From positions 18,974,001 through 19,038,000 of the forward strand of contig CM097885.1 of NCBI GenBank assembly GCA_044892525.1: a stretch of DNA of 64,000 bases. Direction: 5' to 3'. Each line of letters begins with the position of its first letter. Positions within the stretch are counted from its first letter, which is position 1. Below the pieces are notes generated by a model that was not told the origin of the DNA, made no database searches, and was given only the letters and a program-made list of their open reading frames with translations. Shown one piece after another: positions 1 to 64,000 of the stretch. Source of the stretch: Schmidtea polychroa (taxonomy: Eukaryota). A program made the position numbers and the translations under genes.

Positions 1-2103
1 CCATCTCCAAATCCAACGCGCACACAGACGCGAATTAACGTCAGGATTGACCAAACCTCTTTTCTATAAATTTTTGTTTCAATTTATTGAATTTAATTTC
101 TAGTTAAGACATTATTGGATCTTGAAAAAAGCAGTGCCTAAAATTTGTGAATATCAAAAAAACATAGATATATTTACTGATTCATAGTCAAGCTTTTTAT
201 TCTCTTAATTAAACATATCTTTTGACAAGACATTATTGAGACATCTTAAACATTTCAAAAACTTCAACAAATTTTTAAATAGTTTGGAACTTATTTCCGT
301 AACAGCATAATAGTTGTGATCTTGTGATAAAAATAAAACTTATGAAGCGGAGTTTCTTATTCTGATCAAGAACACGAAGAATTGAATCCTCAACTCTTTC
401 CTACTTTTCCTTTCTGTTTCCCTCTGCAATATTTTAATAAGATTAAATTCAAGTTGAATTTAAATTTCATAATTTTAAAATCGAAATTAACAATTGACCC
501 CAAAGCATTTTTGAAATGTTCATTGTAGTCGTTAAATTTTGGTTCAATACAATTGAAAACGAATAAAAAGTGAAATATTCGGCGGTTTCAAATTTTTATA
601 GATAAAAAATCGATCTATAGTTGTAATGAAAATAAATGACATATTTATAAATGACAACGAAAACAAATAAAATTCAATAACTACATCTCTATAAATAAAT
701 ACTGATTGTTAATAAATTTTTGACCTTGTTGAGATAATTTCTTTCTCGAATTAATCTGATACATGATTCGTTTTACTCATTAAATATCCTTTGCCTTTGT
801 TTTTTTTAATTTCTTACCATCGTTCATAATATTAAATAAACGAAAAGATTGCATGCAAAAAGGATCAAATGTCTAGAAATCCTAAAAAAAACATTACATT
901 AAGTCTGAGAGGCTGTTGAATGTAATTAAAAGATTTGCAGATCGTAGCGGGTAAATATCATAAATGCATTGAAGCGTGATCTTGTTGTTGAGAAAAACTC
1001 TTTGAATATCATTTTTCAATACAACCGAAATCAATAAAAAAATTTTTTTGCAAATAAATTTGACTTAGACTTTTAAATTTATTATTCTAAAATAATTTTT
1101 ATAATATTAATTAATCTTTTAAAATTAATAATTTAAAATATAAATTAAAAAATTTATAAAAGATTTTTTTTTATTTATTCAAATGGATTTGTTTCGTGAT
1201 TGCATCACTGTCTCGAGAAAAGTTAAAACAAAAATTGGAATTTCTTCAAATTTTGCCAGACTTCGACGATTGTTATTACTGTAATTGTGATCACAGATTT
1301 TCTTTTATCTAACCAGTTTTAGTTGACAGGAAAATGACTAAATTTATTACATAAGATTAAATCTCTCATGACAAATTTACACGTTAAAATATTAAATCAA
1401 ACGTCAAATTTGGGAATTTTTCAAAAAAATAATAAATTCATTAAGATTTAAATTGTAAAAATTAATATTATTAAAAAATTAAATTTATTGAAAAAATACT
1501 AAACATTTTTTTATAAGCTGCGAGGAGAATTTGTCTCACAATTACAGCCATTTTTGGTGATCTATATGAAATTTCAAACAAACACTTGAAAAGGCAATAC
1601 CGAAAATTTGTGTTCAATAAATACAAATATTATTCTAACACCCGAAAAAAGAAATTGAAAATATTGATTGTAATAAACTTTACTTTATAATAATGATAAT
1701 AACAATAATAATAATTATAAAAAACACTATTATAATAATATCTTAATAATTTTATATTTTAATAATTATTATCCAAACCAATTAAATAATAAACTTTTCC
1801 ATAAAATCCAATTCTTCGGAGTAAAAATAAAATTTTTTTTTAATTTTCATAATTCATTTGAGATTATTGAAAAATATGAACAAAATCTGACTATGATTTG
1901 TAAAACACAAAAAATAATCTTAAAATCCCCAAAGAATAGAAACCATAATTTTCATAACATATTTGAGTTTATGATAATATATAAAATATAAATGCAAACA
2001 GATTAGAATTAATTATTAATCAATATTTTTGTAAAAAAACCATCAAAGAAATGTATTGATTTTTCAAATTTGTTTTCACTATTTATTTTTCTTTCCTCAA
2101 ATC

Positions 2104-2548
<445 letters not shown>

Positions 2549-2769
2549 AGTATTATAAAAACTTTTTTTTTCAAATTTCACAAATGATTTCTTTTCCATT
2601 ACAATTGGAATATAGCAGATTAGTTTAGATCATTAGTTTTCTATTTTAACCCTGCTACCATATTTATTACAAACCTCATTTGATACGTAATAATCCTTGA
2701 ACTAGCACAGAAATAATAAAATTAGTGGAGCCAAATTCTTTATAATCAATAAGAAAGATATGTAGGATT

Positions 2770-2953
2770 TTTTTTCTCAACATAACTTCCTTTAACAATG
2801 ATGCACTTTCTCCAATGGTCCACCATTGATTTGAAAGCCATTTCGAAGAATTCTAGTTCCATCACAACATTTTCTTTTAAAATCATGCTTTAATTCAAAT
2901 ACTTTACATTTCAAATCTTTCTTCAGATAATCGAACAACCAAAAGTCACTAGT
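2770..2953 (-). mobile_element. mariner transposase C-terminal remnant
   Basis: Minus-strand translation across a frameshift: SDFWLFDYLKKDLK...FFEMAFKSMVDHWRKCIIVKGSYVEKK, matching the mariner (P)SDFxLF..LK and W.KC...G.Y.E motifs. Confidence 0.7.
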
Positions 2954-3178
2954 TTTCTCTGCTATCCCAAATTCAAATTATAAAATTATAACTTTTTTCT
3001 TGAATTATGGAGTGATTATAATTTTAATAATTTATTTTTGATTAATAATCTTCAGTTATTTTATTTCTTGGTGGTCATTGTATTATTGAGCATTAATGAC
3101 AATTTGTTAAATGTATCGCCCCAACTTTGTCATTATGTGTAAAATAGTTATTCTGAAAATTCTAAATAAATATAAAGA

Positions 3179-4430
3179 TAGCGTGACCAGACGATTTTCA
3201 AAATTATACGGGATAAAATTTTAAAAATTTAAAATGAAAAATATTAATAAATGCTTATGAATAACAACTTTATTTGACGTATTTATCAGAGGACATTATA
3301 TTTTCCAAAAATTCAACATTTCCTTTTGTCGCTGCATAGAATTGAGTACAATTTACCTCTGAGTTGTAGTTTCAACATCAAATCTGTTTTTCTCATCCTT
3401 CCACGCTAGATTAATGAAAGAAAAAAATTCTCTCTACGTTACACGAGGTTCCTGGCAATGAAAATGCACTCTTTTCCATGTTAACCAAACCGAGTTGATT
3501 GTTCACGAAAGTGAGTAAAAATATTAATCCATATTTTCTCAACAGTAAATTCTTCATCTGCATACGATGACAACTTATCTTCAACAAATGACTTCATGAG
3601 AACATATTCGTCAAAAAGAATGTCTCTACCGATGATTGATTTAATTTTATCTCCATACTTGTCAGCAACGTATTCAAACGACTCATCAACTTCCCTTCAT
3701 TCTGCGACTTTTGCCATGAGCATCCACATAAAAATTTGCAATCCATCAAACGACGATTCCCACAATTCGATATAGTCAATTATTGCCTCGTAGAAGTCTG
3801 AAATTTGCTTCTTGATTTTTACATGAAGAGCATTGTTAAATTTCTGATATTCAAGTTGAGATTCTCGAGGCATAAAAAAGAAATCTTTTCCATTCTTTTT
3901 CTTCCTTTTTAATCTTGTCATTTCTTTAGGAACTTCGAAAGATGCGGTCCGCGTAAATTCAATGTTTTTAATCGTAGAGTTAAAATATTTCAGCTGATTT
4001 ACTACTAACAACATCCAGAATATTTCAGCTGGATTCTTGAAGAATCGTGAACCTGTTGGAGAGCATTTTTTAATGACAAAAAGTATTGCTTCAAAGGATC
4101 ACAAAGCTCAATGAATCGATTAAAAGCCGGCTCTAATGTCAGAAATCATGTTAATGAATGTTTTTGTAGAGGCTTGTAACTTTCATCCTTAAAGTCTTAA
4201 AGGTTTCTGTTCGAACCGTATATAAACTGAAATGTTTGCAAATCTTAACAACAAGAGCTTCCATGTCAATGTCAAGAATTTCAAATCCAGCATTTGATGC
4301 GTTATAAGCAATATGAGTTACACATCCATTACCGATTATTTGTGATGAAGAAAAGTTTGAAGATGCCTCCATACGTTCTTTTGACCATTTCGATCGATTC
4401 CGCCAAAATTAAGATTCTCCTGCAAATGTT
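3179..4430 (-). mobile_element. hAT transposon remnant with degraded transposase
   Basis: CxxH motif (GCVTHIAYN) in ORF 4151-4372; dimerisation-domain-like SLPGTSCNVER..INLAWKDEKNRFDVET at ~3370-3470; TAGCGTGACCAGACG at 3179 resembles TAGGGTGACCAG-type hAT termini; stops and frameshifts. Confidence 0.8.
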
Positions 4431-5390
4431 GTTCCTCGATAAAACAGAGATAAAACAGTGCAAGTAAACAATGACAAGTAATTTAGTGTATATTTAGTAT
4501 ATTTCATATAATAAAAAAAACTTTGATTTGTCGTTTCCAAACAAGACAATAATTAAGGATGTCATACTAAAGAGATAATTTATATATGTTAAAAGTTGTT
4601 ACTGATAATCTAGTAATCAGCCACTGTATATTTAGTATCAAAAACATTCAATTAGTATGTTATGCTTTATAATTATTATTTACCATTTTCAAATGAATTC
4701 TTTTTATTTCTTTATAATTTCTTGTGTAGTAAACCTTTTGAGATTTCTCAAAATTTTTTGTTCCGACGAGAAATGAAACAAATAAAGAACAGACCCTAAA
4801 TATTGATATCTAATAAAATTATAAAAATTATCAAATAAATCAATGTTATGAAATTATTTAAAAAAAATTACAATTAATTTAAAAATAAAAAAATAAAAAC
4901 TTTATAAATACAAGCAATGTTTGGTTAGTATTTCACTTATTATTATTAGTTAAAACAATTTTTTACTTAATATTTAAAATAATTATAAAAATATCAGAAG
5001 ATAATCAAATTCAATGATAGTAAATTTTTCAGTTTCCTTAACTCATTTATTATTGTGATTTTTCTATTAAATCTTTCCATCTGTAAAATCCTTCACGCCT
5101 AGTCTATAGAATGGTGTTTCCTGCTTTTCAACAGACCAAGACGGTAAATAATAAACATATTTTCGATATGACATAATCATGTCAATATCACCAAATAAAA
5201 TAAATCAAAGAGTGAATAATTTGAAAATGAATTGAAATAAAGATTTTCTACCGATACAATTGGTGAATTTAAATAAAATTTGATTTAAGTCAAACAAAAC
5301 TTTTACAAGTAAAAGATTTTATTTTAAATTCTCGCTGATAATTTATTTTAAAATTCAAATAAATATATAAGTCTTTTTCTACAGTGTTTA

Positions 5391-5430
5391 TTAACACTAG
5401 AACTGCTATTACGTCAAAATGACGAATTTC
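5391..5430 (+). mobile_element. piggyBac-like terminus (orphan)
   Basis: TTAA-CACTAGAA followed by GTCAAAATGACG, typical of piggyBac ends; no nearby partner end found. Confidence 0.4.
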
Positions 5431-5724
5431 ATTATTTGTGGTTTAAATTTATTAACACCTTATAAATTGATCTTCCTTAATTGCTACTTTTCCTCTTTTA
5501 ATGTTTCAGAGATATTATGTCATTAATTGATTTCTTTTATCCCTGTAATAAATACAAAATCGTAGTTTTGTTTGGTTTGTCGATGAAATATAAAATAAAT
5601 AACTACTGATCTAATTCCAAGCGTGCTTTATCTGATAACAATAACAGTGAATTTCAGGCAATAGACGCTTTTATTGATCAGCACAAATAATTATAACAAT
5701 TGCAATAAACAGGATGAAGTGTGC

Positions 5725-6290
5725 TCCATGACTCATTGTTTTTGTCATTTTTGCCCTCCGATGACTCATCACGATGACGCATCAAGACCACATGACTCAT
5801 CGATGACTCACCAAGATCATTCTATTTTAATAACTACGTCAAGATATTTCTATTTTTAGTAACAGATCACGTGACTCATCAATGACTGATCAAGGACATT
5901 CTATTTTTAGTAACTAGGCCATATGACTCATCATCTATTTTAGTAACAAAGACAAAAGACATCTATTTTTAGTAACATTTTGGATCTTTTTTTAGTAAAA
6001 TTTTTGATCCGATCACTGATCCTATGACTCATCAAGGTAATTAAAGTACACATAACTCATCATTTTTAAACAAAGACATTTAAACAAAGACATATAGACA
6101 TTTAAATAAAGACATATAGACATTTAAATAAAGACATATAGACATTTAAATAAAGACATATAGACATTTAAATAAAGACATATAGACATTTAAATAAAAA
6201 CAATGACTAATCAATGACTCATCGTTTAAATGGGGGGTACTTTTTTTGTGCGCATACTCCCCTTTGTATGACTCATTGATGACTCTTCCT
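5725..6290. repeat. Cluster of ATGACTCAT-like motifs plus a 22-bp tandem repeat
   Basis: About a dozen exact or near (A/G)TGACTCA(T) motifs, repeated TCTATTTTTAGTAAC, and ~5 copies of TTTAAATAAAGACATATAGACA at ~6080-6198. Confidence 0.85.
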
Positions 6291-6389
6291 TTTAGAACAA
6301 AGACAATGCATCATTTATTTTTGAAACAAAGACTTATCACACGATTCATCGTCTATTTTTTAGAACAGAACTCCACCAGAACAAAGATG

Positions 6390-6735
<346 letters not shown>

Positions 6736-6736
6736 A

Positions 6737-7913
6737 CTAGGGGCTCTGCCCCTGTTCGCTTCGCTTCACCAATCCCATTAGAACGCTGGAAATAATAGCG
6801 GGAAAATGATAATCATATCACGTTTGATGAAAGGAACGAAGCGGAGGCGTTACGTAAGAATAGTACATCTATGTTATTAGAGTTTTTTAAGTTAAACATG
6901 ATTGATGAATTTAGTCGAACACATACATATGATAAACTTCCTATACACTATAGGTTGGTTGAAACATCACCTAGGGTATTCAAGAAAATAGAACGGGCCG
7001 TAAAAACAATAAGTCGATTCCCTGCTGTATTCCCAAAAAATATTGAAAAATTTCATTTGAAGCTTTTACTTAGAGTCCAACGGGGCATTACATCTTTCAC
7101 TGGACTTAGGACCGTTGATAGTATTGAATATGCCACAATAAAAGAGGCAGCGATCGCGCTCAACCTGGTAAAAACTAATGAATGATTCCATGCAATGATG
7201 GAAGAAGCTTGTCAAAGTCTTATGCCTAAGCAATTAAGGCATTTATTTGCATATTTGGAGTCGAGGGTATTGATGGAAATATTCTATGGTAAAAATGCCC
7301 CACAATACATACACTGATTATCTTGGCCACTCAAACTAAGCATGTAAGGCTAGATATTTAATGGTTTTACTTTCAATCTGAACGTACAGCATTTAAATCC
7401 ACCATTTTGAAGTTCATTCCCCCACAATAGATGCACATAGTCCATGTCGCCCATATCAAGGTATTCAACTTCTTCAACTATAAATATTGATTTTTTTTCA
7501 GTGGTATTTTTAATTTTTTTATGATTTATTTATTCTTTTATACTTATCGTTTTATATTACTTTGAAATGGTTTATGTTATTATCTTTTATCATAGTTATG
7601 TAAACATATTAATAAACTGAATTTTATTCTTGTCTAACAATACCCTGGATATTAACTTTAACATAAACCCCACGTTATAACGGGATTAGTGAAGAATAAA
7701 AAAGAATAAAAAATAAAATAAAAAATAATTAAAAAACTAACAAAAATATTAAAAAAATATATATAATAAAAAAAGTAAAAAAATAAAAAAAAAATAAAAA
7801 AAACCAAAGAAAAACCAAAAAAAAGCCAAAAAATAATAATAATAAAAAAATATATAATAAAAAAAGTAAAATTCGGATGGAGGGAACCCTTAGCTTTTTT
7901 ATATATAGAGAGA
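6737..7913. mobile_element. Helitron copy 1: termini on the minus strand, RepHel fragment on the plus strand
   Basis: ORF 6871-7185 (EKFHLKLLLRVQRGITSFTGLRTVDSIEYATIKEAAIALNL, then MPKQLRHLFAY) matches the conserved Helitron RepHel region. Minus-strand 5' TCTCTCTATATA at 7913 and hairpin+CTAG 3' end at 6737 match the element at 51202-51504. Confidence 0.85.
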
Positions 7914-8054
7914 TTATTATTATAATTATTATTATTATTATTTTAATTATAATTATTATTATTATTACTATTATTATTTTGAATGTCATATTATTATTTT
8001 TTCAAAGTAATATTATTATTAATGTTTTTATTATAATTATTATTATAAAATGAT

Positions 8055-8200
8055 GATTTCTTGGTAGCAGCATTTATTATTTAAAACAATAAAATGATAA
8101 TTTAAGCCTTTTGCTGCAAATAATGTATTTAATGAAAGAATTTTCGACTAAAAGATAGTCCCTTGTCAAGATAGTCGATTGACAAGGACTATCTTATAAC
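8055..8200. mobile_element. Foldback/MITE family copy (TTTAAAACAATAAAGTGATAATTTAAGCC... arms)
   Basis: Same sequence recurs at ~10605-10640, 30834-30856, 31200-31337 and 46947-47130. Confidence 0.7.
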
Positions 8201-8440
8201 GTATCTCATCGTTACATTTCTACGAATCAAAAGTTTGTATGTGCTTTTTAATGTGTTGCGTTTGTGTGCAGTTTTTAATTTTTCTTCCACTTTTCAGATT
8301 TATATAGTATAAGATGTATCTCATTGAGCTAAAAATGAGAACATCAACGTGAAATCAAAGTATTTATGTATGTTTCTATAATGTAAGATTATTGATTTTT
8401 TTGTTATATTATAGGAAACGGTTCTCAGTGGTGTTTGGTG

Positions 8441-8760
8441 TATAGATTGTTACAATTTTATTTACAACATGGAATGAAATTAAAAAAATGTACATAATAT
8501 CATAATATTTCATCAAAGACCGTTTATGAAGGGTTATATTGAAAATAATATAACAATGAGAAATCTATCAAAGAAAAATAAAGATGGTTTTGGAAACATG
8601 ATGTACAAATTATTAAATAATTTTGTCTTTGATAAAACTATGAAAAATACTGATAAATATGTAAATATTAGTTTATTAGAAATTCTTAAGAAGATATGAG
8701 AAGATATAGAAAAATGATATCAAAACCATCATTTAAAAATTGTGAAATCTACTCCAAATC
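8441..8760 (+). pseudogene. Polinton/Maverick-type protein-primed DNA polymerase B fragment (palm region)
   Basis: Translation with one frameshift: YRLLQFYLQHGMKLKK/VHNIIIFHQRPFMKGYIENN...YKLLNNFVFDKTMKN...MISKPSFK, matching the KLxxNSxFGKTMEN PolB motif region. Confidence 0.75.
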
Positions 8761-8777
8761 TATGAGACATTCTAAAA

Positions 8778-10313
8778 CAGTGTCGGGCAACCCGTGTGCC
8801 GCCAGCACCCTGGGGTGCCACGAGAAGTTTTGAAAACTATTTAGAATTGCTAGGGTTTTCAAAAATTTCAAAATGATTTAAAGTTGCTAATTTTTTCAAT
8901 TTAAGAATATTCCACTGTCGTCAAAAACGATTGTGAGACGAATTGAAGATTTGTTGGATGACATTGATTTACAGTTGAATGAATGTTTCAATGATCCATC
9001 AAGAAAATGGGCGATCCACCTTGACGAAAGCACTGATATCAGAAATAAAGCTCAGTTACTATCATTTTTGAGATTTGTACGAGGAGGAATGATTGTGAGT
9101 GATTATTTCTTTTGTCAAGAATTGAAACAATCAACAACTGGTGAGGACATCTTTGAAATACTGGATGCAAATGTGAAAAATACCATTTGAAATGGGAAAA
9201 TTGTGTGAGTGTATGCACAGATGAAGCTCTTGCAATGCAAAGCAGCAAAAAGTGATTCGTTTCTCACGTTGTCAAGAAAAATAAAAGCGTCAAAATTGTT
9301 CATTGCATGACCCACAGAGAAGTTCTGGTTTCAAAAGCTCTTCCTTCAATTTTCAAAGATACTCTTAATGAAGTCGTCAGCGTGGTCAATTATATAAAAG
9401 CAAATGCTTTTCGATCAAGAATTTTTGCAGCTTTATGCGAAGCAATGAATTCGGATTACAAAACTTTGCTTTATCACACCGAAGTTCGATGGCTGTCAAA
9501 AAGAAAAGTTTTGAATCGATTTCTATTTATGAAAGTTGAAAGTGATTCATTAATCAATCACGAAGAAGTTGATTTTTCATTCCTGAAAGAAGATATTTGG
9601 TGGCTACGAGTTTCTTTTTTGAGCGATATTTTCGACAAACTTAATGATTTAAATTTGAAATTGTGAGGAGCTGAAGAAAACATTATCACTGAGATTATGG
9701 AGTCTAAAAGTCAGCAAATCAATCTTTTAATACTTTACGACTGTTGACTCGATTCCTTCAAAGATTCAAGCAAGAAATTGGAGATACTATGTACTCTTTG
9801 TCAGATTCATTACTCAAGTAATTTTCCAATCTCAACGTTACTGAAATGGAATAGGTTGTCAACTTATTTGCGGAGAGTGAAGCCATCAATCTTGAAGAGG
9901 AGGTTGAAGAAAACATGATTGATTTGAGAAATGATTTGGTTTTCAAAAGAATCTTTGCAGAAAAAGAGCTGTCTGAGTTCTGCATATCTTTAAACAACAA
10001 ATTTACGCGATTGCGAAGTAAAGCAATAAAATTATTGTTGCAATTTTGAAGCTCTTATCTTTGCAAGCAGGGCTTTCGGCACTCACAGAAATGAAGTGAA
10101 AAAAGCGTGAAAGACTACAAAAGGATCGATATAGAAATGCGTGTTTGTCTTACAAAAATTGAGCCTCGTATCAACCATATTTGCGCGAAAAAGCAATCTT
10201 AAATTTCGCATTGAACCAAAATAGAATTTAATTGTATTCAATTCATTACTTGTAAATAAAAGTTTATTCTAAGATTTTATTTAGGGATGCCTCGAGAAAA
10301 GAAAATTGGCAGT
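8778..10313 (+). mobile_element. hAT Charlie/Buster-like element (ZBED8/SCAND3/FAM200-type transposase), degraded, 3' TIR missing
   Basis: 5' end CAGTGTCGGGCAACC after TTCTAAAA; motifs LDESTD, VCTD, HCMTHRE, LLYHTEVRWLS, FDKLNDLNLKL; stops and frameshifts. Confidence 0.9.
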
Positions 10314-10639
10314 AGGTAGTTAGTAGCTCCCGGCAGCACGACCATCCAGTACCCACAGGGGGGTCTGCTGCCGTAATTTTATTTGCTTTTTTGGTTACGT
10401 AACTGCTGCCGTAAGCTACACTTATTTTTTCTGGGATTTCAATAGAAAAAAGGTCCTATAGAAAAAAAAGCCATGTCTCCTTGGTCCTGGGATTTTCAAT
10501 ACAAAATCCGACTATCACTAAAAAAGCATGGATATTTCTAAGTAAATTAAGGTGGGTCTCCTTGGTCCTGAGAATTTCATTACAAATATCAGTCTACCCA
10601 CCCAAAGCAAAAGGCTTAAATTATCACTTATTTGTTTTA

Positions 10640-10777
<138 letters not shown>

Positions 10778-11033
10778 TTAGATTTATGAAGAATAAATTA
10801 ATTTTTCAATAAATTTGTTAATTTCAGCAAATTTACGATTTATTGAAAACATAACTTAGAGATTATTTATAATATTAATAAATAGATAAATAGATAAACT
10901 TGCAGTGAGTATGTAACTAACCACTTTTAATATTAATAATAATAATAATAAATTGTTAATATAATTTATTTTTATATGCATATATATTATCATGTAGTTT
11001 TCAGTGAGCATGCAACTACCACCGTCTGATAAT

Positions 11034-11035
<2 letters not shown>

Positions 11036-11111
<76 letters not shown>
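11036..11111. repeat. (AAT)n microsatellite
   Basis: Direct. Confidence 0.95.
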
Positions 11112-11289
11112 TATCAAATATTATTATTTTATGAAAATAATACTGGCTTATATGAATAATATTCTGTTAGTATAATAATTATTATCAATAGGTGATTAAT
11201 ATTGTTTAATTTTTATAAGGTTTTTTAATAAATATATATAGCATTTTAGTCCTTTTAAAGCGTAACGTAATTCATTCGTACGATAATTA

Positions 11290-11900
11290 TTTAAGTGAAT
11301 TGAATTTTGACCCATTAGTGGTTGCCCCTTGAATTTGTGCGACATACCCACATTTCAAAGAAAAAATAGTGAGTTAAATCTGACTATCAGTGTCCTAACT
11401 TATAGAAAAAGAGCCGTTAAACCTATTGAAAATGAATATAGTAATTATATTTCGAATCACCCTCAATTAGATATTATTCACCGATCTAAGGTTAATGACG
11501 GTGAACCCTTATATTTACTTTTATTAGAAAACGGTGCTAATTTTCATTACACCGCAGTTTTTGATTTACAAAAACTTATGAATTCATGTCAACTGGTGTC
11601 CCCATTATCTTAACGGCTTTAGACATAAAAGTGCATTTGATAATCATGTCGCCTTATGCACCAAAAACCAGATAGGAACAACACTATATTCCCTACCTAA
11701 AAATAAATTTCAAATTCCAAAATTATGCAAAACCGTATCACCGCCATTTGTGATATATGCGGACTCTGAGGCAATATTGGCAAGCGATATCACCCTGTTA
11801 TCTGTGTAAAGAATTCATACTTGATAGAGTTAGGGATCATTGTCTATTCTCAGGTAAGTATCTCGGTGCTGCTTATAGGAACTGTAATGTTTCTAGACGA
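11290..11900 (+). pseudogene. Polinton/Maverick-type PolB N-terminal fragment with exonuclease motif and endonuclease-VII-like zinc motif
   Basis: LNFD..P....DIPTFQRKN, LLLL....HY, PFVIYADSEAIL (ExoI-like), then CYLCKEFILDRVRDHCLFSGKYLGAAYRNCN; internal deletions and frameshifts. Confidence 0.75.
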
Positions 11901-12893
11901 ATTCAGATGAAAATATTTATTTGACCTACATTAACCTTTAGTGACCTACATAAAAATACTAGAAATTTTAGAAAAACTTAAACTCAAAATCTTCTATTTT
12001 GAAACAATGGAAGAAATTAAATTAAAATTAAATCTTCAATTATTATGACATTTTAAAAGCATATTAAAAATCTTTACACTAAAACAAAATAGAAAATTTA
12101 AATCATCAATTTAAAATTTAACAAAAAGTTTCCAGTGAGTCTCATTAACTGCGCTATTTTTCTTCATTTTCCCAAATGTAAATAAATATAGGAAATTTGA
12201 TGCAGAAGTTGATAAATCCGATTTTCTCTCAACAGTCACTAACATTAAGAAAACCTTTTATGAAGTTAAATTTAAATTAAAATATGATTTTTTGAAAATA
12301 CAATTTAATTGAAATAAAATTTTTATTTAAATAATTTTAAAAAATTTTCAAAATATTATTTTGTCTTTTGCTGAATTAAAAAAAGTTAAATCGAATTTAT
12401 TCATAGAATTAATAAATTTTCCTATCATTAGTTTCAATGTTTAAAATCAAAACCAAATCTTTTTATAATTAAAATTTATTTTTCTGTCGGACAAATAAGT
12501 TAACTAAAAAGGACCACGAAAGGAGATTTGGATTTGAAATGTTTTGCTTACTGATGACCATAGATATGGAGAGGAAAGCGAAAGAATATTTAGATGTGTA
12601 AGGTTCGTTAACAATATGTCAATAATTTGTTTAAGATTTAACACATGTTAAATATCAAAAGAGTGATCTATAGTTTATAATATAATGAAGATAGAAATAA
12701 TTGAAAAAAGAAAATAAAAGGTTGGAAAAGATAAAATATTTTTCCGATAATAATACTAATAATAATATTAAACAAGGAAATGATAAGATAAACATTTTTA
12801 AGGCTATATTATTATTTACTTGTTTAACATTTAATTAATGCTGTTACCAAGAAACCATTATTTTAATATTAATAATAATAATATTAGAAGAGC

Positions 12894-13098
<205 letters not shown>

Positions 13099-13656
13099 GA
13101 TAAGTTAAAGTTAGATTGAATATTCGAATCTTAGAAAGCAACATTTCTTCACAAAAACATTTACATTATAACAAAATTGTCATTATAATAAAGATAAGAA
13201 GTGAGTCCCATTAATGAAAAGTTAAAATCCTTTAGTGTCACAGGAAACATACATATTTACACTTTACTCAAGAATTATCAGTTTCCAAGAAATCTTACTC
13301 AACTATTGTTTCTTAAACCTCAAGCCGCCAGACCCACAATAATGCTGAATTATTTATATAAACAAAAGCCTATACCCCTCTAATAAAGATATTTATATTT
13401 TTGTTACTTATCTTGAAATGGTAAATATTAAAAATTTCATAGGAAAAAACTTTCAACAAAATTTCAAGTGAAATTACAATAATTCATGAAACATTTAACC
13501 ATTTTTCAACTTATGAAATAATTAAACAATTACTGCTTTTTCATGAGTATAAGTCGAACTTTTTTACAATTTACAAACGACTTATTCGCAGCAAACAAAA
13601 TACGCGATTCAGACATAAAAAATGCTGCAGAAGACTATAAAAATGTTAGCTGTGCT

Positions 13657-13935
13657 CAACGTTCCCTCTAAGAATGAGAGGGTCTCTATGTGAAAAACCA
13701 AAGGTGAGACCACCAAATTACCAAATGTGCAATTGCAACAAAACCTTTACACTGAAACAAAATCGGTGACTTATCATTCCTAGTTGATGTTATCTTTTAA
13801 TTTCATTTCTGTTTTAATTTTAGAAAGTTGGTTTGATCTAATGATTTCTGGCGTGCGCTATAGCTTGTGATAACTGCACAGGACTTTAAAAACTCCTGCG
13901 TGGCGGGGCACCCGCGAAGTTTAAAAGAAACGTTA
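13657..13935. mobile_element. Probable hAT-type MITE, degenerate
   Basis: Left CAACGTTCCCTCTAAG; right end reverse complement TAACGTTTCTTTTAAA; GC-rich subterminal motifs; no clear TSD. Confidence 0.4.
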
Positions 13936-13941
13936 TATATA

Positions 13942-14732
13942 TGTTGGGGTTAGAGCAAAAACAAAATAAATTTCACATGGTAACAGAAAGCAGAACAAAA
14001 ATTGGTAAAATCAATAAAAGTACAAAATTAATTAAAATTTAATGAAAATTAAAACTCAATATTGAACGGGGGGTATCGGGTATGGTTGAATGCCAAATTG
14101 TTAGACGAGGTTAGAAAGCATAATAAAAATGTAATAGGGTGATCATAGAAAAAGTTAATAAGGAAAAACAAATTAATTAAAATTAATTAATCTGTTATGG
14201 AAAGCCCGAGCCAATGGGAAACCCGAGCACTGAAGAAAACCCGATGCGCAGTGAGACCCGAGACACCAGATAAGGTAATAATAATTCGATTTATAATTGC
14301 AGGGTAAACAAATTAAAATAATTGTCAAACCTTTCAATATTAACTTAGGGTGCCCAGAAAAACAATTAATTTGAATTTGCTAGATAATTGGCCTCTTAGA
14401 CACAGTATAAAAGGAGAGCTTAGAAATGAGCAGGCCGCCATTTGGTCGAAGAGAAAAAGGAAAAAGCTAAACAGAAAATCCAGCAAGGACAAGTCAAAAG
14501 AGGAAATTTGTGAATTATAAAGAAGCTAGACTCGTACAAGAAAAGGTAATTGCCCCTTGGGTTCTATACCTTAACGAGACAAATTTGAATTGAGAGAAAG
14601 GTGCAAATAGTGACAAATTGTAATTGTGATAAAAATCAAATAAATTTATTTTGTGTTGAGTTTTCATTGATTTGGTAAAATAAGAACACGAGGAGTCAGA
14701 GAAAGGACCGACTTACAAATAAAAACTCAACA
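13942..14732 (+). mobile_element. Solo LTR inserted in (TA)n
   Basis: TGTTGGGGTT...AACTCAACA termini, (TA)n on both flanks, TATAAAAG at ~14406, AATAAA at ~14639, internal ACCCGAG repeats. Confidence 0.8.
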
Positions 14733-16413
14733 TATATATATATATATGATGAGTTTCTAGCTAATTGTGATAATTAAAGTAAAATTAAAGTAATTAAAAT
14801 GAGTTATATGTTCAGTAATGATGTTTTTAATAAAAAAGTATTTTCAAAAGATTATAGAGAGGGATATGTAATTCTTTTTTAAAATTAACCAAATTTCATC
14901 CAAGAAATTATAGACAATAAATTACCATTAATATATACGATTTCCAACAAAGTTCTTAGAACTTTTCTATACTTTCTTTCGAATTTCTCTCTTATTCTCT
15001 CAAAGAATGTTTCACGTTTGAAAGATTCTCGTTTGTTTTCCGAGACTACTGATTAATATTTCCATCGTAATTGATACCTATAAAAAGAAAAATTGATAAT
15101 TCGATGAATATTATCAGATTTTACAGATTTTACGCTCGTTTTCACAAAAATCAATTGATTGGAAATAATTCTGAGTGCCATTGAAAATTCAAATAATCAA
15201 TTATTTATTGATTTTAGCACTAGAAGCGGCAATAAATCTATGTATATATGTACATAATTGGTGAAAATCGCTAATTTATCTCGGGCCCTCTACATGACGG
15301 AGTCTTCGTCGTTACGAAATGAGCATCTCGGAGATTTAATAAAATAAATTAGAGGATTTTCATTCTCATAATCTGACTCAATTAGGGAAATAAAACTGAA
15401 ATATCGGCATCAATTTATCACAGCATATGAACTGCAGGGGGAAAATTACTCATAGTAACTTGTGGGAATAATTCGATAACATTAACGTATTAAATTTGCA
15501 ATTATTGAAAATTCGCGATCTATCGATTTATAATTTGATAATTTAAACAAAAAAATAAATATTTGAAAAGTGAAAAATAAACGAAATTATTTTCAATTTA
15601 AGATTTGTGAAATTCGAAAGTTTTCTCAATAATAAAATCGATGGAAATAATTTTCTAATTTTCAATTTTGGAAAAACGTTAAAAAATGTCAAATTCATTT
15701 ATTTAAACAATTATTCACATTAATTGGTAAATATTTTTTGGATAGGAAAATAGTTATTTTATACTATTATAATGTCATTAATTGGCATTGGTATATATTT
15801 AAATGTATATTTATGTTAGTATCAATTAAACAAAAATTAGTAATTTGCAATATATTTTTATTTTTAAATATTGAAAATATAAAATTTATTAAATGACAAA
15901 ATTACTGATTTTAAGTCATTCAGCATTTCTTTCATTTTTACACAAATAAATAAAAAATAAAAAATGTCTCTTTTTTACATTATATTCGTTTATTTTGCAT
16001 TTCGTCAAAAATTAAAAAATTTAATTCTACGCAAAAAAAATGTTTAATATCTTGTCAAAATAAAAGAAAACCTAAATGTTAGCCAAAAATCCTTTTTACT
16101 TATATTCATCACAACACTTTATCTTTATTAAAATACAAAATCTGTTATTGCTCTATTTAGTAAAACAACACTTTTCTCAATAATGATTTTTATACATACT
16201 TCAATATAATATGAAAATTAAAGTAAATTAAATTAAATATAAAATTATTAAATAAAAAAAATAAAATTTATAATTAAGCTCCAGAATAGAGGATTTGAAA
16301 TAGCAATGAAAGAAATTCACAAATAAGAAATTATTTTAGTTAAAATTCAGTAAAATGATAGAAATTTAACAAAAGTTAAAAGTTAACAAATAATAAAATG
16401 CCAAAAAATTGTT

Positions 16414-16965
16414 TTAATGAGAACCAAAAAACTTAACGGATGACAGCATCGGTAGTTTTCTGGATTTAAATTTCACACTCATGCAATAAATACAAATCAA
16501 TGTTATATTCCTTTTCTCTTTCATCTCCTTGACTATAATATATAAAATGCTAGAACTCGTGTTCATATAAAACATCCCCAACATCCAGCATATTTCCACG
16601 AGCAATGATAGCACCCGCTTAATTTTCCTATCTTTTTAGTATGGTGCAACCATCAGTTGTTAACATATAACTTTTGAATAGATATCCATTCATTCAGTAT
16701 TATAGAAATTTCCTTTACTCCAAACAGGTCATTGCAAATCTTTCTTTTTACCCGACATAGTGAATTGAATACAGAATTGCTTCCCTTTCTAATTAATCTG
16801 ATTCACCAATTCCCGACATAAATAACAACTTCCTGCAAGTGGGATTATTCTGAGAGCATGACTCTGCCTCTCGTTGAATGTCACTGTTTGAATAACTTTG
16901 AACATCATCGTATAATTCCAAGATTTCACGTTTCCAACCATCTCCAATATCGTCATATACATTAA
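16414..16965 (-). pseudogene. Decayed ORF of unknown function, divergent from the CstF-77 fragment
   Basis: Coding-like frame NVYDDIGDGWKREILELYDDVQSYSNSDIQREAESC... interrupted by stops; no homology recognised. Confidence 0.3.
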
Positions 16966-17684
16966 TTTAGTTTTTATCGGCCAATTATAATTAAACTTTA
17001 ATAAATTCAAATAAATGTTGAAAACACACAAAAAAATATCAGTTTTTAAATCATTTAACTTCCTCACAAACACATTTTAAACAAAATCTCAAATAAACAA
17101 ATTAAGTCCAAAAAACCCAATTCCAAATCAACTTACACACTAACCAATCCAATTTGATTATTCCAATAACTAGACGAACAACAAAACAAACACTCCGAAC
17201 TCAAAATTAAAAAATACACACCCATAAAGATACAGACAGAAAATCCGATTGAACGCATACCATAAGAAGAAATGTTCCAATTTATTTCACAATAGAGTAT
17301 CGATCAATATTTTGTTTTAAATTTAACATGAACTTCTTTTACTGTTGTTTCGACCAGTCAGAGAGGAGACTGACTTCTCATCTGACTGGCTGTATAAATT
17401 TGGCCTCGCATTTGTGTGCGATTGTGGTGGTTATTGTGTCAGCATACATACGCGGGGAATGGTGGTTTGTGAGGGGTATTTTTGTCGTTTTTATCGCGTC
17501 TGTGTGCGCGTTATTATTAAGATTGTTATACCGTGTTAGGGTGCGCACATAGACGCGGACAATATTCTATGTTCGGATAAAAAAAATGAATTTGTGTTTT
17601 GTAAAATTTATTTTTCTGCTGGAATTTTACTTCAAATATTGGAACTTTCCAGAAATTGTTTTAAATGTTTTTGTTTAAAAAGGT

Positions 17685-18230
17685 ATGATTTGCCTCTTTT
17701 TTGTGAATATGAAAGAAAATAAAGTTTTCAATCCTGATAAAATATTGATGGCCAAGGAATACTTTAAATCAAATCCACGGGAAGCGTGGAATGTTTTATT
17801 TAGCGATGCACAAATTCGCCAGTTTCCCTTAATCAGTCAATATCTTGAAACCATTGAAAATGTTGAACTATTAAAAGAATATGTACTGCGAACTTATCAC
17901 ATCGAATTATGGAAACTCTATTTGTCTCACCTAAAAGATAAAAAAACACAAAACTCCTAGTTTCAAAGAAAGAATGGCTCAAGCTTATGATTATGCAGTA
18001 GATAAAATGGGTTTGGATTTTCTCATCTGGTCAGATTATATGAATTTCTTAAAATCAACTCAAGTCAAAAGTCAATATGCTGAAAGTCAAAAGACAATTG
18101 CTGCACGTCGAATTTATCATTGGACTATTGTTACTTCCATGGTTGGTATTGAAACAGTTGAGAGAGATTGCAATGCTTTCAAAACTTCTATCAATAGCGT
18201 TATCGCTAAGAGAATTATCGAAGAATTTGA
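17685..18230 (+). pseudogene. CSTF3: Intronless, truncated copy of CstF-77 / suppressor of forked N-terminal HAT domain
   Basis: AWNVLFSDAQ, HIELWKLYL, PSFKERMAQAYDYAVDKMG, IWSDYMNFLK, YAESQ...RRIY, INSVIAKRIIEE follow the CSTF3 N-terminus in order; frameshift near the A-run at ~17941-17955, internal deletions, C-terminal truncation. Confidence 0.85.
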
Positions 18231-19784
18231 AGTCGGGATTTCAAAAGATAGTCAAACTCGAGAACATGTTTTATTGACTTATAAAGTTGGAGTCATGATT
18301 ATTGATCAAAATAAAAACTAGCTTGATATAATTCATTTTGACTTAATAAAACTGTTAAGACAAATTTTGTCTTTTAATTTTACGTTTTTTAGAGAATGAA
18401 AAAAAATTGAAAATATTGGATGAATTGAAAAGACAAATTGGATTTTACTAATTATTACTTAAGTAGTTCATAAATGATTCAACCACTTCATGATACTTTC
18501 GTATTTATCAATTTTTTGTTTGTATTTATAGTATATAATATTTATTATTATTATGTTTTAATGCTCTAAAATTATTTTACTTTCATGAAGTTTCAAAATT
18601 GAATTTTAAAATTCCAAAAAAGAAATTAATCAAATCAACAACAAAAAACAAAAATGACATTCTGAGAAAAATTACCTGTTTTCAATTAATTTAAAAATAA
18701 CTATTTAAAATAAAATGAAAAGTTAGAATAATACAAAAATAAAATTGTAAAAACAAGAGAAATAATGTGGATAAAACTAAAATAATTGAAAATTTAATAA
18801 AATAGCAGTAAAAAAGGATTTATTGAAACTAGGCATTGTAATTGAAATTTCCCATATAATGCTGAAATGAAAAAATACTAATGTGAGATAAACATATTTT
18901 TAAAACAAAATTAAATTATAATATTTGCATTCCTATCAAATATATTAATATAATTTAAATTAAATTAATATTAAAATAAAAAAAATAATTTATTACAAAA
19001 TATAATAAAATAAATTTAACTAATTATAAATTAGCTTATAAATAAATCTACAAAAATATTTTTTTAGAAAGAAAACCATTTCTGTTGACAAATTACAAAT
19101 TTGTCAGCTTTATTTGGATTTTGAAAATAAAAATCCCATTCAATTTAATAACAAAATTCTTGTTATAAAGATAAACTCACACCAATCATAACTTGAACAG
19201 TTGTTTCTGATTTTCTTTTTTTCCATATTCTTTTCCTATCAAAATAAAATCGAGTCAAAGAAGTTGAAAACAGCTGCGACTTTATTTCTATTGAAAATGA
19301 TAACTACTGAAAATATTTGTCGAACCATTTTTATTTCAATTAATTTACTATTATTACTGACTGTCAGCAAAACATGATTTGATTGTTTAGGTTCACAGTC
19401 AGAAAAATAGAATGATAATATTTTAGGAAAGTAATTAATGAAATTTATTCTTATGAATATAAATAGAAAGGAGACATTTTATAATTAATTTATAATAATA
19501 ATTTAGAATTTTGGGAAATATTAAACATTTGTTTTATTTATTGATTTAAATAAAAAAATAAAATAGTTTCTTTTTAAATAAATAAATGTAACAAGTGATA
19601 AAAGCAAAGTCTATGTCGAGTATAATAAACAATTTTTGATTTTTTGTCAAAATGAAAATAATTGAACTATCATCAAAAAACAAATGTAATCAAAAAATAA
19701 GAGATTATATATATATAGTATTTATCAAAAAGCTTGACTACAATGTCAATTGAATATAAATCAGTGGTGAAATTTGAAAAAAAA

Positions 19785-19820
<36 letters not shown>

Positions 19821-20122
19821 CGCGTGTGCATATGTATAATTAAAAGTTTAAGAATTGATTAGAGATTAATGGACATTAAAATGTTATGGAAACTAGTAAA
19901 TCTTATATTAATTTAAGTAATGACAAAGGAGGATTATAAACCAAGACTAATATCTCATGGTATACAATATTAGGTAATATTAATAGAGATACCCAAAGGT
20001 GGTGACATTATACAAATTTTATATTATTACATAACCACTAACATAATAATAGACCTCTGATGTAATCATGTTCACTTTATATAATAATTGACCTTTGACT
20101 TCTGACAACATGACCATCCGAA

Positions 20123-20415
20123 GGGTATTGTGTGGACCCGGGAACAAAGAAATATGACGTCATCGATGACGCCACAAAGACATATGACATCATGCCCCCC
20201 CTACCCCCCGGGGGAGGGGGTATTTTTTTTAATTGTTCTTTAAAAATTTTTTTTTAAAATTTTTTTAAAAAAATATATTACGTTGCGGTATTTTAAAATT
20301 TATATTACGTTGCGGTATTTTAAAATTTAATTATATTTTATTCACATCATTCGAAAGGTCTTGAAGAGATCTATGCAAAGGTTTCACCCGGGTCCACACA
20401 ATACACTACTCTACT
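20123..20415 (-). mobile_element. Polinton-like terminal region with internal inverted repeat
   Basis: Ends ACTACTCTACT (minus strand AGTAGAGTAGT); inverted pair GTATTGTGTGGACCCGGG / CCCGGGTCCACACAATAC; G/C runs; TGACGTCA motif; 27-bp tandem duplication at ~20274-20328. Confidence 0.45.
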
Positions 20416-20475
20416 GTTTTTTCTCTCTTTTCTCTTTGTTCGATTGGGATTTAAGTCTAACCATGTATAGGCAGA

Positions 20476-21075
20476 ATTTAATTCTCTACAACATGGCTCA
20501 ATTACAATTTTAGTTTGGTGTTTAGTGTGTAATACACACATGTTTTTACGATAAATTTGTATTTTTCGCGCGGTTAACGTAATTTTCTTGGATTTTTATA
20601 TATATATTATATAGATAAAATTTAATTTTCTATAAAATGGCTCAATTACAATTTTAGTTTGTCGCTTTGTGTGTAATACACACATGTTTTTACGATAAAT
20701 TTGTATTTTTCATATAGTTAACGTAATTTTCTTAGGATTTTATTCATATAATATATAGATAAAATTTAATTTTCTATAAAATGGATTGATTAGAAATTAT
20801 GTATCTTGTTCTGTGTGTAATACACACATGTTTTATGATAAATTTGTATTTATTATACGTTAACGTAATTTCCTTGGATATTTATTCATATATTATATAG
20901 ATAAAATTTAATTTTCTATAAAATAGCTTGATTAAAAATTATGTCTCGTATGTTGTGTGTAATACACACATGTTTTTACGATAAATTTGTATTTATTATA
21001 CGTTAACGTAATTTCCTTGTATATTTATTCATTTATTATAGAGATAAAATTTAATTTTCTATAAAATGGATTGAT
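20476..21075. repeat. Tandem repeat, ~143-145-bp unit, ~4 copies
   Basis: Core GTGTGTAATACACACATGTTTTTACGATAAATTTGTATTT recurs at ~20525, 20669, 20813 and 20955. Confidence 0.9.
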
Positions 21076-21087
21076 CTAGAGTTTAAA

Positions 21088-21440
21088 ATGTTGTATTATT
21101 TTATTACTTTGTTGCAATATTTTTATAATCTTATAACAATTTGCTTAAATATTTTACATCTGGTGAAATATTTCCGAAATATGTTATTACTTTGTTGTAA
21201 TTTACTGAAAGACTTCACAATTTATTACAATATTCTTTTTAATTTGTTGTCCGTCTTCGAAATAATGTATTGATTTGTCCCAATTAACATCATTATTTTA
21301 TTACTTTGTTGCAATATTTTTATTATTTTAGTTACAATTTGATAAATATTTTACAACTTTGTTGAAATTTTCTGAAATATGTTACTACTTTGTTGTAATA
21401 TTTTCTAATCTTGTTACAATTTGCTTAAATTTTTTACAAC
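21088..21440. repeat. Degenerate tandem repeat (TTATTACTTTGTTGCAATATTT core)
   Basis: Core recurs at ~21100, 21184, 21298 and 21382. Confidence 0.7.
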
Positions 21441-24400
21441 TGTTGAGCGGAGAATCTGATAATTAATAAGAAACAATGCTCAACCATAAAGAGCCAAGGG
21501 AAAAAGATACTTCACAATAATTTTAAAATCTTTCCATCAATCTGAAATAAATGAAGAAATGAAGATATCAAAAGCTCAAACCTCAAATATCTTAAGAGAT
21601 TTTGAAAGAGCACAAAATACAATGTAAATAGTAAACTCAAAAGCCATTTGCAACACCAAACACTCTCAAATGGTAAATTCAAGAAAAAGAAGAAGAAAAA
21701 GTTTCGAAATAAAACTTTGAATCAAGACACGGGGAGAAAAATATTTAATCCTCCAACTTAATCATATAAAACAAAAATGCGAGAAGCATCTTCGTCCTAG
21801 GTACTTGGAGGACTAGCAAGAACTTTCAAGTAGCTATTTTCCTACATATAAATTATGTCTTTGCCCTTACTTCCTCATGCAAACAGCTGAAGTAGACTGA
21901 AATTACTGTTTGCACAATGAAAAATATTAAATATCAAGAAAGTCGAGTCAAATAATAAATTAATTTAAAATTATCGAATTTTTCTTCATCGGTAATAAAA
22001 GTAAAAAACTTTGTAAACATCTCCTTTGAAAAATTCTGAAATATATAATTTTGTAAAACAATTATTTTTTTTATTAATTATTCATTTTATATTATTTGTT
22101 TAATCAAATTATCCGAGTTGGAACAGATATAAAAATCAAAACATAAATAATAAATTAGTTATCGTTCATCAATATGTATTAATATTTATTATTATCATCT
22201 ATTATTCTTAATTTTATTTAATACTATTAATTAATAAAAATATTTAATTTTTTCATTTCCTAATTTAATAATCAGGATTAAAAGTTGACCATTATTCTAA
22301 AAAATGAAAAATGCAATTAGTGAACTCGAAAAAATCTAAAAACGAAATTGCATGTATAATATTTTATGTTGTGTTTAGTTCCTCTTTGACTGACGAGAAA
22401 TTATCGTCATTGGAAGAACTAGAAATAACTACAGTTGCAGCTAACAACATTAAATGTTCGTGGGAATTAGCTCGAGATAGACGAGTGATATTTTCATTAT
22501 TTAGATAATTATTAATGGGATCTGATTGAATGAATATTGCAATATTATTGTCCAAAAGTTCGTTTGGTTCATTTTTATCATCAGTCAATTTGATTGAACT
22601 TTTACGGATATATTCTAATAATTATCGTTTTCGTGTGCTGCTTTATTTCCATCGCAAGCCTTTTTGTCTGGAGAAGTTTCTTTATTAATGAAGCAGACGC
22701 ACAATGAGACCAATTATATGATAATAACGAATGTCAATAAGTTTAGATTGATAATTAAATGAATTATATTATCTTTGATTATTTGTAAATGTTGCATCGG
22801 CGTACAATTGCAAAATCCAAAAATTCCTAATAGAAGTAGATAGATCACTGTAACAGTTAATACAGTTAATAAAATGAACAATCTTAAAAAATTTAATTCA
22901 TAAAATTCAACAATAAACCACATTAAAAAAATAATACAAACTAAAACTATATATTAAAACAAGCGTTTTAATATATATTTAATTATTTCTTAAAAATAAA
23001 AAATGCAGCACTTAAAAAATTACTACATTTTACAATTAATTATATATAATTTTATACTTAATGCTCTTACAAACCAACCATTGTACTGAGTAAAACTGTT
23101 TCTTGTCTATCAACGGCCAGCTAAGGGTTATCATCAGTCCAGAATGTTAATCTTGGAGAAGAAAGTATTTCTGGAAATATTTTCATTAAAAATGGTTATA
23201 AATATATACAAAATAATCGAACAGTCAAAGATTTCATTTAGAAACTTTGAAAATTTTGTACTGTACAAATTGTCTTAAGAAGTGAAGAATTTCTTATAGC
23301 CTTTTAATGAGCTTTTTTGGTCAGACAGTAATAATAATTCTCAAAAAAAGTCTACTAAAGTCTATTAATTTTCCAAGTTTGTGGCAGAAAGAAAAATCAA
23401 TAAAATTCAAATTACAATAATTCACAAGTGAATATGCAATAAAATGATAAATAATTAATTAGAAATCGATTTAAAATAATTAATTAATTTACAAAGAATT
23501 TCAAAGAATTTCAACTTGAATTTTGGCAAATAATCGAAAGAAATTGTTAATAAAATAAAAATTTTAATTAATTAAAAAAGCATCATGATAAATCGTTATT
23601 ATTTGCTATAAGGAAATGCAATAATCGGATTTTACAAAACCAAATTAAAAAGGAAATAAAAAATTCTAGGTTAGATTTTATCTTTCTATGAAAAATAAAT
23701 AAAAATTTTATAATTTGATAATTGAAACGATGGAGTGGAAATTTAAATTTATTGAAAAATCAATATATTAATATTAATTTATTTAGAAATTTACTTCTGT
23801 TAGCTTTTGCTATTTCAAAGCTAACTGAATTTGGAAAGAGCTGTTTAAACTAAAAGATGTCAATGTTAGATTTAACTATTTGAATTTAAAATATACACAA
23901 TTTTCAATGAATAAACGAATCTCTAATGTTAAAAAATCAATAAGTTTATATCATATAAACACACAAACTTATCTGTGTGTTAATTTTACGCGATGCAATG
24001 AAAAGTGAGAAAGTGGTAGAAAAAATAAACTGACACACACTAACACACCACATAGTAAAAATTGCATCAAATTTCGATATGTAGAATCATTGTAATGAAT
24101 AAATGCACTATATAAATCATTTAGAAAAAAATCACCGAAAAGATTTTGAAGAAAATTCCGAAAACTCAATTTAGACATAATGTTATAAGAATTATCTTCA
24201 ATTTTTAATAAATTTAATAGTTGTTTAGTATTTTACGTCCTAAAATTTCATTATCAACTTTACTGTTCGATGTTGATGTGAAAAAAACTAAATTTTATTA
24301 ACCTAAATTTAAAAATTAATATGTTCCTCGAAAGGGAGTACAATTTAGTCAATGAGGCTTTGAAAAGTGAGCTGAGAAAAGATAATTATAAAAAACAAAT

Positions 24401-25517
24401 GAACACAAAATTGGAGGATATGGGCCACCAAACCATGGGTCCGCTGGGCTAAACCCCCGACCCGCTATATAGTTTAATTAATTGACTTTAAAAGTATGGA
24501 CCTGCTAGGCCAAAGTAAGTCAAATACACACAGATTTTATATAGTTTTATTAATAAATACTTTTGGGGCTAGAAAAAGTGAGTGTGTGTAATGGGCAATA
24601 AATAAGAGATATTTCAAAAACTTTTTAGAATCAAATCAATAATCTCAAAGTTGATTATTAAGAGTTCCTGACCAAGTATTACGCTGACCAATGACTCATG
24701 TTCCGAATGTTTATTGTATGATTCAAGGTATTGCAAGGGTCATTTTGAAGGTTTTTATGGATGGTCAAAATACAAAAATAATATTTTTAAAATTAAAGTC
24801 ATGTCAAAAAATGACCAACTTTGATGTGTAGATAGAGCTGTATGTACTCTATATTATGGTGCTACTTAGATTTTTGCAGGTTTAACCATGGTGTGTCAAA
24901 ATCTTCAAATGATCAAAATATTTTATTTTCTTAAACATTAATTAAAGATCGGCACCATCATGGTGAACATGTTGGACCATACCTTACAAGGTTTCACAAG
25001 GGTCTAAGGTCACCAAGGTCAAAAGTTCAAAAATTTAAGTCTTTTTTTCTAACACTTGTTAATTTTTATTTTTTAATAATTTTAAAAAGTTTAGAAACTT
25101 AATAAATTTTTTCTACTAAGTTCTAATATGATAATCTATATCTCGGAAGAAAGAAGAATGATATCTATCGAATGACATATTAATCAATGTATTGTTGTTT
25201 AAAATTAAAAAATTTAAAATTTGAAAAACTTTACAAAACATTTAAATCATGTAAAGTTTCATATCGTTGAAAAGGGCAAACAAATATCCATAAAATGACA
25301 TATTATTCAATGAATTCATATAAATTGAACAAAATACTAAATTTCAAATTTGTAAAAATTTCAAAAATAAAGTTTTGATATGTTGTAGAATTTCATAAAA
25401 CGAATATTTTTCGTTAAAAAACTATACCTCTAAAATGACTTAATAAAACATGTATATATTTTAATGTCTTTAATTAGTCATGTCTTTGTTAATCATACAT
25501 TTTAATCATATATTAAA

Positions 25518-25521
<4 letters not shown>

Positions 25522-25608
<87 letters not shown>

Positions 25609-25640
25609 GTGATTATTATTACTATTAATATTAATATTAT
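25522..25640. repeat. (ATT)n microsatellite
   Basis: Direct. Confidence 0.95.
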
Positions 25641-27639
25641 GCAATATCCAATCAGATTCATACATTGTTTGTAAAAATGACGTTTTCTTATCAATATCGT
25701 TTTATTAAAATGAACCAAACCAATTTTATTATAAGTTTTCTCAATGCAGTACTTTCAAATGAAGAGGAAAATGAAATAATTACAAGTTTACGAGCCCTGC
25801 TATCCTATGCTGACAAGATAACAGAATAAAACTATTGATTTTTAATACGTTTTAAATCAGAAATCGATTAGAACAAAGGAGTACCATTTGAAACTGGTTC
25901 TTTGTTCTCTTTTCGAATCAGGCACGAACTGGTCACTCCTCATAATGGCTTTCTTGAATATGAAGCAGATTCTTTTCAAATCTCAATCATTTTATGAGAA
26001 TTATTTCAAATGATCATTCGAAGTAATTGATTTAATAATAATCTATAAAATATAAAATATTATTTTTAGATTATTCAGAAAAAAATATGCCCATGGGTTC
26101 ATCAAAATGGGAATTGGGAAACATTAAATGATCTTTGCAAAAAACATGAAGATATCCAAAAAGCAAGAAAAATCCAAACAAATATTTCAAAGTTGAAATT
26201 ATGTGTTACATGAGTATTGTTTACTGTATTATTGTTTCGTAAATAAATGTTTTAAATGATTTAATAAAATATATTGTTTTATTTATTGTAATACTGTTTT
26301 TTTGCTAAAACACATTTATTATTAATTCATTTTTGGCTTTATTATTATGATTATTATGACCTACTTTTCGTGACCTACAAATACTAGGAATTTCAAGAAA
26401 AAACAAAAATCGTCAGTAGGGGGGCTTGGCACATGGGCCCATATACCCTTACTCACAAGCACAAATTATGATCACATATAATAATATCTATAATAAATAT
26501 AATATATAATAAATCACATAATAAATTCTAAAATATTCCCAAATTTCCTATTTTTATAATTCGGGATACTTCCCATAATTTATGTTCGCAGGTGCGTATT
26601 TACACCTGGTTCTAATGAATAACATTTTCTATTATTAGAGACAATAAATACATTTTACATCAAATTTTATGTGTGCTACAAATCATATTACTCTATAAAA
26701 CAACTTTTAATATAGAATTCTAACTTTGTCAAAGGAATAAATTTTCTCACTAGAAAATTCCAATTATAAAAAACCATTCCAAACAAGTGATCAAAATAAT
26801 AGTTGTATTCGATAAATCTATTTTGATGAAATTCTATTTCTGAAAAGCATGTTTAATTAATAAGAAAAGGTTTCACTAAAAATAATTATTAAATTAAATT
26901 AAAATTTATATAAAAAATGTTATTTATAAATTGAATTAAAAATGTTAAAATAAAATGACCTGATCAAGTGACCAATAAGCAAATATTAATTCTAGGCATA
27001 CAGTGTGTGACAGTACAACACATGCTACAAAATCTTTTATCAAATGAAACTGAGTACCAAAGTACACAAATTAAGTGTAACAAAGACAAATAACATGGGA
27101 AAGTTTTCATTAAATTTATATTTTTCTAAAGATTTTTAAAATTATTTTTAATCTTTTAATGCGAATAATATTATTTTTATTAAAATTTAAATTTAGAATT
27201 TATTATGAATTTCGTGGAAATCATTTTTATGTGATTGCATTAATTTGTTTTGTCATTTTAATCAACCTTTCCTTTTCATCATTTTGTTAGTATTTAAAAA
27301 TAATCACCATTAATTTTAATATTTCAATCATAAATTACATTTTCGATGCGTTTCTCCTATATTTTAAAAAAATTCCGGTAATTAAACATCATATTCCAAA
27401 TTTTTTTAAAATAACTGTGCTTTCTAATGCTCTTGGAAATGTGGAATGAGATTAAGCACTAGAAAAAGATTCAAATTATATATTTTTATAGTTAAAAATT
27501 CATCTAATAAAGGATTGCTGCTCATAAGTTTTGTACTTCTGCGTACATAATTTTCAAACAATAATTGTTTTTATGCATTTTTTCTATAATAAAATACCTT
27601 CATTTATACCGGTCGCCATTTTTACTTGCAGTTATTTAA

Positions 27640-27866
27640 CCACTTGTCGGGCGATTTTTTTTCATGTTTTCGGTCAAAAAAAAACTATTTTTTAAAATCA
27701 TTAATTAATAGTATATAATCAAAATATAAGGTAAATATATATTTTTTAATTTTCCGAGTTTGTATTCACTATTTTTGTCTATATGAGTTTGCTCTCACAT
27801 GTGAGCGCTCGCCCGAAATGGTACACATTTTTTGCACTAATATTTGAGCGCGCGCCCGGCAAGTGG
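27640..27866. mobile_element. piggyBac-type MITE
   Basis: TTAA at 27636-27639 and 27867-27870; 14-bp TIR CCACTTG(T/C)CGGGCG with one mismatch. Confidence 0.85.
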
Positions 27867-28014
27867 TTAAAATAGGTGTAGTTATTTTTTCTATATATAA
27901 ATTATTTATGTCATATAATAAACCTTAATTTATAGACTATTTTAATTATTTTATTTTATTATTTTTAACACGAAATTATATTTAAAAAAGGAATGGATTA
28001 ACAACTTGTCCCTA

Positions 28015-28107
<93 letters not shown>
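28015..28107. repeat. (CT)n(AT)n microsatellite
   Basis: Direct. Confidence 0.95.
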
Positions 28108-28109
<2 letters not shown>

Positions 28110-28945
28110 CCTTTGAAAACTTCATAATAACATTTTTACTAACAAATAACACCTTGTCAAAATACCAATTATCTATTTTAGAAAAATCAAAATTCTGTTA
28201 ATCTTCCGAAAATAAATTAAATTATGAAAATAAATCATATTTTATTTAAATCTTAACCTATAATTTTGTGAGTTATCAGCAATGATGTGAAAAATTAAAT
28301 TTTACAAATTTTCAAAGAATATCTTTAAATTTAAATTTATTCAGTGAAAAATATTTTAATGCAGTCTCGGTAAAATGCAAGACATTTAAGCGATCGAAAG
28401 AAAAATGCCAGTAGTAATTAAAATTTTGTTTTTCCTCATTTATCCGTAATTTAATTAATTAGGATATTTATATTTGTGTATATATTTGACTAGGAAAGAA
28501 ATTTTAAATTAAATTTCCTGGAAAAAATAACAAACAATGACATGTACTTGCAGAAAACATTTTTGTTTTTACTAAGAGCAATTAAAACATTTTGCAATCC
28601 AACATTACACCGTGAATATTTGATGTTTCATAAACTTAATTTCCAATTGGATATAAATGCAAATTTTCAACTGCAAATTTTTATCGGCAATCACTTTGAT
28701 GGTTAATTAAAAAAAATTTAATTTAAAATAAAATTTAATTCATCACTGAAAAAATGAGAAAGAAATACAAATGAAAATTTTATCAACCATATATTTGTTT
28801 AATTCTTTCATTAATTAAGTCTAGTGAAATGAGAATCAGTTTGTTTCAAATAAACAAAAATATTAGTTCAACTATAAATTAGTTTATAGCTTACATTTTA
28901 TCATTTCAGACATGAATAATTTACAACAAATGTTAAAATTAAAAA

Positions 28946-29312
28946 TATATCCGACAGAAAAATGTTACACCATTACTTTATAAGTTAAAAATGCTAAAAG
29001 TAATCGGATGCACTTGTAAACAGTTTCTGTGTATCGACTACTTTTTTAGTCCGCAGAGGTGAATTATGATTTTTCATACGCCATGTTTACAAGTTTACAG
29101 ATTTTTCTGTGACCAAACTAATTTACAAGTGATGCGATTTCCAGTATACCGGGGAAAGCATACAATAGAGTTGAATCAGCAATATTGTATACTTACCTGG
29201 CGCGATGAGAAATCTTCGCGTCTCCTGCATAGTACTGATGAGAGCCAAAAGCTCGAAACTAGTCTACTATTGGGATTTGCACTGGGTATCACAAAACTAG
29301 TACTGTTTATTT
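28946..29312 (+). mobile_element. Retrozyme-like ~370-bp non-coding repeat, copy 1
   Basis: Collinear with 53530-53920 (minus strand); contains a hammerhead and the ATACTTACCTGG motif. Confidence 0.8.
29226..29281 (+). ncRNA. Type I hammerhead ribozyme with minimal palindromic stem III
   Basis: ATAGTA-CTGATGA-GAGC(CAAAA)GCTC-GAAA-CTAG-TC^TACTAT: intact core, stem II, stem I; GUC cleavage predicted after 29264. Confidence 0.9.
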
Positions 29313-30403
29313 TAAAAATATATTGATTGTATTAACAATGTAAAATTACATTATGTATTTGTATATATTTCAGTTAAAAAATTATTTATTTTAAAAAGTT
29401 TTTAAAACACATTTAAAACGTATCCTTCCGAATGACGTTTTTGAATTTCTATTGATATTGTTAACTGTATAACATTATTCCAATCTTAACATTATTTCCA
29501 ATACTTGTGTCGATGTTATTATGACTTATCATGACTTAACATTTCAAACCTGCCAATATAGTCTCAATATCTAATTTATTTATATAATTAAAATCAGAAG
29601 CAGCAGTACACAGGTTTCTTCACTCGTATCTACAAACAATGAAAAATCTAAACTTGCTTAAAATACAAAGAATATTTTTAAAATGATGCATAACTATGAA
29701 AACCCTTAAAATCGACGAAACATAAAATTTCGAGACGGACGTAAACAATTCTTATTTCTAAATCATATAGCCAAATTAAAGAGAATATTTTTTTAAGATT
29801 CAAGATTAATTTCCAATCAATAAAAAGTGTATACGACTTGCCCGGTTTGCACTAAAATACAGTACTAGGCATTAAATAGATCATTAAAATTCTTAAGGAC
29901 AACCTCAAATATTTCCAATGCATTTTAAAGGGATTTTATAATAACATTGTCCATGTGTTTAACTATAATCAAATTCCAAACGACAATATTTTGTCCCTTC
30001 CATTTTTAATTTGTATAATTCTCATTTTCTATCGGATATTGCATTAAATATAGCGCCAAAAATATTGCTATAGTTTCACTCATCTAAATAAAAATTAATA
30101 TATATTCTTTTATCTTCTTGCTGAATTTAATTTCAAAAATTGATTTTTGTTATTTTTTTCATTTAATTAAATTCTAAAAAGTTTCACAAATATTAAATTA
30201 TTATAATTTCAGAGGTACTTTACAAGGAGAATTATTTATTTTATTGATTATTTCTAATTGTTTTTAATGTATAAACAAATTAAACAAACAAATTTATGAT
30301 TTTTAGTTTATTAGAGATAACGATTAAACTATTGGAAAATGTAGTAAACAAAATATGAAATTATTATTTTAAATTATATGTCGACATTTTCTTTAATAAT
30401 TTC

Positions 30404-30503
<100 letters not shown>

Positions 30504-30705
30504 TAATTGTTATAACAAATTGAAAAAATTCTTTTAATTTTTATTCTGTCAGTAGACTTCATTTTCCATTTGAAAGTAACATCAAACTTAAGCTAAACAA
30601 TTTCCGCAAACAATATCAAAATTATGTTTATCAACTGAAACTAATATAAACTTATAATTTAAAGTTTATAATCAAACTTTAATAATTATTTTATATTTGT
30701 CATTG

Positions 30706-30808
<103 letters not shown>

Positions 30809-30854
30809 GTATAAATTATTTAAATTATAAATTATTTAAAACAATAAAGTGATA

Positions 30855-31172
30855 ATCGCCATTCGTACATCTTTTTCACTATATATTTCGATAGCATCAC
30901 TATCATCATCCGGTTACCTACATTCACGACGGATGAATATATATACTATATTGATAATATATAAACAAATTATAAAATCTATAAATTTTAAATTATAAAT
31001 AAAAATTTTAAACAATTATTCTTTTTTAAAAATAATTTTTAATAATCAATTATATTTAAACTTAAAATTATTAAAAATATTATTTTTTTTCATCCGTCGC
31101 GAATGTAGGTAACATGATGATGATAGTGATGCTATCGAAATATATAGTGAAAAAGATGTAAGAATGGCGATT
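30855..31172. mobile_element. MITE with ~80-bp inverted arms
   Basis: ATCGCCATTCGTACATCTTTTTCAC...GACGGATGAA (30855-30937) is inverted at ~31089-31171 with an AT-rich spacer. Confidence 0.8.
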
Positions 31173-31199
31173 TTTATTAATAAAATCTTTACCGTGTTT

Positions 31200-31335
31200 A
31201 TTTAAGAATAAAGTGATAATTTAAGCATTTTGCTGCGAATCCTGGAGATTGACTAGGACTATCTTATAGTCTAAAATTTTTTCATTATATACATTATTCG
31301 AAGCAAAAGGCTTAAATTATCACTTTATTGTTTTA

Positions 31336-31337
<2 letters not shown>
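31200..31337. mobile_element. Foldback/MITE family copy abutting (AAT)n
   Basis: Arms AATAAAGTGATAATTTAAGC / GCTTAAATTATCACTTTATT. Confidence 0.75.
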
Positions 31338-31425
<88 letters not shown>

Positions 31426-32883
31426 ATAAATTTATTGACAAAATATTAAATAAATAAAATATTTATTTATAATCATTTTTAAAATATTAATAATTCCAAC
31501 TAGCTCCATTAATTTCTAAGACTGTGTAAAAATATCAAATTTCCCAAAAATTTCTCAATGAAAAATTCAACATAAATGCTTCAAACTTTCCCTTTACTAT
31601 TTTATCTGTCATTTGTCGAACATGAAATCGGATAATTTGCATTTGAATCCCATTCCAAATTTTAAATCGTTTAAGATAACAAAATAAAAAATCTATTGAT
31701 CGATGGAAAATTCTTTCAATTAATATTAAAATATAAGATGAATAAATTTTATTTTCCTTTAAGAGAAAAAGAAATCCATTAACAAATTACATAATCATTC
31801 CCAATTATCATTAAATATCAATTCTCGGTTAATGTTGCATTGCTTTCTATTATTCGACTCTGCAACGGCAATTACCATAATTAATTTTTTTTATTAAAAT
31901 TCAAAACCAATTAATACAAATATTATTGTTTATTGTCAGTTTTTGTGATTTTTAATCACTTGTTTTAATAGTTAAAGTTAAACAATTTTTCCATATTTAA
32001 TATATATATAAATACTAAATTTAAACAAAAAAATATATATTTTTTAATTTGTGTTAAACAAATTAAGTACATATTTTTAGTTTTGTTCTCTCTTAAAAAT
32101 ATAATTCTAGAAGACTAGATTTTCTAGAATCTCAAAATAAAGTGTAAATATTTTAAAGTAAAATTAAGGAAAAATAAGATTTTTAAAAAATGACCATCAA
32201 AACCTCCTAAATGATGAACGACTGTAAATTATTTTAAAATTCTAGTTGAAAAATAATGTTGAATATCTCATTAAAACATCGTAAAAATTAAAAAAAATTA
32301 TAGGTTTTACATATAAGAATTTTACAGATCCATGCAATTAAGAGTTAATTTGTGATTCATTACTTAATTAATTAAAAATTAAGAAAATTAAAATTTTACA
32401 ATTATTTAATTTTAATATACATTAAATTCGAATGTTATACGAAATAATACTTTTTCTATCGAATGAGTCATCATTTCTCCAATTTATCCACACATTCTTC
32501 CTAAAAATGTTCTGATATAATAAATATTTAAAACTTACTTTAAATAAATTTACCAAATAAAAATTAAAAAGTTTAATTATAAAAACAACAACAGCAAGAA
32601 ATTAAGTTTTCTCAATAATTTTAAATTAAAATATTTTTTCCATTTAAATTCGAGTAAGCCTATAGGCTTTTGCTTAGAAATTTTGACAATGTTGTGTGGA
32701 CATAAACATGTATTAAACCTCATCCTTATATAAAAATCATACCATAGAGCAGGTGTGGGCAAGTGCGGTTCTTTGATGAGCTGTGTGGCTCCCATTGAGA
32801 TCTGATTGAATATATTGTGGCTCTTTGTAATACAGGGTAAACCTGTATTTGGCTCTCGAGGACCTCATGCGTACCCACTCCTG

Positions 32884-35376
32884 CCATAGAGTGCCTATTA
32901 TAATACCATGACAAATAAACTACCACTAGTACCTTCTAGTGCCGAATAATATACCATATTTATTTTATGTTTACTGTGTTCATATTTTCTATCAGTTTTT
33001 AATTATTTTGTAGGTGTACTAGGTGTGTGACTTTTTTTTTCTAAATTTTGTACCGTTAAGGTTCTTCAAAAAAACATTAAGTGTTTTATAATCAGGATGA
33101 TTATTGTTTGATGTAAATAAAGTTTATTAATTTAATAAATAAATAAATTTATTAAACATACATGCTACTAAATTAATTGGTACTTCCGTGTTATCTTACC
33201 CTCAAAAATTAAATTATAAAATACAATTAAAATAACAATATAAAAAATGAGAGAATACATTATTGATGACGTTATTGAACATTATTGAACATGAATTTAT
33301 TAAGGCTATCTCTGATTTATGTGATTATGTGATTATGTGAGTTTATGTGGCGCAAACGTGTTCTAAGCAACAGTGCCGATATGTTCGACACTATTCTCAA
33401 CGACATTGTGGTTTTCTGGCCACATGGATGACCATTTACAATCTCTTTACAAACATTTGCTGAGTTTGTAACTATGATTTAGAAAATAAATATAATAATT
33501 ATATGTGTTCTTTTTTAATTTAATTTTTGAGGGTAAGATAACAGGAAGTACCAATTAATTTATTCTTTTCGTTTAAGAATTTTGTTTCTAAATTTTTTAA
33601 CCCCCAAACAATGCCACCAAAGCAAATATCGATACCTGTTTCATAAAAACGTTAACTAGTTCAACGATTGAAAAGAAGAGAGTCGCTAAATTCTATATAA
33701 AAAGCAAGTGGGTTCCAACAATCTCAAATTGGGTAAAACAAGAAAACAAACTCTTAGCAACCAACAAGGTATAAAAGCGTGTTGCAGGTGGAGGGCGCAA
33801 ACCAATCTTTCCAGATATTGAAAAAAGGTTATTGAGTGGTTCTAGAGCCAACGAACAAAAAGCTGATCGTAACATATAATTCATTTCGCCGTGAATCAAA
33901 GAGAATAGCAGATGCTTTGAAAAATCAACCTAATATTTTTGCTGGAAGTAATAAATGGATACGAGGTGTTTGCAAAAGGAACCGAATAACTTCTAGCAAA
34001 TTTACTCACCAAAGTCAGAAAGACAACTGCAAACCGGAAATACTACAGAGTAAGGTGAACGAGTACATTATTATGATTCATCAAAAAACAGCAGGTCTAA
34101 TCAAATGGAAGAAACTTTGACATTGTTACTTTGACAAGTCGCACAATTGTACATTACATTTTTAAAGGAGAAAAAACCTTTGACTGGTTGAATACCGGGC
34201 ACTCTAAAAATCTATTTACATTAGGTCTGTGTATTTCTGCAGCTGGAAGTGTAATGTGAACTCTTATCATTTTTTAAAGATTTAGAAAAAACCCAAGATG
34301 AATATTTCCAAAAATATTGATGTTGCGGTCAGCATGTTTAATTCTATGACCACTAAACTAATGGTTCGGTGAAAAAATAATTGTTTTTGAAAACGTGAAA
34401 AATCGCTTCTACTAATGGATTTGTATGGATCCTCTCACTTGCGAAAAGAAGTTCAGGATACATTAATGCAAATATGCAATACATACGTTTTGTATATACT
34501 ACAAAAAACGACATCCTTTTTGCAACCACTTGACGTCTATGTGCGTGATGCGACCAGCTTGGAATGATTGGTTGTATAATGCGCCAGAAGTATTCACAGC
34601 AAAAGCATATCATAGAAAAGCCTCATATTAAGACAATAAATTTCGTTGAAAGTTCAGTAAAGAAAATTTGACATGATATCGTGAGACGATCATTCGAATG
34701 GTGTGTCATAGGTCAGTTAGAAAAAGAATTTCCACACGATAAATTAAACAAACCGCTTTTTTGCATGTCTTAAACTTGAACCAAACTGAAATTGGGAGAT
34801 TAACGATCCTGTTAGAAGAGGAAAATGAAGTAGAAAGTAACCAAGAAAGTAATTTTGAGTTTGTTGAAGCTGATGAGGAGTACCATAATTCAAAGGATTC
34901 AAGTGACTCCAGTGATAACGGCTGTGAAAAAACCATTAGTGATTAACAAAGTACCTACGATTTGAATTTTAATAACGCTTTGGCTAATATCAAAAAAGTT
35001 CAATAAAGACGTTGTCACAAATTCAAAATTTTAGGATTTGTTTTTTTATTGTACCTATGTTACAAATAATATTCGCAAAAAGGAAAAAGTTAAGTAAAAA
35101 TCAGCTACCTTCTAAATGGTATTGAAGGGTTTAATAATATACCACTGTACTATATTTTGCCTTTTTCCAAATACTGTACCACCAGGTACAGTATATGGAT
35201 TTATAATTTTGTCTGGGAGACCTTTTGAAACTATAGCTCAATTAGTATATCACAGTATTATAATTAGCAATAATTTTCCAAATAATAGACCGGTATAGTA
35301 TCTGGATTTCACATTTTCTCTGAAAAATGACATTTTCCAATTAGTTTATCATGGTATTATAATAGGCACTCTACGG
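32884..35376 (+). mobile_element. pogo-like (Tc1/mariner superfamily) transposon, full length, degraded transposase ~33611-34946
   Basis: ~28-bp TIR CC(A/G)TAGAGTGCCTATTATAATACCATGA at both ends; TA on the right (TG on the left); GGGRKP plus CENP-B HTH-like (FAGSNKWIRG..KRN) and DDE_1-like (TGHSK..FT..LCISAAG) motifs. Confidence 0.9.
33179..33552 (+). mobile_element. Non-autonomous Merlin (IS1595-like) element nested in the pogo
   Basis: TIRs GGTACTTCC(G)TGTTATCTTACCCTCAAAAATTAAATT; 8-bp AATTAATT on both flanks; internal CEFMWRKR...DMFDTILNDI matches the Merlin transposase C-terminus. Confidence 0.8.
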
Positions 35377-36409
35377 TAAATGAAAAATGGATTCATGACA
35401 ATTGATCCAGTGACAAAATCGACCCGGGCCACAAATGAATCATGATATAATTGAACCATAGCCAATTGACCCATGTCACAATTGACTATACTATAATTAG
35501 ATTATAAATATTATACTTGTTAAATATTATAAATAATGACTGATTAAAAAAATATATCGGTTTAAAAGTAAGATTTTTTTAATATTTAAAAATTATTATT
35601 AAATTGACTTGCACTTTTAAATGAACTAGAACCTATTTAGTAAACAAACCACTGACTCAGTTTAGATGTTTAAACCTTTTTAATAAAATTACAAAAATAA
35701 AATTTAAATAAAATTAATTAATAAAACATTTTGTGGATAAAAATTTCAAAAGATGACATATTTCTTATTTTTGTATTAAAAAATTATTCGTTTTATAAGT
35801 TTTGGTAATACCTAAAAAAAACAAAATTTGTTTAAATATTGAGAGCAAATAAATAGAATTTGATTTCAATTTTATATTTATATCAAAATTTTAAGTGAAA
35901 ATAAAGGTTTCTTAGTCTTGGAATTATTTTAAATAAAAAAATGCTTTTCCTTTCGTATCATATTCTATCAATTTTTGGAAAAGATGCAAAACCAAAACAT
36001 CAGCATCATTTTGACAATTGTTTTTGAGTGTGACTAACGAAATTGTTTAAAGGCTCAATAGAATCATGATTCTATTTTAAAAAGGGAGGTATAAGAGATA
36101 GGAAAAGGATCTTCAAGATGGGTTCTAGATTAAATGAAAGGTGAGAGAGAAAATGTATTACAACTCGAAACTTTTAAGTTCTACGTTATTAGCATTAATG
36201 TACTGTTATTTCTCCTGCGATTCCTGAGCACACAGTAAAACATAAATGATTAAAAACATAAGAAGTACTGCAGATTCATTAATTTCTTTAAATATTTAAC
36301 TTTATCTAGTTCATTAGCATATCATTAAACAACAGTTTTTACTTTTGTTGATGATACCTAAATAACAATTTATAAAGAAATCAATAAAATTACCTGGGGA
36401 AGATCGCTA

Positions 36410-37335
36410 TGACAAACGGGACGATCTATGAGAACTCAGAAAAGAAAACGGAAGTAAAAAGAAAATGAGAAAATGAGAAAGATAAAGTAAATAAAAAGAA
36501 ATAAACAGGAAAATAAAAACCAAGGTCAGTACTAATTAATTAGTATAAAAAGGAAAAGGAATTTTGAAATCGGGGAAAAAGGAAAACAACAATATCCTTA
36601 TCTCGACAGCTTGCCAGTGATAACGTAATTGCTGAGAGAAGGCGGTCAAACAAAAAAAGGGAAAATAACTTGACAGCTGTCAGAGATGAAAATGGGACAG
36701 TCGGGGAAAGCAGGAGAAAGAAAATGGAAAAACACCTAATTATCTAGAGTGCCACTAGAGAAGCAAATTATATAAGGGAAAACTGGTGGAAACGAAATTA
36801 GAATAAAATTAGAGAATGAAATTAGAGAACAAGTTTAGAGACAAAATTAGAGACAAGAAGTGACGCGAATTCGAGAGACAATTTGTGAAACAATTTGAGA
36901 GATAAAAGTGTTGGAGAAAATTAGACAACGTCGGACGAAACGTTGTTGGAGAAATTATTGTGAAAAAGAATTGTAAAGAAAATAATTGCGAGTAAAACGT
37001 ATTGGAGAAGATTTGAATTAAAGAATTTGTTGAAAAATTAAACGAAAAGAAGTTACTTAATTATTTGAATAAACTTGTAAAGAAGGTCAAAGAAAACAAC
37101 CAGCTCAAAGTCCCAGTTGATAAACCAATCAGTAATTTGTGATCTTTTAATCCGGTGTTATACGCAAGTGCTATTCCTCACCGAGTGTTGTAATAAGCAT
37201 TGTATAGTCACCAAGCAGAGTGTTGAATTTATTGTCAGTGTTAAGAGAAATTTTATTTGTGATTATCATTAAAGATTTCTGTTGTCAAGTGTTATTTGTG
37301 AATCGGTCAAAGACACGCTTGGAGTCAAAGTAACA
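36410..37335 (+). mobile_element. Probable solo LTR (5' boundary uncertain)
   Basis: Purine-rich U3-like region, TATATAAG at ~36769, AATTAGAGA repeats, ATTAAA near 37268, ends TAACA; no TSD confirmed. Confidence 0.5.
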
Positions 37336-38102
37336 TTTAAATTTATCACCAACTCAATAACCCAACACTTTCATTTAATTTCTGGAACTTCCTCATTTCT
37401 TCTGGGTATCCATCTTTTGCCTAAATGACTACAGTGACAAAAACACTTACATAAATGATGAAAACCTTAACAACAATATTTCGTTTTAGGTAGTCCAGCA
37501 GTAGCAGATTCACAACTTTCTTTAATCAGTCCTTATCTATAATTAATTTTGCAGAAATCATTCCCGAGCCATTCTGGAGCTTTCATTTCAAAATATCATC
37601 AATTCCTTTCTTCATTTCCTACAGAAAAAATTGAAAATATTTGAAGAAGACATTGAGCTTATAATTATTAATAAACTTCTTTACATTACCTATCAAAGGA
37701 CATTGATAAAGTTCATGTCTTTCAATATCTTGGCGGCTTTCATTTCAAGGATCTGATTACTGATAAAATTATTATGAGATTGATGTTAACTTCCTTAGGT
37801 TTTAAGAAAACTTTGAATATTGCATCAAATTCTTTGATACACCATCATAATTATCTGACGTTACCAGCAATATTGAAGATTCACAGGTTATACTGACTTC
37901 ACAAAACGTTTATAGTCCAGAAAAGTGAAGGATTACAAGCTCAAACTTGACAGTACACTTGATGAGATTTCCGTCTCCATGATACATTGGACAAATATCC
38001 ATATTTTTGATTAGAACCACAATGTCCTGTGATTTCTTAATCTAAATATAAATTAAGAAGACAAACTGGTCACTGAATAATTTATTTTATTCTTATCAAT
38101 TA

Positions 38103-39049
38103 CACAACACAACAAAAAAATAGTTATGTTACTTTTAGAGTGTTCCTATAGTAAATCTAACCCTCTGAATTCAAATATCACATTAGGTTTTGTCTAGCGT
38201 CTCCCGTTGGTTTGCAATTGAAGTTAATATGTTTCACTGAAATTGTTTTTAATATGCATTTTTGCTATTTTTATTTTTTGATAAGATATTAACACAATTA
38301 TGGCATCTTCTCAAAATTGTAAACTATCGGCAGACTCAATTTGTTATATTTGTGGCTACTATATTGAGTCAAAACAGCCAAAACCGGCGTTGGAGTCTGA
38401 GGACTTAGAAACGACATGGCTAGTTTGGAAAACGATGCGTGGCAGTGAATGGATTCCTAGGAAATAACAGAGGTGAAGGCTACAAAGAACTAGTGGAGAC
38501 TTTGGTGACAACATATCACGATGTTGGATGTCAAATGTCAATCAAGCTGTACTTTTTGCACTCCTATCAAGATTTCAGACCAAATTTGAAAGCAGTGTCA
38601 GAAGAGCATTGTGAAAGGTTTCACTAATATATTCAAGTTATGGAGAAGCATTACCAAGGGCGATGGGATGAATCTATGATGGGCGATTACTTTTCGGGTT
38701 TCGTTCGTAGTGACTTAAGTCAGCGTAACAGGAAGTCGATTTCAGTCCTTCATTTTTCACACAATTAAAGGTAACATTCTATTTAGCGAGTGAATACTTA
38801 TCACAGCTGATGTGCTGTTGTTACTTATAACTTCACGTTTTGAAAGTTACTTACGAATGGGTAATTATGCTTCAGTTACTTAATACTATTATACAGTTAA
38901 TCATAATTATTAATGTAATTTTTTGACAATTGCGTACGAACGGTTGACAGTACACATAAAAAGACTTCGAATTCGTATTCAGCACCCTCGATTCCATATG
39001 GAACTGCACATAACTGCACATAACTTTCATAAAATTCTGATGCGCTGTG
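38103..39049 (+). mobile_element. Chapaev3 transposon, internally deleted
   Basis: CAC...GTG termini with TTA on both flanks; MASSQNCKLSADSICYICG N-terminus joined to FLGN...GCQMSIKLYFLHS...NLKAVSEEHCERFH...MEKHYQGRW...MMGDY C-terminus. Confidence 0.8.
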
Positions 39050-41828
39050 TTATGAGAGATAAAAATACCACAACGTAATATATTTACAAATCAAAATGCA
39101 ATTACACTGGTTATTATTATTGTAATAACAGACGTCATTTTACTTAGATCTGCCCACCATGCATTCAAGCACTGGAACAAATATGCACAATGTTTGTAAA
39201 ATCATTACATAAAACCAATTAAATATATAGGAGCTTAAAGTAATTAATTTGACAAATTCATTTTAATAAGAAAAAATAATATATTAATTTTAAATAATAT
39301 TTACATTTAACTAATAAAATATAATTAATAATAGATATTGTAGAAATTCTAAAAGTATAGAATTTAATAAAAAATAAATTTTCTCATATTTGATGAACCG
39401 ATGAGTGAAATCATGCGTATTATTTTATTATTTTATTTATTTAATGATTTATTGACAATAATATCTCATTAATTTTTAATTATTCAATTTGAAAATTGGT
39501 TTCGTATCAATTTTTATACATATATTCAAATATTAACCATACAAAACATATTAAAAAATAATCAACTGTAATATTCATATTAATATTAAAATCTAATTTA
39601 TAGTATATTTCAATCAGTTCCCTCCCAATATATAATTACTTATTGTGCTGGACATGCATATGGGTGGCACCTTCCATCTTTTGCTGTTGAATATAATATA
39701 ACATTTAATAATAATCAAGAAATACATCTAATCAAGACAATTTAATTATATTTTCTTTATAAAAATAATAAAATTACTAATACAATTCTATTTTTTCTTG
39801 CCGACTGATGATATTTATAGATTAAACAGACAATTTGTACATCATACTCATAGACCATTTTTGAGGTTAGTTAAAAACCATCCACACACGGAATTTTGCT
39901 TGTAACAGATTTTATTTGGAAATGGTGTTAATTGTAAGATCATGTTTAATTAATATAAGCGAATTCCACTCTGAAATCATCAAAAAAGCATCAAATATCT
40001 ATCCATCTTTAAAGATTAGTATTTTCGCAATATGTTCCCTTAAAAGATCATCTGTAGCCCTCTTCATATCAAACCTATAAGATTCAACTTTGATTTTAAT
40101 TACTTTTATCTAAATATCACAAATATTTCACTATAAAACATCTAAAATTCAGTAAATTAAATTGGTCGTTAACCCTAAATAATTAATAAAATCGATTGAA
40201 ACTCGTTTAAGTTCAATAAAATCAGTTATAATTAAAAATAATTAAATCTTTGTTCTAAAGTTAAATCACTCTCCTCGAAATTTAAAATAAAATGACTTAA
40301 AGATTACTATACAATTCACATTTAACCTACTAGATTTATTGAAAGATTAAATTTATCCATTCGATAAAATCTCTATATTTCTTCAAATCACCATATTCAA
40401 CCGATTTAATCTCCTTAAAATCACATGATAAATCTGACATTTTGCCATAGTAAAGACAAATTTTCATTAGTTGTTGTCCATGTCCAACACTACTCTTTTA
40501 AGTCAATATTTCCCAACTTTTGGCATCGATATCCTCACAATTATTACCGGTCTATAACATCTTAAATAAATGTAAAATAATGTAATGTATCAAAAATTGT
40601 ATCAATTTAATGCATTCTAAACTGACATTCATCACCAGTTTTACTTCAACATAAATTGGTTGGGTTCGTCTAGAGCAAAAGAAATTTGAATATGCAAAAT
40701 GTCAAATTTGAAAATATATAAAAGGCAAACTTATAAAAATTCAAAATTAATTAAAATTTGAAAAATTAATGTATTCCAAGGGAAATGTACGGATAGCAAG
40801 TGTTGAGACGATAACATCAAATAAAAATTAAATTAAAAATATTGTATCAAACCTTTTGACTTTTAATAAAATGTTTAAACATCAATATCCAACCGACTAT
40901 ATGCACTTAAAAGATCATATATTCCCATCTTAACCTATCCCTCACCAAATGACCATAATTATGCCTATTTTAAACATCAATACAGTTTATTAAATCCTCT
41001 AAAAACCCATAGGGAATGTAAAATTTCTTCAAAGATATGAATTTTCTTTAACTGTTACCGACATCCTATAAATATTTATGAAATAATTTGGCAGATAAAT
41101 CCATATAATAAGAGCAATTCAAAAAATCAAAATTCTGATACCTCGCTAGAGATTATATTTTCTCATTGTTTGATTATAATTATTCATTTTTTTCTTCTAA
41201 TGATCTTCAAGCAATTAGTCTGATATACCTTTCAAACTAAAGCAAAGATTTCAGTGTATCCTACAATAATTTTCAAGTAAATTTCAAATTAATCTAACCA
41301 TCATCATGTTCTTGATAAAGTTAACTGGTTTCTTCGATTAAGATTTTTAATATTTTTAAGATTTGTAAACTGACTGAGGTTCATGGAAATATTATATTTA
41401 TTATAAATAATTTTTCAATCAACATAAAATTCATAGAAAATGATAGAAATTCCCTTGAATATTTCTAAAACCAGGTAGCATAAACTCTAAAAAATTATCA
41501 ATGAATTTTATTCACTAGACGTCTAAATTTACTTAAATAATCACTCAAATAAAAGCATTAAAAATGAAGAAAACTCCAAAATTGGTAGAATTATTCATTA
41601 ATGAATTTTATTACTATGTAAGCTATAATTGCTAAATGAAAAGGAAAATACACTGATAAGTATTATTGTTAAGATAAAGGTGGATAAAAGTGGAGATATA
41701 TTAAGTATTAATTGAATTTATTTAAAATTATTTTAGTAGGGAAATTAAGGAATTTCGTTAAGTCCTTTAATATTGTAAGAATTTTATTTTTTCACTATTT
41801 TAAACCATTTGTATCTTTTTATCCCTAA

Positions 41829-41897
<69 letters not shown>
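41829..41897. repeat. (AC)n(AT)n microsatellite
   Basis: Direct. Confidence 0.95.
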
Positions 41898-41900
<3 letters not shown>

Positions 41901-44167
41901 GGTTTGTTACTATAAATAAGCTGTATTTATTATCTATAGTATTACCTAAATGGCAAATGGAGTCATTTCTTACAATAAAATTATAATATAAGAGTATTTC
42001 TTTTAAAATTTAAAAAGTTTACAAAACATTCGAATGGTCCAAACAAACATCCTCACTATAGTTTGAATTTTAAAAAAATATATTGTAACCGTCGGCAGTA
42101 ATTAAACAAAATTTTTCTAAGGAGCGTAGATGGGAGAGGGGTTAGGACATAGTTCGGACCTAATTACTACATTATCTTAGTTGTCACGAATGATTTATTA
42201 AAACAAAAGATGAGTATTTAAAATTATTTCACAAACAACTGCCGATGTTGTTTGATTTATCAACTGAAATATTAAATAAAATATTAAAAAATTTATTTTG
42301 AAAATTTGACTTTTAATTATTTATTTTTTCAAAATTCATTCAAAATTTTTTTTAATTATATATATTTGAAAATAAGATAATTAATTAATTTAATCTTTGA
42401 AAGTAACCCAAAATATCAGCTTCCCAAAGTCATTTAAATTTATTTTAATTTGCGTTGGTATTCCAAGAACGTAAAATCTTATTCATATCATTCCCATTCA
42501 AGTTTACAAAAGATCTTCAAATCAGAAGGTATATTTCACCATTTCAGCACTACCCAACTAGATCTGTGCCAGCTCGGGCATACCCTTAAAAGGTTTATAA
42601 GTTATCAGTTGCACTTAAGACTAAATATGAATGCAAAGGCAGAAATAATGACCTCAACTATTATTTAATTTCAATAAATGAGAGGTAGTTATTATTAAAG
42701 TGAAAAATATATGACCATATTTCTAAAAGCATACTCCTATAACTAAATTATTTATAAAATATTTTTCTAATCAATGAAAATACATCAAAAATAAAAATTA
42801 AAAGGAATTCGATCAGTAAAATATATTATTTCTTGACCATTGAATTTTCAGCAATTTCACTAACACCTATTTAGATTTAAAAATTCCTTCTAGCAGTGTC
42901 ATCCTTTCATGGAAAAGTTATCTCTCAACTCAACATGAATTCTCACTGACAAAAAAATAGATCCAAAGGACATCACTAAAACATTGAATGGTCAAAATAT
43001 ATTCTTTCCAAGATAGTTACCAAAAATCTTAGTATTAAAATATTTACCCATTACACATAATATAATAAAAACCATCTATAATGTACAAAACAATCAATTA
43101 TTTATATTATAAAAAACGTAAAAATTAATTGTGACTTAAAGGTCCATCAAGAGTTACCATTTACTTAATCATTACATTTCAAAAAAGAAGTAGGACAATA
43201 AGTACAACATACAAATACGGTAAACGCAATTCTATAATAAATCAAACATGTAAACAATCAATAAAATGAACAGGCTGTACAATTACAAGTAGAAACAATG
43301 AATGAAACATACAAACACGGTGTATGCAACTTCTATAATAAAATAAACATTTAAACAAACGATAAAATGCACCATCTAAAAATATTTCACCCAATTTTAA
43401 TAAAATAATTTATTTTAAATGAAATTGAATTTTTCCAGATATTATTTTTGATTTATATCATATGGTAATTACACTTTCATTTTAAGAAAACGAAGAAAGA
43501 AATTTGTGTGTTTTAATTATTTATTATCAATAACTGTTAAATTATTGTTTGAAAAATCATTTATATCTCAATAAATGCTTTTTTACAAAATCGTTGATAA
43601 AACCGTAAATTATGGCAGAATGGTTTTATAAATTTATAATTTTTGATAATATTTATTTAAAAATTTTCATTTATGAATTTAAATATTTAAATTTTCATTT
43701 GAAAAATTAAAAACTGAATTAATAAAATCTTTAAATATAAATTGAAATGAATTTTAACAAATAAATATTTTATGTACAATGGAAAATAATTTTAAACAAA
43801 AAATTTAAAATTGTTTTTATTGAAATTATTTTAAAGTGCAATTTAATAATTTATCCAGAAATATTTTCTTGGAATTGGATATTATTATTTAATAGATTTA
43901 ATAAGTAGATATTAATTTGCATAATTCACACTAAGTGACAGTTGAAAATAAAATTGATATGACAACTTCTAATTATACTTTTTGATGAATTATTAATGGT
44001 AAAATATCTATTACTCAGAGATGACTTAAAATTTTAATATTTTTTCTTTTTAATCGTCCAAGAGAATAAATAAATTTTTGCATCTTGCAATTAACACATA
44101 TTTCAGGATCTAGTCTGACCCATCTTCAAAGGGTCTTCGTAAGCATTAGAGAACTATTAATTAAAAT

Positions 44168-45000
44168 TATTGAGGTTTGTCTAAATTGGTAAAAAATAAA
44201 TTTAATTGAATGCAAATCGATTAAAAATTAACAATATTTATAAAATTTAAAATTAATAAATAAAATACAAAAATTAATTAAAAATTGATAAAGTTAGAAA
44301 TTGACATATTTCGGTGGGTATGGGTTGATGAAAAATAATGAGACAAATACGAATACAACAATATAAAATTAGTGGAAGGTCTCCAGAAAATACAAATTAA
44401 TTAAGAAAAAATAAATACATGTAATAATTGTGTGGAAACTTTGAGCGATAAATAAAAAATCAATGAGATTAATCTTTCCTCAAAAATCAAATTAGCTAAA
44501 CAAAGTATTTGGATATAAATGCGAGAGATCACTCGATAAATTGTTTTATTTTTAACAGAAATGCCGCTTATTTAATAGTTTTAACTTAAAAAATGTTGTT
44601 TGCCTAATTTAATTATTTTGTTTTCGAAAATTTGTAGGAGAGAAACTTATATGAAAAAACAGACACGGATAGCTAGTTGTCAGTTGACATAAGATAAAAT
44701 TTATAATAAATTTATTCAAAGAATAATCAAAGAGTAAAGAGTGAAGTTAGAGTTAGTCAATCAAATTAATTAAAGGCGTACCAGAAAAGGAGGTTTTCCT
44801 TTGGAAATATCTACTTTATCACTTTTGAAATGAAGATAGGAGTAAAGGTTTTCTTTATAATATTGTTAGAAATTGTATTGTAATTAAATAAAATCTATTG
44901 TGTTGGGTGTCATTGTTTTAATTTAACTAAAAATAATGCGCAATCAAAATACAATAAACAAACAATAAAACTAATTTAGTTTTTTGTGAATTTTATCTAC
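44168..45000 (+). mobile_element. Degenerate solo LTR related to 13942-14732
   Basis: Collinear patches: GGGTATGG(G)TTGA(A)TG region, AATAAA...TTGTGTTG(A/G)GT(T/G)TCATTG near the 3' end; similar length. Confidence 0.45.
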
Positions 45001-45353
45001 ATTTATTATTATTATTATTATTTTTAATAACTGCAAAATTAACTCTAAATCAAATTTAAAAATTATGTTTCTAATTGCAGTTAGTTGAATAATAATTTAT
45101 TAATAAAAACAATAAAATTAATTATTTATTTGTATTATAAAAATTCTTCTAGATTTTCTTTCTCTTTAAATTTCAACTATCAAAACCAAACATTTAGACA
45201 ATTGAAACACTAAACTAACAGAACAAAACAAAAGAAGGATTAATTTACATAGATATTTATATATATTTATAATTGTGGATCTAATAAATAAATTTAATTT
45301 TAAATTTAATTTTACAAATTAATTTGAATTTCAGCAAATTTTATTATTCCCTA

Positions 45354-45619
45354 GAAAATTTAAAATTTAAACAGTTTTAAAATTTTTTTAAATTATAAAT
45401 TGCTACGCGTTTAAAAATGCAATTAGATGATTGTTTGCCATTGTATTAATATTTTTCTATATTATTAATAAATTATTCCATTAGCTATTAATGGAATAAT
45501 TTATTAATAATATAGAAAAATATTAATACAATGGCAAACAATCATCTAATTGCATTTTTAAACGCGTAGCAATTTATAATTTAAAAAAATTTTAAAACTG
45601 TTTAAAATTTAAAATTTTC
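45354..45619. repeat. Near-perfect palindrome, ~130-bp arms, 5-nt loop
   Basis: Arms mirror around the GCTAT loop at 45484-45488. Confidence 0.95.
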
Positions 45620-46946
45620 ATTTTTCTATCCAATTTTGTCAAACATTTAAATGAACGTCCCAAGTTTATTCAGGTCTAATGACTCACTTATATAATAAAT
45701 TAAATTCCTAATTCTTCATTTTTATAAATCTTTATGAGATAAACACAGGTATCCTTTAAGGTTTATTTACGTTCTTTACATCCAATAAAATTTAAGCGGA
45801 TTAAGGTAAGGAAATTGAATTTCTAGGAAAACGAAAAGGAAAATTAATTACTGACAACTTTGTAAAAAACAATTTTAGAAAATATGACAAGATAAAAAGA
45901 AATTGTCCGACAATTGACTTACATAATTAACTTTTGCATAAAAAATAAAGCAGATTTTGTTTAGGTAAAGACGGAAAATTAAGACAAATCAAATGAATGA
46001 GATTTTTAATTAAATGAGTGTATTGAGGAAGATTAATTTAAATATTATTTGTCTGATATTCAGAAATTATTTCACCAAACCCTAAATGCAGGAAACCTTA
46101 GAAAACAGCATTTTCTATAAATAATTTATGAATTAAAATAATTTCTAAAAATATAACATTTATTATAATTCTAAAAAAATTATAGTCACATATCCGTGTG
46201 CAATAAAATACCTGTAACTATGTAACTGTAAGCTTTCAGTAGTTTCCCACCTTTTAGGCTTCAATTATTTTGTTCCTCCTCTCAGACTCTTTTTTAAAAT
46301 ATTTATAATTAAACACGTTTTCAATTTTAAGTAAAAATAGTAATACAAAAAAATGAAATCTACAAATTACAAAATGATATAAAAGTTTTGCTATAACATA
46401 TAAAAGCTTACATTTATTAATATATTAAATTATTTTTAAAATAATTAAAAAGAAGCATTAAAACAATTCTAAAATGACATTTTTTTAAATAACTGTTAAT
46501 TACTTTAATATTTGAAAAATTTAATTTACAGTGTAAATTTTACCTACAAAAATAATTAAATATTATCAATTCAAATTCTATTTATAACATTTACTTCTTT
46601 TGTATGTAAATTTTAATTTTTCAAATGTTACGGCGCCTCTCTGGTTGCAAACCAATGCTGGAAGACGTTTTAGACTGAGAATTCTATATTTGAAATATTT
46701 TGTTAATAAAAAAGTAAATAATCAAATTGTTAAAAGCAAATATAAATTTTTAATAATAAGTAATTATATAATAAAAAATAAATTGAAAAAGGCAGTACCG
46801 AAAATTTGTGAATATCAAAAACATCGATATATTACGGATTTTTTAATAAATACAAAATATTTAATGTTAGAATTTTGGAATATTTAAATATATAATTTCA
46901 TTGTGTTTAGAAGCAAATTTAAAAATATATATTATAATTAAAAAGA

Positions 46947-47130
46947 TTTTAAACAATAAAGTGATAATTTAAGCCTCTTACTGCGAATAATGTATTTAAT
47001 GAAAATTCTTTTCGACTATAAGATAGTCCTTGTCGAAAACACCATTTCATTAAATACATTATTTGCAGCAAAAAGCTTAAATTATCACTTTATTGTTTTA
47101 AATAATAAATGCTGCTACCAAGAAATCACT
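46947..47130. mobile_element. Foldback/MITE family copy (hairpin)
   Basis: ~55-bp inverted arms; same family as 8055-8200 and 31200-31337. Confidence 0.8.
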
Positions 47131-47721
47131 TTATAATTTAAAATGATATTTTTGTAATATTAAATTTTTAAATATTAAATTCTTTTGATATTTGGAAAAT
47201 ATTTGGAAAATATTTGGTTCAAAGCTTAAAGTTTGTATATAAAATAAAACATTATTGTGGTATTTTACCGGCTGAAAACAAGATAAATTCCAGAAGATGT
47301 TTTAGTAACATATAACAGCCATTATGTGATAGAAAAACATCTAAAAAAAGAAAGAAGAAATATTTAAATGTTTTATTGTCTTGTTAATTTTGAAAATATC
47401 CACCATTAAAATAATACTATTCTGTTGTTATCACATCAGTTATTCTACAAAAAACTAAATAAAATGTATAAAGAACAAAAACCTAGATACATCAGAATAG
47501 GACCTTGAGGGTTATGCTTGTCAGATATTTGGCATAACATTTATTTTATACCCCATAACAATTTTTTAGGGGAGTTAATTTTTTTTGTTATAACGAAGTG
47601 ATTAATTTAATTTTTTGTTTTAATGAAGTAATTTTTTTAAAATAATTTTTAAATGAAATATATTAATTTTAATATTAATTTTTAAATTAATATTATTTTT
47701 TAAATTTATATTTACATTTAT

Positions 47722-49131
<1,410 letters not shown>

Positions 49132-49149
49132 TGACCTAAGGGTATATAG

Positions 49150-49720
49150 TGTAGTGGTTTGATAACAAATTTATTCGGGTTCATATTATTGTTAGGATTT
49201 GTTACATATTTCGCGAATTATAATGGATGAAGGTGTTGTTCTATGAGAGCCAACACTAAAACTATTAGGAGCCGAATACAGTTAATCTTGATAATAATAA
49301 CATGGCATAGAAATTGCTTTACTCGTCTGAGATTGATTAATAGAGCCTGATTGATAAGTAGAAGTATTAGCTGATTGCATGAATTTTGATTGACTCTTTG
49401 AATGAGATAGAGTAGACTGCGATGTTCCAGCTAATGTGCAATTATAGATGATATTTGATTGGCCATAATTGTGTTCTGATCGATCCTTATTCGCTAATGA
49501 TCGCCCATTTACATATAATATAATATAATATAATATTTATATAGATATTGTTAAGGCCGCGTAACGGCTCACTACACCCCCACTCTAAAATATTTTATGA
49601 GGGGTTTACAAGTCAGGGGATCAAGTCAAATGTTTGACGGGAATTATCCTAAAGGTACTTTTCTTACATCAAGCTTCCTAATCCTTTTTAGAGATTCTTT
49701 CTATCACATAAACTTTCAAA
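49150..49720 (-). mobile_element. LTR retrotransposon 3' end: LTR 49150-49576, PPT 49577-49586, short internal remnant
   Basis: TGTAGTG...CACTACA termini; minus-strand AGAGTGGGGG directly precedes the LTR; minus-strand AATAAA near 49170. Confidence 0.8.
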
Positions 49721-51201
49721 ATTTCAAGCATGTTCTATTTCATATTGGCGTTATAAGCACTTGTATGCGTCCTATAATTAATATCTATTTGGCAATTAAT
49801 ATTTTCAAGAAATTATTAATTCAAAATTATAAGTATTATGTAACTCTTTCTTCCATCTCCTAACAACCGTAATATATACATGTAAATCATTGTATTTATT
49901 AATTGGTTTTTATTTACCTTTTTAGTTTAGTTTTAGTTACATTTTCTTTTGCAAAAATCTCATAAATAGCAATAAATGGTGAAAAATCAGTGCAATAATA
50001 AGTAAAAAGTTTAAACATGGACATTTTACCCATCATACAACCCTTAATAAAAATAGAACCTGCCTTTATCAAATTAACTTGCTTTTAATATTTAGTCATT
50101 ATTTATCACGTTTGAGCCTCTGATTTCTCAAAAAAGGGAATCCCACAACTATATATACTTTCCAATGTGACTACACGAGTGAAGTGAAACGCAATTTACA
50201 TTGATACATTAATGAACTCATCATAAACAAAACGTACAGTTTGTTAATTGAATTATTTACAATTTTTATGAAAATGAAATTGGCAAATAACAAATCCAAT
50301 GATTACTTTCACTTATTTTAGCCTTCTCTATTTGGGATAAAGTCCTTCCCAAAACATTCTTTACAGAAAGTGCAAAATTGACTTCATCATTTGCAGTCTT
50401 CACTGTTCGTCTCAACTTCATCTATACACATTTAACTCTTAGACTTCTAACTTCGGAACTTAAATTCCACAAATTACAAAGTAGAATTGAATAAAACTTG
50501 TCGCATCTGACTTAATGAATGAATAAAAAACAAGCAATTTTTAGATAAGGAAAAGAAATATTTTTGTTTCAATTCGACTTCGTAAATTATGATTGATCAA
50601 AAACACTTGAAATAAAAATAAAGTAAACAGCAATGTAATTTCTAATGTTAAAAAATGCATTTCTATTTTCAATTCTTTTATATTACTAAAATCCCAAAAT
50701 TATTCATTATTGTCTCTTATATGTTTTTACAAGGTACAGGAGGCAACTGCACCGTTCTCTCTCCAAATAGTCAAAGTATTGTGGAGATTTGTTATGGAAC
50801 TCCTGCATCAAAATCACTGTAAACATTTTGTTTAAATTCATTTTAAAATTGCAAATTAAAACCATCCTATTTGATGTTTATAAAAATATTAATTTTTATT
50901 TACTTGTTTTATTGAAATATTATACAACTTCAAACAGGCATTTCATTTGTACTAATTAAAACATTATATAGTAAACAAGAACGTATTCTGTAATTTTGAC
51001 GATTTTAAATTTCCTAGTTTTTCAAGATGAAATAAAATCAAATTTATTCATCAAAAATATGCAAAGATTTTCTTTATATATACAATGTATATAATTTACA
51101 AAGGCTTGCAATTATAATGATATAAATTAAGTTTTAACACAAAATTAACAATTAATCGTTGTACGTTTTCTAGTGTTAATTGAATCCATAAAAATTTAAT
51201 A

Positions 51202-51504
51202 TCTCTCTATATATAAAAAGGCTAAGGGTCCCCTCCATTTGAATTTTACTATTTTTCTTCTAAAATTATTTTATTTTTCTTTATTTTTCTTTTTTTTTAT
51301 TTTATGAAGTATTTATTATTTTGTAATTATCATTCTATATTACTTAGAAACGGTTTATGCTATTATCTTTTATCATAGTTCTATAAACATATTAATAAAC
51401 TGAATCTTACTCCTGTCCAAGAATATCCTGGGTATTAACTTTAACATTAACCCCACGTTCTAACGGGGTTGGTGAAGCGAAGCGAACAAGGGCAGAGCCC
51501 CTAG
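51202..51504 (+). mobile_element. Non-autonomous Helitron copy 3 (~300 bp, canonical ends)
   Basis: A|TCTCTCTATA... start, GGGCAGAGCCC hairpin and CTAG|T end. Confidence 0.9.
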
Positions 51505-51629
51505 TTACGTTTATTTTAATAAAATAATAAAAAAGGTATGAAATAAATTATAATAATTGAAAATTTTTCTAATGATAGCCCAACAATATTTAAACTTTAT
51601 TTACAACTTACCTTTATTATAAAAAATTT

Positions 51630-51765
51630 TTTTCAATTTTCACCACTGATTTATTTTCAAATGACATTGTATATATTAAAAAGCTTGACTATGAATCAAT
51701 AAATATATCTATATTTTTTTAGATATATTTACTGTTTCATAGTCAAGCTTTTTAATAAATACAAC
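51630..51765. repeat. Dispersed palindromic repeat family (AAAAAGCTTGACTATGAA)
   Basis: Inverted arms at ~51678-51753; related pieces at 122-200, 1587-1635, 19725-19785 and 46782-46860. Confidence 0.65.
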
Positions 51766-52211
51766 TTACCTTTATGATTAGATTTCATAATTAGATAAAC
51801 GTGAAATCAGATTTGACAATAATTTTTATTTTTCCAGTATAAAAAATTTAAATAACAAATTTGTTTATTTTATTTAAAACCTTCTTGGTCTCATCGACAC
51901 TTAAAAAATGTTTTAATACGTTAATTTCATCTGTAGCTTCCTCTTTTCCTTCCCCATAGGATTTTTTAATTATTTAATTTTAATTAATTTTAATTAAATT
52001 AATTTTCTGCTATCCCAAAAATTAAGTAAATGTAATTAAATTGAGTAATAATCAAAAAAAATAAATTTATTCCATAACAAAATAGTAGTTTTCTGAAAAT
52101 TAAATTATCCGACTTCAACTGCTAAAGTTTCATGGAAATGCAACTTGATAACATCTTTTGGGATTGACGAAATAATAATAATAAGAAGAATTTTATCAAT
52201 TTTTTTTATAC

Positions 52212-52700
52212 TTGAGTATTGAAAATATTTTTCATTTCTTTTTTAACAGACTTTGAATATAAATCAGAACAATTAATTTCTGGAGGAGGATTATCGACAG
52301 CTAAAGTCTGATGTGAAGGACTGAATATGATAGGGAAAATATTTGAATGCACCTGGCAGATTGGATTGACAGGAGTAATTCCTACACAACCCGTTTGAAT
52401 ACTTGGATACTTTGTACACTGCTGACACCAACAAATGTTATTCAATTCTAGTCCTGTTCCCGTGGAAAACTGACTGTTTACGTCTTGTTTTGATAAACTA
52501 TTAGAGACCTCCTCTAATTTTCCTTGGTTTGTGTTGACTTGCAAGTTATATTGAGGATCGGATTTTGATGAGCAGTGACATTCGACTTGTTTGTCTTCTG
52601 GTAAAATAGGGCACCAGTGATATCTCGGCAAAGGGTAAGGGTATTTTAGTGGATCATAGTGTCCTAAACATTTCAATGAAATAAACCATTGCAATAAATA
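52212..52700 (-). pseudogene. Open 163-codon Cys/Pro-rich exon-like segment of an unidentified, probably decayed gene
   Basis: Stop-free frame bounded by AG (52701-52702) and GT (52210-52211); the predicted upstream exon 52848-52991 joins in frame but has a TGA. Confidence 0.45.
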
Positions 52701-53529
52701 CTTTAAATGCAGATGTTAAATATATAAAATTATTTAAAGAATCTCTTATTAGTAAATTTGTAATAATAAATAAGGTGTGTCGATACGGGGAAAAAGAAAT
52801 TTGTTGTTGCATAAAAAGGGAAGGGGTATTAAAACATATCTATTTACATTTATAAAATATATTCAATCCATTGCAAGTAAATCAGACAATAAAATATTAA
52901 AATTTGAGTTCAGTGAGTTCGACACTAACAGACTCCCAATATCCAGACAACTTGGAATCCAGGTCACTTGGATAATATAATTAGTTTCTGGCTTATATTA
53001 AAAATATAACTAAATTGTAAATTTGAATAAACCAACTGACCCAAATCAAAGAATATTATTGTTAGTCCAGATCCCGAAGAATAATTGCAAAACTCAGAGT
53101 CTCCTTGTCAAAATGACGGTGTTGACATTCCCAATGATATATATTATTATTTAGGATATAGCCTAGTTATATTTAAAGCTGCCACGATAATCTTGTGCAC
53201 TATTTCAAAATATAAAAATATTTTCGTAATACTAAAATGAATTATAAAAGAAAACGAATATTTTGAGTAAGAGAGGTTTGAAATCAGATTAATACAAATA
53301 TATTTTTCAAAAATACCCTATATCTATTTTTCTCAATATTTTGAAAGATAAATAGAAGATTTATTCTATGTTTTTTGAGTTTTCCATTTTAATAAAATTT
53401 CTAATTATTTTTAAATTTTATTTAATACTCATTAGTAAATAAAAATAATAATAATACTAATATTAATAATAATAAAGAGATTATTTAATGTTAATATTAT
53501 TATATTAATATTAACAATAATAAAAATAA

Positions 53530-53920
53530 TTAAGATAAACATTACAAGCTTTGTGATACCCAGTGCAAATCTCAATGGTAGATTAGTTTCGAGCTTTTGG
53601 CTCTCATCAGTACTTTGCAGGAGACGCGAAGATTTCTCTTCGCGCCAGGTAAGTATACAATATTGCTGATTCAACTCTATTGCATACTTTACCTACACTG
53701 GAAATCACATCACTTTCAAATTCGCTAAATCACAGAAAAAAAATATCTGCAAACTTGTAAACATGGCGTATGAAAAATCATATTCGCCTCTGGAGACACC
53801 GTCATACACAAAAACTGTTTACAAGTGCATCCGTAAACCTTTAGAATTTTTAACTTGTAATGGATTAAAATATTTTTTTACGGATGTCTAACAATAAAAT
53901 AAGATAAACATTACAAGCTT
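53530..53920 (-). mobile_element. Retrozyme-like repeat copy 2 (monomer plus end of the preceding tandem unit)
   Basis: AAGCTTGTAATGTTTATCTTA occurs twice ~370 bp apart on the minus strand; collinear with copy 1. Confidence 0.85.
53564..53619 (-). ncRNA. Type I hammerhead ribozyme, variant
   Basis: GTA-CTGATGA-GAGC(CAAAA)GCTC-GAAA-CTAA-TC^TAC; a G>A change breaks the stem III palindrome. Confidence 0.75.
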
Positions 53921-53934
53921 TACAAGAAATTACA

Positions 53935-54079
53935 AGAAATCTTCGCGTCTCCTGCAAAGTACTGATGAGAGCCAAAAACTCGAAACTAGTCTACTATTGG
54001 GATTTACACTGGGTATCACAAAGACTGTAATGTTTATCTTATTTTATTGTTAGACATCCGTAAAAAATATTTTAATCCA
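53935..54079 (+). mobile_element. Inverted partial copy 3 of the retrozyme-like repeat
   Basis: Runs from AGAAATCTTCGCG through the hammerhead to TTTTAATCCA; inverted relative to the adjacent copy 2. Confidence 0.85.
53953..54007 (+). ncRNA. Type I hammerhead ribozyme
   Basis: AGTA-CTGATGA-GAG(CCAAAAA)CTC-GAAA-CTAG-TC^TACT; cleavage predicted after 53991. Confidence 0.85.
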
Positions 54080-54287
54080 ATAAAAATATTTGTAAGGAGA
54101 AGATTTATAAATTTATTTAATTATTAATTATATTTAATTTATATATTTACAATTATCAATGTATAAAAGTACGATGAATTTATTAATAATTAATAAAATT
54201 ATGACACATTGTGCTAAATTAAAGAGGTTTGAATTAAGTTTATTATATTATATGTTACATTCTATTTTAAGAATATAACAATTTTAA

Positions 54288-54509
54288 CTCTTTCGGCCCT
54301 GCCGGTGGCATTTGTTGCCATAATATTTATAGGCTCTACTTTTTGTGCCTGTCCTTATTTTTACTCTTAATCACTAAATGTCATTCCAACAAAGTACATC
54401 CTATACCTATGAAACAAACCAGGTCAAATTGAGTTTTGAATTTCTTGATAAGTTTTCCATCAATAATAAAAAAATAACTTTCAAATTTAAAATTCCAGGG
54501 CTGAAAGGG
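54288..54509. mobile_element. piggyBac-type MITE
   Basis: TTAA at 54284-54287 and 54510-54513; TIR CTCTTTCGGCCCTG vs CCCTTTCAGCCCTG (2 mismatches). Confidence 0.8.
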
Positions 54510-54567
54510 TTAAACAATATCAATTTCGGACCTAGAAAACTACCTTTTCAACTGTTACCTGTAAAAC

Positions 54568-55830
54568 TAGGGTTTGAAATTTACTATCGAATCGCAATTA
54601 CCGGTAAACAGTAACGTTTGCTAAAAAAATTATCATAAATTAAAACCTAAATAATTTCAAATACGTTTCAGGTGAAAAATGACATACATTTATATATATC
54701 TTTTTGTTTTTACTAAGATATGGTAATTGGAGATCATAATCACTTATATATATATATACCACATTGAAATTGGTTAATTTGAATTACGACTGTAAAATAT
54801 TTGGTTTACCTGTCTGTGAGGAGTTAATATTATTAACTTATTAGTTTATCCATTAACTTATTGATGTATGTAATACATATGTTAGCCGCAACAACGTCGA
54901 ATTAATGTTCAATATCCATAATTAATAAAATTACCAAATAAAATGACTAAACTAAAATTTATTTTATTCACAAAACTGCGCTATTTGGTAATATTCAAAC
55001 AAATCTCTTCGAGGCTGTTTATTATTTTAATTTTGATGGTGATTTCAATGCTGGTTTAATTTATTTTAATATTTAATATATTTTAATTTATTTTTATATT
55101 TTAAACTTAATTTAATTTATTAATTTAAATATTTGTATAAAAATTTATGTAATCTGATAAATACAATTTAAATGTTTATTAGCAATGTTCAGTTTTAACT
55201 TAAACGAGAATTCTACCCTTTCAACATACATTAGGTATTTGAATGCACACATCATATACATCTAATGTAAATTCGTAATTAAGATAAAATAAAATAATAT
55301 TAATCTTTTGGACATAATAATTTTTCAGAATTAAAATATGCTCTCATGAAACAAATTATATCAATACTTTCACATTTTAAGCTTAACCTGAATTTTGAAC
55401 ATATTTGTTCTGCATATAAAAACGCTCGTTCTGATTAAATATTTGTTGATATTTTGAAATACAATGTTCAAATATTTACCTCGATTTTTCTCAAGTTCCC
55501 AACATGACATTTTTCTCTCAATAACTGTGTGTATATCTTTTTTCGGTTTATCCACTTTATTTTTATCATTTATCTTATGTATTTTTGTTATTTATGGCAA
55601 TGAAGCATTTCTCCGAAGTTAATAATTGGACCATTTCTATTTCATCTTCATCTCAGTTCTTTTGGTCAGAAATAATATTATTCTCGTTCCTTTTCATGCT
55701 TAATTATATCTTTGATTGTCGCTATAATTGTAGTATTATTTGTTAAATAGTCCATATACATAAATTACATTGATCTTTATCGCTCTTCCTTTCTTTATTT
55801 CAATTATTAGTTGTTTTTTAAGTTAAATGA
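54568..55830 (-). mobile_element. hAT (hATm-like) remnant
   Basis: Minus strand ~55330-55510 reads RGKYL...SERAFLYAEQICSKFRLSL..SID.ICFMRAYF (dimerisation domain) across frameshifts; TAGGGTTTG terminus with ACCGGTAA at 54568. Confidence 0.65.
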
Positions 55831-56489
55831 CTAAAAAAGAACTGCATTGGTAAAGTTCATATAGTATAAAAGTCAATGTTATATTGGCTGTATACAGATT
55901 TATGTATTCACAACATATGAAAACCTTCATTAACTGTTTGGGAAAGTCGTTTACTAGGCATCGATAATAAGGTCTTTAAAGATTAACATCACGATTTAAA
56001 TGGCTTCAGCAGAAATATAATTGTGTCTTTAGTTTCTATTTCAATTGTTTTTTATTTAACACACATGATTACATAATCATATTTTATTGTCTAAATCAAG
56101 CCTTTGCAACTTTATAATTTAAATCATTTTTAAAAGAAATTTCTTCATGGCTTCCACAATATTTCAAAAGAAAACTGAATCCTAAAAAAGAAAAATTATA
56201 TAAGAAGGAAATTTCTAGAGGCAAATACTAAAACAATCGGCTCAATTTGTAGGAGATTTGAGCAAGTTTTCAAAGATTACTGTTGAAAAAGCATTCCAAG
56301 TAAAGATTTTCTGCGAAGTTTAGTGTCATATAAAGAATCTATTGTAAATACACAATAGCATACCTGAAAAGAATTCTGTCATCGCATTTACTTAAATATT
56401 TTAACTCTCTGTTTTACATTTTTTTCTCTTGAGCTATCGAGGATGTTTGTATATTTTATTTATGGCTCTAAACAACTCATCTTATTCGA

Positions 56490-56527
56490 ATGTGGACCTT
56501 TTAAGCCTAAAGATTGGATACCCCTGG
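56490..56527. mobile_element. Orphan hAT Charlie-like terminus
   Basis: TTGGATACCCCTG (reverse complement CAGGGGTATCCAA) followed by GTCTAAAT. Confidence 0.45.
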
Positions 56528-56969
56528 TCTAAATACACGTTTTACTAGGGCGAAAATTAGCCTAAAGTTACAATAAATTGGTCGAAATATAAGAGAAAAG
56601 AATATATTAATAAATAATGTTGTTTGTAATTTAAATCTTTGTTTAATTTTCCTCAATTATTATTTCAAATATGGTACAATAAACGGTCGAGAGAGCGAGA
56701 CAATTCAGTCTAATTGAGTTGATATCTTATTAGGAATGCTTAAAAATACATTTTAATTTAAACAAAAAGTTTATCTGAAAGTCGACAGAGAAATTATTAA
56801 AATCACACCAAAAATATGAAGAAAGTCAAAAACCTTATTCTAATTATTCATTTATTTATACAAACGTATCAATTGTTACTCAACTTTGAAATTAAAATGG
56901 CAAGTGTAGCTTAATGAAAATTAATGGAATTCTTCATTTGAAAGAGTTTAATTAATTAAATTTCTTTAT

Positions 56970-57280
<311 letters not shown>

Positions 57281-60200
57281 AGTATTGTCAAATTGTTGAT
57301 TAAATTTTTAAAAGGAAATACTTTCAAAAAAATAATACAGATAAAATTGTTTAACATATAGTAAGAAATTTTTCTCATCAAACAAAAATATTTATCTTTT
57401 CTAAAATTTTAAATGGTTTGTATTGAATTTAAAAACCGATTTAAATGTTCGGTTTCAAATTGAATTCCATTGAGATTTATCCCAAATATATTTGGTAAAT
57501 ATTGTCAGAGTTCACGTTTTTCTACTTACATTTAATTAAATTTGATAATTGTGAGTTTTTGAATTTGTTTATTTGAATCGATATTAGTAGAAATAGTAAT
57601 ATGAATATAATTAAAATAATAATAAATTCAGAATTCTTTTGTTAAAAATAAACTGTGATTTGTAAATATAATAAAATAATTTATTTAAAAATTTAATTAA
57701 AAATAAATTCATTTCATGTATAAATGTTTTAGAACAGCTTATAAAAATGTTTTTTGACATAAAAAAAAACAGTCAGCTTTGTATATTTTCTATTGTATGG
57801 TGAAGTGAGATATTTTATTTTTAGATAAAGTTTAAAATTAGAAAATGCAGTGTAACGTTTTTATTTCACTAATTGTCATATTAATGTTTGTAATCAAAAC
57901 AATATATAAGGTACATAATATTTTGGCAGTCATTTTTCAAGTGTGTGATCATATTTTTGATAAATGATGTGTCCAGAACTATTGTGATTTTCTTACAATC
58001 ATTAATATGAAAATTATTTAATTAAAAATAGGTCAAAGATGAAACCAAAAGATAAATATAATAATGCTCCTATGTTTATTTCTCATATTCCATAAAAATG
58101 CCTGTCTTTTGCTTGAAAAATGATCTAATGAAGATATAATTCCATTTGTCACAATTCATCTCTGCAAAGTTGGCTTTTGCACACGTTTGAATGTATAATA
58201 AGATATGCGCAAGGCTTTGTCAAAAACAAGCCCACAATTCAATTTTTTGAAGAAGACAAAATAGCAACAGCCTTCACATTAATAAATTGTTGATGATTTT
58301 AAAATATAAATATTACAATTAAATATTTTGTAATAATTGAGGGTTTTCATAAATCCTGAGAACCCAATACTTACAACAATTTAATCTGGGTGATATATTT
58401 CCGCAAATCCTGAGAATTCATCTAAATTGAATATACATCACAAATCCGGATCTTTACAATAACTCGCCGACATTTTCTGGACTTTTCATCTTGTAGACGA
58501 TTTTGAGTAAATAAAGAATTTTAAAGGGTAAATTGAAAATAATGTAACCTTTCAAGGTTTATCATCCAAGTCTTTTCTATTATTAATATCTTCAAGAGGT
58601 TAAAGACATCCATACTAATTGAAACCTTACCAGCTCAAGGATATAATGTAATAGATTTATAATAAAAGTTATCTTAAACAATAATTTACCGGAATAATTA
58701 AAACAAACCAATATTATTAATGAATAATAATTAATTTCATTTTCTACAGACGTCTTAATTTACTTCGCCTGATAATTAAATACATTTTGTCTTATTCATA
58801 GCTGCGTTTTGCAAACTCTCATTTATCTGGGAAACATGAGAATAATATAAATTACAGAGAATGAAAAGAGTCTATAAAAACTCACAACGTGAGTTTACAC
58901 GTGTCATATTTTAGTTAATGAAGTAAAACCTCTTCAAAGGTTTATAGAAAATAATTTTCAACATTATAAACGGTGACTGCATCAATTAACAGTGAACAAA
59001 AGGACAAATAAGTGTCTATTGATGTCCTCACAATTTATTCTTTTTTTTTATCATGAAATATAAATAACATTGCTAAATACGTATTTGATTCATATAAAAA
59101 AGTCAAAATATTTATTTTCTTTACATTTTATAAATAGACAAATTGTATGTGAATTAAAAAAAATGAAAATGAAAAAGGAGCTCAAAATATTAAAATTGTA
59201 TTTAACTGAAAAGTATTAATATGCAATTGAATAAATATGATGATGCTCAAAATGAGATTTTGTTTTAATTCGATTTTTATTTTATTTTTAAAACTCAATT
59301 TTAAGTTTTCTTTAGAGAGAAAAATATTGAATAACTGATAAAACAAATTCTGCAAGTTAATACAAATTAAAGTTTAATAACATTATTATAATATTATTTT
59401 TATTTTTATTGTATATAAATCATTACATACACAAACAATCAATCATACACACAAGCCAACTGCCGTGAGACAGATTTTTACTGGTGACTCAACCGAGGTC
59501 AACAAATTCTTTAACAAATATAAAAAAAGTATTTATACTAACTGCGTGTACAAATTATGAGTTATACATTGGCAAAGAAACATTTAAATGTACAAAACTT
59601 GATTTTATAACCTATTTGTTTCAAAATAATAATTTTGAAACGATTATAAATTAAAAATTAAATTTTAAATCAAGAAATAAAATTTGTTATTGTAGTTGGT
59701 TTTCAGGATGATCATAAATTTCAAGGGGTCCCAAAGATTTATTATTGTTTAAAAATCATTATAATTGAAGAAAAAGTATTTTAAAAAATAATGTATTGGA
59801 AAAGTGCAAATTTTAAATATAAGAAATTAGACATTATGAAGAAATTATTTATAAAACTTTTAAAGACATCACGAAATATTACCTCAATTTTATTAAAAAA
59901 ATCATGCTTTTGTAAAATTATGGTGAATGTATTTTGATTAAAAAAATATATTATTTTATGAAAATAATGCAAAACGATGCAGAATATAATGAATCTATAT
60001 TCAGACCTTCAGGGTATCCTCGATCATTAAATTTAAACAAAATTAATTTGATTAACAATCAAAAGCGATTTAATTTTGTAGAAATGTATACAAAATCTGA
60101 TCAAATAATTTGTTCATTCTCTTTAAAAAATCGAGAATTACATATTTTATAAAATAAATAATTCTCACTTTAATTTTTTAATTTTTAACAATTACTAAAA

Positions 60201-62597
60201 ATTAACAAATAAATTGTATTTTTTATTTCAATTTCAAAATCACCAGACATTAAAAAAATATTATTTTTTGTTGATTTTAATTTTACATATATATTTTTTA
60301 AATATATAGTCGACTGACATTATTCTAACAAAGAGAGCACAAAACGGGGAATTTAAACAACCTTTTGAAAGTTGAGTCTGACAAATGCTCAAAAAATACT
60401 GATATTGATAACTGAAATGATTACAATATTTGCGTATATTTTATTATATTAAATATAATTTTTTATACGTTGTGAACAATATGTATATTTGTAAATGATG
60501 TTTGTATATTTGTATGCGTAAGAAATCTGTAGTGCCCAGCAGCATCATTTCTAAAACTTGTGTCGGGACTGTTGGGGTGCTTGTGTGTAAATTAATAAAT
60601 AATAGATAATGACAAAAATTAATAGTAACAATTTTTATTAACCTGAAAAAAAACTAAGTATTTTTTTGATTTGATTTAAAAATTGTCCGATTCTGAAGCG
60701 GATTTAATTTTTGTAAGATTTTTAGTCTTCTTCCAATGTCTCCTTTTTCGTTTTTCTATGCGGACATTAAGTAAATATATAGTCCAGTAGATGTTTTTAT
60801 TTAAAGCTTTGTAAATTAACTTTTCCAATTGTTATTTTTAATTTTCTATATTGATAATTTACTATATAATTTTTAAAATTTTTTTTAATATAATAATAAC
60901 CATTACACCAGTGGAAGTATTTTTCGAATAAAGAAATAGAAAGAAATAAACTTAATTTTCGATGCTTTTTAATTATGAAAAAAGGAAAATGTAGCACAAA
61001 TTTAAAGTAATATTTATTCTAAAATAATTGTTTGCCTTAATTTTAACAATCATTGTCCGAAAAACGAAGAACTTTGGATAAAACAATTCAATATTGATAA
61101 TGATCAAATGCAAATATTTCTAATGAAAACCCAACATCATCAAATGTATGAGATTGATCAGGAAATGAAAATATCAAACAATATTATATTTCGGATAAAA
61201 AAATTCAAAAACAATATACTACTGTCAAATGATACTTGTAACAGGACATTAATAAATGGAAATTATAAAAGCTTATGAAAGATTTAAACCATTAGCTGGT
61301 AATACTTAACCCTAAACATTTCAATCACACAAATATAGATGAAGCACTCTTAATAATTTTTAAAAAGTAAAAAAATATTTTTATTATATATTTATAAATA
61401 AAAATTGGTCTTTTAACTTAACATTTGATAAAAGCTGTACTTTGTGTATATTTTAAATTGAATTTGTAAACAAAACATAATTTGGTCACTCATTTCTCAA
61501 CTAAAAATATTATTAACATAAATATCACGTTCATAACTGGGAGTGATTATCTCTTTCATATCGAAGGAAAAGAGGAAAGTAAAAGTAAAAATAAAATCTT
61601 ATTTTCAAAAAATAAAGATATATTTTTAAGCACTCATTTAAACAACATATTTTTCTAGTTTTTCAAACTCTAAATTCTTTTGAGAAAATATTTTGCTATC
61701 GAGTTCAGGATTATATTTTAACTTTAAATATTAAAATAAATATCTTCAAAAAACAATACTGATAAAGCATTGTCTTCACAAAAATAGACAAAGTCTTGAT
61801 CATTTAAGTGAACAGAAATCAAGTAATATTGTTTTCACTCCTACAAATGTAAATTTTCATTATATGCTTAATATTTTGAATATTTTATATTTATGAAAAG
61901 TTTTCTTCAAAGAAAGTTTCTTGGTTCTCACTTTGTTTAAATGATGTGATTATCAATGAAAAGATTTATAAACCTATATTTTTTTTTAATTATTTAAGAG
62001 TTGGTCCGAATAAATTGTTTAAAACCACTGAATTTAAGCAATGAAATGACATTAAAAGTTTAATTATTTAATTATTTAATTTCTTTGTTTGATCTTTCTA
62101 TTATAAGTTATTATTGATAAAAAAATAATTTTTAATAAAATATTTAATTAAATAAAATGATTACAATCTTTAATTGTTTTTATTAGACTTAAATATTTAA
62201 AAGTTCTATTTTAAATTAAATAAAATGTTACAAATCTATTTTATATTCAGTGTTATATTCACAAAACAAAATATAAATTAATTACTGAAAATTTTCAAAC
62301 TAAAAATGCCGATTTCAAATTGAAATGATTAAGAAAATAAAAATGGGATAAATTAAAATTTATTTGATTCCATTATAATTAAAAAAGTAAGCATAAACAA
62401 TTTTGTTGGAACATTTTAATCAAATTTCATTTTTATTTTCAAATTTTGATTTTGCTAGAAACTCGATATAAGACAAAAATAGTAAAATATTGTTACAATT
62501 AGTTAATTACCATTTAAATTAAAGCAAACTAATAATGTTCTTAATCATAATTATATTATCGGATAAGATTTATAAACATTAATCATAATGAGAAAAA

Positions 62598-63163
<566 letters not shown>

Positions 63164-63771
63164 TATCAACAGAAAATGATAGTTTCTTAGTAACTAAATA
63201 AATTAAATGCTAATCAAGTAATGGAAAATTGGCAGACATTAAAAGAAACATGCTATAAAAGTTACAACTGGATCCTACTGAAAAATCTTCCGAATATATA
63301 GATATCTTCACCAATATCAGCCAAATTAAGCAAAATACATTAAAAACAATCAAAAATATCAGATTTAAAAAGGCAATTCTTATTATAGATAAACATCCAA
63401 CAATTAAAACTAAAACAGAAGCTGGTAAAATCAATAATCTGATTTTTTGTTGATTTTATAGGAATATTTTAATTTTATCACGTTAAGTTTAAATTAGTTT
63501 ACCGCCATCGAATAACATTGCAAACTTTTACTGTGTTAATTTCAACTTTGAAGTTAACATTTACTATATTCATATAAAAAGAATGGAAATATTTCAAGTT
63601 CCAAGTTCAATAAAAAATAATTCTTGTCATTATATGTTGATTAAATTATAATTTCAACACACTGCAAATATCAACAATAAAGTGAAAGTTTTATTAACAA
63701 TTCTTTAAATCAATAATTATATTATTTAAACAAAGTTGATTTTAATTTTTGGCATTCATTAGTAAAATTAA

Positions 63772-63772
63772 T

Positions 63773-63849
<77 letters not shown>
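63772..63849. repeat. (AC)n(AT)n microsatellite
   Basis: Direct. Confidence 0.95.
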
Positions 63850-63850
<1 letters not shown>

Positions 63851-64000
63851 CCTAGAAATAATGTGCATATTGGAGAAAATTCAATGATATATTATATTTG
63901 TTTCTTTATTTTGAATACCATAATTCAACTTTCGATATTCGCCATTCAATCATCGCCGTTGGAATACAAAAATTTTGTTTGACAGTGACAGAGAGATGCT

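What the first reader, a model, noticed from the sequence alone, without database searches (positions are those of the whole stretch)
29189..29224. U1 snRNA 5' end (ATACTTACCTGG) and a GAAA-capped hairpin directly upstream of the hammerhead
Seen: ATACTTACCTGGCGCG is identical in copy 1 (29189) and copy 2 (53656-53641, -) although upstream sequence has diverged. It runs into the hairpin GGCGCGAAGA-GAAA-TCTTCGCGTC and then the ribozyme. Established: AUACUUACCUG is the conserved U1 5' end that pairs with 5' splice sites, and snRNA genes use upstream promoters. Inference: the repeat may have captured a U1 promoter and start site, giving a ~76-nt RNA (29189-29264) with a U1-like 5' end and a ribozyme-made 3' end that could bind splice donors. 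I see no U1 stem-loops or Sm site. Alternative: it is a perfect splice donor (CAG|GTAAGTAT) on the antisense strand.
Basis: partly seen in the sequence, partly recalled or inferred. Interest (0 to 1): 0.85.

Follow-up and report, generated by a model that had tools for sequence, protein, structure and literature searches.

The report
U1 fragment inside a ribozyme retroelement
A small, abundant jumping repeat that carries a self-cutting RNA has picked up the first 16 letters of the host's U1 splicing RNA and kept them in a related organism too, but it folds them away inside a hairpin and shows no good sign of having taken U1's promoter.

Summary
The motif is real and is U1-derived: 29189-29204 equals nucleotides 1-16 of this genome's own U1 gene (16/16; 0 of 20,000 shuffles exceeded 12). 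It sits inside a 378-bp non-coding tandem monomer with a type I hammerhead (a non-LTR retrozyme with Penelope-type insertion ends, about 1,500-2,300 motif matches). The promoter reading is not supported: host snRNA promoters share a motif at -67 to -76 that the element matches only weakly, and copies do not start at U1 +1. In the monomer fold the U1 stretch is the 3' arm of a hairpin whose 5' arm lies upstream of +1, and that hairpin covaries in a second organism, so the selected RNA reads through the supposed start. What stays odd: in that organism close likeness begins at U1 +3, and its small hairpin keeps six letters of U1 helix H. Best reading: RNA-level capture of a U1 piece, now a masked structural part of the retrozyme RNA. 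No RNA end data were available. New variant of a known kind; interest 0.5.

The parts
28949..29314 (+). Copy 1 of the retrozyme family: 5'-truncated, 240 bases upstream of the U1 stretch plus 126 from it; one hammerhead only
   Evidence: BLAST of the 378-bp monomer against the window: 92% and 96%
29189..29204 (+). U1 snRNA nucleotides 1-16 (splice-site-pairing arm plus 5' strand of helix H)
   Evidence: 16/16 to host U1 in L001/L003; best of 20,000 shuffles 12; helix H = nt 12-15 (PMC13500670)
29149..29167 (+). Upstream arm (-40 to -22) that pairs with -6 to +12; donor-like with GT in one subfamily, GG in copy 1
   Evidence: Pairing probability 0.8-1.0 at 15 of 16 U1 positions in most of 15 monomers folded as circles; GT present in 14 of 50 copies
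29168..29188 (+). Loop and upper 3' strand of the same hairpin, directly upstream of U1 +1
   Evidence: Folds; organism B has 14 of 28 letters alike here but a 7-bp stem in the same place (table 7, compared by eye)
29199..29222 (+). GAAA-capped hairpin that pairs U1 nt 11/13-20, standing where helix H stands in U1
   Evidence: Fold; organism B variant of the 3' arm (tables 3 and 7)
29223..29275 (+). Type I hammerhead: extended helix I, core at 29235-29241, helix II, 2-bp palindromic helix III, cut after 29264
   Evidence: Sequence; Rfam Hammerhead_HH9 E 0.0013, 23.9 bits, below the gathering score of 52
29272..29314 (+). 3' arm (pairs with about -57 to -42) and AT-rich end where most copies stop; likely reverse-transcription start region
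   Evidence: 52 of 88 copies end at monomer 120-130, 22 of 88 at 156-173; block shared with organism B ends at about 29292
29123..29130 (+). Weak look-alike of the host snRNA promoter motif at -66; not significant in copy 1
   Evidence: p 0.085-0.12, p 0.34-0.75
53531..53921 (-). Copy 2, other subfamily; helix III has a substitution next to the cut triplet
53935..54082 (+). Inverted 5'-truncated piece (monomer 20-165) capping copy 2, the Penelope-type inverted arrangement
   Evidence: arrangement described in PMC8557442

Best explanation
The stretch is a piece of U1 snRNA captured once, at the RNA level, by the ancestor of a Penelope-mobilised hammerhead retrozyme. Either the reverse transcriptase jumped onto U1 snRNA and copied it to its capped end, or a founder copy landed in a U1 gene and was transcribed from it; both leave a border at exactly U1 +1 and carry no promoter (inferred). 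Today the element is copied from RNA that runs through the motif: multimers or hammerhead-made 378-nt monomers, probably circles (read-through template shown by copy structure; cutting and circles inferred from other retrozymes). In that RNA the U1 letters are paired on both sides, to an upstream arm and to the GAAA hairpin, forming two arms of a four-way junction at the base of hammerhead helix I (predicted). They are kept as part of the structured domain that the ribozyme or the partner reverse transcriptase needs, and masking keeps a splice-site-complementary strand from being exposed in an abundant RNA (inferred).
For: 16/16 identity to host U1 from +1, chance about 6e-8 per monomer, best shuffle 12 of 20,000. 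All 30 unselected 14-mer loci were this family; 1,518 exact 14-mers and 2,309 matches to a 21-mer of the 3' arm, controls 0. Tandem arrays with 378-bp period. 59 of 88 copies anchored on the 3' arm run at least 10 bases upstream of +1; 1 of 79 5' ends lies within 3 bases of +1; 13-15 of 83 distinct filtered sites start at -1 to +3 against about 10.6 expected, P 0.12-0.27. Monomer fold z = -9.1 linear, -11.3 and -5.1 as circles. Between -130 and +115, 7 of 8 recurrent subfamily changes at paired sites keep the pair, against 112 of 374 rare changes. Organism B keeps a stem across +1 with two double-sided changes in six pairs. Template-switch capture of U1/U2 pieces is the proposed origin of SINEU heads (PMC4494074).
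Against: It does not fully explain why close likeness to organism B starts at U1 +3 while the adjoining part of the same helix has turned over; that hints at a sequence-specific role. Over the whole monomer only 8 of 17 recurrent changes at paired sites keep the subfamily-A pair (the 9 broken ones include 8 distal sites where the subfamilies align poorly). A weak promoter-like site does lie in register at -66. Folding is prediction only; expression, cutting and circles were not shown. No autonomous partner sharing the block was found.
Confidence: 0.55

Rival explanations
1. Built-in splice-site lock. The region from -37 to +44 is the vestige of the Penelope-type 5' UTR intron (81 nt, donor-like start, AG end at the 5' strand of hammerhead helix I). 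U1 was captured while bound to that donor, and the captured arm now pairs with the donor in cis, shutting out the real U1 snRNP so that the unspliced RNA survives as transposition template.
For: Penelope has a 75-bp 5' UTR intron in its terminal repeat (PMC8557442) that ends at the 5' end of hammerhead helix I (PMC4209133); the candidate here has that length and end point. The U1 arm pairs exactly with the donor-like arm. None of 23 internal deletions in 178 loci removes this interval, as expected if it is never spliced. It explains position, orientation and the +1 border in one event.
Against: The donor GT is present in only 14 of 50 copies and absent from the youngest subfamily (median 2.6% divergence against 5.2%), so the lock has nothing to lock in most lineages. 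The donor has an extra A. No spliced form among the joints shown (15 shown, 69 not shown). No coding partner with this repeat was found. Absence of spliced copies also fits 'no intron'.
Confidence: 0.15
2. One reading: the monomer carries an snRNA-type Pol II promoter, transcription starts at the U1 +1 base, and the hammerhead releases a capped 76-nt RNA with a free U1-like arm; read-through into the next unit makes the monomer.
For: Border at U1 +1. With a loose matrix the best site of 200 upstream bases falls in the host register (-69/-72; p 0.009-0.034 for subfamily A and copy 2). In the short RNA nt 1-10 are unpaired ahead of a helix, as in U1. Newt satellite 2 is cited as driven by an snRNA-type promoter (PMC2220036 passage). 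A cut 76-mer would not be retrotransposed, so the lack of copies starting at +1 is not decisive.
Against: Sharper host-only matrix: p 0.04-0.75, best site elsewhere at -29; width 18 not significant; no promoter alignment; conserved hairpin across +1; dimer-dependent hammerhead; in a Penelope-like element uncut RNA was the main template (PMC11167929), which would give a peak at +1 that is not seen; no Sm site to stabilise such an RNA.
Confidence: 0.12
3. Convergence without capture: a strong splice donor was duplicated in inverted form, which yields a U1-like complement automatically; the further matching letters are chance.
For: The two arms form an inverted repeat, and inversions are common in this family. 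Perfect donor-like 12-mers occur elsewhere (1 in this window).
Against: Donor complementarity explains nt 1-11 only; nt 12-16 match U1 at chance 2.4e-4, and nt 17-19 match the array U1 as well; organism B's hairpin arm has the six letters of the helix H 3' strand including two that break Watson-Crick pairing.
Confidence: 0.08
4. The constraint acts on the other strand: a perfect donor in antisense transcripts binds U1 snRNP or is spliced.
For: The reverse strand is a perfect donor by construction; motif kept in organism B.
Against: Individual copies lose the motif at the same rate as flanks (7.1% against 5.8-7.7%), so no host use at most loci; no loose end or joint at the donor position among those shown; no reason why a sense-strand retroelement would select it; nt 12-19 unexplained.
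Confidence: 0.05

Closest known systems
Non-LTR retrozymes of animals (Cervera and de la Pena 2020, PMC7229834; Li, Clavereau and Pollet 2026 preprint 10.64898/2026.07.22.740005)
   Same: Short non-coding tandem monomer, type I hammerhead in each unit, dispersed monomers and arrays, highly paired RNA, likely Penelope-mobilised.
   Different: Carries an internal U1 snRNA piece; neither paper, in the parts read, mentions one.
Penelope-like elements and their terminal repeats (PMC4209133, PMC8557442, PMC11167929)
   Same: Hammerhead with short palindromic helix III, 5' truncation, inverted 5' piece, two preferred 3' ends about 40 nt apart, AT-rich or microsatellite targets.
   Different: No reading frame; no autonomous element sharing this repeat was found.
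SINEU of crocodilians (Kojima 2015, PMC4494074)
   Same: U1-derived sequence in a non-autonomous retroelement, no snRNA promoter carried, template switch proposed; SINEU-3 is an internally deleted snRNA.
   Different: There the snRNA part is a long 5' head of a linear SINE moved by Tx1 elements; here it is 16-19 nt, internal to a tandem hammerhead monomer and paired in cis.
Newt satellite 2 (seen only as cited in PMC2220036 and PMC6155905; Coats 1994 not held)
   Same: Tandem hammerhead repeat linked to snRNA machinery.
   Different: Satellite 2 is reported to use an snRNA-type promoter; here the transcribed U1 letters are present and the promoter is not demonstrable.
U1 snRNA 5' arm and helix H; minimal U1 construct (PMC4383343, PMC13500670)
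   Same: 5' arm followed by a helix through nt 12-15, with the large stem-loops replaced by a short capped stem.
   Different: No Sm site, no stem-loops I-IV, and the 5' arm is paired in cis in the monomer.

Membership tests
Non-LTR retrozyme | Tandem repeat units each with a type I hammerhead | tested here: met
   378-bp arrays; complete core and helices
Non-LTR retrozyme | No protein coded | tested here: met
   No frame of 90 aa over either window copy
Non-LTR retrozyme | Highly self-paired monomer | tested here: met
   z -9.1, -11.3, -5.1
Non-LTR retrozyme | Self-cleavage and accumulation as circular RNA | not testable with these tools
   Only contigs of runs guessed to be RNA; the wrap-around joint is also in the probable DNA run
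Penelope-mobilised element | Fixed 3' ends with optional 30-40 nt tail, variable 5' truncation, inverted 5' pieces, AT-rich targets | tested here: met
   52 and 22 of 88 3' ends in two clusters; 5' ends spread; inversions
Penelope-mobilised element | Terminal repeat shared with an autonomous element | tested here: inconclusive
   tblastn with one local Penelope-like family over 178 loci found neighbours but none continuous with the block; no genome-wide search for a partner was run
U1 snRNA gene | 5' arm complementary to donors | tested here: met
U1 snRNA gene | Stem-loops I-IV and Sm site | tested here: not met
U1 snRNA gene | Host snRNA promoter motif at -67 to -76 | tested here: inconclusive
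   Weak site at -66: significant with one matrix, not with the sharper one; leans to not met
SINEU | snRNA-derived sequence forms the 5' head of full-length copies | tested here: not met
   Internal position; no excess of starts at +1
Satellite 2-type promoter-bearing hammerhead repeat | Start site driven by an internal snRNA-type promoter | not testable with these tools
   No raw reads or cap data

The most novel reading that the evidence does not exclude
The retrozyme carries a stripped-down U1 (5' arm plus helix H, stem-loops I-III skipped during reverse transcription) that is kept for its sequence, as a switchable antisense arm: closed, it locks the element's own donor and so gives a concrete mechanism for the unexplained intron retention of Penelope-like elements; opened, or released as a capped 76-mer, it pairs with host 5' splice sites.
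Probability: 0.2. Interest if true: 0.8.

Novelty: new variant of a known kind. Interest (0 to 1): 0.5.

Why it matters
Retrozymes and snRNA-headed SINEs are both described, but a U1 piece embedded and kept in a hammerhead retrozyme did not turn up in ten literature searches. It is a dated example of a spliceosomal RNA fragment being recruited into a parasitic structured RNA. If the arm proves sequence-specific, it offers a direct test of two open questions: how animal retrozymes are transcribed, and how Penelope-like elements keep introns through an RNA stage. If it is only structural, it is a curiosity.

Tried and rejected
Rfam at gathering scores: 0 matches in the window. RNA evidence: no RNA holder listed on record as RNA; contigs cannot show starts, ends or levels, and no place with many ends was reported, so nothing was drawn from depth. 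Other organisms: a gapped U1-plus-hammerhead pattern gave 37 metagenome and 3 viral stretches; none of the 40 has a credible hammerhead, so the arrangement was not found outside organisms A and B. Organism-B-type copies in the own genome: 14 matches, none belongs to the family. A second family with another upstream in the own genome: L073 looked like one but is a truncated old copy abutting a Penelope-like endonuclease on the other strand; 89 matches without the usual base at -2 gave 4 U1 genes and 85 family copies. Three 5' ends at -4 to -6 seen early suggested a start site; the unbiased sample did not bear it out. A start at +41, 69 bases after the best promoter-like site at -29, was considered: 5' ends are raised at +32 to +44 but not sharp, several are deletions or inversions, and the site is simply the arm that pairs with the U1 stretch; left open, low odds. 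De novo Gibbs search over 120 bases found the host motif in only part of the promoters. Pfam gave nothing for the endonuclease fragment; its label rests on recalled motifs. The alignment had one row on the wrong strand and was not used for counts. Two papers on the newt promoter were not held. Earlier findings: none by place or sequence.

Full report
Observation. The 12-mer is at 29189-29200 (+) and 53645-53656 (-), with one further 1-mismatch match at 11850 and 0.11 expected by chance. The hairpin and hammerhead follow as stated; the cut falls after 29264. Rfam gives Hammerhead_HH9 at E 0.0013, below its gathering score, and nothing at gathering scores in the window. The claim that upstream sequence has diverged is wrong: 26 bases directly upstream are identical and the likeness continues for about 200 bases. 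The quoted hairpin is that of copy 2; copy 1 has one mismatch.

What the repeat is. The genome is an AT-rich animal genome of 781 Mb (my guess of a planarian flatworm is recalled and untested). The 381-base query had 2,032 candidates, 40 scored, with arrays of 378-bp period. A 14-mer of the motif has 1,518 exact matches (which include U1 genes) and a 21-mer of the 3' arm 2,309 matches at up to one mismatch, reversed controls 0. All 30 of the first 30 14-mer loci are this family. For an unbiased sample I took the first 100 listed places of the 3'-arm 21-mer on contig C1 (30 loci, 58 regions; the remaining places lay in these or in loci already held and were not fetched again), which gave 94 anchored copies, 88 after removing 6 duplicates. 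3' ends: 52 of 88 at monomer positions 120-130, 22 at 156-173, 9 run on in tandem, 5 elsewhere; many end in TA or TAA repeats. 5' ends are spread over the whole monomer, and inverted 5' pieces are common, as on copy 2. This is the insertion pattern described for Penelope-like elements (PMC8557442, passages; PMC11167929, parts 1-2 of 4) and the organisation of non-LTR retrozymes (PMC7229834, passages and Discussion; preprint 10.64898/2026.07.22.740005, parts 1-3 of 5). Helix III is 2 bp with a palindromic loop, the type said to need a dimer (PMC4209133, passages).

The stretch is U1-derived. The genome has several U1 types (42 scored matches; 11 printed). The monomer equals the L001/L003 type at 16 of the first 16 bases and the array type L011 at 18 of 19; the best of 20,000 shuffles reached 12. 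Bases 12-16, which donor complementarity cannot explain, match at chance 2.4e-4. Helix H is nt 12-15 with 119-122 in human U1 (PMC13500670, passages).

Promoter test. Of 13 non-redundant host promoters (U1, U2, U4, U5, U6), 10 have an ATG(C/T)A core at -67 to -76. A position-restricted matrix from 12 promoters put the element's best site in register at widths 10 and 14 (p 0.009-0.034 for subfamily A and copy 2; 0.085-0.12 for copy 1) and not at width 18 (p 0.12-0.41). The sharper matrix anchored on that core gave p 0.04-0.75 over four sequences and four widths, with the best site at -29 or -198 instead. Local and in-register comparisons with 12 promoters were at background, 1 of 24 local scores at p<0.05. 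So a degenerate site at -66 exists but does not carry the claim.

Start-site test from copies. 59 of 88 copies run at least 10 bases upstream of +1; 1 of 79 mapped 5' ends lies within 3 bases of +1, 7 at 70-79. Of all 89 genome matches lacking the usual base at -2 (83 distinct), I read 13 clear and 2 doubtful copies as starting at -1 to +3, against 10.6 expected on my assumptions of 1,450 motif-bearing copies and 2.3 effective positions (P 0.27 and 0.12). Templates therefore read through the motif. This does not exclude a start at +1 whose 76-nt product is cut off and never copied.

Structure. The cut-to-cut monomer folds at z = -9.1; as circles -11.3 (subfamily A) and -5.1 (one older subfamily B copy). 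In 15 distinct monomers the U1 positions are paired at probability 0.8-1.0 apart from nt 7 and single mutated sites: nt 1-12 with -28 to -40, nt 13-16 with the GAAA hairpin. Both hairpins and the stem closing the rest of the circle sit flush at the base of helix I. Between -130 and +115, 7 of 8 recurrent changes at paired sites keep the pair, against 112 of 374 rare ones; over the whole monomer it is 8 of 17. Among genomic copies the 16-mer is no better kept than its flanks (7.1% differences against 5.8-7.7%; 31 of 59 exact), as expected for neutrally decaying insertions.

A second organism. Of 16 listed runs I laid 4. Run X6, labelled organism B, holds a related family: listed pieces start at U1 -3 to +6, mostly +3, and stop near monomer position 104; 13 contigs have loose sequence before +3 (agreement 0.66). 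By eye that sequence matches 14 of 28 upstream positions yet forms a 7-bp stem in the same place, with two double-sided and one single-sided change in six pairs. No other letter is listed at U1 3-12 (40 rows shown, 2 not shown). In the GAAA hairpin's 3' arm organism B has three changes at 94-99% of depth, which give the same six letters as the 3' strand of helix H in host U1 of the L001 type; four of them are forced by pairing, two are not. This is one run, of uncertain kind, with a few low-depth pieces nearly identical to organism A, and no such copy exists in the own genome. It shows both that the hairpin across +1 is under selection and that the best-kept block begins at the U1 border.

Mechanism. 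Shown: U1 origin, border at +1, internal position, read-through templates, family structure. Predicted: masking in the monomer. Inferred: capture at RNA level, by template switch as proposed for SINEU (PMC4494074, part 1 of 5 and passages) or by a founder transcribed from a U1 gene; present role structural (0.55). A lock on a Penelope-type intron is attractive: an 81-nt interval from a donor-like site at -37 to an AG at +44 ends at helix I, as the 75-bp Penelope intron does, and none of 23 deletions in 178 loci removes it; but only 14 of 50 copies have the GT and the youngest subfamily lacks it (0.15). The promoter model has a precedent in newt satellite 2, which I saw only as cited (PMC2220036, passages; the paper itself was not held) (0.12).

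Novelty. Ten searches of the paper library (listings and abstracts, plus the readings named here and passages of PMC6155905, PMC2837043 and PMC4383343) showed no hammerhead retrozyme with a U1 piece. The library lacks most subscription journals; I opened no supplements, and the family lists in the supplements of PMC7229834 and of the preprint may contain this repeat.

Noticed in passing
L003, L005, L010, L046, L058, L060, L063, L065, L279: upstream 64-82 bases: Host U1, U2, U4, U5 and U6 promoters share an octamer-like ATG(C/T)AAA core at -67 to -76 instead of a recognisable classical proximal element (label 'octamer' recalled); U6 also has a TATA-like run near -28.
   Followed up: partly
L004, L008 and L005, L010 (G000 C1 78.84 and 80.76 Mb; C2): Full-length U1 variants with changed splice-site-pairing arms (positions 2 and 9, or 2 and 6) score as high as the standard type; some lie in inverted pairs beside standard U1 and U5 genes. 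They might read non-standard donors.
   Followed up: no
G000:C4:74.005-74.060 Mb: Tandem U1 array, mostly 1,771-bp period, 31 scored matches, whose promoter lacks the shared core; U2, U4 and U6 also lie in arrays.
   Followed up: no
L101, L105, L111: An abundant Penelope-like family (3,127 candidates) with its own hammerhead ends in nearly the same short T/A-rich motif before TAA repeats as the retrozyme does; a candidate mobiliser.
   Followed up: partly
monomer positions 72-73 (window 29260-29261): 5' ends of copies cluster at the centre of the helix III palindrome, 3-4 bases upstream of the cut site (5 of 94 anchored copies, plus 2 more one unit upstream), not at the cut itself.
   Followed up: no
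window 11850-11861: A near-perfect donor-like 12-mer on the + strand unrelated to the repeat; may be a real splice donor.
   Followed up: no
window 17679-18321 (+); similar frame in L128: Two short frames resembling the polyadenylation factor CstF-77 (label recalled, not searched), apparently a decayed multi-copy fragment.
   Followed up: no
window 20429-21119: Five tandem copies of a 142-144-bp unit.
   Followed up: no
L131-L138 (G000 C1 3.88-4.04 Mb): A duplicated cluster of RING-finger, TRAF-like genes (label recalled), each unit carrying a retrozyme copy about 450 bases from the gene.
   Followed up: no
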